From Antechinus flavipes (lineage: Eukaryota): a DNA stretch of 64,000 nucleotides. The notes below the pieces were generated by a model. It worked only from the letters and a program-made list of their open reading frames with translations, was not told where the DNA came from and did not search any database. Both the position numbers and the translations under genes were made by a program. Positions 1 to 64,000 of the stretch are shown here, in pieces. Numbering within the stretch: position 1 is the stretch's first letter; each line of letters opens with the position of its first letter. The stretch is from the NCBI RefSeq assembly GCF_016432865.1, contig NC_067399.1:441006001-441070000 (forward strand), written 5' to 3'.

Positions 1-161
1 GACAGAAACAGAAAGGAGAAAAGAAAAGCACGGGAAAGACCTCCTTTTAAAAAGTGTTAACCTCCTTTGGCTTTGGCCAATTCAATGTCCTCCCAGTCTC
101 TTAAAGCTATGTATCTGGCCGTGTCCTCTTAGCTTAACCAAGTATCCTCCTTCCTCCTCAG

Positions 162-257
162 GACAGCACCCAGGGAGGGGCCCAGCAGCAGCTGCCCCTT
201 TAGCCATCAAGGGTGAGGAGGGGGCAGACGAGATGCTCTGAGGCTCCGATTAGGACC
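162..257 (+). other. DLGAP4: 5' UTR portion of the first coding exon of DLGAP4
   Basis: Branch-point-like CTTAAC (~133-138), pyrimidine tract, then CAG acceptor ending at 161. In-frame TAG at 201-203 precedes the ATG at 258. Confidence 0.75.
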
Positions 258-1307
258 ATGAAAGGCCTCAGTGGGGACAGTCGAGGTCGCCACCTTTCAG
301 ACAGCCTGGAGCCACCACCCCCGGATGCTCTGTTCCCTGGATCTGACCGGAACCCCTACCTGCTGTCTCCAACGGCAACGGTGACGGCTGACCCCTTCTC
401 CCGTGAATCAGGATTCCCAGGAGCCTCAACTGCTGTGCCAGGGGATACCCTCTTCCCTCTGCCCAGCCCCCTGCCCACCAGTGGAACCTTCCCTCGCCTC
501 CACTACAATTCCCACTTTGAAGTCCCCGAGGAGGGCCCCTTCCCAAGCCATGCCCAAGCCACCAAGATCAACCGGCTGCCAGCCAACCTCCTGGACCAGT
601 TTGAGAAGCAGCTGCCTGTACATCGTGACGGCTTCAGTACTCTTCAGTTCCACCGGGCAGAGCCCCGGCCACGAGGGGAAAGCCCTGGGCGCATCCGACA
701 CCTGGTCCACTCAGTCCAGAAGCTCTTCTTTGCCAAGGCCCAGTCTCTGGAGGGTGGCGGCCTTAAGGGCAGTGGCAATGGCCGGAAAGGGGGAGCTGGG
801 GGCGGGGAGACCGGGAAGGGCCGGAGGGCCAAGGGCAAGGATTCAGCCAAGACAGCCGAGCCCAAACGGAGGAGCCGATCCAACATCTCAGGCTGGTGGA
901 GCTCAGACGACAACCTGGATAGTGGCAACAGTGGGGACTGTGGTTACCGGCCCCCAGCTGGGCTGATGACACTGGGTCGGCAGCCTGAACGGGCACAGCC
1001 ACGATACTTTGTCTACAATACCTTCAGTGAGCACATGCTGAAAGCAGCCAAGAACAACACTGAGCTCCCCCGAGGAGCAGGAGGAGCAGGAGGAGCAGGA
1101 GGGGGAGGAGGAGGAGGGGGAGGAGGGGCACCCCCACCTGCCAGCCTGCCTGCCAGCACAGAGGCTAGCTATGGCAAACGCGGCTCCTGGTCCACTCTGA
1201 CCCTCAGCCACGCCCGGGAAGTCTGCCAGAAAGCTTCAGCTACCATTGACAAGGCCCTGCTAAAGTCCAAATCTTGTCATCAAGACCTGGCCTACCACTA
1301 CCTTCAG
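258..1307 (+). CDS. DLGAP4: DLGAP4/SAPAP4 first coding exon (350 codons, ends phase 0)
   Basis: Translation MKGLSGDSRGRHLSDSLEPP...KINRLPANLLDQFEKQLP...GWWSSDDNLDS...SKSCHQDLAYHYLQ matches the recalled DLGAP4 N-terminus (not DLGAP1/2/3). Donor CAG|GTAATC at 1307/1308. Confidence 0.97.
1071..1130 (+). repeat. Coding GGA/GCA trinucleotide repeat encoding RGAGGAGGAGGGGGGGGGGA
   Basis: (GGA GCA GGA)3 followed by a GGA/GGG run, read directly in exon 1. Confidence 0.95.
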
Positions 1308-2072
1308 GTAATCTTGGGCTCCAAGAAGGGAATAATGGGGTGTGGGGGACCAGGAAGAACAGGCAAGAAGGAATCATGGGGTATGGCCTGAAGGAACCAG
1401 GATTTCCTTCTTTCGGCCATGTCAGAGCCATAACTTAACTCTCATAATATACCTTCTAAAGCAATTTTCAATTTACAAAAAGGAATAGAACTTTAACGAG
1501 TTTTACAATTTACAAAGAACTTTCCAAGAGAGCACTTCACAGTTTACAAGTAACTTATAAATGACAAATTTATGTGACAAATGATTTATATTTTATAAAG
1601 TACTTTACAGAGTGCAAGGTCCTTTATGTTGTTCAAAACATTTTTACAGTGATGACAGTATTTTTCTCATCCACTTCCATTGGATCATAACACAATAAGA
1701 AGACAAAGATCAGATATTATCATTCCTTTTTACAGGGGAGGAAACTGAGACCCCCCCACCAAGAAAAGAAGGGATTGTCTCACAATTACAACTTGTTAAA
1801 AGGGATTTCAGCATTGAACCTACTGTTCTAGGTTCTGCACATTGTTTCTCTTAACACTTTTACTTCTAGGTACTAAAGTATCTGAGTGTTCATTTAGATG
1901 AGATAGGATGGCCTATCTAAGAAACCAGAAACATTTGGAGAAAGAAAGAATTGTTTATTTTCTAATTTTTCAGGAGTGAAAATATTCAGACTTTAATCTC
2001 TACCTTTTCTGGGTGTCTAGAAGTAGTCACCTCTATAATACAATATGACAGGATCTAAAAGGATCTTCAAAT

Positions 2073-2147
2073 GTCCAGAAGCTTTTCTTTGCCAAGGCCC
2101 AGTCTCTGGAGGGTGGCAGTTTTAAGGGCAGTGGCAATGGCCAGAAA
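2073..2147 (+). repeat. 75-bp intronic copy of exon 1 positions 714-788
   Basis: Ungapped hand alignment gives 70/75 identity. All five differences are transitions. Confidence 0.95.
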
Positions 2148-2233
2148 TAGCTGAGGGTAGCAGAGCCTTCACCAAAATAAAGTTCTGATTATTTCTTTAT
2201 AAAATCATAAGCCACAGGGCTTTAAAGCTTACA

Positions 2234-2423
2234 CAGGGGTCCTCAAACTTTTTAAATAGGGCCACTTCACTGTCCCTCAGACTGTTGGAGGGCTGGACTC
2301 TAGTAAAAACGAAAACTTTGTTTTGTGGGCCTTTAAATAAAGAAACTTCATAATCCTGGGTGAGGGGGATAAACGTCCTTAGATGCCGCATCTGGCCCAC
2401 GGGCCGTAGTTTGAGGACCCCTG
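2234..2423. mobile_element. 190-bp non-autonomous hAT DNA transposon (MITE), OposCharlie1/OC1-like
   Basis: Perfect 16-bp terminal inverted repeats CAGGGGTCCTCAAACT ... AGTTTGAGGACCCCTG. Family name is from recalled TIR sequence. No clean 8-bp TSD. Confidence 0.85.
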
Positions 2424-2817
2424 GTAGGGCTTAGACTGTCATATCGGGTAGGATGTAAGGACAAAATGTCAGGAGGGTCCTTAGAAACTTGAACATCTAC
2501 TTGTAATATTAACTAAATTGGAGGAAAAAAGAAAGTTGAACATCCAAGATGGAAGGGACCCTAAAACATAGAATGTCATGTCAAAGATATAAGGGACTTT
2601 AGAATATAGAATATGCCAAGGATGGAAAGAACCTTAAGATGTCCATCCATTTTATAGATGGAAATACAGACATTTTATATCCAGAATGGAGGGTCCAGCC
2701 TGAGGTCACCGGGGTGGCGACAGTGGCTTTGCAGGGCTCTTGCCGTTTTCCATGTGACCGGGGCTCTGACAGTGGGACTTGGTGCTCTCTCTGTCCGTGC
2801 TGCTGTCCCCCCCTCAG

Positions 2818-3038
2818 GTGCCCCCAAGTGAGTGGAACAGTTCCCTCTCCAGGACGGGTGCGGACAGTGAGATTCCTTGCAGACGCATGCGCAGTGGGAG
2901 CTACATCAAGGCCATGGGTGATGAGGACAGCGAAGATTCGGACACCAGCCCCAAGCCATCCCCCAAGACAGCTGCCCGCAGGCAGAGTTACCTCAAAGCC
3001 ACCCAGCAGTCGCTGAGTGAGCAGAGCACCACCCACAG
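2818..3038 (+). CDS. DLGAP4: DLGAP4 coding exon 2 (221 nt, phase 0 to 2), two GK-binding repeats
   Basis: Acceptor ccctcag|GTG. Encodes VPPSEW...IPCRRMRSGSYIKAMGDEDS...SPKPSPKTAARRQSYLKATQQSL. Donor AG|GTGAGC. Confidence 0.97.
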
Positions 3039-3325
3039 GTGAGCTTCCCCTTGCCTTGGCCATGCCAGGAGACCCAACCAGACCCTAGTCGGTCCCTGAC
3101 CTCACCTTGGAGCACTGGGCTCAGGACCCCCGGGTTCTAATCCTGACTCTGACACTGATGACAACCTGTCTGCCTCAGTTTCCTCAACTGTAAAACGAGC
3201 TGAAGATGGGAATGGCAAACTGCTCCATTGTCTCCGAAACAAACCCCTACTCCATTCTGGGTTGTAGTTTCCTCTTCTGAAAAATAGAATACAGAATGTC
3301 ATGTCAAGAGCGAAAGGGGCCTCGG

Positions 3326-3447
3326 GGGACAGCTGGGTAGCACAGTGGATAGAACGCTGGAGTCGAGAAGTTTGGGGTTCAAAGGGGACCTCAGACCTTA
3401 CTAGCTGCACAATCCTGGGCAAGTCACTTAACCCTCCCCAAAAAGGA
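3326..3447 (+). mobile_element. WSINE1-like CORE-SINE
   Basis: Head ggacagctgggtagcacagtggataga, core gggcaagtcacttaacc, A-rich tail. Confidence 0.7.
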
Positions 3448-3959
3448 AGAATGAATGAAAGATACCTTGACATAGAGAATATTACAATTAGACACGTTTA
3501 CCCTATCTCCCACTCCAATTTATAAGCAGGAAAAGTGAAAGCCAGAATGAAAAGGGACTCACCCAAGAGGGTTGGTCTTTTTTTTTCTTGGAGGCAATTG
3601 GAGTTGAGGGATCTGCCTAGGGTCCCACAGCTAGTAAATATCTGAGGCTGAATTGGAATTCAGGTCCCCCTGACACCAGGGCTGGGGCTCCATCCACTGA
3701 AGCATCTAACTGCCTTTAAGAGCCCCTCTGGTTCTGACGATCTGCCCTGGTGCCCCCGGCCGTGACCTGGGAACCCCAGGCCAGCAGCTCTCTCCCTGCA
3801 TCTCCTTCCCATGCTTTGGCTCAGTCTCCCTCCCAGGATGGCCTGGCACATACCCTGAGCCCCACAATCACACTGACGACAAGTTGTCCTGGTTAGAGGC
3901 TCCCTGTGTTAAAGCATGCCCTAGTTAGAGGGTGTCCTGGTTAATAGTACTAATAATAA

Positions 3960-4112
3960 TAGCAGCACAGTATAGTGGATAGAGAGCTGCCCTCAAAGCC
4001 AGGAGACCCTGGGTTCAAGTTCTGCCTCTGACACACCATCTCTATGTGAGCCTGGACATGTCACTCGGGCACTCGATGCCCTAGACAATTGTGACTATGT
4101 TGTAGAAAAGGT
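3960..4112 (+). mobile_element. Marsupial CORE-SINE (subfamily uncertain); related copies near 10610-10860, 19490-19700, 31690-31930
   Basis: tRNA-like head gtggatagagagctgcc...gggttcaagt...ctctgacac with a shared gactataagttgtagagaa-type tail. Confidence 0.6.
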
Positions 4113-4114
4113 GA

Positions 4115-4350
4115 TGGTTGTTACTCAGTCGAGTCCGACTCTTCCTGGCCCCGTTGAGGACGTTTTTGCAGAGACACTGGAGCAGTTTGCCATTTCCCTC
4201 TCCAGCTCATTTTACAGATGAGGAAGCTGAGGCAGACAGAGTGATGTTACTTGCCCAGGATCACACAGTGTCTGAGGCCACTTAGGAACTTAGGAAGAAG
4301 AGTGTTCTTGACTGCGGACCTGGCAGTCCGTCCACCATCCCACCTAGCTG
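4115..4350 (-). mobile_element. Mar1-like SINE (CORE plus RTE/BovB-type tail)
   Basis: Reverse copy containing cagtcgagtccgactc, gagcagtttgccatttcc, cagctcatttacagatgaggaa. Confidence 0.75.
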
Positions 4351-4693
4351 CCCATCTGTCCCTGCCAAGGTGCACCCTGCACTGACAGAGAGGCTTTTCA
4401 CCAGGATTCGCTAAGAAAATCATAGAACCAGTCTCTATCCTATTAACAGCTTACCTAGCAATTTGAGGTTTGCTAAACTCTCCCTACAACTCGGTGAGTG
4501 GCTAGGGTAAGGATTGTTATTTCCCTCCCTCTCCCATTTGCAGACAAAGGTACTGAAGTTCAGTCAGACCACAGGGATTTGCCAACAATCGCACTTTTTA
4601 GGACCGTTTGGGACTTAAAACCAAACCCTATTCCAAAGGCTTTGTTCTTCCCGCGGCACCCCACTGCTGAGGTTACTCCGGTGAGGGGTTACC

Positions 4694-4809
4694 ATGGGTA
4701 CCTCACCCTGTTTCCCAGCCCCCAAACACGCACACGCGTTAGTGTCAGAGCCAGGATCGGCCCCAGCTGGGACACAGGCTGGCCGCGTTGGCTGTAGGCT
4801 GAGTCCAGC
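4694..4809 (+). CDS. DLGAP4: Candidate alternative first coding exon MGTSPCFPAPKHAHALVSEPGSAPAGTQAGRVGCRLSP(A), phase 2
   Basis: ACCATGG Kozak context, in-frame upstream TGA at 4682, 38 open codons plus 2 nt, donor AGC|GTGAGT, phase compatible with exon 5414, locally CpG-rich. Confidence 0.55.
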
Positions 4810-5413
4810 GTGAGTCGCGGCTGCCACCTGGTGGCGGGCGCGAGTAAGAGCAGTTTCTGTGCCATCCAAGACCTCGGTCCGTCTTGCGCTAACCAGAATC
4901 CTTCCCCGCCCTCCGAGGTCTGCTGATGCTGACTTGCCTCGAGGGGCTGTTGATGAACGCCGCCCCACGAGCCCCATCCCCTCCATCGCAGTAGAATTTC
5001 TCCACGAGTTCTTTTTAAGAAGTACCAATTGTACTTCTGAGTCCCCTGGTGCTGAGGACAGCTCCTGCTCACCAGGAACCAAGGGAAGGCTCTTTCCTTT
5101 GCCCACCCCAGTGAGAGGATTCCCGCTCCCCGCCCCACACACTCCCCGCTCCCCACCCCCCACAGATACAGACCCTCCCGGAGCACCAAGAACAGGGCAG
5201 ACCAGCCCTGGGGGTCGGGGCCCTTTATTCCTGAGTTCTGCCCTCGAACTTGCTTCTTTATCCTCAGTCAAGTCATACCCCTTCTTGGCGCAGTCAGTCT
5301 CCTCCTCTGTAAAATGCAGGGGTTCTCCTCGGGCTTCTCCCTCTCCTCTCTGACGTTCTGGGAGTCTGTGAATCCCTGTTCCCTGGCATCAGCCTTCATT
5401 GTCTCCCCCACAG

Positions 5414-5528
5414 GAGCTTAGATCGCCTTGATTCTGTGGACATGTTGCTACCCTCCAAGTTCCCGAGCTGGGAGGAGGAATATAATCCCATTGGCAATAG
5501 CATTACCGAGTCCAGTTGCATCAATCAG
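5414..5528 (+). CDS. DLGAP4: DLGAP4 coding exon 3 (115 nt, phase 2 to 0)
   Basis: Acceptor ccccacag|G. Encodes (R)SLDRLDSVDMLLPSKFPSWEEEYNPIGNSITESSCINQ. Donor CAG|GTGAGA. Not listed in the ORF track. Confidence 0.95.
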
Positions 5529-7364
5529 GTGAGAAAGGGACCAGGGTAAGGGGAGGTCTGGCTCAGATCGGGGTGGGGGGGGGAGAGAGGTCAGGGATTA
5601 ACAGTAGTGGCTAACACTAAAAGCTAGGCAGGGCTTACAATGAGGGCTTACAATCATCTCTAGATCTGTGTGCTTCTGATGAGCCCTCTGCTCCCAAGCT
5701 AAATGGATTCAGTAAGACTATCATCATCCCGTTATAAAAATTGACATTTATTTAATTCCTTAAGGTTTGCAAAGTTTCCACTTGATACAACAGAAAACAT
5801 ACTGACGCAAGTTCGAATCCTGTTTTTGATATGTGGTATATGTATAATCTTGGAAAATTCCTTGGACTTCCATCCTGTTCTCTAAAATGTGGCAAGTAGA
5901 CTAGATTGCTTCAAAGGACCCATCTAATTCTATGATCTGAGTTATTTCATATGCATTATTTCATTTGATGACCACAGGCATCTGTATCAAAAGGCTCAGG
6001 CAGTTCAATGTACATGGCCTAGAGTGAGAAGACCTGAATTCAAATCCAATCTCAGTCACTTTCTAGCTATAGAACTATGGGCTAGTCACTTAATCTCTAT
6101 GTGCCTTAGTTTCCTCATTGCTAGAGGTTCAAATAACGTAATCATTGTAAAGTACTTAGCACAGTGCTTGGCACATAATAAGTACTTTATAGATATTGTA
6201 ATTATATTAATTATTATTTTACATTTGAGAAAAATGGAGATTCAAAGAGATTAAGTGATTTGGCCATGTTCATACAGTTGAGTGTCAGAGGTAGGATTTG
6301 AGTCCTGATTCCAGGTTTAGCCATAAAAGTGTTTGCATTTTGCAGCAGAGAGGAAAGCTTAGCATTTCCCAACAGGGAGCAAGGATCAGATTAAAACAAA
6401 AGAAAGAAAAAAAAGAAAAAAGAATCCAATCCAAAGCATAACTTGTCACTGAAACCAGCTATTAGCCTTGAGAACTAAAGGCCAAACTGCAACTCAATCT
6501 CTGTTACTCTCTGACCATAACAAGAATGTACAATCCCCAGGGGATCCCTAACCTTACCCTCTCTCAGTCCAGGTTTCTTACGGAAGTTAAGAAGGCTGCA
6601 GCAGCATTTCTGTGGGTAGCAAAGGGGAGAAGTGTAAGGACTACAAGGTGGTTAATCGTACAGGGACCTGAAAGTGGGCCTGATGGGAGCACCTGGAGTC
6701 CCCTATAAGGGCCTTCATGGGCACAGAGTGGGAGTAGGACATACCTCACTGATCCCCAGCCTTCCAGCTTTCATTCATTGGACCCAACCCTACAGCTGGC
6801 TCAGCCCCAATCTTTCTGCTCTGTGGCCCCATAGCCAAAAATCCTGTTTATTACAATTCTTTGAAGGATGGGTATAGGTCCAGAGAAGAGGATCCAAACC
6901 CTGGCCCAAGACCCTGTTCTGAGTGTCCAAACTTGAACTCCAACCTTAATCTGGACCTAAATCCAACTCTTCACTCTGCCATTCTGCCTGTGTAACCTTG
7001 TGTAACCTCCTCCTCTGGGCCTTTTCATCCTCATCTATAAAATGAGAAAGTTGGGCTAGATCAAGGTTCTTATAATTTTTTTGTGTCAAGCTGTCCAAAA
7101 GTGGAATGTACTGCCTTAGGAAGTAATGAGTTCCTCATCCCTGGAGATTTTCAAGCTGAGACTGAAAGCTTTTTGAGAGTATTTGTAGGATTTGGAGTTG
7201 GAAGGGACCTGGGAGATAAGTGCATCATAAGATTACAGATTCTAAACAGGGAGCAAATTTTGGTGGCCATCAGATACAACCTGATATTCAGGTCTTTCTG
7301 ACCCCAAGTCTAATCCCCTCTCTACTACCAGAAGTATCAAACTCTAGTCATCAAGATCATCCAA

Positions 7365-7497
7365 GGGCTGGCAAAATGTAATTGGGGAATGTTTAACAAA
7401 ATAAATACAATATAAAGGAGATTACATTAATTGTGGCTTTCTAAGCCAATATGCTTCCAGCAGAGATCTGTTTCTTTATGAGTTTTATACCACAGCA
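7365..7497. mobile_element. Old hAT-type MITE fragment, same family as 53720-53918
   Basis: Both copies share aatgtaattgg(g)aaat..taa.aaaataaat..aatat... and end gagttt(t/g)a(t/c)accac. Confidence 0.5.
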
Positions 7498-7804
7498 CTA
7501 TAACCTGCAGTCTAACAGCCCCTCACTTTGCAGACGAGTCCTCTAGTAGGGAAGGGGCTTATCCAAGATTTCATGGCCAGTCACTGTCCAAACATGGATT
7601 TGTACATGGGTCCTCTGAAGTTAAGCCTATTCTTCTTTCCCCTATACCCATCTTCCTCATGTTATTGAAGAATTTTGCTTAAGAAGAGATTGACCTGGAA
7701 GTCTTCCTAGTTCTAAGAATCTGTATCCCCCGTGAATTCCCCTATTTCAGAGGTATTTGGGGGAGGCTGGATGGACCTCCATTGGGATATTTAAAGAGAG
7801 AAGA

Positions 7805-7995
7805 CTAGTTCTGGGAGGGAAAGCTAGAGTCTTTTTAAAAAATAATAATGACTTTTCCCCCAAATACTTGCAAAGATAGTTAACATTCACCCCTGCAAAA
7901 CCATGTGTTCCAAATTTTTCTCCCTCCGTCTCCTCCTCTAGATAGCAAGTAATCCAATATAAGTTAAACATATGCAATTCTTCCAACATAGGAAA
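7805..7995 (-). mobile_element. L1 3' UTR fragment
   Basis: gcaaagatagttaacattcacccctgcaaaacc..gtgttccaaatttttctccc is the reverse of the L1 3' end seen at 49.7-49.95 kb. Confidence 0.75.
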
Positions 7996-8314
7996 CTAGT
8001 AAACTTTCCAATCTTTCTTAATTCTAGTATCTTTCCTGTTAATTATTTCCTATTTATCATGTGTATATTTTGTTTATATACTATATTTCCATTGGATTGT
8101 GAGTCCCTTGGAGGCAAAAATAACCTATCTTTTGCCTCTTTTTGTTTCCCCCCATTTAGCACAGTGCCTGGCATATAGTAATAAATGTTTATTGATTTGG
8201 TTGACTAAGCTTTAAGAGTCTGACTCATATCAGTAATTGTAAAGGGTCTTTCCCTACTGTCTCAAGTCTCCTTTCTATCCTTCCATTAACCTCTCTCATC
8301 TCTCTCTTCCACAG

Positions 8315-8365
8315 ATCTTTGGACAGGCCTCATTTGTGCCTCAGATATTTTCCCATGAGGAACAG
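8315..8365 (+). CDS. DLGAP4: DLGAP4 coding exon 4 (51 nt, phase 0 to 0)
   Basis: TTAAC branch-like site, long CT tract, ACAG|ATC. Encodes IFGQASFVPQIFSHEEQ (recalled human IFGQASLIPQLFGHEQQ). Donor CAG|GTACAG. Confidence 0.92.
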
Positions 8366-11300
8366 GTACAGTATATCCATCATCTCACCCTCTCTCTCCT
8401 ACCTTTTCCCCCTGCCCTCCTTGTCCTCATCCCTCCTCCGTCTTGGGGGAATTCTTCCCCTCCAGCTCTGAGGCCCCAGAAGCAATGGCTGAGGGTGGGA
8501 CTCAAGGATGCCAGTCACTTTCTGGGAGGCTCCCCCAGCTCTGTGTTTGGCTCTGGGCATCTCATCCCAGGGCTGAGAGCGTACACTTCAAAAAGCCCTG
8601 ACTCCCTGGCTCAGTGTTCATCCCTGCAGGCCACACCAGGAAGGACTTTGATTTTCATACTGTAGCATGATTTAAGGAATGTTTTGCCAACCTGTGATTT
8701 CACTGGCATATAAAACTCCCAGTGAGAAATTTTCCTCTACCAAGGTATACCTGTCCTTGCTCTGCACTATGATCCCAAACAGTTATCTGGGGCACTGAGT
8801 GACTTGCCCAGAACCAGTATGTATCAGGAGTAAAATTTGAACCCACGCTGAGTCTCACTCAGCTTTAGCAGTAAAGACTCACATTTGAATTATGATTTAC
8901 TGTTTATAGAAAGCTTCCTTCACATAATCCTATGAGGGAAGCATACAGACATCATTCCTTTTCTAGGATACATATGTGTTCCTGCTATTGTATTATGTAT
9001 GTACCAGAGTTTCATATCTCAGCCCCTCCATACTTTTCATCCTATGTAATACATGTCCATGTCCTTCCAAAACTCACTTTTAAAGGAGCCATCCATCTCA
9101 TTAGAGACCCTCCTCAGGAGTTTTTTATACTATATTGTCAATCCCAGTGCAACTAGGAACAGTTTTATCTGTCATCACAAATTATTCTATGATCTTGTCA
9201 CCTAATTTTTCTGACATAAATGTATACGAAATATATATGTGTGTGTGCACACATATGTATATATGTACACATTTATGCTACACATATATGTACATTTATA
9301 TAAATGTTACTTTTTATTTAGGTCACCTGTGATTTTTATTCTTCTGAGGTTTAGTGTTCCATGATTGAGAGACATAAATATATGGCACTATGGTGAAAAT
9401 ATTGGTCTGTAAAAAAAAAAAAAAGGCTCTTGTAATAAAGATCAGTTTGGGAAATTTCCCAAGTACAGTCCATCCTGATCTCCTTCTGTCTGTCAATTCT
9501 GGGCCCATTGCCCATTTGAATTTCCTATCCAAGATATGTGCGTTACTGAACCAAGTCAACGAGCTGCAGATCCAACTCTCTGTCATAATCTGGGCAATAG
9601 GCATTTTTCATTCATCATCACTTGCTTTTTCCTGTGGATTAATAGCCAATCTTTTTCGAGAGGCCCTGGATCTCACTAAGGAGGCCTTTTAGTGTTCCCA
9701 GACTCAATTCAATTAACAGTCAATCAATTAATCAATCAACCCAACTTCCAGAGCACTTCATGATTTTTTAAAAAGGCTTTCCAGTTTCCAGAGCACTTTA
9801 CAGCACTTTTAAAGCCAGGAATCAGGAATGCAAATATAAAAGTGAGACAGTCCTTGCCCTCAAGGAGCTTACATTCTACTGGGTATTTTGTCATTTCCAA
9901 ATAAAAGCATGTGGAGAACTTCACTTTCTATACAGAATCTCACCATCTTTTTAACCTTAAACCAAGATATTCTTCATGATAATAATGGGCAAGCTACTTT
10001 GGCAACCATGCACCTTCCTGTTTTATTGATGGAGAATCATTAAAGTCATCTCTGGAATAGCATTCTATCAAGGAATATTGTGTGATTTTGAAAAATCCGT
10101 GGGAGATATCTTGTTGGAAAAGACCATCTAAGGCTACATCTTCCTCTAACAAGTCAAATAACAACAGTGGCAGTAATAAGCAGCAGTAATTTTATAGTGC
10201 TTTAAAATTTACCAGTTGTTTTACATACATTATCTCATTTAAGACTTGGGCAATTCTGGAAGGTACATACTTGTGGCTAGTGTTATCCTGCTCACTGATA
10301 AATCAGGAAACAGACTAAAAAGATTAAGCTAGTAAATGTTGGGGCACAATCTGAACTCAGGTCTTTCTTGAGCATGGTACAGAAGAGAGTTCTGAAATTG
10401 GAGTCAAGGGATTTGAGTTCAAATGTTGGCACCTTTCCCTACTACTTTTGTGATCTTAACCTCTTTAATATTACATTTCTTTATCTGAAAAAAAAAAAAA
10501 AAGGAGAAAGATAGATAGATTTAATGACTTCTGAGGTCCATTCCAAATCCAACTCTACAAACTTGCAACTTCAAGTTCAGAGGCAATGTGTTAGATTCAT
10601 TTTGTTTTGTTTCATAGTGAATGGAGAGCTAACTCTTAAGCCAATTAGGCCTGAGTTCAATTCCTGTCTCTGCCATATACTGCTTCCGTGACATATGGGA
10701 AAGCACTTAGTATTTTAAGTGCTCTAGTGATTTTTAAGACTATAACTTTCTTTTGAAAATTAAACCTATAAATTGCAAGGAAGATTCCAACCTGTATTGG
10801 TGGAGAAAGTTTCCTCACCTTTAACCAATGAAATCATGGGTCTAGTTTCTATTCTAGGAGGAGTTAGGTGGTGGAATGGATCCATTATAGGACCTGGGCT
10901 CAGGAAGACCTGAGTTCAAATGTCACTTCCTACTCTTAAGAGTTATTAAACTCTGAACAAGTTCCCTGTCCTCCATCTTCCTCAGCTTCCTGTCTATAAA
11001 ATGAGAATAATAATAGCATCTACATCCCGGGGTTGGTTTGAGGATTAAATGAGATGACTATAAAGCACTTAGCAGTGCATGGCACATAGTAAACACTAAA
11101 TAAATATTGGCTGTTGTAATTATTATTATTATTCCTGATCTGTAGTCAACAAACCATAAACTAAATATGGTTTTATATTCTCTATAGTTCCCAGTTAATT
11201 GGATTTTGTGAAGATGTGATCTAGATAGCTATTGAAAAAGCCCTTCTCATTTTCATCAAGGATATTCTATTATTATTAATTTTTTTTAGTAATGAGAGAG

Positions 11301-11774
11301 TAGGTATGTGAGTTATCTGATGCCTTCTTATTCATTTATTTTTTGTTATCAATAACAAAATATTTTATTAACAATAAAATATATTAAAATATTTGATAAC
11401 AGCATGTTATTAATAATAAAAATAGTTTTGATATTTTCCACTTGGGGGGGGGGCTTTTCTTTCCTGAGTATATAAATACTTTGATAACTCTATGATCTCA
11501 TCAGTGTAGCTGTTCCTCTCCTTGGTACATATTACAATTCATCTACACTTTGTGACTCTTATCATGTCTTCCAGTGAATTCTTTCCAAATATTCTCCCCA
11601 GTGTCTCGGAAGTCTTTTTCTATCCCTCTCTTGACATTGCCTGGATACCCAGCTTTTGGGTGATTCCTCACTCTCGTTACATAATCAGGCCCCCTACTTT
11701 TCTAAACATATCTCTCTATGATGATGTCTTTTACCTGGCTTTTTCTGTTCAATCTCTTGTTGGTACAACTTTTT

Positions 11775-12310
11775 TTTTATTTTAAAGGTATTTTATTTTT
11801 ACATGCAATACATGCAAAAATAGTTTTCAACATTTACCAAGTCAATTGGAATTAACTTGAATCACCTTATTGTTGAAAAGAGCCAAGTCCATCACCAATG
11901 ATCATCACATAATCTTGCTGTTACTGTGTACAATGTTCTCTTGGTTCTGCTCATTTCACTTTGCATCAGTTTATATAAGTCTGTTCTGAACTTAGCCTGC
12001 TCATTCTTTCTTTCTTTCTTTCTTTTTTGTTGAGGCAATTGGGGTTAAGTGACTTGCCCAGGGTCACACAGCTAAGAAGTATTAAGTGTCTGTGGTCAGA
12101 TTTGAATTCAGGTCCTCCTGACCTCAGAGCTGGTACTCTATTCATTGTGCCATCTAACTACTCCTCATTATTTCTTATAGAACAATAATATACCATTACA
12201 TTCATATACTATAATTTATTCAGCCATTCCCCAACTGATAGTCATTCAATGAATTTACAGTTCCTTGCTACTTCAAAAAGAGCTGTTACAAACATTTTTG
12301 CACATATGTT
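11775..12310 (-). mobile_element. L1 3' fragment interrupted by a WSINE1-like SINE (12006-12165, minus)
   Basis: L1 motifs ctcttggttctgctcatttcac and cagccattccccaactgat. The SINE is flanked by a near-duplicate ctcatt(c/a)tttct, consistent with a TSD. Confidence 0.75.
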
Positions 12311-12849
12311 GATCCACAATTTTAATTCTTCAGAAACTGATACTTTGTAACTTACTATCATAAATGTAGTATCACCAGAAAAAAAATTCACGCTAAAAAT
12401 GAATCTTTATTTTGGAGGATTAGATTGGGATTATAAGAAAACAAATTTAGAGCTGGAAGAAATCTTAGACATCATGTAATGCATGACTATTCTGCTAAAA
12501 GTACATTTGAAAACCAGGTGACTTGACTCCAAGTCCAGCTCTCTCTTCACTACATCACGTTGTTTCTCTGTTTTATGAAAAACTCAACGTTCTGATGAAT
12601 TTCCCTAACCTGTTCTTCCTATTGGAAGGAGATATCTTGGAACCCTTATTGCTCAAATCACCTTCTCTCAGGACTCAGATATCCCTGATTATCCTTGGAC
12701 AGATTGTCATAAAAATGGTCTCCTCTCCCTGGGAATATTCTGATTTTTAGGAGAGACCCAGGACTTTTATTCACTTTGAATCATCAAAAACCCAAAGCAA
12801 AAGGAGTCTAAAAAACCATTCAGTCACAAAGTCACAGAATCCCAAAGTT

Positions 12850-14100
12850 AGCAGAATTCTCAGACACCCCACCAGTGCATGCCTGAACAAGAATATCTGC
12901 TATCATTCACCAGATCTATACACAGGATATCACCCAGTAGTCAGCCAGACTCAGCTTGAAGACTCCAAGTGAATGTGAACTCACTACTTCCCAAAGGCGG
13001 TGCATTACACTTTTGGATAACTCACATAATTAACAAGTTTCTTCCTTATGTCAAATATAAATTTGTCTCTCTACAATTTTTATCTGTTGTTCCTGCTTCT
13101 TCCATATGGGATCAAAGAAAATAAATCTAATTCATGCGAGCCTTGAAGCCAACTATTATGTTCCCTCCAAGTCTTCTTTTTTCCAAGATAAACATCTTCA
13201 GTTCTTTCAACTAATTCTTACATGGTGTAATTTTGAGATCCTTCACCAGTCAAGTCACCCTCTCCTAGACATTTTCCAGTTTATCATCATCCTTGTAGAA
13301 CGCAGAATTGAATTCAATTTTCCAGATGTCATCTGACCACAACAAAGTCCAGTAAGTCCTATCATCTTCATCCCCTTCCCAATCTTGGACATTTCTATGA
13401 TTGCATTAGCTCTCTGTCTACTTGGCTTCACTACTGATTCATACTGAGTCATTTAAAAATAAATACAGATATTTTTCAAACAAATTGCTATCATTTCATA
13501 TTATGTTTGTGAAACTATTTCTTTCAATCTAACTAGGACTTAACATTTATTCCTACTAAATTTCATTTTATTAGATTTGGCCCGTTTTAACTTTTGGAGA
13601 CTTTTGGGTCAGGAGATAGTAGTTGCGCTTCTTAGCTTCATGATGTCACAAAATTTGACAAGCATTAAACCATTATTGACCATTCTCTAGATTTAAGCAT
13701 TCAACTAGTTCCAAATCCATTTGTCTGCACTCTTGTTTAACTTACATGTTTCAATATTGTCCACAAGAATTATTTCATAAAAAACTTTGTAAATGTTTTG
13801 CTAAGATCTAGGTAAACTATGTCTAAAAAATTCATTAGATCTACCCTGTCAAAAAAGAAAATGAGGTTGGTCTTACATGTCTTATCCTTGATGAAACCAT
13901 CTTATCTCTTCATGATTGCTGCTCCTTTTATAAAAATTCACTAATTAATAGTATTTGCTAATTAAGGAATGAATACTAAGTAATACTGTATTCTAGAATT
14001 TTCCAAGTTATCAAAGTCAAGGTCACTGGTCTCTAGTTTGTAGGTTCTCTTATTTCAAAATCAACACATTTACCTTTTTCGAGTGCTGTTCCTCAGTCTT
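12850..14100 (-). mobile_element. Degenerate CR1/L3 LINE fragments
   Basis: Motifs such as tctaccctgtcaaaaaagaaaatgaggttggtct..atg.cttatccttgatgaaacc and agtcagccagactcagcttgaagactcc resemble reverse L3 ORF2/3' end. Confidence 0.55.
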
Positions 14101-14174
14101 TTGTTCTTCTTTATAATCTTTCAAAGACAGTGGTTCAATGATCTCACCTCCTTTGAGGGAAGATATAGTCTCTT

Positions 14175-14415
14175 GCTGTTGTTCAGTCATGTCAGTCATA
14201 TCCAAGTCTTTGTGACCTCATTTGGGATTTTCTTAACAAAGATACCAGACTAATTTGCCATTTCTATTGCCAGATCATTTTATGTATGAGGAAACTGAGG
14301 CAAATGGGGTTAAATGACTTACTAGGAAGTATCTGGTCCAGATTTGAATGAAGAAAGATGAGTCTTTCAGATTCCAAGCTCAGTGCTTTATCCACTGCAA
14401 CACCTAGCTGCCCAC
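14175..14415 (-). mobile_element. Mar1-like SINE
   Basis: gttgttcagtcat...gacctcatttgggattttcttaacaaagatacc...gaggaaactgaggcaaatggggttaaatgact. Confidence 0.75.
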
Positions 14416-15454
14416 CAGTACTCTTTTATTATTTCCTTTCTTGTCTGAGATTCCAACTTCCAATAAGCCATTATTGTTCTGTTCTCTTCAGTTTAAATAT
14501 TATTTTTCTTGGCAAAGAATGGTCATAGTTGAGTAGTTCTCCCTTTTCTCCTGAGCCTAAACTCTGGTTCTATCACTACTTTAGTTTTCCTTTTCCTTAA
14601 ATAGCTAAAGAAGACCCTTTCCATTGTCTCTATGATTCCTTACCAGCTTAACTCATTTCCAAATATAGCATTCTTGACTCTGTACTCCCACAACACATTT
14701 TTATATTCATCTTGTTACTTGTTTTTGTTTCCATCTTTTGTGCAATTGTTTTATTTTTTTTCCTTTGGACATTCCTCCTAGGTGTGCTAGAAATGATATT
14801 ATTTAGTTTTTTAAAAAAACTTTAAATATAATATATAATATATTATATCATATATAAATATAAACTATAAACATAAATACAAAACAACAGAATAGAAAGC
14901 ATAAGTAAATTAGACAGTTAATCTATTGAGGTAGTCATGATGTCCATCAGCCACTGTTATTACCAGGTATCATCACAAAACCAAGAGAAACAAACAAATA
15001 GTATAACACACCCTCTTACTCTTTCTTGTTTACTTAATATAATTTCTTCATGATCTACCTAATCTTTTACACTTTTAAAATATGTGTTTATATCAAAAAT
15101 TTATTATAAAAGAAAGGGGGAAGCAATTCAGTCAAAATAACAAACACATTAATTGAATCCGACACAACATGCTGTGTTCTACATCCAAGATCCAGAAGTA
15201 GCCTGAGCAGCATATTGTCTCCCCCCACCTTCACTGTCTCAAAGAATAGAGGGAGGAAGGTTTTCTTCTTTCTTCTCTGAGGACAAACTTGTCATCATAA
15301 TTACACAGCATTCAGTTTCTTTTATTAGTGTTCTTTCCATTCACAGCATTGTATTCATTGAACATTATTTTCCTATTTCTTCTAGATTCACTTTAAATCT
15401 AATTCATTTCAAGTCTTCTCATACTTCTCTATGTTCATAATGCTCATCATTTCT

Positions 15455-15800
15455 TTTTTAAAAATAATATTTTTCCAATTATGTGTAAACAACTTTTAAC
15501 ATTCATTTTAAAATAAAATTTTGAGTTCCAAATTTTCTTTCTCCCTATTATTTCCCCTCCCTAAGAGGTAAGCAATTTTATATGTTATATGTGCAATCAT
15601 GTAAAACATTTCCATATAAGTCACATTGTGAAAAAAGAAATATAACAAAAGAACAAACTACAAAAAATTAAATAAAAAGCAGTATGCTTCGGTCTTCACT
15701 CATATTGCACTAATTCTTTCTCTGGATATGGATAGCATTTTCCATCATGAATCTTTTGAAATTGTCTTGGATCATTGTACCACTCACTGATGCTCATCAT
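15455..15800 (-). mobile_element. L1 3' UTR fragment
   Basis: acttttaacattcattt...gagttccaaattttc...catgtaaaacatttccata, matching the other L1 copies. Confidence 0.65.
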
Positions 15801-16199
15801 TTCTTATATATTATATATGTCCTTTTTGTTGTTGTAATGTCCACATTAATCTCTTGAGAAAATTTCCTTTTCAAAGTTTTTCTCTTTTATTCTTGAGAAT
15901 TTCCTATACTCCCTGGGGATGCCCTGTAGAATTTTAGTTCTGAAAATTTTACCTGGGTTTCCTGAACCTTTTGAAATCTGCTCTGTGAAAATCTAGGATG
16001 TTTGTCACACTATGCCCAGTTTTTCTCTCCTTTTCTGTAACAAATTCAAAGAAGGAAGTCACTTCTCCCCATCATTTCCATTCCAACAACCAGCTCCACC
16101 CCACTGATGAGAATTGGGTCAAGAATAGCAATTCCCTCTGTTGCTTCCTCCATCATTTGACAGATTAAATTACCAACAAGGTATTTTGGTTTCTGACCT

Positions 16200-16650
16200 A
16201 ATCATTTAAACTGAAATTTCCTTCTCCAAGGTTACCAGTGATCTTTTAATTGCCAGATCTCATGGCTTTTTTTTTTCAGTGCTCATCTTTCTTGAACTTT
16301 TTGCAGCCTTTTACATTGTTGATCATCATCTCTTGGGTATTTTCTCCTCTCTAGAATTTCATTTTATTCTTCTACTCTTGAAATATCACTTACTTGTCTG
16401 TCAGTTTCTTTTCAATCTACTTTAATGGATGTTTATCCCAAGTCATGACCACTTATATTCATGTTCTCCAAAGCTTTATCTTAGGGCCCCTTTTCTTCTC
16501 TCTCAGTACTATCTTGTTTAGTGATCGTCAACTCCCATAGGTTTAATTATCATCATTATGCAGATGATTCACAGATTGTTATATCCTATCTTAGTCTATA
16601 TCTTGGGCTTCAGTCTTATATCTCTGCCTACTAGACATCTTGAACTGGTT
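16200..16650 (+). mobile_element. L2 LINE fragment (further L2 pieces near 20660-21230, 22860-23200, 25830-26070, 29090-29340, 33310-33800, 47900-48350, 50880-51530)
   Basis: L2 ORF2-type motifs: ctcatctttcttgaac...gcagcctttgacac-like, ttatcatcattatgcagatgattcacag (recalled YADD-like RT motif). Confidence 0.6.
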
Positions 16651-16654
16651 GTCT

Positions 16655-16842
16655 TATTGTTGTTGAGTCATCTCATTCATATTCAGTTCTCTATGACCCC
16701 ATTTGGGATTTTCTTGGCAAAGATACTGTAGTGGTTTGTCATTTTTTTCTCCAACATTTTACAGATGAGCTGAGACAAAAATGACTAAGTGACTTACCCA
16801 GGGTCACATAACTAGTAAGTGTCCAAGGTCAAATTTGAATGA
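16655..16842 (-). mobile_element. Mar1-like SINE
   Basis: tgttgagtca...gaccccatttgggattttcttggcaaagatactgtagtggtttgtc...gtgacttacccagggtcaca. Confidence 0.75.
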
Positions 16843-16934
16843 GGGTAGCTCACTGAATGAGTGGATAGAATTTTCTGAAGTCAGGAGGACCTGAGTAGAC
16901 CTAAGTAGAACTGTCTACTTTGGGAGTGGGAGGG

Positions 16935-17012
16935 AGAAGGAAAGAAGGAAGGAAGGAAGCAAGGAAGGAATCAAGGAAGGAAGGAAGGAATCAAGGAAGA
17001 AAGGAAGGAAGG
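16935..17012 (+). repeat. Imperfect (GGAA)n microsatellite
   Basis: Read directly from the sequence. Confidence 0.9.
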
Positions 17013-19789
17013 AGCTCTTCTGGCCCTGCCCAGGCATTCTGTAGTGTAATATCACTGAGGCCACATAGTCCAAATCATATCTTCCTGACAAGTGCTCATC
17101 TGCTCTTTGCTTGGTCTCTACAGGTCATGGAGGATCATTTATCACTTGAGGCAACCCATTCTATCTTGTAATAGATCAACATAGTACTGTGGAAAACTCA
17201 CTGACTCAAAGGATTTGGTTCAATTCCACCTTTCACATTTACTATCTAATGTGACTTTGGCCGTGTCTCTTAATCTCCATTGACCTCAGTCTTCTCATCT
17301 GTAAAATGAAGTGGTTAAATTAGGTGGCCTGTTAGGCTCTGGATCGTACAATCTAATTGTTGGGGAATTTTCCCTTACATTGACTTTATATTTGTCTTTT
17401 TGCAATTCCACCCAATTTGCTCCTCATTCTCTCTTCTATCACTTTGGTTTCTGCTTCCATTGAGAGCCATAGGATTATTTCCCATCTTACATCTCCATTT
17501 TGCTTCTAAATTTGTTCAAATAAGTGTACCTTTGTAATACAGACACTTCTTTCCCTTTTACCAATGCTGTTCATAGTGAATAAAGCACATATTCATATAT
17601 TTATTCTTTCAAAGCCATTATTCCCAATCCAAAAAGTCTAGAGATACCTGTAGAGTTGAGTTTGCCTCCCTCCTTGCATTAGGCTTGCTATTTCATCTTA
17701 CCTGATTTCTATAATATATGTATTTGTGCATCTCCAGTCATCCTAATATATATCTTGTCACTGGGCCCAGATGATTCTGAAGGAGTGGTGACTTTGCACA
17801 GCCCTCCCTCACTTAAATCCAATTCACTTGTATGTCACCTGCCTGATGTCATGATCCTTTTTGAAAACAAAGGACAAACAACAGTGACAGTAGCAGCATT
17901 TGTGCATAAACATCTAAGGGATTGGATTTTTTCTTGGATTTTGGTCTCCTATGAATTTGGGGACTTTTCTATGTTTATTCTTCTTCTTGCATTGGCACAA
18001 TTCTTCTTCTGTCTGGCTTTGTAAATCTATATAGGCAATCTTCTCTTTACTCCTTCTTTTTCAGTTCAACCTCCTTATTTTACAGATGGGGAAACTGAGT
18101 CCCAGATCCCCCTCTGGGATCAAACAGGGACTTGCCCAAGGTTCCTATAGAAGAAATATAGTTGTTATATAGTCTTATAAAAGCCTTATAAAAGAACTAA
18201 AACCCACAAGAAAGAGAAAGTTCTCTTGGCTTTGACCTTTTGGCAACAAAATAAAGCCCAAACTCCTCAGCATTGATTGTCCTCTACAATTGGCCCCCAG
18301 TCAATGCACAACTGTAATGAAGGATAGAATATGATTATTGTATGAGAAACTAGCAAACAAAATCCAAGGGGAGTTAGAGGAAGCAAAGATGACTCCTCAC
18401 TAGGGAACTCAGAGCAGATATTATTCAGATAATACTTCTGGAGGAGGTATTATTACAACTGAACCTTGTAAAATTATTAGAATTTAGGTAGATAGAGAAG
18501 GGGAAGAAATACAGTATCTCAGTTTTAAGGAATTCTATGAGGAAAAATTGAGGGATAGGAAGACATGGTTGAATGCCCTTCATTCACTTTGGTTTCTGTA
18601 TACAAGTATATAGTATAACAAGCCATTCACTGTGGCTGGAACAAGTCTTACCCACTTTGCTTGCTACAGCTTTGGGAAATAAGTACTTTATAGCCTCATA
18701 TAGTGGATAGAACAATAGATTCAGACTCATGAAGTCTTGAATTCAAAATCTGACTCAAATATTTAATAGGTCTGTGATTCTGATCCAAAACCTTTCTTTA
18801 CTTCACTTAACGTTTCTTTACTTCAGTTTTCTCCCATATTAAATAAGCAAGTTGGATTCAGTGATGGTCCTTTATGGCTCTAAATCTGTGGTCCTACCAT
18901 TTAATTCCATTTAACAAATGAGGAAATTGAAACTCAGAGAAGGAAAGTGAATGAGAGATGAGGCTGGACAGGGAGATTGGTAGAAGAGATTGGATACTGA
19001 GGAATTTGAGCTTTATTCTGTAGGCTTCAGGCTAAACTATCAGAGTTTTCTCTGCTATTTTGAGGGACCTATTGGACCTAGTTTTCAAACCAGACAGCAC
19101 CTCCCAGAGTCTCTCAAGATCTACAGCAGTGACTCTCCCCCTCCTTCACTTCTCAGTCACCTTCTCTTCCAACACCCCAAACTGTGTAACTTTGGCAAAG
19201 TCCATTGAGTTTGAGTGATACCACCATCTGGTGGAAAGAATCTTGGAATGGGAGTTCAGGGACCTGGGTTTGAATCCTAGCTCTGTGATTTTTACCTTTG
19301 TGATCTTGCAGAGGTCATCTCATCTCCTCAGGCTTCAGTCTCCATAGCTGTAAAATAAGGGACAAGATCCAAGATCATTTTCAGTTCTGAACCCTGAAAC
19401 CTATGGCAACTTCTCTGGAATTCACTTGACTTTCCTCAAATGTAAAACAGAGTTGATCCCTGTTCTGTCTAAGACAAGAGGCAGAATGGTGTAACAGACA
19501 GAGAAACAACTTTGAAATCAGGATGACCTGGCTTCCAGGCTTACCTCTGACATATATTGAATTGACAGTGTCATATTGGAAAGTCATTTACCCACTCAGG
19601 CAACTCTAAGACTATAAGCATCAAGGGGAGAGCTAATTTGCCTTTTTGTGTAGGGAATTTCCTCTTCAGGAGTTCCCAATACCAATAAAGTCATAAGTCT
19701 GGTCTCACAGATAAAGCCATCTAACATACAAAGCTACAAGGAAAATTATTGTAAGCATTAAAGCACTATAGAAATAAGAGTTACTTAAC

Positions 19790-20195
19790 AAGATTATGTG
19801 ATGATCAACTGTGATAAATTTGGCTCTTCTCAACAATGCAGTGATTCAAGGAAATTGCCATAAACTTGGGATGGAAAATGCCATCTGCATCCAGAAAGAA
19901 AATTATGGAGGCTGAATATGGATTGAAGCATGATATTTCCACTTTTTTGTTGTTTGTTTTTTTCTTTCCCATGGGTTTTCCCTTCTAGTCTGATTTTTCT
20001 TGCACAACATGACAGATTTGGAAATATGTTTAAAAGGATTACACATATTTAACCTGTATCTGATTGCTTGCTCTCTTGGAGCAAGAGGAGGTAAGGAAGA
20101 AAGTGAGAAAAATTTGGAACACAAAGTCTTACAAAAATGACTGTTAAAAACTATCTTTTTATGTATTTTAAAAAAATACCATTGAGAAAAAAAAG
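19790..20195 (+). mobile_element. L1 3' end
   Basis: gatcaactgtgat..ttggctcttctcaacaatg...gcatccagaaag...tttggaacacaaag...aaaaactatc with an A-rich tail. Confidence 0.75.
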
Positions 20196-21374
20196 GAAAT
20201 AAAAGTTATTTTTAGTGATGACAGGATGTGATGGACCATCTAGTTAAATCTTTGGTTTTGTTTTATGCAAATAACCCAAGCTAGTGGAAAAAACACTGGA
20301 CCTCAAGTCAAAAATCAAGACTCTGACACCTACTTAGACATATACTTTCCCTGTCTGCACCTGTTTCTTCATTCACAAAATGGCTATAATATAGATAGCA
20401 AAAAAAAAGATTTCTATGCTTTAGTGGACCACAAGCTCAAGATAGCTCATTAAGAACAAGCAAAAGAAACTAATTCCACTTTAGACTTCACTTAGAAAAT
20501 ATTAACATTGAGCATTTGGGAGATAATAGTCTCACTGAATTCTACCCAGTTCTGGAAGTATTACTTCACTTCTGTGCAACATATTCAAGGGGAATATGAT
20601 AGATGCCTTGAAATAAGATATTGATTCTCAAATATTCCGGACATGTTAGTGTTGTACCATGAATTCAATTATCACCTCTATGCAACTGACTTTCAGATCT
20701 ATTTATCCAGCCCTAATCTCCCTCCTTGCATCTTGTCTTATATTTATAACTTCTTCTAGATATTAAGCACTAGATGCTTGTTGATTTCTTAAATCAACAT
20801 GTCAAAAACTGAACTCATTTATCATCTCCCCAAAACCCTACCCCCTTCTGAATTTCTCTGTTACTATGGAAGTTGTTGCCATCTTTCCAGTCACCCAGGC
20901 TTGCAACCTGGGGGTCATTTTCCATCAAATTTGTTGATCTTCCTCAAGCTCTTCTCATTCTCACCCACCCCCATATCCAGTAAGTTGCCAAGTCTTGCCA
21001 CTTCTACCTTTGCAACTACTCTGGTATATGACCCATTTTCTCCTCCAATATAACACTTTAGTCCAGGTCTCGTCATCTCATACCTCAATTACTGAAAAAA
21101 TTTTCAGATTGGCATCCCAGCCTAAAATCTCTCCTCACACTAATCTCTCCTCCTTCCACCTAACAATGTGATCTTCCTAAAGCTACATATCTTGCCATGT
21201 CACTAATCTATTCAATAAACTGTACTGAAATCTATTGCTGTTATCTACAATATAGCATAAAAATCTTCTGTTTAACTTTTAGAAATATTAATTAAAACAA
21301 AGATCTGCCTTTTCTCCCTCCAAACTCATCTCTCTGCAACAGAAAAAGCAAAGAAAAACAAAACTCTTGTTACA

Positions 21375-21915
21375 AATATGCATAGTCAAACAAAACAAAT
21401 TCCCACATAGGCAATGTTCAAAAAAGAAAAAAAAAACATTTTAATCTGCACTCTGAGGCCATCTCTTTCTTAGGAAGTATCTAGACTGTTTCATAATTAA
21501 TTCTCTGGAATGATTTTTGCATTGTGTTGATCATAATTCCCAAGTCTTTCAGAGTTGTTTGTCTTTTCCATGTTGCTATCATTGAACAAAATTCTCTCCT
21601 GGTTCTGCTCACTTCTCTTTGCATCTGTTCATACAAGTCTCCCTGGGGTTCTCTTTCATCATTTCTTATAACATGATAGTATTCCACCACATTTATATAC
21701 CATTTCTTTTCTTCTCCAATGGATGGGTATCCCTTCATTTTCCAATTCTTGGCCACCACAAAAGAGCTTCTATGTGAAGAAGCATGAAAGGAACATGCAG
21801 TTTTTTTTCCCTCTTTCCCTCATGTCTAAACCTAATAATACTACTGGATCAAAGGGCATGCACAGTCTAATCATTTTTGGGGGATAGTTCCAAGTTGCTT
21901 TCCAGAATGTCTCAC
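21375..21915 (-). mobile_element. L1 ORF2 C-terminus and 3' UTR fragment
   Basis: Minus-strand ORF VAKNWKMKGYPSIGE..WYINVVEYYHVIRNDE resembles the L1 ORF2 C-terminus. Confidence 0.8.
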
Positions 21916-23995
21916 CCCAATTCACCTCTCCATCGGTAGGATATGATTTTCAATCCTTGGCTGGAGTGATTTTCAAATCCTGGTTCTCTGATCCCAAATC
22001 CAACACTCCTTGTACTGCACCATGCCATATTTGAAGCACTGTCATAAAGAAGAATTACCCTTGTTCTGTTTAACTCCAGAGGGTCAAACTAGGAGCAAAA
22101 GGTAGAGATTGCAAAGAGGCAGATTTCAGCTTGGTAGAAGGGGACAGTTCCTAACAATTAGATGTCTTCCAAAGTGGAGCAGTCTGCCATGGAAAGTTCT
22201 CTTTCACCGATAGTCATTAGTAAAGACTGGATAACCCCTGACATACCATGTGTGTAGCAGAGGGGACTATTCAGATAGCTTCTAGATTGGACAAGGGGGC
22301 TTCTAGATTCTACAGTTCTATAATTTGGTGTTGCTTATCCCTCAGGCTGTTATAAGGAAAGTACTTTCCAAATCCTGAAGTGCTATAGAAGTAGGTGTTA
22401 ATTACTGATATTCTCAAAGTACTATAAAAATGAGAATAAGGACATTATGGTAATAGTTTCATGAAGCCCTGCTCTAAAACTTCATCATAGCATAGAGATA
22501 ATGTAAGTTCTCTAAAGCTAAAACAATGAAGTCCAGATTCTGGAACAGAGGATTCTTAAGTATCTCCCAGTATCTTCTCTCTCTACCCCTCATAGAGTCT
22601 CTTGGTTTTAATTATTATTATTGCTCTGATGGTGATTTCCATTGTTGTATAGTATGAAAAAAGGACCCAATTCTAAAGTCAGAGGACCTGGATTCAAATC
22701 CTACCGTGGATACTTATTACTTGTATATGTTGTACAAGTCATTAACCTCTTTAAGTCTCAGTTTTGTCATCTGTAAAATGAAAATGTTAAACTAGATGTC
22801 CTCTGCAGTCCCTTTTAACTCTGAGTCTATGATCCTATATGATACTATAGTTCAAGCTTGCAAAACTTTAGTTCTATATTACCTGCCTCTTGGACAATTC
22901 CAACTGGATACTTCTTGGGCATCTCAAACTCAAAGTAGCCTAAGACAGAGCTTATCATCTTCCTCTCTGAAGCTCTCCCAACTTTCTCTGTCTTCATTGA
23001 GAGCATCACTATTCTTTCAGTCACCCATCACCCAAGTTCACAAGCTTAAAGTCCTCCTCAGCCTTCCTCACCCCTCATCCTTTTTGTGGTTGAATTTGAT
23101 TCTATTTCTCAAATATCTTTTGCAACTATATCCTTCCCTCAGGGAATGTTTCTTTTCTACTGCTACATTCCTAGTGCTTAGCACAGTACCTAATGTGTAA
23201 TGGGCACTACCAAATGCTGTTGGATTTATAACTCCTAACATGCAGGAAGCAAATGCTTCAAGTATGGTTCCAGCAATAATTGAGTCTGTTTGGCCAAGTA
23301 AGGGGAGACTGGTTCCTTGGTAATAAGCTCTTTAGCCATGGCCACCCAAATGATAGCCAAAAATACAAACCCGCTCTCAAATCTGTCTGGCCTCCTTCCA
23401 CCTCTGCAGTAACTGAGGCAGAGTAACAAAGGAAAAGATAGAAGGAGCTAAGAATCGCACACAGATGTTTGTTTTTTTTTAATGAACAAACATTTATTAA
23501 GCACTATTTCAGGGCCAACCACTGTGCTAAGTGCTGAGAATACAAATACAAAGTAAAAATAGTCCCTACGCTCAAAGAGCTTGTGGGAAGAAGATGTATT
23601 TTGGTTTGTAAAGTCAGAGATATAGCCCATATAAGTTTGGAAACTGTTTATATCAAATCCCACTACTGGGTCCACTAACTCTAAACTCTGGGGAAACAGT
23701 TTTTATACAGTCTATAAACTTCTACTTAACTTGTGGTAGTCTAAATGGAAGAACCTTGGCTAATAATCAAATGGCTAATCATGGTCATGGACAAAAGTTG
23801 CACTGGATAGGTAACCATGGAAGGGCATCTGGGAGGAAATGCCCCTCTCAATAACAGGTCTAGTGGTGTTTGTGAATAAGAACCTTAAAAACTTTACATA
23901 TGGGAGTTCTGGTTATCATTATTATGCACCTCAAGTCTAATAGCAGACTTAGAACACCATAGATAATGGGAGTTACTATTTTTCTTCTTCCCCAG

Positions 23996-24224
23996 GTCAG
24001 GGAGGCAGAGCTGAGTGACCAGTATGAGGCTGCCTGCAGTGAGGCTGAGTCCGCCACTGCTGATGTTCTGGACTTGCCTCTCCCCAGCTACTTCCGCTCT
24101 CGGAGCCATAGCTACCTTCGGGCCATCCAGGCGGGCTGCTCCCAGGATGAGGACAGCATCTCCCTCCAGTCCCTCTCTCCTCCACCCACAGGCAGCAGCC
24201 TGAGCAGCAGCCGCACACTGCCCA
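23996..24224 (+). CDS. DLGAP4: DLGAP4 coding exon 5 (229 nt, phase 0 to 1), GK-binding repeat
   Basis: Acceptor ttcttccccag|GTC. Encodes VREAELSDQYEAACSEAES...LDLPLPSYFRSRSHSYLRAIQAGCSQDEDSISLQSLSPPP...RTLP. Donor CCA|GTAAGT. Confidence 0.97.
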
Positions 24225-26164
24225 GTAAGTCCTGCTTCGAGAGGGGAGGAGGGTGGAAGGGATGGCGGGGCCAGGGAAAAGGAGGCATTCACTGGGAACA
24301 TGGACTACAGTTTTGTGAATCTGTTTGCTGAGAAACCAAGTAAGATAATGGAAGGAGAGCAGGATTTTGAGTCAAAGACTCTCAGTTCAAATCTTGCTTC
24401 TACTTTTTGGGTCACTGGGGAAAAAATCAGTTTCTTCCTCTGTAACAGGAATCTTTGAGCGCTATATCAGATTATCCCTCTGATGCCAGTTTGTGTATCC
24501 TATCATCCCCTATTCTCTAGTGATCCTGGTGGGCAGACAGAGAAGTCGCTAGTTTACCTGGGCTTGTGGGTACTGATTGTGTCATACAGGTGCTAAGTGA
24601 TTCCCAGAACACAGTGAGAGAAAAATTTTATGGACTCAGCCTCCCAGTAGCTGGGTTGAACATTGGGCTCTTGTGCACTCAGAACTGGTTGAAAAGGAGA
24701 CCATGGGGGGTCTCCTTCAGCGTTGTCTTCAATAGCTAGATGATTCAGTAGAGTACTGGGGCTGGAGTCAAAAAGACCTGAATTCAAATGCAGCTTCACA
24801 CACTTACAGGGCAAGCCATTTAACCTTTGTCTTGGTTTCCTAACTATAAGAGAAGAAATAATAGCACCTACCTCAAAAGGTTGTGAAAATCAAATGAGAT
24901 AATATTTGTAAAAGTACTTAGCACAAAAAAAAAAGACTCAATCAAAGAATAAAGAGGGAAAGTGGCAACAATTTAAACAACAAAAAAAGTACTTAGCACA
25001 GTAACTAGTACATAGTATTATAGTAGTAGGTACTATATAAATACTTATTCACTTCATGTCAAATATCTGAAGAGCTATCATGTGGAAGACATGCTTAATA
25101 AATGCTTGTTGATAGACTGGTTTGGATTGTCTCAAAAAATGGTGAGTTTTTTAATCATTGCATGTCTTCAGGTGGAAGCTATATGATTACTTGTTCAGGA
25201 TTAGTAGTAAATCAATCAATTAGCATTTCTTAAGCACCTTCTATGTGACAGGCACTTTGCTAGTCACTGCTTATTAGATTTTTGATTTTTGAATCAAAAT
25301 GGAGAGAGAGTTCTAGTACACTGAATTTAACTGAACCTACCAGAAGCCCAGAGGATCTGGATTCAAGTTCCACTTTTTGTGTTGGCTGTGTGACTTTGGA
25401 CAAATCACTTAACTTCTCAATTTCTCGGGCATTTTTGTATGACTTTGTACATATGCAGAATAATTGCTTATCTGTTCTATTAGAGAGAGTTCCCCCCCCC
25501 AAAAAAAAAAAATTAGCACTTGTCTTTGAAGAAACAACATGGTAGAAAGAGAACCTGATTTGTAGTTAGTTTCAAATCTTTGCTCAACTTCTTGCTTGCA
25601 GTGGGACTCTTCCCTTTTCTGAATCTGAGCTTCTCCATCTATAAAAATGAAAGAATTGGACTAGATAACTATAGAGCTTAAATCTAAACTCCTCACTTTA
25701 TGAAGGAAAAAACTGATGCTCAGAGAGGTTATGGATCTTGCTCATAGTCACACAGCGAATAAGTATCTGAGGCAGGATTCTGAACAGTGAATGTTCTTTC
25801 TGCCTTTTTCTTCCAATTCTCTAATCCAATGCATCAAAATGTCACTGAGACCCTTTTTACTTCAAAATCCTTTGCTCTCATGCTAGACAATGAACAAATT
25901 GGGATCAATGAAGATTTTGAGGCCAGAAAGTTGAGTGTCATCCAATAAGAAAGATTTACAAGGTACGAGAATGAGGAATCCAAGATAATATCCAGCCTGG
26001 AAGATAGAATAAATGATAGTACCATTAATAGAGACAGGAAAGTCAAGAGGAACAATTTGAGGCAAAAAATAAAACAATATAAAGCTAAGCTTAGTTTTGT
26101 AGGATGGTAAAAGATCCCTGGATTTGTAGTTCAGGCACGTGGGTTGAAATTGTGGCTTAAACTA

Positions 26165-26445
26165 ACTATGGCATCTATAAATTTCTTCTGCTGGGGAAAC
26201 TGTGACTGATGGATCCCTTGAGCTCAGGAATTCTGAGCTGCAGTGGCCTGGGCTGGTCAGCTGTCCAAACTAAGTTTGCACTAATATGCCAGGAGGGGAG
26301 GTCTGCTCGGCCGCCTGAGGAGAAGGGAACAGACTTAGTCAGAAATGGAGCAGGTCAAAGCTGATGTGCCAATCAGGAATGGGATCCATCTGTGAGTGAT
26401 TGCTGCACTTCCATCCAGAGCGAGATAGGGAGACCTAATCTCAAT
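26165..26445 (+). pseudogene. 7SL (SRP RNA)-derived copy; pseudogene or P7SL-type marsupial element
   Basis: Colinear with recalled 7SL: ggatcccttgagctcaggaattctgagctgcagtg ... tgtccaaactaagtttgcactaatatg ... gaaatggagcaggtcaaagct ... gggatc ... ctgcacttcc ... gagacc. Includes the S domain, so it is not Alu-like. Strongly decayed. Confidence 0.85.
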
Positions 26446-26549
26446 CAAGCAATCAAGCAATCAGTCGATAAAATCTGGCTCGGACAGTGTCTGTATGATC
26501 CTAAGTTAGTCATTTCTGTCTGTTCCTCATTTTCCTTTTCTATAAGACT

Positions 26550-26800
26550 GGAGCAGCTAAGTGGCACAGTGAACCTAGAGTACTGGGCTTGGACTTAGGA
26601 AAGCTCATCTTCCTGAATTCAAATCTGCCCTCAGACACTTCTTAGCATGTAATCCCGGGCAAGTCACTTCACCCCATTTGCCTCAGTTTCCTCATGTGTA
26701 AAATGATGTGAAGAGGGAAATGACAAACCATTGCATTATATTTGTCAAGAAAACCCCAAATGGAGTCACAAAGATTCAGACATTACAGAAATAAATGAAC
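26550..26800 (+). mobile_element. Mar1-like SINE
   Basis: gagcagctaagtggcacagtg...ctcatcttcctgaattcaaatc...aagaaaaccccaaatggagtcacaaaga. Confidence 0.75.
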
Positions 26801-27379
26801 ACACACAAAATGGGAACAGTCATCCCTCATCCGTCTTCTTAAGGCTGAGAAGATCAATGAGAAAATGAATGTTTCTATAAACTTGAAAGGACTATACCCA
26901 GGGGATCAATTGTAATTAGTCTAATGACCTGCCCAGGAATGCTCAGGCAGCAGCTGTTACCCGGGAAAATGAGATCTTGCCAGACTAGAGGGAAAGGAGG
27001 GGCAGGGGCAAGTTGGAGAGAGGCCAGGAGGAAGAGAAGGGCAGAAGCTCTGGGTGGAGAGCCCCAGACTTGGATGGGCCTCAGGCTTAGGCCCTGAACT
27101 GGTCCTCCATATGTCCTTCCAGAGGAACATACGCACCTTCCTTTTTCCTGCCTCCTTCCTTCTGACCCAGATTTCACATTCCAGAAATAGCTTTCTCAAG
27201 CAGCCTGGCAGGGAGCACATTAGCCCCTGCCTGTGATGCATTGTGAGCCTGCTCCAACTTCTCAAGCACATGGACATGCACACAGACAAACAGACGCACA
27301 CACTGACAGCTGGCAGACTTCCATAGTGCTGGCCCCGAAAAATGCCCATGGTCAGACAAGCCAGTGAGCTCTTCCATTC

Positions 27380-27800
27380 CTTTTCTGTGTCTCTGGCTCT
27401 TTGTTCATTTTCTCTCTCTGTATCTCTCTCTCTCTCTCTTGCTCTCTCTCTCTCTTGCTCTCTTGCTCTTTCTCGCTCTCTCTCTCGCTCTTTCTCACTC
27501 TCTCGCTTTCTCTCTCTTTCTCCCATCTGTCCTATTTTTCTGTTTCTTTTTATTCCATAATTTCTTCTTCTCCCTCTCCACCTCTTTTGTTGCAATTTTT
27601 TAATTCTCATTTTTAGCTTTTTGTTTTCACATCTCTGCTTCTGTGTTTTCTGTTTTTCTCTCTGCATCCTCTCTCCCATTTCTTTGTCATTCTCCCCTCC
27701 CTCCTCTCCCATTTTCTCCCTTTCGCCATTTCTCCTTCTCTCTCACTGTCCTGCTGTGTAAATCTTTCTGTTTCACTCTCACTGTACCTCAATGCATCTT
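27380..27800 (+). repeat. Long CT-rich homopyrimidine tract, (CT)n and derivatives
   Basis: About 400 nt with few purines on the + strand, core tctctctctctctcttgctctctc. Confidence 0.9.
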
Positions 27801-29414
27801 TATTTCCTTTTCTTAGTAGAAATTCAGTGATCCTATCTCCTCCATCATATGGGATGAAAGCTATTCAGCCTCAGCCGAATTAGAATGTCCATGTCAGAGG
27901 TGGTATGAAGTAGGGGCAAAAGACATAGGACTGAAATTCTACCCTGACTATAGCTATTGTACCATGGATGGTCATGAGATCATGCTATGGTCTAATAACC
28001 TTTTTCTCTGCAGCATCAGATCTCCCTGTGGAAGGTGGTCTTTGTCCCTGAGTTGTGTGAATGACTGGTGAGATTTTATTCAAGACAAGACACACAGAGG
28101 GGCAAAGACAAAAAAGAAGTTGTCACAGAGAGGAAGGTACCCCCACTCCCCACATCTTATCCAAACTTGAATGTCAGAGGATGTAGCTGGTTAAGAACTA
28201 AGAACCCTCCCCTTCTGTAATGCCTGCCTGGCCTGAGTCCTCCACCTCAGCAACATCTGGAGAACAAATGCTTCATAGTGACATCTTCAGATCTTTTGGG
28301 GTTGGATGGGAGGGTGGATAGAAAGTGGGGAGAAGAGACTCTTGGAACAGAACTACAAAGGACTAGGTTCTAGCCCTGGCTCTGCTACTAACTCATTATG
28401 TGACCATAAACAAGCTCTTTCCCTCTTCTTTTAAGACCAAATTTTCAAATCTAAAAGATGATGGAATTGAACTCTTTGATTTCTAAGGGTCCTCTGAACT
28501 TTGATATCCTAGGACTCTAGGATTCCCCTCTCTTCTGGCATACCATTTTACCCAAGAAGAATTCACAAAGCCCCAGTAAGTTGAGCAGAAAGGCACATAG
28601 TAAGGTTTAGACAGATGATGACAACTTAGCTTTATGTCATCCTCTAAGGTTTATAAAGCCCTTTACAAACATTATCTCACTTATTCTTCAACATAACCCT
28701 ATGAAATAGGGGCTCTTACTATCCTATTTTACAAATGAAGAAACTGAGGCTTAGAGAGCTGTAGAGAATTGCCTAGGATTGCCCAGCTAGGAAGTGTCTA
28801 GAGTGAGATTTAAAGCCAGATCTTTCTGTCCCCTAACTCTTAGCAATGACATGCTGGCTGTGAAAATGACAGGGGATGGGGAAGAGACCCTGGAAATGAT
28901 TACGTTGTTGAAGTTGGCTTCTGCCTCCTTTCTCCCCATGGTGTCTTTGCCCTGTGCATCAAAGTCGGCAGGACCCACCCACGTGCAAAATCTTTTTTAC
29001 ACCCAAATGAAGGGGAATTTGACCAATCATCTTGCTCCAGCTTCCATTTCATTTCCATTAAAGTGATTTCTTTCTGTCTTTCAAAAAAATTTCTTATATC
29101 TCACACCCTTCAACAAATTCTGATTCAGTGACAATGGTTTCTTTACTGTTCCTTAAACAACATGTCCCATTTGCTGACTGATATTTCACTAGCTGTTCCT
29201 TATACCTGAAATGCGTTTCTTCCTTATTTCTGTCTACTAGTTTCTCTGGCTTCTTTCTAATCCCAGCTAAAATCTCACCCTCAACAAAAGATCCAGGGAT
29301 CCAATGGCTTAGTCCAGAGCCACGCACATAGTACATATTTAATAAATTGACTGATTTATTGCTGACTTTAATGTTAATGACTTCCCTTTGTATTATCTAT
29401 AATTTATTCTGTAT

Positions 29415-29660
29415 GTAGCTGCTAGGTGGCTCCATACTACACAGAGCAGCAGGCTAGAGTCAGGAAAATTCTGCCTGAGTTCAGGTCGGGCTTCAGACAC
29501 ATACTAGCTATATGACCATAGGCATCTCATTTTACCCTGTTTGCCTCAGTTTGCTCACCTGCAAAATGAACTGGAGAAGGAAATGGAAAACCATTCCAGT
29601 ATCCTTGACAAGCAAACCTAAAGTGAAGTATCAAAGAGTTGGACAAGACTAAAAAAATGT
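29415..29660 (+). mobile_element. Mar1-like SINE
   Basis: gctgctaggtggc...cctgagttcaggtc...ctggagaaggaaatggaaaaccattccagtatcc. Confidence 0.75.
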
Positions 29661-29819
29661 TACAATAGCTTATTCATCTGTGTTATTTCCCCCACCCCTC
29701 CACCCAGCATTGGAATCTTAGTTTCTTGAAGATAGGGCCCGAAGGATTTTTTGCCTTTTTTTTTTTTTTTTTTTTATGTATTCCTGTTGCTTACTGCAGG
29801 GTTGGCTCACAGTAGGAAT

Positions 29820-29945
29820 TAAATTTAATCAATCAATCAATTAATTAAATTGTTTATAATTTATAATGTAATATAAATATGATATGTGATATATAATTTA
29901 TATTTATAATTTTAATTAATTTAATTAATTAATAAAGACAAAAAT
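29820..29945. repeat. AT-rich low-complexity tract
   Basis: Almost entirely A/T (aattaattaa, tataat repeats). Confidence 0.85.
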
Positions 29946-31983
29946 TTATTGTCTAAGAGCTTGCCTGACCTGACAGACTTATGTGGAGTTTCCATCAGTG
30001 CCCCTAATTCTGTATAAGAAAAACACAGATTTTACTTGCCAAAAGAAGAAAGAATGGATCTTCTTCTACTTTACTCCTTTCCTATAAAGTCTGATAACTG
30101 GGATGTCCTACCCGAAAATGGGCTTCATGCAGGCAAGACTTCTGGATTTAGAGTGGATAGCTAGCTATGGGATTCTCTCTTAACTTTGGACTTTTTTAAA
30201 CCCCACCCTTTCCTGGTCTTCAAACTCTAAGGCCAGAACCTCAGTTTCCTTTTCTAGACAATGAAGAGGTTGGAGGCAGTATGGTATAACAGGTTTGGAG
30301 CCACAGGACATGGGTCCACATCCCACCTTTACTATTTACAACTTAGACAAGTTAATTAACTTCTCTGGGCCTCAGTTCCCTCATGTGTAAAATAAGATTA
30401 GAGCAAATGGCCTTTCTGATTCCTTCCAACTTTAGCTCTATGATCTTATGGCACCCGAGGTCTCTTCCACCTCTAACATTCTATTTATTCTGTTCACTAG
30501 TATTTATGTAGACAAAGTTTTAAGGTTTACAAAGCACTTTGCAATATTATCTCAGATGATCCTTATGACAACCCTATAAGATAAGGGTTTTTATTATCCA
30601 CATTTTACAAATGGGGAAACCAAGGCAGACAGGCTTGCTTAGTGTCATATAACTAATATGTGTCAGATTGGATTGAACTCAGGTCTTCCTGATTCTAGAA
30701 CCAGAGCACTATCTGCTATGTCAACTAGCTGCCTTTTATTCTATTGTTCTAAGAATCCACGGCTCTATTTTCTATGGTCCCAAGATTCCATAATTCCAAT
30801 ATTCAATGTTGTATGATTCTATAATTTTATCATTCTTGTTTACTCTCTGTGCTTACATTCATATATATGTATAAATATATATGTATACATATATATGCAT
30901 TTTTAGAGAGAAAGAATTTTGAATAGAGTTTGACTGGCACACACATATACATTCATAAATCAGGGAGCTATATTTCATCAGTATAGATGCTCCGTATCAA
31001 AATAGATCACACAATTTGTCCATAACTTAGTCAATAGTCTTCAATTTCTCTTTGCTTAGCCTGATAAGTTTCTACCCCACCCTTGAGGTGGGGTACTGAG
31101 GCAACAAACCAACACACCTGAGATTGTATTGTAGGTCTTTCCAATTGGATGGGAGCCACTAAAGCTTGTGCTCCATTAATATGGCCTTCAAGAACTCCAT
31201 AATAAAGCATAAAGAAACTTGAATGGAATAAACCAGTCAGAGTTGATAAACATTTATTAAGTACCGACTATGTGCCAAGCACTGGGCTAAGTGCTAGGAA
31301 TAAAAAAAAATAATAAAAAGAAAGACATAAGACCCTGCCTTCAAGAAGATCACACTGGAATGGGAAAGCTAAACTGGGAGGAGGTATAGAGGCATGCAAT
31401 CAGGGTGGGAAATTATCTGAGGAGGTGTGAATTTCTGCACTGATTTCATCTTGCAAAGTGGTGAATTTCTAGCGTAGATGAAGAACAAAAAAAGTAGCAG
31501 GTGGGAAATGAAAAGAATTCCCTGAATGCCCTTCTTACATAGTGGAGAATGTAGGAGGAACTCTCCAAGGTCAAATCTCCACCCTTTCCAATGAGAGGGA
31601 GGGAAGAGCCCGAGGGGTAGGAGGTGCTAGGATTCAGTGTTTCCTAGTTGATTTCATCTTGCAGAATGACAAGTTTCTGGAGATAAGCAACTTGGTATAG
31701 TGCATATAGAGCCACCTTTGAATCCAGGAAGATCAAAATCCAAGTCTCATCTTTGACACATTACTGGCTGTTGACTCAATATTGTCTGTGACCCTGAACA
31801 AGTCATTCAATCACAGCTCTCCAGACTACAAGTTGTAGAGAAAATGCTTGTATTAATAGGAGTTCCCTCTTGGGGAATTCCCCATACCAAAGAACTTACA
31901 AGTTTTTGTTGCTTCCCTAACATAGATAAAGAGGTAGATATGAGAGGTGCCCATAGCATAGTGGATAAAAGAGCTGCCCTGAG

Positions 31984-32135
31984 GCAGCTTAGATGGCGGC
32001 AGTGGACAGAGCACCAGCCTGTCACCTCTAAGTCAGGAGGACCTGAGTTCAAATGTAACCTCAGACACTTAAGACTTCCTAGCTATGTGACAATGGCCAA
32101 GTCACTTAACCCCAATTGCCTCAGGGAAAAAAAGA
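31984..32135 (+). mobile_element. WSINE1-like SINE
   Basis: gcagcttagatggcggcagtggacagagcacc...aagtcaggaggacctgagttcaaat...gtcacttaaccccaattgcctcagggaaaaaa. Confidence 0.8.
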
Positions 32136-34479
32136 GTTTAGTCATAGACTCATAGGATTTAGAATGGGAAGAGCCCTTCAGATTATTTAATTCAATCTCC
32201 TCTTTTTGCAGATTAAAAAAATAAACCTGAGGTCAAAAAGGGAAGGGACTTGGCCAATATCAGAGTAAAGATTCCAGCCTGTGTCCTTTCACTCCAGCAA
32301 AGCTGAATTAAATTCAAGGTAGAAACTAGACATCGTAACTATTGCCTCTTAGTGAAAACTATGGGTGTGATGCAAGGCTCCTTCCAGACAGACCCTGCCT
32401 CCCCCCCTTTTTTACTCCCACACACCAGTCTTGTAGCATGTATCTCTCTCAGGAAAGGGTTCAGCAGGCAGGAATAGCAATGCCTCAGAGCCCTGGCTTG
32501 CTCGTCAGGGTGGGAGTTGCTTAGTACTGATGCCAAGTAAGGCATCAAAATTCCTACTCAATTCTACTACCAGCTGACCTCCAGGCTGCTGAAAAACAGG
32601 AAGCAGCATGATCAGCTCTTTTGGACAGACCTATACAATGAAGAGAGTCTTCAAGTCATCCAACCTCCAGCTCCCCCTCTCCTGTCTCCCACTGCTTCTT
32701 CTCCCAGAGTTCTTGGGCCCCCCTCTGAATGTACAAAGCTCTTCCCAGGCCTGCCAGCCATGGTGGTACCAAGTTATCCCTCCTTCCTCTGCCCCATGCC
32801 CTCTGTCCCATGCTTTCAGTGGGAGGATTTCAGCAACCTGATAACACTAAGGATTCTGATATGGTGGAAATGGTTCTAGCCAAATAACTAATTGAAGTTC
32901 TGACATTGTTCTGACATTTATGACCTCTGTGATTCTAAATAAGTCACTTAACGTGACCCTCAGTTTCCCTATCCATAAAACAGGAACAATACTACCTGCC
33001 TCACCTACCCCACAGTGATGTTATAGAAGAGATTGCTCATATTATTACCATTTTACCACTACATTGCCTTTAAAGTGATATGTCATTCATTTGATCTTCG
33101 TAATAGTCTACTGGGGGATGCTGAGCAAGAGTTATCCAATTTTACAGAAAGGGAGACTGAGACCTAGAGCCAAGAAATGACTCCAGTTCAATTTAACAAG
33201 CATTTATGGTCTATGAGTTAGACATTGGATTTGTAAACGTCTTTTGCCTTTAAGGAGCCTTTGTGGGGGATGAAGGGAATATAGTAAAAGAATCATACAA
33301 AATAAAAACAGTAATTTGGCAGGAGATAACTCTTGAACTGAGACTTAGGGGGAATAAGATGGTGAGGAGAAAGAGCGTTCTAGCAGTGCTAAGGCAGTGA
33401 ACATGGAGATGGAGTGTTTGTGGGTTAGAAAAAAAGGCTTAATTTGGGTAGGAAGGCAAGAGTGGGCGGGGGGGGGGGGTAACAAGACTGGACAGATAGG
33501 TTGGAGCCAAGTTGTAAAGAGCTCTGAGTATCCTAGAAGCCATAGGGAAACGCTTATGTTGAGTAGGAAATAGATTCTTCTCTCAAGAGGAAACAGCCAG
33601 TCAGTCAACAGCCAGGGACAAAGTAGTCCACTTAGCTGGGTGTAGACCATGTGAAAGGAGGAGTAATATAAAAAGCATAAAATCTAAACAGGTGGGTTAG
33701 TGCCAGGTTGTGATAAGCCTTGAATGCCAGGATCAGGAGTTTAGACAAAAAATAAATAAGCATCCACGGAAGGTTTTTGAACAGAGTAGTAGGGAATATG
33801 CTTAGTATCGATGTGGCCTCCTTTTTTCCTTCTGCAAAATGAGGGGATTGGAACTAGATGACTCCCTAAAACTCTTTTTAGCTCTAAATCTATGATCAAA
33901 TGTTAGGAAAATTATAGCTCCAAGAGGATGAAATTGCAAAGGGAGACAGCCAGATAGGAGACTAATCATCTAGGTCTGAAGGTTTGAATTGGTTTAGGTT
34001 AGTGGAGAAAAGTTAAGTACAAGATTGTGGAGTTTAATGAAGTTACAGGACATGGCAACTAATTTTTTTGGATATGTGATGACAGCATGCCCCTTCCTCA
34101 CTCTGGACCTGTTTCTTCTGTAAAATGAGATAGCTGAGCCACCCTGTCCCTTCGAGCCCTAGTATTTGTGATTCTCAAAGCCCTGATTGCCCTTTCAAAT
34201 GCCTCTTGAATGCTGCTTATTTAATACCTAGGATTTATAGAACGGTCCTCGGGAATGGGATAGAGAGAAGGCTGTCTGTCTTGTCCAGGACATCCTTTTC
34301 GGAGAAGAGCTTGTTAAAGTGGCTGTAGCCCTGACTACTGGCCTAGGAAGAAGGAAACAAAAGGAGAACAGAAAGAGAAAGGGGTAGGGAAAGGGTAAAG
34401 GGAGTCTGCGGGGAAAAAATGGGGAGGATTGATTTGTCAGATCGCTGCCAGCTCGCCACCATAGGATGGTGTGGGCTGA

Positions 34480-36400
34480 GCTGAATTGAACTAGCCAGCG
34501 GGCGATCGGAAAGCACACACCACTCGTGTTCTCAAAAGGTGGCAGCGGCTGGCCCGTGGGCACCAGCCCGGGACTTCGGCACTGAGCATGTGCAGGATGC
34601 CAGCTGGGAACAGCACGGGTGGGGCTGGTCCCGTGCAAGACGCTGCGAGGACCAGGAGAACTAGTAACTGCGGGCGTGCCTCAGCCGAGGCAAACTCGCC
34701 CGGCGGAATACCGCTTTCCCCGCCTGCAGGACCTATAGCGCAGCGGGCAGGACGTTTGCGGGTGGGTGTGCCCACGCTGCTTCCAGGGTGCACAGAACAT
34801 GTGCGCGCTCGTGCAGTGCGTGCACCCGCCCGCGTGGGGGAGTTGTGCACGTGCGTAGGCGCGCTCCGCACTGGAGTATAGTTGTGCTTTGTCGTGCACG
34901 TCTGATTGGATGTCGTTGTGCACGCATGTTTCCTACCCGCCCTCCGCCCCGTATGTAAGTGCACGCCCATCCAGTCCTACCCGTGGTCGCGTGCGCGTGC
35001 ACTCCCGCTCTGTTGGGTTAGCTTGGGGTTGCCTGTGTGCATCCCCCCACCCCCTTACCCTGCATCTCCAGGGCGGGCACGTGCACACACGAGCGTGGAC
35101 TCCCTGCGTGCACTCGACGCACTGTATTGCGTGTGCGCGTGCATGTGTTCCTAAATCCGTCCCTTCCCGGGCCCCCCCTCAACCCCCCACCCCTCCACTG
35201 CCGCCGCGCCCCAGAGCCCAGGGAAGGAGGGAGGGGGAGAGGCCGGGGGAGCCGCCGCGCGGCCGGTGACGCGGGCCCGGAGGTGGGGCCGCGCGCGGGG
35301 CTTTAATCCAGAGGCCCCTCCCCTTGCAAGTACATCAGCGGAGCGGCCGGGGCTGAGCGAGGGAGGAGGGTGAGTTGCAGCCGCCCCCACCGGGCTCTCC
35401 CTGTCTCCGTGCGCCCTCGGCTCTGGCCGAGCCACGAGCCGCCGCCTTCTCTTCCCCCAGCGCGGGCGTCCCGCGACCGTCCTGGTGTCCGGGCCCGGGC
35501 CCCCGAGCGCGCAGCCCAGCGCCGCCGGACCGGCCACGCCGGGGCTTTGTGCCGGGAGCGGGCGGGGCGGGGCGGACTCCGGCTTCCTCCCAGGCTCCGG
35601 CCTCTGGCAGCCAAGGGGACTCCTCCTCCCGGAGCAGACCGAGGCACTGCTGCCTCCCCGCCCTCTGTCTGTGTGTCTCTGTCTCTCTCTCTCTCCTCTC
35701 TTCCTTCTCTCCCTCTTCTGTCTTTTTCTGTCTCCGCCCCTACGCCCCTCGGGTCTCATGGCTTTGTGTCTGGACCTCTTGAAGCAATGTGAGTGGAAGC
35801 GATTTTGTGGTTTTTTGCCCCCCCCCAATCCGCGCCAGCATGAGGGGCCGAGTCCGGCCCCGGGGGCTCGGCCCGGCTCGGCTCTGTTCTGCTCGGCTTG
35901 GCTCGGCTCGGCTTGTGTGGCTGGCCCCGGAGGGAATGCTCGAAGGCTCGTTAACAAAGCGGGGCTGGGGGCCCACGCCCTGGGAATGGGGGAGGGGGCT
36001 GCCGCTTTGTGCGCGGGGGCGCGCGGGGGGGAGGGCCCCCGGCTTGGCGGGGGGCTGCTGCCGGAGCTCTCCAGGAGGTGGACGGGAATGGAGCGGACTC
36101 TGCTTGCCTGGCCTGGGCCGACCCGACTCTCTGCTGCCACGGACTCTGCGCTATTTTAACCTGCCTGGGCTATTTCAGATCCCCACAGGATATGAGCTCA
36201 GCTCCCGTTTATTTCTGGGAGCCTGGCTTTGGGGTGGGGAGAGGGAGATGCCGGTTACTCAGCTTGAGTTGGCCTCTACTAGCCCCCGGAGCCCTGGGCA
36301 GCTTCCCCGAACTGGTATTTTTAAGGACAAACTTTGCAGGGGCCTCTCCGCCTTCCGGGGCTTTCTTAGGACCCTGACTTCAGCCAGCATATTACCCCAG
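34480..36400. promoter_or_regulatory. DLGAP4: Intragenic CpG island / internal promoter of short DLGAP4 isoform(s)
   Basis: Very GC- and CpG-rich against an AT-rich, CpG-poor background. Many GC boxes (CCGCCC/GGGCGG), an inverted CCAAT at 34905-34909, G-runs. Contains the MALCLDLLKQ exon. Confidence 0.9.
35758..35788 (+). CDS. DLGAP4: Coding part of the alternative first exon of the short DLGAP4 isoform, MALCLDLLKQ(C), phase 1
   Basis: ATG GCT TTG TGT CTG GAC CTC TTG AAG CAA T|GTGAGT. Phase 1 matches the end of exon 5. Peptide matches the recalled human short-isoform start MALCLELLKQC. No AG between ~35644 and 35782, so it is a first exon rather than an internal one. Confidence 0.88.
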
Positions 36401-38659
36401 TTGTACCATCTTCTTCCCACTGAGGGACAAGGATTCAGAACATCTCAGCTATATAGGGATAAAGAGGAATTAATCTCAATGTGACATTATGGAGATTCTC
36501 CCTGATGATAGTTGGGAGGGAGAGAGGAAGGGAAGGAAAGCTGTCTATCTGTAGAAAATGCAGTTGGCATCTATTGTAGATTCAGTTTATAATGATGGGT
36601 AATTAAGCTGGGCATGTAATGATAGGCGGGTGTGCGCCTTTGGGAAGGGTTGTTGAAATAGTCTGTTGTATTTTCCATCCTCTCATGTTAGAGCCTCCTC
36701 CCTCTCTCACCCTTCCCTTCTTTTTTAGCCTCCTTTGGTTGTCTCCTGCCTCCTTTTTTTTTTCTTTCTTTCTTTTCTTTTTTTTTCTTTTTTCTTTTTG
36801 GCTTGTTGCACTAGCTGACAGCTTTGTTCCTGAGAGGGAGTGACTCAATGTACCCAGAGTTGAGCCCTACCCTATCCACCCCCTTCTCTGGGTGACACAG
36901 CCCCAAGCAGCAAAAAGCTCTTCCTCCTCAACCCCCAATTCCTTCCATCAGTCTTGCAGGGGAACAAAAACACAGAAACACAGAAGGAAATTCTAAAAAG
37001 AGTGAGGTTACTTGAAAAATCTCAGAGCCAGGAGACTTAAGGATCATTCATTCCAACCCCTTCATTTTACAGATGAAGAAACTAAGGTTCTAAGAGAGGA
37101 ATGGACAGTCTTTTAGGACATGTCAGTTCAGTGGCAGCTTGAGAGAGATAATAAGCATGTATATATAGCACCTACTAAGTGCCAGGCACTGATTTTATTT
37201 GAGCCTTTCCTCCTTTTAAAGTAGGGCCAAAACTAGGAAATAATCTAAGGAAGAGGGGGGGGAGGGGAATCAATGAGATATAGTGGAAAGAGAAACTGAC
37301 ATGAGAATAAGATGTTTTAAATAAGGTTTGTTTTGCTAATTTACTATGTGACCCTGAATTAGGCAATTTTTCTCTCTGAAAGATCTCCACTCACTTATAA
37401 TGGGGCTAATAAACGCTGCCTCTTGAAACACAGGGCTGGCGAAAGGAGATGACTATATTTAATAGAAATCTATACTTCAGAATTGGAGCAGTAATGCTCT
37501 CTATATTGCCCATCTAGCCACCAAATTGTGACAGGAGATGGGATGCTCATTGTCTCCTCTGGCCCCAAATTCATTTTGGGAGGGTTTTTTTTTTTTTTTT
37601 CCACATCTGTCCTTTGTTAATTGATTGTTATTAAGTGAATATAATAAGGGAAGGAAGGGAACTAGGTGACCTTTTGGTGGTCCTTTACCTATAAGAATCC
37701 TGCAGATTGAGGAGAAAGAAAGGCAGCCTAGGTCACCAAACTCTCTTTTTCATGACACTTTACTGATTACAAAGCACTTGTCACAAGGACTAGTGGGAAG
37801 GTACTGGAAGGAGCACTGGTTTTGGAGTCTGAGGACTTGGATTTGAATCCTTCACCAAGCTATTTGAGTGACCTTGGCCAAGCTACTCTGCCTCCTCTGT
37901 AAAGTGCAAGGTCACAGCTTCATGATCTCTAAGGTTCCTTGCAGATCTAATTCATATTGTGGTCTTATGAGAACTCACAAGTGGGGGAATTTGAGGTCCA
38001 AAGAAGGAAAGAAACATAACAAATCACATATACAAGTCAGGACTTGAATCCAGGTCCCTTGATGGTACCTGTCAGCTCTTGAATCAATTAACATTCTTTG
38101 TGGTGATGTTATTACTTGACTTCCCTGGATCTCAGTTCTTTCATCTGTAAAATTCTTTCATCTGTAAAATCAGTGGTTTAGACTAGATGGTCTTATAGAT
38201 TCTTTCCACTCTAAATCCTTGATCATCTGTGACCTAGTTCAGAGACAGCTGCAGTTGTCTAAGTGTGGGATGTCATGCTTAGAAGTAACATTGATGGATT
38301 GTTTTTTGGGGTAAAGGAGGAAGCTTAGATGAGCCTGGATAGTCTTTCCCACACACTCTTCCCCAACAGGTAGATATTGGAGGGGGTGGGGCAGTATTTA
38401 GGTGAGTGTTTTTATGGACTGAATATGTGTAAGAATCTCTAGCCTTGAATGCCTTGAGTTCTCTTCCTCCAAAAAAAAAAGCCACCTTTTAAAACCTCTA
38501 CTGCAGTAAGGGTGTTTGATAATAGGAAAAGAAGCACAATCTTCATCCCAGATAGGAAGTGATATAGAGTGAAGTTGCCTGGATCCCCCCCGATGGGGGG
38601 GTAAGGGGTGGGACAAGACCAGAGAGATGGGCTACTACTGCAGCAGGGTAGGGTATCAA

Positions 38660-38945
38660 AAACCAGAAATCCCAATCTCAAATCACCTTTGACTGTACTG
38701 ATCAGACAACATATCTCAAGTATTGTATTCCCTTCTGGATGCTGCATTTTAGAAAGGACATTATTGACCTGGAGAATGACCAGGAAAGAGCCACCAGAAT
38801 AGTGTAAGGCCTTGAGTCCAATGTCATTTGAGGGTTGGTTAATGGATGAAACTGTTTAACTTGTAGAAGAGGAAGCAAGGGAAGAGCTGGAGAAGAGGCA
38901 CTGGAGAGTGTGTCTTCAAGTGCTTAAAAGGCTATTATTATGTTT
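38660..38945 (+). mobile_element. CR1/L3 ORF2 3' fragment (similar piece near 45160-45520)
   Basis: agtattgt..tcc.ttctggatgctgcattttagaaaggacatt...ctggagaatgaccaggaaagagccaccagaatagtg..ggccttgag is a typical L3 motif. Confidence 0.65.
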
Positions 38946-41029
38946 TGTTTGGCTGTTGGAGAGAGAACTTGGGGAGGGGGGCGGAGCAAATGTAGGTTTA
39001 AGGTCGGCAAATACTTCCTGTGAAACCCATACTAAAGAACTGTGGACTTCCCTTAGGCTAGAGGGAGAGGATCCACCCCCTCTCTTTGGAGATCCTAAAG
39101 CTGAAGCTGGGCGTGTAATTCTAGAGATTCTTTTTCTTTTGGGTGAGTTGGACTAGCTGCCAGGGAGGTCCCTTCCAGTTTTTAGATTCTGAGTCACCAT
39201 CTGAATTCACTGTGGAGAACTAGGGTTGGGATTAGTTCTTAGATAGGCTGGAGTCAGATCCCTCTCGTCTTCCTCGGGGCCAGTCCCCTTAGTTCCTCAG
39301 AATTCTGAGATTGGGTTCAGAGAGAGAATAAAAATCTGTACCCTGGGCATATGAGGAAGCTAGCGGTCAAAAAAGACACAGGACCTATTCAATATCACAC
39401 AGTGGACTGATGCCAGCCCAGCTTTTGCAGGAAACGAGGAGCTATGAGTTGTCCTAGAGGTAGGAGAAAAGGGAAGTTGACAGGCCAGAGGAATCTCCCC
39501 AAACCAGGTGTTAAGACTGTTATTCCTTCCGTGAAAAGCTGGGAAGAAAAATTTAGATGAATCTTTGCCCTCATGGATTTTACCAACCAGCAAAGGACTG
39601 CAGCAGATAACTTTCACATCCATTTTTACTTAAATGCATTCAAGAAGTGGAAAACAAAGTGTTTTGTGAGGTCTGTGAGAGAAGATCCCGGGGAGATTGG
39701 AACATTTGAGTGGTGCTATTTAAGGCTGAGGGAAGACCTTCCAGAAATAGGAAATAAAGTGGGTAAAGGCACAAAAATGGAGCTGCAGGACATATTCAGG
39801 AGCGATAGACATGAGTCTCGTTAAGGTGCAACATAATGTGAATCAAGGGGGAGAATGGGAGAGACCAGAAAATAAGCTGCCTTGCTTAAAGGAAACATTT
39901 AATACATGCTTGTTGGATCTAATTGAATTGATAGCACCAGATTATAAAGAGTCAGGCAAAGAAATTTGAATTTTTCTAGACATTTGTGAATCCCAGAAGA
40001 TTTTTAACTTAATATTGGAAAGAGGTGACTAAGTGGAACAGGGATTCTGCCTTGAGCAGGCCTCTGCCTAGCTTATGCACTTACTAAATTTTTGGTCACT
40101 TTTAGAGCAGGAGAAGAAAGCTGACTGGTTCCAGAGTTGAAGAAATTATTCTAGGAAATCCAGAGAGAAAAAAATCCCATTGTCTTTGTAGAAAGAACAC
40201 TGTCTCTAGATTCAAAGCACTGCCTCAGACACTTAATTACCTATGTGTTCTTGGGCAAATCATTTAACTCCCTCTCTCCATCTGCCTACCCCAATGGCCC
40301 ACTCTAGATTGGTGCTCTCTTGAATGAGCTTCTGCCAGGGTGTAGTAGTCAAAAATTAAATATACAGGTTCCAAATATTTTGTTGTATAGATGCATCTCT
40401 CTTAATATATGTATGGTACCTCAGGATTTCAAAGAAATCTGGAAAGGCAGTCTCATGTGGCACATTTATCTGGCATGAGCCATTTTTAAGAAGGGTCATA
40501 GACACAAGAAGTAATTAAAACCTAATCATCAGACCATAATCTCTTGGCTCTCAATAAAATCCCGAACTAGAAGTCAGGAGTTCTAAGTTCTAGTCCTTTT
40601 TTTCCCATTAACTTGCTGTGTGACCTTGGTCAAGACTACAGCCCTCTCTGACTCTTAATGTCCCTTCCCACACTGGCATTCTCTGAGATTATGTGCTCTA
40701 CTCTGGAGTATACAGGAAATGCTAAGTGCCTTTACTCTTCATTTATCTTCATGGGGGAGGGGAACCCATTCTTTTCCGACTTCTTCCCTTAATTGCAAGG
40801 AAGGTCTGCAGATATCTTAGTCATGAGATGCCAGAGGGTTCTTAGGCTTCCATTGATAGTACAGATTAGGGAATGGAGATAAGTCGATCAGTAAACATTT
40901 ATTAATAAATCACTTACCTAACCTACGGTAAGTAGAAATTTGAAGTCCAGAGGTATATACTCCCATAGCTAGGAAGTCAGGACAAGGATTGAACCTGTCT
41001 CTCTTGAAAGAATCACTCTCTTTAGAGTA

Positions 41030-41295
41030 TAAGCAGCTTAGGTCAAGTAGATATTATAATGGATAGAATGAAAATTCTGGATTAAGGAATGCTCATCTTC
41101 CTGAGTTCAAATCCAGCCTCAGACATTTATTAGACATGTGACCCTGAGCAAGTCCCTTCACCCCTCCCTTTCACCCCCATTTACCTAAGTTTCCTCATCT
41201 GTAAAATGAGCTGGAGAAGGAAATGGCAAACCACTCCAGTACCTTTGCCAAGAAAATCCCAAATGGGGTCATACAGAGTCTAACACGACTTGACT
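41030..41295 (+). mobile_element. Mar1-like SINE
   Basis: ctcatcttcctgagttcaaatccagcctcagaca...gagctggagaaggaaatggcaaaccactccagtacctttgccaagaaaatcccaaatggggtca. Confidence 0.8.
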
Positions 41296-43079
41296 AAACA
41301 GCCAAAGTTGAATGGAAGCCCTTCTCCCTAAAAAATAGTGTCTCCTTTTGTTGTGGAAACTGATCAGTTTAATTCAAAGGACAAACTTTGTTCTGTGTGA
41401 ACATACTTGTAAAGCAGGCATCCTTATTGGCTTTCCAGTTCTGTGCAAGGGAGGAGATCTGCTCCCTCCTGTCCAGGACCGTCTGGTTCAACTGGGGCAA
41501 CCAGACTTATAATTAAAAATCTCTGGGAGACAGACTGTGATTGAATACCAAAATGAACATTACAAGGTTTAGTGGCACTGTGCTGGAGGCCTCTGAAGAT
41601 GCAGAGTTTACATGAAACACTATTCCTGCCCTCTGGAAACTCATGGACTTGAAAGGGAATACGATGCAAACAGTAGTAAACAAAATACATGGAATTATTT
41701 GAGTAAGCACATTAGAAAGGCATGAAAACATTACGAAAATAAAAGACACAGAGTTGGAAGGAACCAAAGAGACCATCTAATCCAAAGAAGGGGAGGAAGC
41801 ACTCTCTCATTTTTATAGATGAGAAGACTTCAGGGAACTGAGCAGGGGAGGATTTCTGGAGGGGATAGCATTTGAATTGGAAAGAATGGGTCAGAATTCA
41901 ATAGGCAAAAGAAGGGTATTCTAGACATAAGAAACAGCGTAAGCAAAAGAAGAAGTGAGTAGAATCATAAAATCACAGATTGAGAACTGGAAAGGACCTC
42001 AGGGGCCATTTAGTCTGTTCCTACCCCTCATTTTAGAGATGAGGAAACAGGCCCAGAGAAGTTAAGCAACTTGCCCGTGGTCACACAGGTAGTTATTATC
42101 TTCCTGTCTCTGTATTTAGCACTCTCCTCCTCCATTATACCAACCTGCCCCCCTACATTTGCAGATTGGCTATAGGTTAATCATAGGAGAGAAGACCAGC
42201 TAGGGGATACCAGATTGTAGAGGGCTTGGAATGCCACAGAGAAGTATTTTCATCAGAAGCTGTTCCACATCATCTCATCTGGCTTCCCAGCAATCAGGAG
42301 CGCTTCTAAAGGTCCTGCTGGTGTTCCCGTTTCCAGCTTCTGGGGTCAGTTATGGGCCCTGAGCATCCCTGGCACTTCGAGGGGAAACATGATCTGGCTT
42401 GCAGCTGTGCTGAGGAGTCCGCCCAGGCTCCCTCCCAGCTTCCAGGAAGTGCTCATGACCAGCTGGCCGGGGCCGGCCTCTGCCGCTTCTTACGCTTCAG
42501 CTGCGAGAGGCTTCCTATGACCCCATCTAACCTCTTGAAACTTGACAGTGGACAGAGTTTGGGGTCTTTTCTGGGTGATGTCTTTTCAAGGATTATTGGG
42601 GGAAATTGAGGGACTGCATACCCCACTACTGGTAAAGAAGGGTAGGACTCTCTTCAGCAAGCCTATACCCATTGCTGACTGTGTGCAGAGAAGGTTTAGC
42701 ATGGGATAATATTTGAGAGGAAAATGCTTTATCAGCCCTCGCCAGCACTTGAGGAAATTGGTCTAAGAGACTGTTTGCAGAGCATTATATTTAATGGACA
42801 TGATACAAATCACCAGTAATGGGTATGCTAGCTGTGAAAGTATGAGAGAGAGATTGACACACCAGGGTTGGGAAGATTAGGGAAGGCTGCTCTAAGTGAG
42901 GAGCTTGCATTTCTTAGGTTCCAAGGATCAGGAAGGGATGCAGTGTAGGGAAGGAACTCTGACTCTGGACTGGGGAGAAGAGTTCATATTCGTACGACTT
43001 GTGTTGCTTGCTTCCATGTATGACATAAGTCACTTCCATTTTTAGATTTGTTACCTCCTCTAAAAAGAGGTTTGGCCCT

Positions 43080-43412
43080 CAGTGGTTCTTAACCTGTAGT
43101 TTGTATACTTCTAAAAAATATTTAGGTAAGGGGCAGCTAATTGGTGTAGTGGATAGAGCACCATTCCTGAAGTCAGGAGGACCTGAGTTCAAATATGGTC
43201 TCAGATACTTAACACTTCCTGATTGTGTGACCCTGGGCAAGTCACTTAACCTCAATTGCCTCAGCCAAAAAAAAAAAAAATAGTAATTTAAATATTATTG
43301 GATTCCTTTGTAATTCTATGCATCTTATTTTATACATTTAAAATATTATTCTAAGGTTTCATCAGACTGACAAAAGGATCCATGACCCAAAAGAACTTTA
43401 AGAACTCTTTAT
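43080..43412. mobile_element. hAT (Charlie/MER5-type) MITE with a nested WSINE1-like SINE (43130-43281, +)
   Basis: Left end cagtggttcttaacct, right end aaagaactttaagaactc. A complete SINE with poly-A lies between them. Confidence 0.6.
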
Positions 43413-45562
43413 CCAAGCCTCCCCAGCCCCCCAGCCCTGACTCTCCATTTTTACAGATGAGGATCATGCAGCTTTCATGAAATAACTTGCTTGCTGTGGA
43501 AACAAGTACTAAGTACCAGAAGCAGAATTTGAACCTACAACCTCTAATTTCATATTCAGTTTCTTCCATTGGACTAGGCTTGGACTAGGAGGAGGCCTTG
43601 GAAATGGAATGGAAGAGGGATAAAAAGGGAAGGGCAAAGAAATGAATCACTGGTGAGATACTCAAAATGACTGCTGGCTTTGGTCACAGTTTGCTATTTA
43701 GCTTTGGACAAGTCCCTCACAGCTCTTCAGACCTCAGTTTCCTCATCTGTAATACAAAGGTATTGAAGTCATTTATCTCTTAAGATCTTTTCCACCTCTT
43801 TCATGCTATGTTGTATGACGTTAAAGCCAGAAGGGAGCTTAACAAACTTATAGATCAGGCCAGCTCATTTAATAAATCTGGGGGAATAGGATCTGAGTGA
43901 CCTAAAAGGATCAGCATAATAAACTATAATTTACTTGGTCCTCAAAGCTCAGGCTTACAAGGAAGGGGCCTCAGAGAGCATTTCATCCAATTCATGCCTA
44001 AGCAAGAATTCCCCCTACAACATCCCTGACAAAGGATTACTCAGTTTAAATCTTTACTGAAAGGGAACTCTTACCCAAGAGGTAGGCCCTCTGCCATCCG
44101 GATTCCACCCCACCTTTCCGGCCTTCTCTCATTGTCCCCTCCCTGCTCTTGCCAGTTACCTAAATGAATGATCTCTAGTGCTGAGCTCCCCCGCCCCCAA
44201 GCATGCTGACACTAGATGGGGGTTTTAAAAGCAGGGTGTGATTCTTCTATGAGTAACCTGTGGCTCCACAAGCCTTCTGAAGCCTGACGGTGAAGAGTCT
44301 GTGATCCTGGGCTCTCCAGGGATAACAAGTGGTCAGTTGTAAATGTGATTTCAAATACCACAAGCATAAGCACTAGTTTTTGTTTTTTTTGTGGGGAGAG
44401 GTTTTTTAATTAATGTTTTGCTTTTATGTCATCTCTGAACAAATCCCTCTCCTCTCCAGTCATCGCTCTTAACAAAGAATGAAAAATAAAGGGGGGAAAA
44501 AAGCAGTGTAGTAAAACTAACTAACATATCAACTGACAGCATATGCAGTATTCCACACCTGTAGCCCCCCCATCTTTACTAAGAAGGTTGGGGTATATCT
44601 TTTCAATTCCTGGGGCAGGCTTAAATGTTGTATAGTATTCATCTTTGGGAGTGGGGAGAGGTGTTCTTTGCATTTACATTTTTTGTGTTCTCTCTGTAGT
44701 TTTTTGTAGTAAAATTGTTTGCCACATTCTGCTTACTTCATTTTATATTACTTCATAAAGGTCTTCCCATTTTCTGTATTTTTAATCCATTGTTTTTCTA
44801 ATGTTCTCTTATGTTTTTGTACCAAAGTCCCCAATCAACAAACATCTACTTTGTTTCTAGTTTCTTGCCACAACAAAAAGGAATAGCTCTGCTTTTAAAA
44901 GCAAAAGTGGAGCCTTCTCCTATGAAATAACCCCATTGTATAATAGCTCACATTTCTAGGAGCTTTATGCTTATGTCATCTCATCTGATTCTCACAACAG
45001 CTTTCCAGCTGGCAGGTAGTTTATTGCTCAGTCCCTAATGTAAAACCTTCCCATGTTTCCACGATGTTAGAAAGTATCAGACCATATAGAATCAATCTCA
45101 ATATGTATCAACTAGATACATAGCTTCCCCCAAAAGGTAACACAATTGTCTCCTATGTTAATAGAGGTACAGTGACCAAAGTTTAAAAGGAGTTTGGCTG
45201 TCCCCTGGCTTCCCCTCTCCCACCTCTCCAGTCCCTTGTCCCATTCAGAGAGTTGAGGTTACTAGTGTCACATTTTAGGAGGGACATGTACAAACTAAAA
45301 AGGAGAGTCCAAAGGAAAATGACTCTGATGGTGAGGGAACAGGGCCAGGCTATCTAAGGATTAGTTGAACTCAACAGGGAGAATGTCACCACAGAGACAT
45401 TGTCATCTCCCCAACCATGAAGGCTTCCAAGAAGATATTCAGTGATCACTTCCCAGGGATCTGTCTTGTAGAGAAGGTTTCCTGATAAGATACAAATTGA
45501 ATTGGATGGTCTCTGTGATTTCTTTCAGCTCCTATTTGTGTACTATTAAAATGTACACTGCA

Positions 45563-45730
45563 GGGAAGCTAGATGGAGCAGTGAATAGAGCACTGGCCCT
45601 GGAATCAAAAGGACCTGAGTTTAAATTCTGCCTCAGACACTTACTAGCTGGGTTACCCCAGGCAAGTCACTTAACCCAGGTTGCCTCTCTTTCTCCCCTT
45701 CCCCTTGCAAAAAAAAAAAAAAAAAAAAAC
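45563..45730 (+). mobile_element. WSINE1/MIR-type SINE with poly-A tail
   Basis: gggaagctagatggagcagtgaatagagcactggccctggaatcaaaaggacctgagttt...aagtcacttaacc...A-run. Confidence 0.8.
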
Positions 45731-48700
45731 TTATGGAATTGAGAGGAAGATTTCTTACTCAGTGCCCTGGATATCTCTCCCCCTCTAGATTTCCTCGTCT
45801 TTGAAATGACAAAAGTTGGGGTAGGTGGTCTATAGAGGCTTCCTGTCTGTTAAAAGCAGCCTTTTGGGGATGCATTAGAAGGAACTAGACTGGTGACCCA
45901 GAGTACAATCATGAGAGGAGAGCTGTTCTTCAGAGGCCACGGGAATGGAAAGGAGGGAACTGATGAAAAGATAAATCAACAGCATTTGGTAACTTGGGGT
46001 GGGGAGTGCTTCAAGGACTCCAGACAAACAACCTAAGCCTCTTACAAATGTCTAGATGCAGCTTATATGCTGCAACAGCCTCTAGCTAAGACCTCAGCCT
46101 TTACTAATAATGGCTGTCCCTTTCTTTGAGGGTGCTTGTGCTTGAGTTTATACCAATGAACTCCTGCTAAAGGACTAGGAAAACTTCACGGGTCAAAGAA
46201 GAGAATACAAATCTCATATTCAGGGATTGTCAGAGCTGATAGGGTCTTAGGAGGCAGGTATACTATTCCATCCCTCTCATTTGACAGGAATGTGAAGTCC
46301 AGGTACCAAAAAGACTTGTACAAGGTCAAGGAGAAAATTGTTTCCATTTTGTTTCTCTTTTCTCTTCGAGGTTACATAATGATAGCAATCACATGACAGT
46401 GTACCTTATTAAGAGTTAGGCGGTATTACAGTCAGACACTTGAAAGAAACTAGCCCTGGGAATTAGGAAATCTGGCTTCTAGATCTGCTCTGCCATTAAT
46501 TCACTGTGTGACATTAGGTAGGTTAGAGAAGAGAAGGCTTGGGGGGTAAGGGATGTCATAAATAATCACTGTGTTCAAGTATTTCAACTGCCATTACATG
46601 GAAGAAGGGATCATTCTGCCTGGAATTGGGAAGAACAGAACTAAATAGTAGAAGACAGATTTTAGCATATATAGAAGCCATCCAAAAGTGGAAGGGCTGC
46701 TTGAGAGGAGGAGGGTGATCTCTATGACCAAAGATCTGCAGAAGGTGAATCAGGAGGTATTAAAGCTAGAATCCATGAACATTAAATACATATCTATAAT
46801 TTTACTTATATAGCTATATAGTATGTTTATTTCTGTAACTGTATTTTAATAAAAGTTTCCTTTGGGATGCCATGTATTTTATTTTTGCATTTAAAAATAT
46901 TCTGAGAAAGGATCCATAGGTATCACCAGACTTTCAGAGAGGTCCATTTCCTCCTATTTCAATGGGGTTATGAATTCCTATATTATTTAATAATTCTCAT
47001 TCACATAGTATAGGATAATTCCCATTCACATATATGTTAATAAATCTGATAATCCTGAAAGTCTCTTCCAGTTCTGAATTTCCTTGACTTTGAAGTCCTT
47101 CCTTGGACCTTGTTGCCTTATCTGTAAAATGGGACATTTGTTGATCTCTGAGATCTCCCTGGGTCTGACATTCTGTTTTCTTCCCCCTATCCTCCCACCC
47201 TTATCACAGAAAGTCTTCAGGTTGACATTTAAAGTCCTCTACAATCTGGTTCCCATCTACCTTCTGATTTCACATTACTTTCCCCCCCATTTACTCTCTC
47301 CTCCAGCTCTGTTATCCTGTGTTCTAAGGTCCACAACATCCTCCTCAGCTCTGACATTCTGTGTCTTGTACTTCAGAGATGGGCTGATCAAAAACTGCTT
47401 CTCTGAAGGAATGTGGAAGCTAATTTTTTCTAAACAGCAAATTTAGTAATAATTGTTTTGGATGGCATTTTCTCAATCTTTTTCATTAATCCTCCCCCCA
47501 AAAAATGTTATCCCCAATTTAATAGGGAGGAAACTAAATGCCCACAGAAACAGGAAGTGACTTGCCCAGAGTTAATATGACCACAGTTGGTGGCTCGACT
47601 AGGATAACAGCTCCCCACCAGTAACCATTTCCGGCTTGCTAGACCACGGGAATACCCACCAAAAGCTGCTTTCCTCTGCGCCGGTACTGTGTGAAGAGTT
47701 AGTACGCACCCTTCTAATTCCAGGGGGATAGACTGAAGTGTGACCAGATCTTAATTGGGGATGAAACATCATTTTCCATTTCCTTTAAATGATCCAGTGC
47801 ACATAGAATCTCTGAGCTGAAAAGGATTCTTCAGAGATCTCTTTGCTTTCCCTAACAGGAAGTTACCTGCTTTCTGCCAAAATTCAATTCAACAAATATT
47901 TTTAAATGCAGTTATTTAGTGCTGGGTTTACAAGAGAAAAAAGAAAATCTCCCGCCCTCAAGGATCTTAAAATGAGGTGGGAAACAGTAGGTATACCAGT
48001 AAGTATAAAATCATTTCTAAAGATGAGTCTGCTGATTGGGGAGGGGTGGAGAGATAAAAGTCAGGAAAGGCCTTGTGTAGAAGGTGGCACCTGAGCTATG
48101 CTTTGATGGACTCCTGTGTAGATGAGAAGGATGTTCTTTCCAGATGGAGAGGTACCATTGACTTTTTCAACAGGCCCCGAGGAGGAAGAGAGGATGTTGT
48201 ATATGGGTACAAACAACAGAATAACTTGATTGGAACTCGAGCAGAGTAAATGAGGGGGAGAGTAATGTGAAATCAGATTAGGAAGGTAGATGGGAACCAG
48301 ATTTGCAGAGTACTCCAAATGTCAACCTGAAGATTTTGATAATGAGTTCATTATCCCCTGGGAAAGCTATCTGTTCTCCAAACAGCTAAGTAGTGTAAAA
48401 ATCATCCCTGCCATTCCTTCCAGTTGGCCTGGGGTTCTCTGCTTTCTGGGGTCAAGAAAAACAAGCCTGTTACCCTTTCCTCAACAGTTCCAGAATTCAG
48501 GGAGCTACATCTTATTGGAAGGGTTTTTTGTTATTGTTTTAATAATTAGTTCACACCTCAGCCAGGAAGGCACTGCATTGGAGGGTGTTAAGTTGAACAG
48601 GTAGAGGTTATCTCCCCCATCATCCTCCCAATGGATGAAGAAACTAGTATTCAGCAAGGAGAAAGGACTCCCCAAGGTCATATAGTTAGGACAGAGCTGG

Positions 48701-49204
48701 GTCGCTATCCTGGCTCTCCATTCTGCAGTAATTATTTGCATTATCCCACCCTAACTTTGCAGATTAGATTTCATATAGGGTCTTAGGACTCAGTGATGAC
48801 TAAGAAGCATAGTATCCAGCCTGAGTTCTTCCCTCACTGCTGTCTTTGCCTGAAGTACCTTCCCTTTAAGTCCTACCTTCTTCCCCATCTTCCTCCAAAT
48901 CTACACCTCCCTTTTCCCCTTCCAGTCGCCTTATACTCTTCTAGTCCAGGCTGCTTCTAGTCTGCAGTGATGTCCTCCAGTGCTTTAAATCATACCTTGC
49001 CTTATGTTGTTTTTTATACAAATCACACTGTCCTCCAAACCTCAGTTTCCTTGACTGAACTTTCCACCAGCTTTCATTAAACACCTATAATGTGCAAGAC
49101 CCTGGGCTCCATGCCAAAAATACAAGGATAAATGACAGACTTTGTCCCCATTAGTGAACCATCTCATTGGAGGAGAAAAGTAAATAACTTTAAGAAAGGG
49201 AGTG

Positions 49205-49950
49205 ACAAAGGGCTATCAAATCGTGCATACCCTTTGATCCAGCAATATCTCTACTGGGTTGGTATCCCAAAGAGATCATAAAGGAGGGAATAGGACCCAC
49301 ATGTGCAAAAATGTTTATAGCAGCTTTTTTTTGTAGTGACAAAGAACTGGAAACTGAGTGGATGCCCAACAGTCGAGGAAGGGCTGAAGAAGTTATATAA
49401 GTGTTATGGGATATTATTGTTCTATATTCTATATATTGTTCTATAAGAAATGACCAGCAGCATGATTTCAGAAAGGCCTAGAGAGACTTACATGAACTGA
49501 TGCTAAGTTAAATGAGCAGAACCAAGAGAACATTGTAAATAGTAACAACAAGATTGTGCTATGATCAGTTCTGATGGAAGTGGCTCTTTTCAACAGTGAA
49601 GTGATTCAGACCAATTCTAGACTTGTGATGGAGAGAGCCTTCTGCATCCAGAGAGAGGGCTGTGGGGACTGAAGGTGGATCACAGCATAGTATTTTCACT
49701 TTTTATTGTTTGCTTGCTTTTTATTTTCTCATTTTTCCTCTTTTTTGATCTGACTTTTCTTGTGTAGCATGGTAAATGTGGGGAAATATGTATATAAGAA
49801 TTATACTTGTTTAACATATATTAGATTGCTTGCTTGCTAGGGGACAGAGGAAGGAGGGGAGAAAAATTTGGAACACAAGATTTTGCAAGGGTGAATGTTA
49901 AAAACTATCTTTGCAAAAATTGTGAAAATAAAAAGCTATTATTTTTTAAG
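49205..49950 (+). mobile_element. L1 ORF2 C-terminus plus full 3' UTR
   Basis: Hand translation AIKSCIPFDPAISLLGWYPKEIIKEGIGPTCAKMFIAAFFVVTKNWKLSGCPT matches the L1 ORF2 C-terminal motif. Ends aataaaaagctattatt. Confidence 0.85.
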
Positions 49951-50394
49951 GGAGGGACAGAATTAGCTGAAATTGAATAAAAACTCACCTAATATTGTTC
50001 TAGAGCTAGAGAGAGGAGGATACAGAACAGGGATAAAAGAATAGTTCAGTTTGTCTTAAACTAGAATAAATAGTCATAGGTTCAATTTGGAGTCAGATTG
50101 TAGAAGTTCTTGAATGCCAGGATCACTAGTCTATATCATTCAAACATTCAAGATATTAAGTGTCTTCAATGTTTGAGGTACTGTGGTTGACAATAAAATT
50201 TAGAAAGATAGAAATAGTCCTTACTTTCAGGGAGCTTATATTCCAATGGGGAAAACTGTACTGTCCATGTAACCACAAAATGATAGAGGGAGAAGATGCT
50301 AGTAGTAGTAATTGGTGATACCAGAAAAGACTTTTGTATAGAAGGTAGTACTTGAGGGTTTTTTTTCTTTTTAGGATTTTTGGGGTTTTTAATA

Positions 50395-50880
50395 TATATT
50401 TTTTTTAATTTTGAGTTCTAAGTTTTCTCCCTCCCTTCAGCCCATCCTCCACCCCCTGAGAAGACAAGGCAAACAGAATAAACACTCTTTGTACATATAA
50501 AGTCATGTAAAACATTTCCATTTTACCTATGTTATAAAGAATGAAAATGAAAAAAATACATTTATGTGTATATGTATTTGCTTCATTCTGTGTCCAGAGT
50601 TCATTGGTTCTCTCTCTAGAGCATTTTTTCCTTATGAGACATTTATAATTGTCTTGAATCATTATATTGATCAGAATAGCTAAATCTTCCACTGTTGATA
50701 GTCAAAATATTGCTTTTCTGTACAGTGTTCTCCTGGTTCTACTCATATCAGTCTTCTCAAGTTTTTCTAAAAATCTTTTCATTTTTTAATAGCATTATAG
50801 TATTCCATCCATCACAGTCTCATCACGGCTTGTTTAGTCATTCTCTAATTAATGGGCAGCTTCTCAATATCTGATTCTTT
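50395..50880 (-). mobile_element. L1 3' UTR fragment
   Basis: ttaattttgagttc...catgtaaaacatttcc...ttgtcttgaatcattatattgatcagaatagc. Confidence 0.7.
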
Positions 50881-53719
50881 GTGGCATTTGAGGCTTGAAA
50901 TAAAAAAGGAATTCCAGAAGGCTGAGATGATGGAGAAAGTGTATTTTCAGCACAAAGAACAAGCCAGTGAGGGCTAGAGGAAATGGAATGAACTGTCAAG
51001 GAGGCTAATTTGATCTGTCCCTGTGGATTGGGACCAGATTGTAAAGGACTTTTTATGCCAGAGGTAATTTTTGATCAAGTCCATGGAAAGCCACTGGAGG
51101 TTGAATACAACAGTGACATATCAGACCTGCACATTAGGGGAAACGATTTTGTTGGTCATGTGGAGGGTAATTTTTTAGTTGGGTAAAAACTTGAGGTAGG
51201 GAGACCAGTTATAAGAACTAGGTGAGAGAGGATGGTTTGCACTCTTAGAAGCAGTTGTATGAGTAAAGAGAAGGCACCAGTCGCCAAAGATGTTATGAGA
51301 TAGGAAAAACAAGATCTGTCAGCTGTTTGGATGAGTGAGAGAAGAGTGAAGGTTGCCACGGAGGTCCCAATCGTGGCTGAGGGACTGGAAGGATGATGAT
51401 GCTCTGGGCAGAAATGGGGAGTTAAGAAGAAGTCTGGGTCTGGAATGAAAATAACGAATTCTCATTTGGACAAGTTGAACTGGAGATATTTATGGGGCAT
51501 CCAGTTTGAAATGGCCAGTAGGCAGTGAGTTGGTAATGAAGGCTCAGCTGCTTTATTTGGTAGTCAATAAAGAACAGATAAAAGTTTTGAATACATTAGG
51601 AAGATTTTAGTAGAGTCAGATGACAGAAGAAATAGAACAGTGAATGGGAGCTCAATTAGGAAGCTGTTAGAATAGCTTAATATAATAATGTGCAGTTCAC
51701 ATAAATGAATTGTTACTCTTTAGCTTAGTGAAAGAAAGCCGTGTTTTTCCAACTAGATGGTAAGGTCCTTCTGGATTCTGATTTGGGCTTACATTGGGGG
51801 AAAGGAAGAGCTTAGTGTTTGTTAAATGTTGGAACAGGGTGGTTCTGAGAAGAATCTTGAGGGAGTGTTGGAGGGGAGGGATTGGGCCAAGAGTAGTGAA
51901 AGAAAGGTCTAAAAGCTCATTATATTTGGTAAGTATAGCCAGCTGGGCGGAAGTCAGCTGAAGAGCGCAGACAGGGAATGGGGGAAGAGAAGGAGACAGG
52001 GCACCTTGTAGGGTCCCTTGTAGGAGGCTGCTTTCTTGATTCAGCATCTCCCCAGCCCTGAGCCTTTAACAAAATCGAAAGTAGGTGGCCCGGGAGGAAG
52101 TATCCTGGCCCCGCCCCAGCTGGCTCGGACTGCTTTGTATCCGGTTCTGGGGTTGGGGCTCAGGCTCCTGGGATTGGTCCCTCTGAGCATAGTCTTAAAC
52201 GATAGGTTGGGTGGAGTGTTTTGCCTGTCCAGAGACTCTGGTGGAAACAGGTGCTGCCTTGTTCCCAGGGTTGGGGAGCCAGGCAGTCTGGCAACCTGAT
52301 GGTTAAATGTGCTTGAGAGACTGGCTGAAGGCGTGGCTGCCAGGAGCCAGGAGGGCACAGGTGTGGGCGGCTTGCCTGGCAGGCCTTTTAAACCTCAGCC
52401 CAGCTAGACTACCTTATGCCTTTGTCTGACAGTGCTGGTGGGGGCTGTGGGATCCTCACATGGAGCCTGGGTCTCTGATCTCCCCTCCCCAAAGGTAAGA
52501 TGCCACTTTATCCCTAACGGGTCCGACTCTCCCCTACCCAATTTTTCCTTGCTGGTGTCACTTTAGCTCTAACCTTTGGGGGATCACGCTATGTAAAGCT
52601 AGAAAGGACCCTGGTGATCATCTGTCTCCCACGAAATTTTAGCTACAGCTTAACTGAGGGTTTTCTCTAGAGACCTTCTGGTTGAATCCTCTCATTTTGT
52701 GATTGAGAGAACTGAAGGCCACAGGGAAATGACATACCCTCAAGGTCACATGAGTTGCAGAGACCAGGATTCAGATCCAAAGCTCTTTGGCTTCATATGC
52801 AAAGCTCTTTTCATCTCAGCCAATTTCTTCTCAAACAGCAGACAGGCAGCTTTCCTAGTCAGATTGGATATCCATCTTTTGTGGGACTTTCTCCTCTTTT
52901 GGCAAGGATCATAAGACTTGTTTTACCTGAGGATTAAGTTTTCGGGTAGCTATTATTTAAGCAGCTTTTCTCTTCTCCAGTTCCCATTTTTCTCGGTTCC
53001 TTTTTTAAGGAAACTCCCAGGGTTGCCAGAGTCTGTTGTAAGTTCCTATATGAGTTGGCGCCGGATTTTCCCCAGCTGGCTCAGGTACCAGCCATTCCCT
53101 GGAGTTTACTCAGCCATTCAGACCTTGCCAGAGAGTAACTTCAGACAGGCTCCCCATTTCAGCCTAATGCTGGGACCACCTAGGGGTTGGTGACAGAATC
53201 CTAGATTCCAGGAGGTACATGGAAGGAGCTTCAAGGGCATTGCGCTCTTGTTGTGTCTGAGCAAGAAATCTTTCTTTAGGTATCCCAGAATAATCAGGTT
53301 ATCACCTCAGTGCACATCCCTCTGTTCTTCTCAGTGGGGAGTAATAATTAGAAAGTGTGGGAATGATGGAAAGATCAGTGTCCTGCAAGCTGAAGCCTGG
53401 ATCTTATTCCTGGTTCTACCACTGATTTTTCATGTGGCTTTGGAACAAATCCTATTCCTAAATGACTTGGTTTCCTGGCCTCATAAAATAGGAGAGGCTA
53501 GATTGGTTGATATCTGGGGTCCCATCCCGCTCTGGTTTGTGATTTCATTCTTGCAAATCTCTAATTTGTCTTGAGACTATGTAGTGCAGTGGGCAGCACT
53601 GGATTTATAGTTTGATGCCTGTAATTCTGCTATTTATTAGCTATGAGATCTTGGTCACAGAAAGTTGGACACGCCTGAGCAACTCAACAACAACAGCAAC
53701 AAAAACCAAGGAGTTGGGG

Positions 53720-53918
53720 CTGTCCAGTGTCAAACACTGGCCCTACCCAGGGCTCGATGAATCAGTTTAATATGTAATTGAGAAATAGTTAATAAAATAA
53801 ATAAAAATACAGTGGAACATAAATGATCTTAATGTGTCTGTTTCTAAGTCAGTATTACAGTCTGGGGATCTTAATGAGTGGTTGAGCACATTTGTTTCTA
53901 TTAGGATTTGACACCACT
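53720..53918. mobile_element. Old hAT-type MITE
   Basis: Begins ccagtgtcaaac and ends gatttgacaccactg (imperfect TIRs). Body is similar to 7365-7497. Confidence 0.55.
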
Positions 53919-54680
53919 GTATAATGAATAGCATGAATAAAGTCCAAGACTTAGAATTAGACAAACCAGTGATTCACATAACATAATTCTAGAGCCTGGA
54001 AAACTACACTAGCTTCTACCTTGTTTGTTTGGGGGCAGAAAGACACTACTGTGGAGAGAGAGGAAGAGAGGGAGGAAGAAAAAAAAAAACTGGGCACTAA
54101 TTGCTTTAGTGAGAAGCAGCATAGTGTGGTGTTTAACATAAGTAAAATTCAAGACTTGAAATTGGGCAGACCCAGATTCAAATCCTCCCTCTTGATATAT
54201 TTACTAATTTAGGAGGTCATAGACAAGTCATTTAGCTTATTTGAGCCTCAGTGAACTCATCTCTATATATTTTTTGAGGTTCAAAAGGATTTTTATGAGG
54301 TTCAAATGAAGTCATGGATTTAAAGTACTTCATAAGTTTTAAAATACTATATAAATGACATTATTCTTGCCCACATTACCTGATTAAATCTGACAGTGAG
54401 ACAGACCTTATCTTCTTAAGTGCTACTGGAATGGGAAAAAAGGCCAATTTCAGCCAGTATAAGGAAGAGTTTCCTAATAATTAGAGCTTTCCTATAGTGG
54501 AAAGGTTGCCTTAATATAAGTAATAAATTCTCTTTCACTAATTACTCTTACTCATGCTTAAATATTCAGGAATAATGCCCTCCCTATCTTGGGGCAATCT
54601 GGTATTAAAGGTATATAGTGTGGATTGCATTTTCATATTCATAGAAAAGTACATGAGCAAGCACTATATAAATGCTTAGG

Positions 54681-54683
<3 letters not shown>

Positions 54684-54714
<31 letters not shown>
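54684..54714 (+). repeat. (TG)n microsatellite
   Basis: Read directly from the sequence. Confidence 0.95.
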
Positions 54715-54717
<3 letters not shown>

Positions 54718-54764
54718 TTAATTGTTATGCGTCAAGTCTTTGCTTGTAGTCACCTGATCACAAT

Positions 54765-55020
54765 TTCCATCATTGGTATCAAGTTGATCCATTTGTTGTT
54801 CAGCCATTTTCAGTGATGTCCAACTCATGATCCTAGTTGGGATTTTCTTGGCAAGGATATTGGAGTAGTTTGCCATTTCTTTCTCTAGTTCATTTTGACA
54901 GATGAGGAAACTGGGGTAAACAGGGTAAAGTGACTTACTCAGAGTCACACAGCCAGCAGTATCTGAGGCTGGATTTAAAGTCAGAAAGATGAGTCTTCCA
55001 GACTGCATTGCCCAGCACGC
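54765..55020 (-). mobile_element. Mar1-like SINE
   Basis: gttgttcagccattttcag...gggattttcttggcaaggatattggagtagtttgccatttc...gagtcacacagccagcagtatctgaggctggattt. Confidence 0.75.
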
Positions 55021-56865
55021 TAGCCAATACTCCACAAATAGCAAAGATGATTTTTTAGTGGGAAGATAGATATAAAATATTGATTAACATTGTACTGGTA
55101 GCTCACGTTTATATAGTGTTTTCAAGTTTGCAAAGTGTTGGCCCATTTGATTCCACCATCCAGTGAAGTGTTTCAGATATTACTAGCCCCATTTTATAGA
55201 TAAGAAAAAAAAAACAGCAGCCTTAGAAAATGACATGACTTGTTCAGTGTCGTGTAGTTAAGTTTTAGAGGCACGATTTGAGTTCAGGTCTTTTGAATCC
55301 ATCGCTCTCCCCACTATGTAGTGGAGCTGCCTCTGTAATGATAATCATATTTAGAGATAAAAAGATAGGGTATTTCCATGGCCCCTCTCCAAAGCCATCT
55401 ATGCTCAATGGAGTAAAATATTTCCAAAGTGATTCTATTTAATGAACAAAATTTGAAGCAGTCTGTGAAAATACTTCCCCCTCGGTCATTTTATATTCTA
55501 ATTCAGAGTCTACACAATGAAAAGCAACCTCTATATTAGATTATATTCCTGGTCAAACCATTTGATAAATCATTGATTTATTGTCTTTGGCTCAACCAAG
55601 TACCTTCACTTCTAGGATATCAGAGTTGCCAAGAACTTCTGGCAGCAACTTGTCCTATCTGTACCTAAAAAAGAATGCCCTCTACTGCATCCTTAACAAA
55701 GTCAACTAGGTTCTGCATGAATACCTTCATGGAAGGGGAGCTCACTTCCTTTTATGTCAGGCCATTCCACTTGTGTAAAGCTCCAGCTCTGCTCTCAGAT
55801 TCCAAGAGAGTTTGCCCCCTTGATCCTGCTTATGAATGAACAAACTATTGCTCAAGCTTCAGTCTTTAGACCAGGCTGAGAGGTGGCCCTCATTACCCTA
55901 TTGTGCAGTAGACAGCAAGATGTGTGCTGATGTCACAGACCTTTGAGATACCCCCCAGGGGCTTTGGCCAAAAAAAAAAAACAAAACCAAACTCCTGGTT
56001 TTGGGGGGAGACAGTCATTGTGGACTGGAAGACCATCTTAAAAGAGGCAGTCTTTCCTGGAGAAAGAAAGTCTAAAAGGTAAAATTCTACTAGCAATCTT
56101 TTAGGAAATGTTTAAGTACAAAGCTCAGTCTTTGGGGCAAGATTATTTTTAAAAATGATAGTTTGGGGCACACCCTACATTCTTCCCCAATAGCCTATCA
56201 GAATACTCATAGAAATGGCTTTACTACACCTGGAAAGAGCCCTCAATTGTAAATTGTAAAGATCTTTTCCTGTTTCTCTGGTTCGGGAAGTAAAGTTTGT
56301 GTTACTGATCTCAATGGACTCAGTGCTTGCAGACTGTCTCTGCAGAAAAGTCCAGACACTTGCTGGGTAAGCCAGGCCCCTATGAGAAGAAGGCTCTGGG
56401 GAGAATGAAGACTGCCACAGGTGACCCCATTTGCTGAATCGATTGCTCCAGCATCCTCCAAAAAGACAGTTTAATAATGTAATGGTGGTATGCTCCCCTT
56501 TCCCCGCAACGGGTTCAGTAGAGAGAAGTCTAGATTCATAGTTTATCATAATTAAATCTTTAAACCAACCTCCTCATCACTGGGGGAAACTTGAGATCCA
56601 GAGTGGAGTTATGTTTCTCAGTATGTCCATTTATTAATATCAGGCCTAAGGCTGATAACATTGTACTCTCCCCTTTTTTTACTTTCCCTTCTATTCCACA
56701 CACCTCCCTCCCTTAAAGTTTGGGATATCTTCTAAAGCCGGAGGACAGGGGAAGGAGGAGGTATACTCGGTGAACCACTGTCTTGTGAACCAAAGATCCA
56801 TCAGTTTCCCTATCTGGAGGCAACAGAATATATGTGAATATGATCAGAATTAAAACCCCAGTCTT

Positions 56866-57240
56866 AATTCCTTAAAAAAAATTCTTTAACTACATTTCCC
56901 CCAAACTGTATGTAGAACTCTTTTAGTCCTGCCTAGTGGGAGAAGAATCTTAATTAATGCTATTGGTATTTCTCCCACTCCCTTAACATGCAATATTAAA
57001 GTAAGTAACAGAGGGAACACTGGCTTGGAAGACTTTATACAAATTTAAACCCCAGCACAATTCCTTTAAAAAAATTTTTAAACTATATTTTATCCAAATT
57101 GTTGATAAAACTCTGTTGCCCTTCCTAGTGGGACCAGAATAGAAGAATCTTAATTAATACTGGGGGTATTTCTCCCAGTCTCTTAACATAAAATATCAAA
57201 GTGGATAACACTGACTTTGGAGAACTTAATACAAACTGGT
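56866..57240 (+). repeat. Diverged tandem duplication, unit ~192-193 bp
   Basis: Two units starting aattcct(t)taaaaaaa at 56866 and 57059. Both contain cctagtggga...agaagaatcttaattaat...ggtatttctccca...ttaacat...aacactg...tacaaa. Confidence 0.85.
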
Positions 57241-58389
57241 CTCCAGCCCATACATAATACTGCACCTGTGCCACCTAAAGTGAATGCATTCAGACACCAT
57301 TTTCTTCATTCTATAAATTGAATGAGATGATTGGACTAGATTGACCTTTTCTAAATTCTCTTTAAGCCCCAAATCTCTGATTCCTCGTGGTTTCCTAGGC
57401 TAGAACTCTTTCTGTCACAGCCTGCTGTCCTCCAGGTCTAAGCTTTTCAATTGGGAGGGTGAAGGCAAAATATTGGGCCCTAGGCAGTGCTGGAATGAGA
57501 GAAAGAAGAAGGCTGGAGAATAATCCCATTTCTCACATTTCTGTAGTGCTTTAAAGTTTACAGAATGTTCTCCCCATCACAATCCTGTAAAATTGGCCAC
57601 ATGAGACCATAATAATACCCGTATAGAAGTAAAAAAGCCAAGATACAGATACTCAAAGAGGTTGTGAACTGTGGGGGTCAGGGCTTGATAATTGTACCCA
57701 GCTCTCCTGGCTCCTAAGCCAATCACTGGGTTTCCCCTCCTCCCATTTTTATTTTCATTGCTATATTTGGTTTGCCTTATCCTACATTTCTTAATATTTC
57801 CCTCTTCTATTCATCAAATACCTCCCTTTTGATAAAAATTACACAAAAAGGAGAAAGCAGTTGAGTAAACAAACTTTATTATCAGCCTTTATACAGTGTG
57901 TGCACAATCTCCACAGTGAAGGAAAGAAGGTACATCTAAGGCAGAACTTTCTAAAATTAAGCTGAAAATAAAAAAGAAATGGCATGGACTGCCTGGGGAA
58001 TCTGAGCCCTCCAAGCATAGCTATCTTAATAAAGATGCTATTGAATTGAAAGTTATGAGCTGTTAAAGATAGGTTGTCATTCAGATGATTCTCTGAGAGT
58101 ATAATAATAATAGAATGATTGTAAAAACCTGGGAACCAGGAAATGTCCTTTCTTGGCACTAACTCAAGTTCTTTCTCTGGGCCTCAGTTTCTCCCTTGTA
58201 AAATGAGGATTGGACAAAATGATTTTTAAGGAACATTCCAGCTCTGATCTTATCCATTTTTAACAGATATTTGAAAGGGACGGAAGGGCCACATTTCCTG
58301 ACCTATTATTCCGAAAGGTTTATCCACTATTTTGTGCTTTCTGGAGAGCAGACTCTCAAAGGTAAAAGCTTTAGAAATGCCCTTTCTAT

Positions 58390-58765
58390 TCCTTTCTAAA
58401 AACTTGGCTTTAACTGATACAAAGTGAAATGAGCAGAACCAGGAGAACCTTGTACACCGTAACCAGCAGTATTGTAAAATGGTCAGCTCTGAATAATTGA
58501 GCCATTCTCAGCAATACAATGATCCTAAACAATTCCAAGGGATTCATGATGACAGATTCTATCCACTTGCAGAGAAAGAACTGATGGAGTCTGAGTGTAG
58601 ATCAAAGCATACATTTTTACACTTTATTTTTCTGTGTGTCTTTAGCACTCTGGCTATATGGAAGTATGTTTTGCATGATTGCACATCTGTAATCTATATT
58701 AAATTGCTTGCCTTCTTAAGGAGGGAGGGAAAAAAGAGTTTGGAATTCAATTTTAAAAAAAGTTA
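58390..58765 (+). mobile_element. L1 3' fragment
   Basis: gatacaaagtgaaatgagcagaaccaggagaacc...gccattctcagcaatacaatgatc...gtagatcaaagcatac. Confidence 0.75.
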
Positions 58766-61512
58766 AAATTTTACATGTAGTTAAGGGGGAAAAAAACTTA
58801 AAAAAAAAGTTCCATCAAAATCTCCTTTAAAGGAGCAGGGTGGGAGAAAGAACTCAGCCTTTAAAGTAGCTGGTCTCAATCATTAGTCAAAGAGAAAAAC
58901 TAATGGCATCTTATTATTTTTAGCCTATGACCAGCAACAGGATGAATTTAGAAAAGGAAAAAAACATAGAAGTAAATATCAGCCCTTTCTCTGCAACTCT
59001 TGATGGCTCTGTAAGTGTGGTAGAGTCATAGAGAATCCTAGAACCTCAGAGGGCAAGAGTAGGAAATCCCTTCCTCAGCAATGAGAAGGGAATTCACTAC
59101 TGTTCACTACTATCTTAGGATGCAGTGAATGCTTATTACATGAAGTCATGACCATCTGCTGCAAACCAGGCTTTTCTGGTGGCTTTCTTTTAGGTTGGGG
59201 TTTTTTTCCCCCTTAACTTCATCTCCATGTTTTTCCCAGACTGAAAGAGTAATAGCCACCAACTGACCCAGTGGCGTGTCTGAATTTTGTCATGACAGGT
59301 TGGTTCCCATCCCTCCTTAGGCAACCTAGTGACATACCACCACCATGTTGGTGCTGGTATATTGGAGTTCAGACACCTCATTGGCTTAGAACACTGGGCA
59401 GCTTAGAACTCCTGAGCTCTGGAGAGCCACCCATTATTCCTAACTTCTGCTGGTAACAGACCCATAATCACCATCCCTGACTTCTGCCGGTTCACCCACC
59501 CCAATAACCTTATATCCAACTTGAAGAGATCATTGTAAGGTCCATGCTGATTCTTGTTTTTATTTTCCCCAGCCTTTTGGCATCTGGGCCTGTGAAGTTC
59601 ATTTAGGGCACCATTTGGTTTTTGTGAAACCCCGAGAGATTGTCCTTTAATTGAAACTGCAAGTTTTGTTTTTGTTTTTTTTAAAGGAATGGCTTACAGA
59701 CTGGTAGTGACTTCCCCATCCCTGGAGGTACTCAAGCAGAAGCTGGGATACTATGAAGGAAAGTTTCTGAATATAGTAGTAGCTTTTAAACTAAATTAGG
59801 AGCTTCTAGCTGATCAATTCAAGTGCTCCTTCACCTGGTTGTTCCTTGTTCTGGTGATGTCACAACTCCTGTCCTCTTCCATATCTGCACAGTGCTTTCC
59901 TTAACTTTCTAACTGGAGAATCTTAAAAGGGAGGGAGGGGAGGAAGGCAAGGGTAAAAGTTAGAGGCTGTAATTTAGTCATTCACTCTCAAAGTTGAGAA
60001 AAGACCTCCTTGGGCAATCCTACACTAGATCTTATCTAAATTTAGTTGTTTCTTTTATCCTTTGAAACTACAACCCACTTTTCATTTCCCAGTAGCCCTG
60101 CCTTAGGTGACAGCTTTTATCCCTGCATCTGGAGGTAGGTGAAGGCCATAATTAAGATACTCTATAGATGAAGTTAGGTAAGTAGGGCTCAAGTAGCTCT
60201 TTCACCCACTACTTCTTAGTCACTTCCCTCTCACTGAGTGAGTCAGCTCATCTGTAAAATGGGTATAATGACTTATTCTTTCTCCCTACCTCTGAAAGCC
60301 TGAGGGAGAGCCTTTTGTCAAATTGTAAGTGACTATAGTAAAGTAACCATTATTGTTGTTGTATGTTGTTTTTGCTGCTTCCCAGACTCACTCTGGGAAG
60401 GCATGTTGGGACAGAGACCTCCACCCCAGCGGGTGAGTAATCTCCCCAGACCAGAGTCAGCACTTCCCCATGTGTCAGCTGTTAATGAGGCTAGCTGTTC
60501 CTCTAGCAACAGGGTGGAGGAGGAGTGAGAGAGGCAGGTCAGCCAGCTGGCCATCTGTGTACAGTCCACAGCCTGCCCACCTTCCCAGGAATGCAGCCAC
60601 CCCCAGAGCTGGGCGTGGATGGGAACCGCTGAGGAGAGCCAACATGGGGTGTTTTCCTATTGCTTAGAGGCTGAAAACAGAATTCCCAGGGTTCCAGGCT
60701 CTTCTGTGTCACAGCTGCCCTTTAAAGGCTGAGAGTATCTCCAGCAAGGACCACGTTCTAGAACCCAGAGCTAGAGGCGACAGTAGAGAAAAACCTAGAT
60801 GACTCCAACCTCCTCAGGAAACTGGGGCCTGCTTGGAAAAGCCCGATGTAGTATGATCATTCAGTTCTGGCGTAGATCTTACAGCTGTAGAAAAGAGATC
60901 TTCTAGTCCAAATCCCTCAGTTTGTAAGTGGGTAACTGAGGAATAGAAATTAAAGGGACTCGTTCACAGTCGCACAGTAGGTGATCTCATATTTGCGTAG
61001 CATTTTAAATCGACAACTAAAAAACCTGGTGAGGCAGGCAGTACAGTAGTATTAGTGCACTTACCTTGCAGGAAAATGAGGCAGAAAGGTGAAATACTAG
61101 GTATGCTGGGTCTCCTTCACCCCACAAGCCAGGCCTTCCAATTTCTGAACTCTGGGCTTTTTTTCCATACCAGTGCCTCCCTAAAAAGAACTGTTTGTCC
61201 CCACCAACCTTACTTAATATTTTATTTTAAAGCTCCTCCCATCTCTCCCCTCAATCATTAAGCCAGACTAATTGTCAAGTAATGACAACCCAAGCCATAC
61301 AGTGTCCATTGTGTCCTAGGCCTTGTTTGGTCCTAGAGATACAAATAGGAAAAACTACAAATTGCCTGTCTTCAAGGAGCATATTATACCCTTAAATTTA
61401 TCTCCTCTCTACTGTCTGAAAAGGCATACTTCCACATTGTGACTTTCCCTATCACAGTTTCAATATATCTCTAGTTGGCATAAGAAATTAAATTGGAGGA
61501 TGGGGGGGAAGG

Positions 61513-61660
61513 AAGACAGCTAGGTGGTGCAATGGATAGAGCACCAGCCCTGAAGTCAGGAGGACCTGAGTTCAAATCTGGTCTCAGACATTCAACATTT
61601 CCTGGCGGTGTGACCCTGGGCAAGTCACTTAACCCCAATTGCCTCAGCAAAAAAGCAAAA
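61513..61660 (+). mobile_element. Young, near-consensus WSINE1-like SINE
   Basis: cagctaggtggtgcaatggatagagcaccagccctgaagtcaggaggacctgagttcaaatctggtctcagaca...gtgaccctgggcaagtcacttaaccccaattgcctcagcaaaaaa. Confidence 0.85.
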
Positions 61661-61699
61661 AGAAATGGGAATTTCTAGGGAGTTTTGTGGAAGCTATAG

Positions 61700-61878
61700 A
61701 TACAGAAAAAGTTTTGAAATTCAAATGTATAAAATATGTGTATAGTATTATATAATGTCAACATATGTAATTGAGACTTCTGGTATGAAGAGAGGGCCAA
61801 CAAATGTTAACCTGGATTTTCCAGATTGTGGGGGAGCCACACTCCTAATCTCCTTGGTGTGGAAGGGATAGCTGTACT
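61700..61878. mobile_element. Possible Tigger/pogo-type DNA transposon end
   Basis: Ends cactcctaatctccttggtgtggaagggatagctgTA, resembling recalled Tigger termini with a TA target. Confidence 0.4.
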
Positions 61879-64000
61879 ATAAACTGCAGAAGGCCAGTCC
61901 TCCGGCCCAGGCCGGTATCAGCTTTCACTTGTAGAAAGGAGAGGCTCAGAGCAGGATTTTTGAATTAAACATGCTCTGCCTGGCTCGCTCCCCAGCCTGC
62001 CAGGTGAACAGATTAGTAAATGTTTGTGGTTTAAGGGCAGATGTGTGGCCCTAGGAGCCTAGGACAAGATGCTTGGATTCTCTTCTGTGCTCTGCCTCTC
62101 GACTTGCTCTGTGTCCTTCGGGCTGCTGGCTAGGTAAGCTTTAAAAATCCACCCTAGCAGTGACATTCTATCTTAGGGGACCCCTTTTCATTCTCATCTT
62201 CTTAGAATATCAGAGCCAGAAAGGGTCCTTAAATCATCTGATCTTCCCTTTTCAGTTTACAAACAGGGAAACAGACAGCCCCTAATGATAACTGAGAATA
62301 ATAACACTATAATGCTCTACAAGTCACAACAGCTTTAAGTATAATTATCTCACTGAAGAGTCTTAAGAGGGGTAGGGGGGAGGTCAGGACTGTAGTCTGT
62401 ATGGCTTAGTCATGCAGTTTCTGAGTTTGGAAACCCATGTCTAAGCAAGATAAGCCCTTCTGCACCATCGCTAAGAAGTCTTCGTCCAAGCTTCCATCTG
62501 AACAGCAAAGAAGAGTTTGCCTGCTAACTGCTTAATGTTAGCGCTCAAAGCCCCTCGTAGTGGAGCTGCTCTGCTACACTGTCCAGTCTCATCTCATTAT
62601 TGCCCAGCTTGCTCTTTAGGTTCCAGCTCAGCTGAGCTATTTACTATACAAAGCACTCCGCTATCCTTGGAACCTCTCAGTCGTCTCCACAGTCTCTGCC
62701 TCCTGTCTTCACATTGAAGGCGGATCTCAGATGTTGACATCCCTCTGTCAAGTCTCCACTTGATTCTCCATACAGATGCTCCTTGGACCTCTTAGGTGCT
62801 TACCAGGCTCTAATCTGAATCCAATAGAATTGCCTTACAACAAGCCCCCCACAACAAGACCAGGAGTTTCATCAGGCAGGGGCTTTTTCCATTTTTCCAT
62901 CTCTCCTCTTCCCCAATCCCTACAGCATAAAGCAAGTTTGGTCTGACATGTTGTGGACCGGCTCTTAGTCATTACACAACTTAAACCCCTCCCTCTCTTC
63001 TGCTTCCACACTGACAAGACATGTGCTCATCACAATTGAGAAATATTTATGTTTTGAGTTCCTCAAATCCATACATATTTTGAGAGACCCATTTAGAGAA
63101 AAACATTTTATGTCAAACCAGATGATGAGAGTCAGAAACCATCTCAGCACATGAAGGCAGGAGTCTTCAGTTCATTTCAGCCCTTCTAAGGTTAATTACC
63201 AAGCTAATGGGATCTTTCTCATGTCTAGTGGATGAGACAGAATCTTAAATCAACTCCTCTTCAACTTTCCCACCCACAAAATAGACATCTGATACTGTGC
63301 TCTCAACACTCCCCCCCCCAAAAAAATCTAAAAGTCCTTTAATCCTGGGCTAATATTTAGGGTGCTAAGCTCAGCACTAGAAACTGCTTCACCCAGTAGG
63401 GCTTCATTCAGAGACACTAGGACCCCTGTCCCCACAGATATGATCGGGGATTAGGTGGCAGGAATACCTGTAGGGTAGAAACTACAGGAAGCAAGAGCCC
63501 TTACCTAGCAACAAGGAGGCAGCCGAAAGAATATATGTCAGAATGCTGATACAGTGGGTATCTAAGAAATTGAGCCATTTCTGGTCAGAATAATGGAATG
63601 TATGATGGATAAAGAAGTTGTCGTCCTTGGCATCAGGTCTGAATGTTCTTGACCAGCCCCAAATAGCAGGGTGAGCCTCAAGCCCGGACTCCACTTCTGG
63701 TATGTGCCCTCCCCAGCCCTGGTCAGAAAAGCTGCTCTGTACCTGGAATTAAGAGACCCCAGGTCAAGTTCTAGCATGGCTGCTTGCTTTATTACCTGTG
63801 TGACTTTGAACAAGTTATTTTTTAACCTGACTGAGGGAGCTTTAATTTTTCCCTTTCTAAAAAGATGGGAATATGGGATCCCTTTGAGCTTCAAAATCCT
63901 ACAAGCCCAAAGTTTTCTTGCTGTGAACAAACCCAGTTTTAAGAGAGCTTTTGATTTACAATTGGGAAATCTGAACTCAATCTATGCTCTGCCATTAGTA

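What the first reader, a model, noticed from the sequence alone, without database searches (positions are those of the whole stretch)
34786..35148. Dense array of GTGCAC palindromes and MRE-core motifs at the internal DLGAP4 promoter
Seen: GTGCAC occurs nine times in 326 bp (34788, 34820, 34845, 34894, 34918, 34959, 34997, 35081, 35108). A hand estimate at ~65% GC expects about 0.1. The spacing is irregular, so this is not a tandem repeat. The same stretch has 13 matches to TGCRCNC on either strand (+: 34802, 34821, 34919, 34960, 34998, 35082, 35109; -: 34786, 34818, 34995, 35035, 35106, 35137), interleaved with GC boxes and an inverted CCAAT. Established: TGCRCNC is the metal-response-element core bound by MTF-1, and MRE arrays with Sp1 sites define metallothionein promoters; the SAPAP partner Shank is Zn-dependent. 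Inference: the short DLGAP4 isoform could be zinc/metal-inducible. Alternatives are bHLH-PAS sites (RCGTG/TCGTG are also common here) or NRF1-type binding.
Basis: partly seen in the sequence, partly recalled or inferred. Interest (0 to 1): 0.72.

Follow-up and report, generated by a model that had tools for sequence, protein, structure and literature searches.

The report
Lineage-specific GTGCAC palindrome cluster, DLGAP4 promoter
Nine copies of the palindrome GTGCAC really are packed into 326 bp just upstream of an internal DLGAP4 promoter in this marsupial genome. The look-alike metal-response motifs are a side effect of that word, and the cluster is absent from the same promoter in placental mammals, so zinc control of DLGAP4 is not supported.

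Summary

GTGCAC is about ten-fold over local dinucleotide shuffles (9 against 0.8, maximum 5 in 5000). It is the top hexamer cluster of the whole 64 kb (block shuffles never exceed 7). The real unit is the palindrome, usually (G)CGTGCAC, set in seven short alternating purine-pyrimidine (Z-DNA-prone) tracts. It is not a tandem repeat, and the flanks of the copies are unrelated.

The MTF-1 reading fails:
- 10 of 13 MRE cores are just TGCAC inside the palindrome.
- The cores free of the palindrome are at chance level.
- The extended MRE consensus is not enriched.
- No paper found links DLGAP4 to MTF-1.

The gene is DLGAP4 of a marsupial (92% identity to Tasmanian devil). The array lies 134-496 bp upstream of a 105-bp core block with a splice donor that is conserved with muntjac, so "internal promoter" is supported.

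At the same offset, muntjac has no GTGCAC, one MRE core and no alternating tracts. Hamster, tree shrew and brushturkey, read up to their assembly gaps, also have none. The array is therefore lineage-specific.

Best reading (confidence about 0.4): a promoter-proximal cluster of sites for an unidentified dimeric factor, helped by Z-prone DNA. A neutral origin remains a serious rival.

The parts
34786..35148 (.). [quoted passage not shown] It is the most CpG-rich part of the island (CpG o/e 0.98).
34788..34793 (.). GTGCAC site 1 (GGGTGCACAG), the only one without a flanking CpG.
34820..34825 (.). GTGCAC site 2 (TGCGTGCACCCGCCC), inside alternating tract 34816-34825 and abutting a GC box.
34845..34850 (.). 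GTGCAC site 3 (GTTGTGCACGTGCG), overlapping an E-box CACGTG, in alternating tract 34844-34857.
34894..34899 (.). GTGCAC site 4 (TCGTGCACGT, an 8-bp palindrome CGTGCACG), 6 bp upstream of the inverted CCAAT.
34918..34923 (.). GTGCAC site 5 (GTTGTGCACGCATG), in alternating tract 34917-34929.
34959..34964 (.). GTGCAC site 6 (AAGTGCACGCCC).
34997..35002 (.). GTGCAC site 7 (CGCGTGCGCGTGCAC), in the 15-bp alternating tract 34988-35002.
35081..35086 (.). GTGCAC site 8 (GGGCACGTGCACACACG), overlapping an E-box, in the 15-bp alternating tract 35077-35091.
35108..35113 (.). GTGCAC site 9 (CTGCGTGCACTCG).
34797..34808 (.). 12-bp alternating purine-pyrimidine tract without a GTGCAC.
35128..35148 (.). 21-bp alternating purine-pyrimidine tract (TGCGTGTGCGCGTGCATGTGT), the longest in the array, without an exact GTGCAC.
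34905..34909 (-). Inverted CCAAT (ATTGG).
35282..35384 (+). Core block conserved with the muntjac DLGAP4 intronic CpG island (79% over 106 bp, E 2e-18). It holds a TATA-like CTTTAAT (35301-35307) and GGAGGAGG|GTGAGT (donor GT at 35370). Inferred to be a core promoter plus a short first exon.
34401..36001 (.). CpG island (GC at least 0.6, CpG o/e at least 0.65 in 500-bp windows) that the array borders on its 5' side.
258..1310 (+). DLGAP4 first coding exon (351 codons), 92% identical to Sarcophilus harrisii DLGAP4.
23972..24247 (+). Last DLGAP4 coding exon upstream of the array (…SYFRSRSHSYLRAIQAGCSQ…). The array lies about 10.5 kb into the following intron of the long isoform.

Best explanation
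The array is a lineage-specific, promoter-proximal cis-regulatory module of the internal (short-isoform) DLGAP4 promoter of a marsupial. It consists of nine copies of the 6-bp palindrome GTGCAC, eight of them as CGTGCAC and five as GCGTGCAC, scattered over 326 bp with unrelated flanks. It lies 134-496 bp upstream of a core promoter block that is conserved between marsupials and placentals.

A perfect palindrome repeated at irregular spacing is what a homotypic cluster of sites for a dimeric DNA-binding protein looks like. Many weak sites raise local occupancy of one factor. The sites sit in alternating purine-pyrimidine tracts of 10-21 bp that can flip to Z-DNA under transcription-driven negative supercoiling, which would help keep the region nucleosome-poor.

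Shown: the word excess, its palindromic unit, its independence from simple alternation and from duplication, its position relative to the conserved block, and its absence from placental orthologues.

Inferred: that a protein reads it, that it acts on this promoter, and which factor. Among the tested consensus words only RCGTGC, the HIF/ARNT-type half site, is enriched, and only because it is part of the palindrome.
For: GTGCAC occurs 9 times against 0.79 +/- 0.85 in local dinucleotide shuffles; CGTGCAC 9 against 0.52; GCGTGCAC 5 against 0.19. The family-wise maximum over all hexamers and places in 64 kb is 5-7 in 150 block shuffles, against 9 observed. Permuting purines among purines and pyrimidines among pyrimidines inside the alternating tracts still gives only 0.96 +/- 0.94. 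Other alternating hexamers (GCGCGC, TGCGCA, CACGTG, GTGCGC) are not enriched. Flanks of +/-12 nt are no more alike than at random places (7.39 against 7.79 +/- 0.48 of 24) and TRF finds nothing, so the copies are not recent duplicates. Of 21 TGCAC, 18 are preceded by G. CpG o/e is 0.98 with four GC boxes and a CCAAT, as in a germline-unmethylated proximal promoter. The core block 134 bp downstream is conserved with muntjac and ends in a consensus splice donor. Homotypic site clusters are a known feature of vertebrate proximal promoters (PMC6360817). Alternating tracts of at least 10 bp act as activating promoter elements in reporter assays (PMC9105345).
Against: No vertebrate factor known to read GTGCAC was found. 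Literature hits for the word are Plasmodium ApiAP2 motifs and single oligonucleotides. The array is absent at the same offset in muntjac and in the readable parts of hamster, tree shrew and brushturkey, so there is no evidence of purifying selection. The scan looks at very many windows, so a rare chance or mutational cluster cannot be excluded by statistics on one window.
Confidence: 0.4

Rival explanations
1. Neutral by-product. This would be a lineage-specific patch of cryptically simple, CpG-rich alternating sequence, produced by slippage, gene-conversion-like copying of very short words, or biased substitution in an unmethylated island edge, with no function of its own.
For: The array is absent from all four other amniote orthologues examined. 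The marsupial upstream region does not align with the upstream block that placentals share. GTGC/GCAC four-mers (30 against 12.6) and alternating tracts in general are in excess, as in cryptic simplicity. No known factor matches.
Against: Slippage of CGTG or CACG units would give GTGCGT or GCACGC runs rather than isolated GTGCAC separated by 24-84 bp of unrelated sequence. Flanks show no copying. Related alternating hexamers are not enriched. Random CpG decay of GCGCGC would give GTGTGC, GCACAC and GCATGC as often as GTGCAC, but GTGTGC/GCACAC occur at the expected rate (3 against 2.15).
Confidence: 0.25
2. The primary element is a cluster of Z-DNA-forming tracts (flipons). Seven alternating purine-pyrimidine tracts of 10-21 bp absorb negative supercoils behind polymerase and keep the promoter open. 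GTGCAC is then merely the favoured filling of such tracts.
For: Seven of the window's 39 tracts of at least 10 bp lie in these 363 bp (19 per kb against 0.6 per kb; local shuffles give 2.4 +/- 1.3, p 0.003). 174 of the 363 nt lie in alternating runs of at least 6 nt (shuffles 112 +/- 16). Z-DNA motifs of at least 10 bp raise promoter activity, and longer ones more so (PMC9105345). Z-DNA-forming sites mapped by ChIP concentrate at active promoters (PMC5066173).
Against: Alternation does not explain the choice of word: GTGCAC is about nine-fold over expectation inside the tracts, while the better Z-formers GCGCGC and CGCGTG are not enriched. Four of the nine palindromes sit in runs shorter than 10 bp.
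Confidence: 0.2
3. Cluster of bHLH-PAS response elements (HIF/ARNT, AHR/ARNT, SIM or NPAS4 with ARNT2) built on the RCGTG core, giving hypoxia-, xenobiotic- or activity-dependent control of the short isoform.
For: RCGTG occurs 15 times against 6.45 (p about 0.001) and RCGTGC 12 times against 2.4. Eight of the nine palindromes carry CGTG on one side.
Against: RCGTG not overlapping a GTGCAC is at chance (7 against 6.45). XRE TNGCGTG is 2 against 0.65 and the extended XRE 1 against 1.6. NPAS4-type TCGTGA is 0. These heterodimers read asymmetric sites and give no reason for a perfect palindrome. Only consensus words could be tested, because no weight matrices were available.
Confidence: 0.1
4. One reading: an MTF-1 metal-response-element array that makes the short DLGAP4 isoform zinc- or cadmium-inducible, as in metallothionein promoters.
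For: There are 13 TGCRCNC cores in 363 bp against 2.25 expected, interleaved with GC boxes. Seven one-mismatch matches to the HT-SELEX core TGCACACG occur against 1.8 expected.
Against: Ten of the 13 cores are TGCAC inside the palindrome and the remaining three are at chance. Only 3 of the 24 TGCRC have R = G. G precedes 18 of 21 TGCAC, which the MRE does not require. The extended consensus is not enriched, and no core has more than 3 of 5 matches to the 3' gGCCc that PMC9820605 links to affinity. There is no exact TGCACACG. Muntjac has one core at the same offset. None of the 15 best-ranked papers of a DLGAP4 / MTF-1 text search mentions DLGAP4.
Confidence: 0.04

Closest known systems
[quoted passage not shown] 2010, as described in PMC6360817)
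   Same: Many copies of one short word occur within a few hundred bp just upstream of a core promoter, at irregular spacing, mixed with Sp1-type GC boxes and a CCAAT box.
   Different: The word matches no vertebrate factor that I could find. The cluster is not conserved in placental or bird orthologues, whereas described clusters are defined with known matrices and are often conserved.
Metallothionein-type MRE arrays bound by MTF-1
   Same: Several TGCRCNC cores on both strands lie among GC boxes within 500 bp of a start site.
   Different: The cores here are a by-product of a palindrome. They lack the 3' gGCCc extension, are almost all TGCAC rather than a TGCAC/TGCGC mix, and are absent from orthologous promoters.
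Z-DNA-forming alternating purine-pyrimidine tracts at promoters (for example the HO-1 TG repeat in PMC3664823; the MPRA class in PMC9105345)
   Same: Alternating tracts of 10-21 bp rich in CG and CA/TG steps lie upstream of a start site.
   Different: There are seven short interrupted tracts rather than one long dinucleotide repeat. One specific hexamer is strongly preferred, which Z-forming potential does not predict.
Dioxin- or hypoxia-responsive enhancers with multiple RCGTG cores (CYP1A1-type XRE clusters, HRE pairs; recalled from general knowledge, not tested against their sequences)
   Same: The CGTG core is repeated in a CpG-rich upstream region.
   Different: The flanks do not fit the XRE consensus, and the core excess vanishes once the palindromes are set aside.

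Membership tests
MTF-1 metal response element array | Multiple TGCRCNC cores near the start site | tested here: met
   13 cores in 363 bp against 2.25 +/- 1.5 in shuffles.
MTF-1 metal response element array | The core excess is a property of the MRE itself and not of another overlapping word | tested here: not met
   10 of 13 overlap GTGCAC and the 3 free cores match the chance expectation of 2.25. 18 of 21 TGCAC are preceded by G.
MTF-1 metal response element array | Extended consensus NTGCRCNCgGCCc (PMC9820605) or the SELEX core TGCACACG (PMC10047149) | tested here: not met
   12-mer at up to 2 mismatches: 2 against 1.0 (p 0.28). Best 3' flank match is 3 of 5. Exact TGCACACG: 0.
MTF-1 metal response element array | MTF-1 occupancy and induction by zinc or cadmium | not testable with these tools
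   No ChIP or expression data could be reached. The top-ranked papers of the DLGAP4 / MTF-1 text search do not mention DLGAP4.
Homotypic cluster of transcription-factor sites | Significant local excess of one motif in a proximal promoter | tested here: met
.
Homotypic cluster of transcription-factor sites | The motif corresponds to a known factor | tested here: inconclusive
   Text searches give no vertebrate factor for GTGCAC or GCGTGCAC. Only consensus words could be scanned, not weight matrices.
Homotypic cluster of transcription-factor sites | Conservation in orthologous promoters | tested here: not met
   0 GTGCAC at the same offset in Muntiacus, and 0 in the readable parts of Cricetulus, Tupaia and Alectura. 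Other marsupials could not be reached.
Z-DNA-forming promoter element | [quoted passage not shown] | tested here: met
   7 tracts of 10-21 bp against 2.4 +/- 1.3 in shuffles; a 32-fold higher density than the window average.
Z-DNA-forming promoter element | Actual B-to-Z transition in chromatin or supercoiled DNA | not testable with these tools
   No structural assay or Z-Hunt-type energy model was available.
bHLH-PAS response elements (XRE / HRE / NPAS4 site) | Excess of RCGTG cores with the family-specific flanks | tested here: not met
   RCGTG free of the palindrome is 7 against 6.45. TNGCGTG is 2 against 0.65, KNGCGTGMSA 1 against 1.6, and TCGTGA 0.
Tandem repeat / minisatellite | Head-to-tail units or residual similarity between units | tested here: not met
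   TRF finds no array over 34786-35148 at score 30 or more. Flank identity is 7.39 against 7.79 +/- 0.48 of 24.
Structured RNA | Match to a known RNA family or unusually stable fold | tested here: not met
   No Rfam match at E up to 1 over 34000-35700. Fold z-scores are -1.9 and -1.6.

The most novel reading that the evidence does not exclude
GTGCAC (extended GCGTGCAC) is the site of a dimeric DNA-binding protein whose specificity has not been described. On this reading, a marsupial lineage built a nine-site cluster for it de novo, replacing the upstream promoter block that placentals share and rewiring control of the widely expressed short DLGAP4 isoform. This would be a dated, clean example of wholesale proximal-promoter turnover upstream of a core that stayed fixed.
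Probability: 0.12. Interest if true: 0.55.

Novelty: new member of a known kind. Interest (0 to 1): 0.3.

Why it matters
If the palindromes are read by a protein, this would be an unusually dense and clean homotypic cluster for a word with no assigned vertebrate factor. It sits next to a core promoter conserved for about 160 million years, which makes it a convenient natural experiment in promoter turnover at a synaptic scaffold gene.

As it stands, the useful result is mostly negative. The attractive zinc / Shank / SAPAP story rests on a motif coincidence. It should not be carried over to human or mouse DLGAP4, whose relatives examined here lack the array.

Tried and rejected
1. Tandem or segmental repeat origin was rejected. 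TRF finds nothing, the repeat finder gives only 10-19 nt families built around the word itself, and flank identity is at background.

2. Pure purine-pyrimidine alternation as the cause of the word excess was rejected by the within-tract permutation.

3. Random CpG decay of GCGCGC was rejected because the sister products are not enriched.

4. An RNA element was rejected: no Rfam hit and weak fold z-scores.

5. RNA and start-site evidence could not be obtained. The look-up of sequencing runs listed runs holding 0.12-0.28 of the sampled words of 34600-36600, one of them certainly RNA.

6. The first orthologue attempts did not reach the internal island. These were the N-terminal partial models of Marmota, Chelonia and Herpetotheres with 10-kb flanks. 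Five further models were not on record.

7. The bird, tree-shrew and hamster loci have assembly gaps exactly at this island. They were left unfilled, so only muntjac gives a complete comparison.

8. Other marsupial genomes could not be reached. Look-ups were exhausted, the gene is probably longer than 100 kb, and a joined spliced query was not made.

9. Weight-matrix scans (JASPAR MTF1, HIF1A, AHR::ARNT, NPAS4, NRF1, HES/HEY) were not possible. Only consensus words were used. Recalled resemblances (TCFL5-like GCACGCGCAC twice, a SIM half-site GTGC, a PAX-like GCACGCATGT) are leads from memory only and were not tested.

10. No human or primate locus was fetched, and unnamed Logan/ENA contigs among the protein hits were not opened.
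Full report
**Observation**

These are nine of only 16 copies in the 64-kb window. The 13 TGCRCNC matches are also at the stated coordinates and strands. The stretch is 64% G+C with CpG o/e 0.98. That is higher than the rest of the island (0.66 for 35148-36500).

Dinucleotide-preserving shuffles of the 363 bp give 0.79 +/- 0.85 GTGCAC (maximum 5 in 5000) and 2.25 +/- 1.5 MRE cores. The excess is robust nonetheless.

I also asked how often any hexamer with at least three different letters reaches such a count anywhere in the window. In 150 shuffles of 400-bp blocks the maximum was 5-7. In the real window GTGCAC, with its shifted form CGTGCA, is the top cluster at 9, and the next unrelated word reaches 6.

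**What the unit is**

Strand-collapsed k-mer statistics point to the palindrome with a CpG on one side:

| Word | Observed | Expected |
|---|---|---|
| GTGCA | 21 | 3.4 |
| CGTGCA | 11 | 1.1 |
| CGTGCAC | 9 | 0.52 |
| GCGTGCAC | 5 | 0.19 |

Eight of the nine sites are CGTGCAC or GTGCACG. Pooled over both orientations, C is at -1 in 9 of 18 cases and G at -2 in 10 of 18. Beyond that the flanks are at background.

Of 21 TGCAC on either strand, 18 are preceded by G. That is nine palindromes against three non-palindromic TGCAC (binomial p 0.004). The palindrome is therefore the selected or generated unit, not the 5-mer shared with the MRE.

**Not a repeat**

- Tandem Repeats Finder reports nothing over the array even at score 30.
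- The repeat finder gives only 10-19-nt families centred on the word.
- The +/-12-nt flanks of the nine sites are no more alike than flanks of random positions (7.39 against 7.79 +/- 0.48 of 24).
- Spacings of 24-84 bp show no helical phase.

**Alternating tracts**

Every site lies in a run of alternating purine and pyrimidine.
- 174 of the 363 nt are in such runs of at least 6 nt (shuffles 112 +/- 16).
- Seven runs reach 10-21 bp. That is 7 of the window's 39 such runs, or 19 per kb against 0.6 per kb. Local shuffles give 2.4 +/- 1.3 (p 0.003).
- By the definition used in a promoter MPRA study (alternating tracts of at least 10 bp), these are Z-DNA motifs. In that study they raised promoter activity, and longer ones did so more (PMC9105345). 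Z-DNA-forming sites mapped by ChIP are concentrated at active promoters (PMC5066173).

Alternation does not explain the word, however. I permuted purines among purine positions and pyrimidines among pyrimidine positions inside the runs. This gives 0.96 +/- 0.94 GTGCAC (maximum 5 in 5000). GCGCGC, TGCGCA, CACGTG, GTGCGC and CGCGTG are not enriched. The same result argues against random CpG decay of GCGCGC, which would give GTGTGC, GCACAC and GCATGC as often as GTGCAC.

**The MRE reading**

- Ten of the 13 cores overlap a GTGCAC by at least 3 nt. The three that do not (34802, 35035, 35137) match the chance expectation of 2.25.
- Only three of the 24 TGCRC have R = G.
- The longer consensus 5'-NTGCRCNCgGCCc-3' is quoted in PMC9820605, which attributes the low affinity of one MT1A element to a missing gGCCc. 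Here no core has more than 3 of 5 matches to GGCCC. The 12-mer at up to 2 mismatches occurs 2 times against 1.0 expected (p 0.28).
- The HT-SELEX core TGCACACG (quoted, and doubted, in PMC10047149) has no exact match.
- A text search for DLGAP4 together with MTF-1 terms gave no paper with both among the best-ranked.

- RCGTG is 15 against 6.45, but 7 against 6.45 once the palindromes are set aside.
- TNGCGTG is 2 against 0.65.
- The extended XRE is 1 against 1.6.
- TCGTGA is 0.
- CACGYG is 8 against 2.5.
- NRF1 at up to 1 mismatch is 3 against 0.54 (p 0.04).
- RCGTGC is 12 against 2.4, purely through [GA]CGTGCAC.

**Gene and position**

The ORF at 213-1391 starts MKGLSGDSRGRHLSDS…. Codons 258-1310 are 92% identical to DLGAP4 of Sarcophilus harrisii and 62-68% identical to bird, reptile and placental DLGAP4. 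The window is therefore from a marsupial other than the Tasmanian devil.

Further exons map at 2815-3024, 5364-5492 and 23972-24247 on the + strand. The array lies about 10.5 kb into the next intron, on the 5' edge of the window's only CpG island by my criteria (34401-36001). Human DLGAP4 has a brain-specific long isoform and broadly expressed shorter ones (PMC4222360; PMC5583998).

**Orthologues**

Through full-length DLGAP4 models I fetched the whole gene of four species:

| Locus | Species |
|---|---|
| L004 | Alectura lathami |
| L005 | Tupaia chinensis |
| L006 | Muntiacus reevesi |
| L007 | Cricetulus griseus |

In each, a CpG island lies in the same intron, after the SHSYLRAIQ exon.

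Identity is 79% over 106 bp, E 2e-18. The block reads GGGGCTTTAAYCCAGAGGCCCC…GTACA…CGGAG…GAGGGAGGAGG|GTGAGT in both species. It holds a TATA-like element (35301-35307). About 30 bp further is GTACA, and about 40 bp after that a consensus splice donor (GT at 35370). I infer a conserved core promoter with a short first exon. This is not shown, because no reads could be laid.

The array is then 134-496 bp upstream of the block. At the same offset, muntjac has 0 GTGCAC, 1 MRE core, 3 RCGTG and no alternating tract of at least 10 bp. The 362-363 bp before the assembly gaps in hamster, tree shrew and brushturkey have 0 GTGCAC and 0-2 MRE cores.

The three placentals share another upstream block among themselves (…GCATGCGTCGCGTTCCAGCTGGAACCGGTTT…GGGCGGCTGGAGG…). 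Muntjac against hamster is 78% over 138 bp, and muntjac against tree shrew is 88% over 57 bp. The marsupial has nothing alignable to it.

So the core has been kept since the marsupial-placental split, while the proximal upstream region differs. The GTGCAC array is specific to the marsupial side, or to a narrower lineage. I could not tell how narrow.

**Mechanism**

The most economical reading is a homotypic cluster of sites for a dimeric protein in a proximal promoter. This architecture is known to be enriched in vertebrate promoters (PMC6360817). Here it sits in DNA that is also prone to the Z conformation.

I put this at 0.4. The rivals are:
- a neutral lineage-specific patch, 0.25;
- Z-DNA as the primary function, 0.2;
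- a bHLH-PAS cluster, 0.1;
- the MTF-1 array, 0.04.

What would separate them is listed under next steps. The cheapest test is a multi-marsupial alignment.

**Constraints observed**

- Assembly gaps in L004, L005 and L007 were left as they are.
Exon 1 was searched by reference only.
- No human or primate locus was fetched.

**Earlier notes of this scan**

These notes concern other aspects of the same window, namely candidate internal promoters and N-termini. The array itself had not been noted elsewhere. Searches of the notes by word and by sequence found nothing.

Noticed in passing
window 35282-35384 (L006 23628-23732): A 105-bp block is conserved between this marsupial and muntjac (79%, E 2e-18). 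It has a TATA-like CTTTAAT and ends in GGAGGAGG|GTGAGT. It is probably the conserved core promoter and short first exon of the short DLGAP4 isoform.
   Followed up: partly
L006 23348-23484; L007 20059-20192; L005 29065-29119: Placental mammals share an upstream promoter block containing the palindrome GTTCCAGCTGGAAC and GC boxes (78-88% between orders). The marsupial has no alignable counterpart in the position of the GTGCAC array.
   Followed up: partly
window 35660-35745 and 35865-35913: A polypyrimidine TC-rich tract of about 70-85 nt (TRF rows 35668-35734) lies inside the island, and a (GGCTC)n array of 9.8 copies lies just downstream. Both are possible non-B DNA elements near the promoter.
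   Followed up: no
L004 23428-24198; L005 29160-29984; L007 20200-21397: Three independent assemblies (brushturkey, tree shrew, Chinese hamster) have gaps exactly at this intronic CpG island. This suggests the region is generally hard to sequence. The gaps were not filled.
   Followed up: no
window 2070-2147 (+): A stretch in intron 1 translates to 26 residues that are 85% identical to residues 152-177 of Tasmanian-devil DLGAP4, which are encoded by exon 1. It looks like a small duplicated exon fragment.
   Followed up: no
window 258-1310 (+): The first coding exon has 351 codons against 324 aligned residues in Sarcophilus. It carries a long Gly/Ala-Gly run (…GAGGAGGAGGGGGGGGGGGAPPP…) that appears to be a lineage-specific expansion.
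   Followed up: no
window 1472-1800: The second-densest non-related hexamer cluster of the window is TGTAAA, six times within 330 bp just downstream of the first coding exon. This is within the range seen in shuffles (5-7).
   Followed up: no
window 9231-9295, 30860-30952, 54684-54714: There are other long alternating purine-pyrimidine tracts of the AT/TG microsatellite kind, including (TG)15. Unlike the array they are simple repeats and lie far from any CpG island.
   Followed up: no
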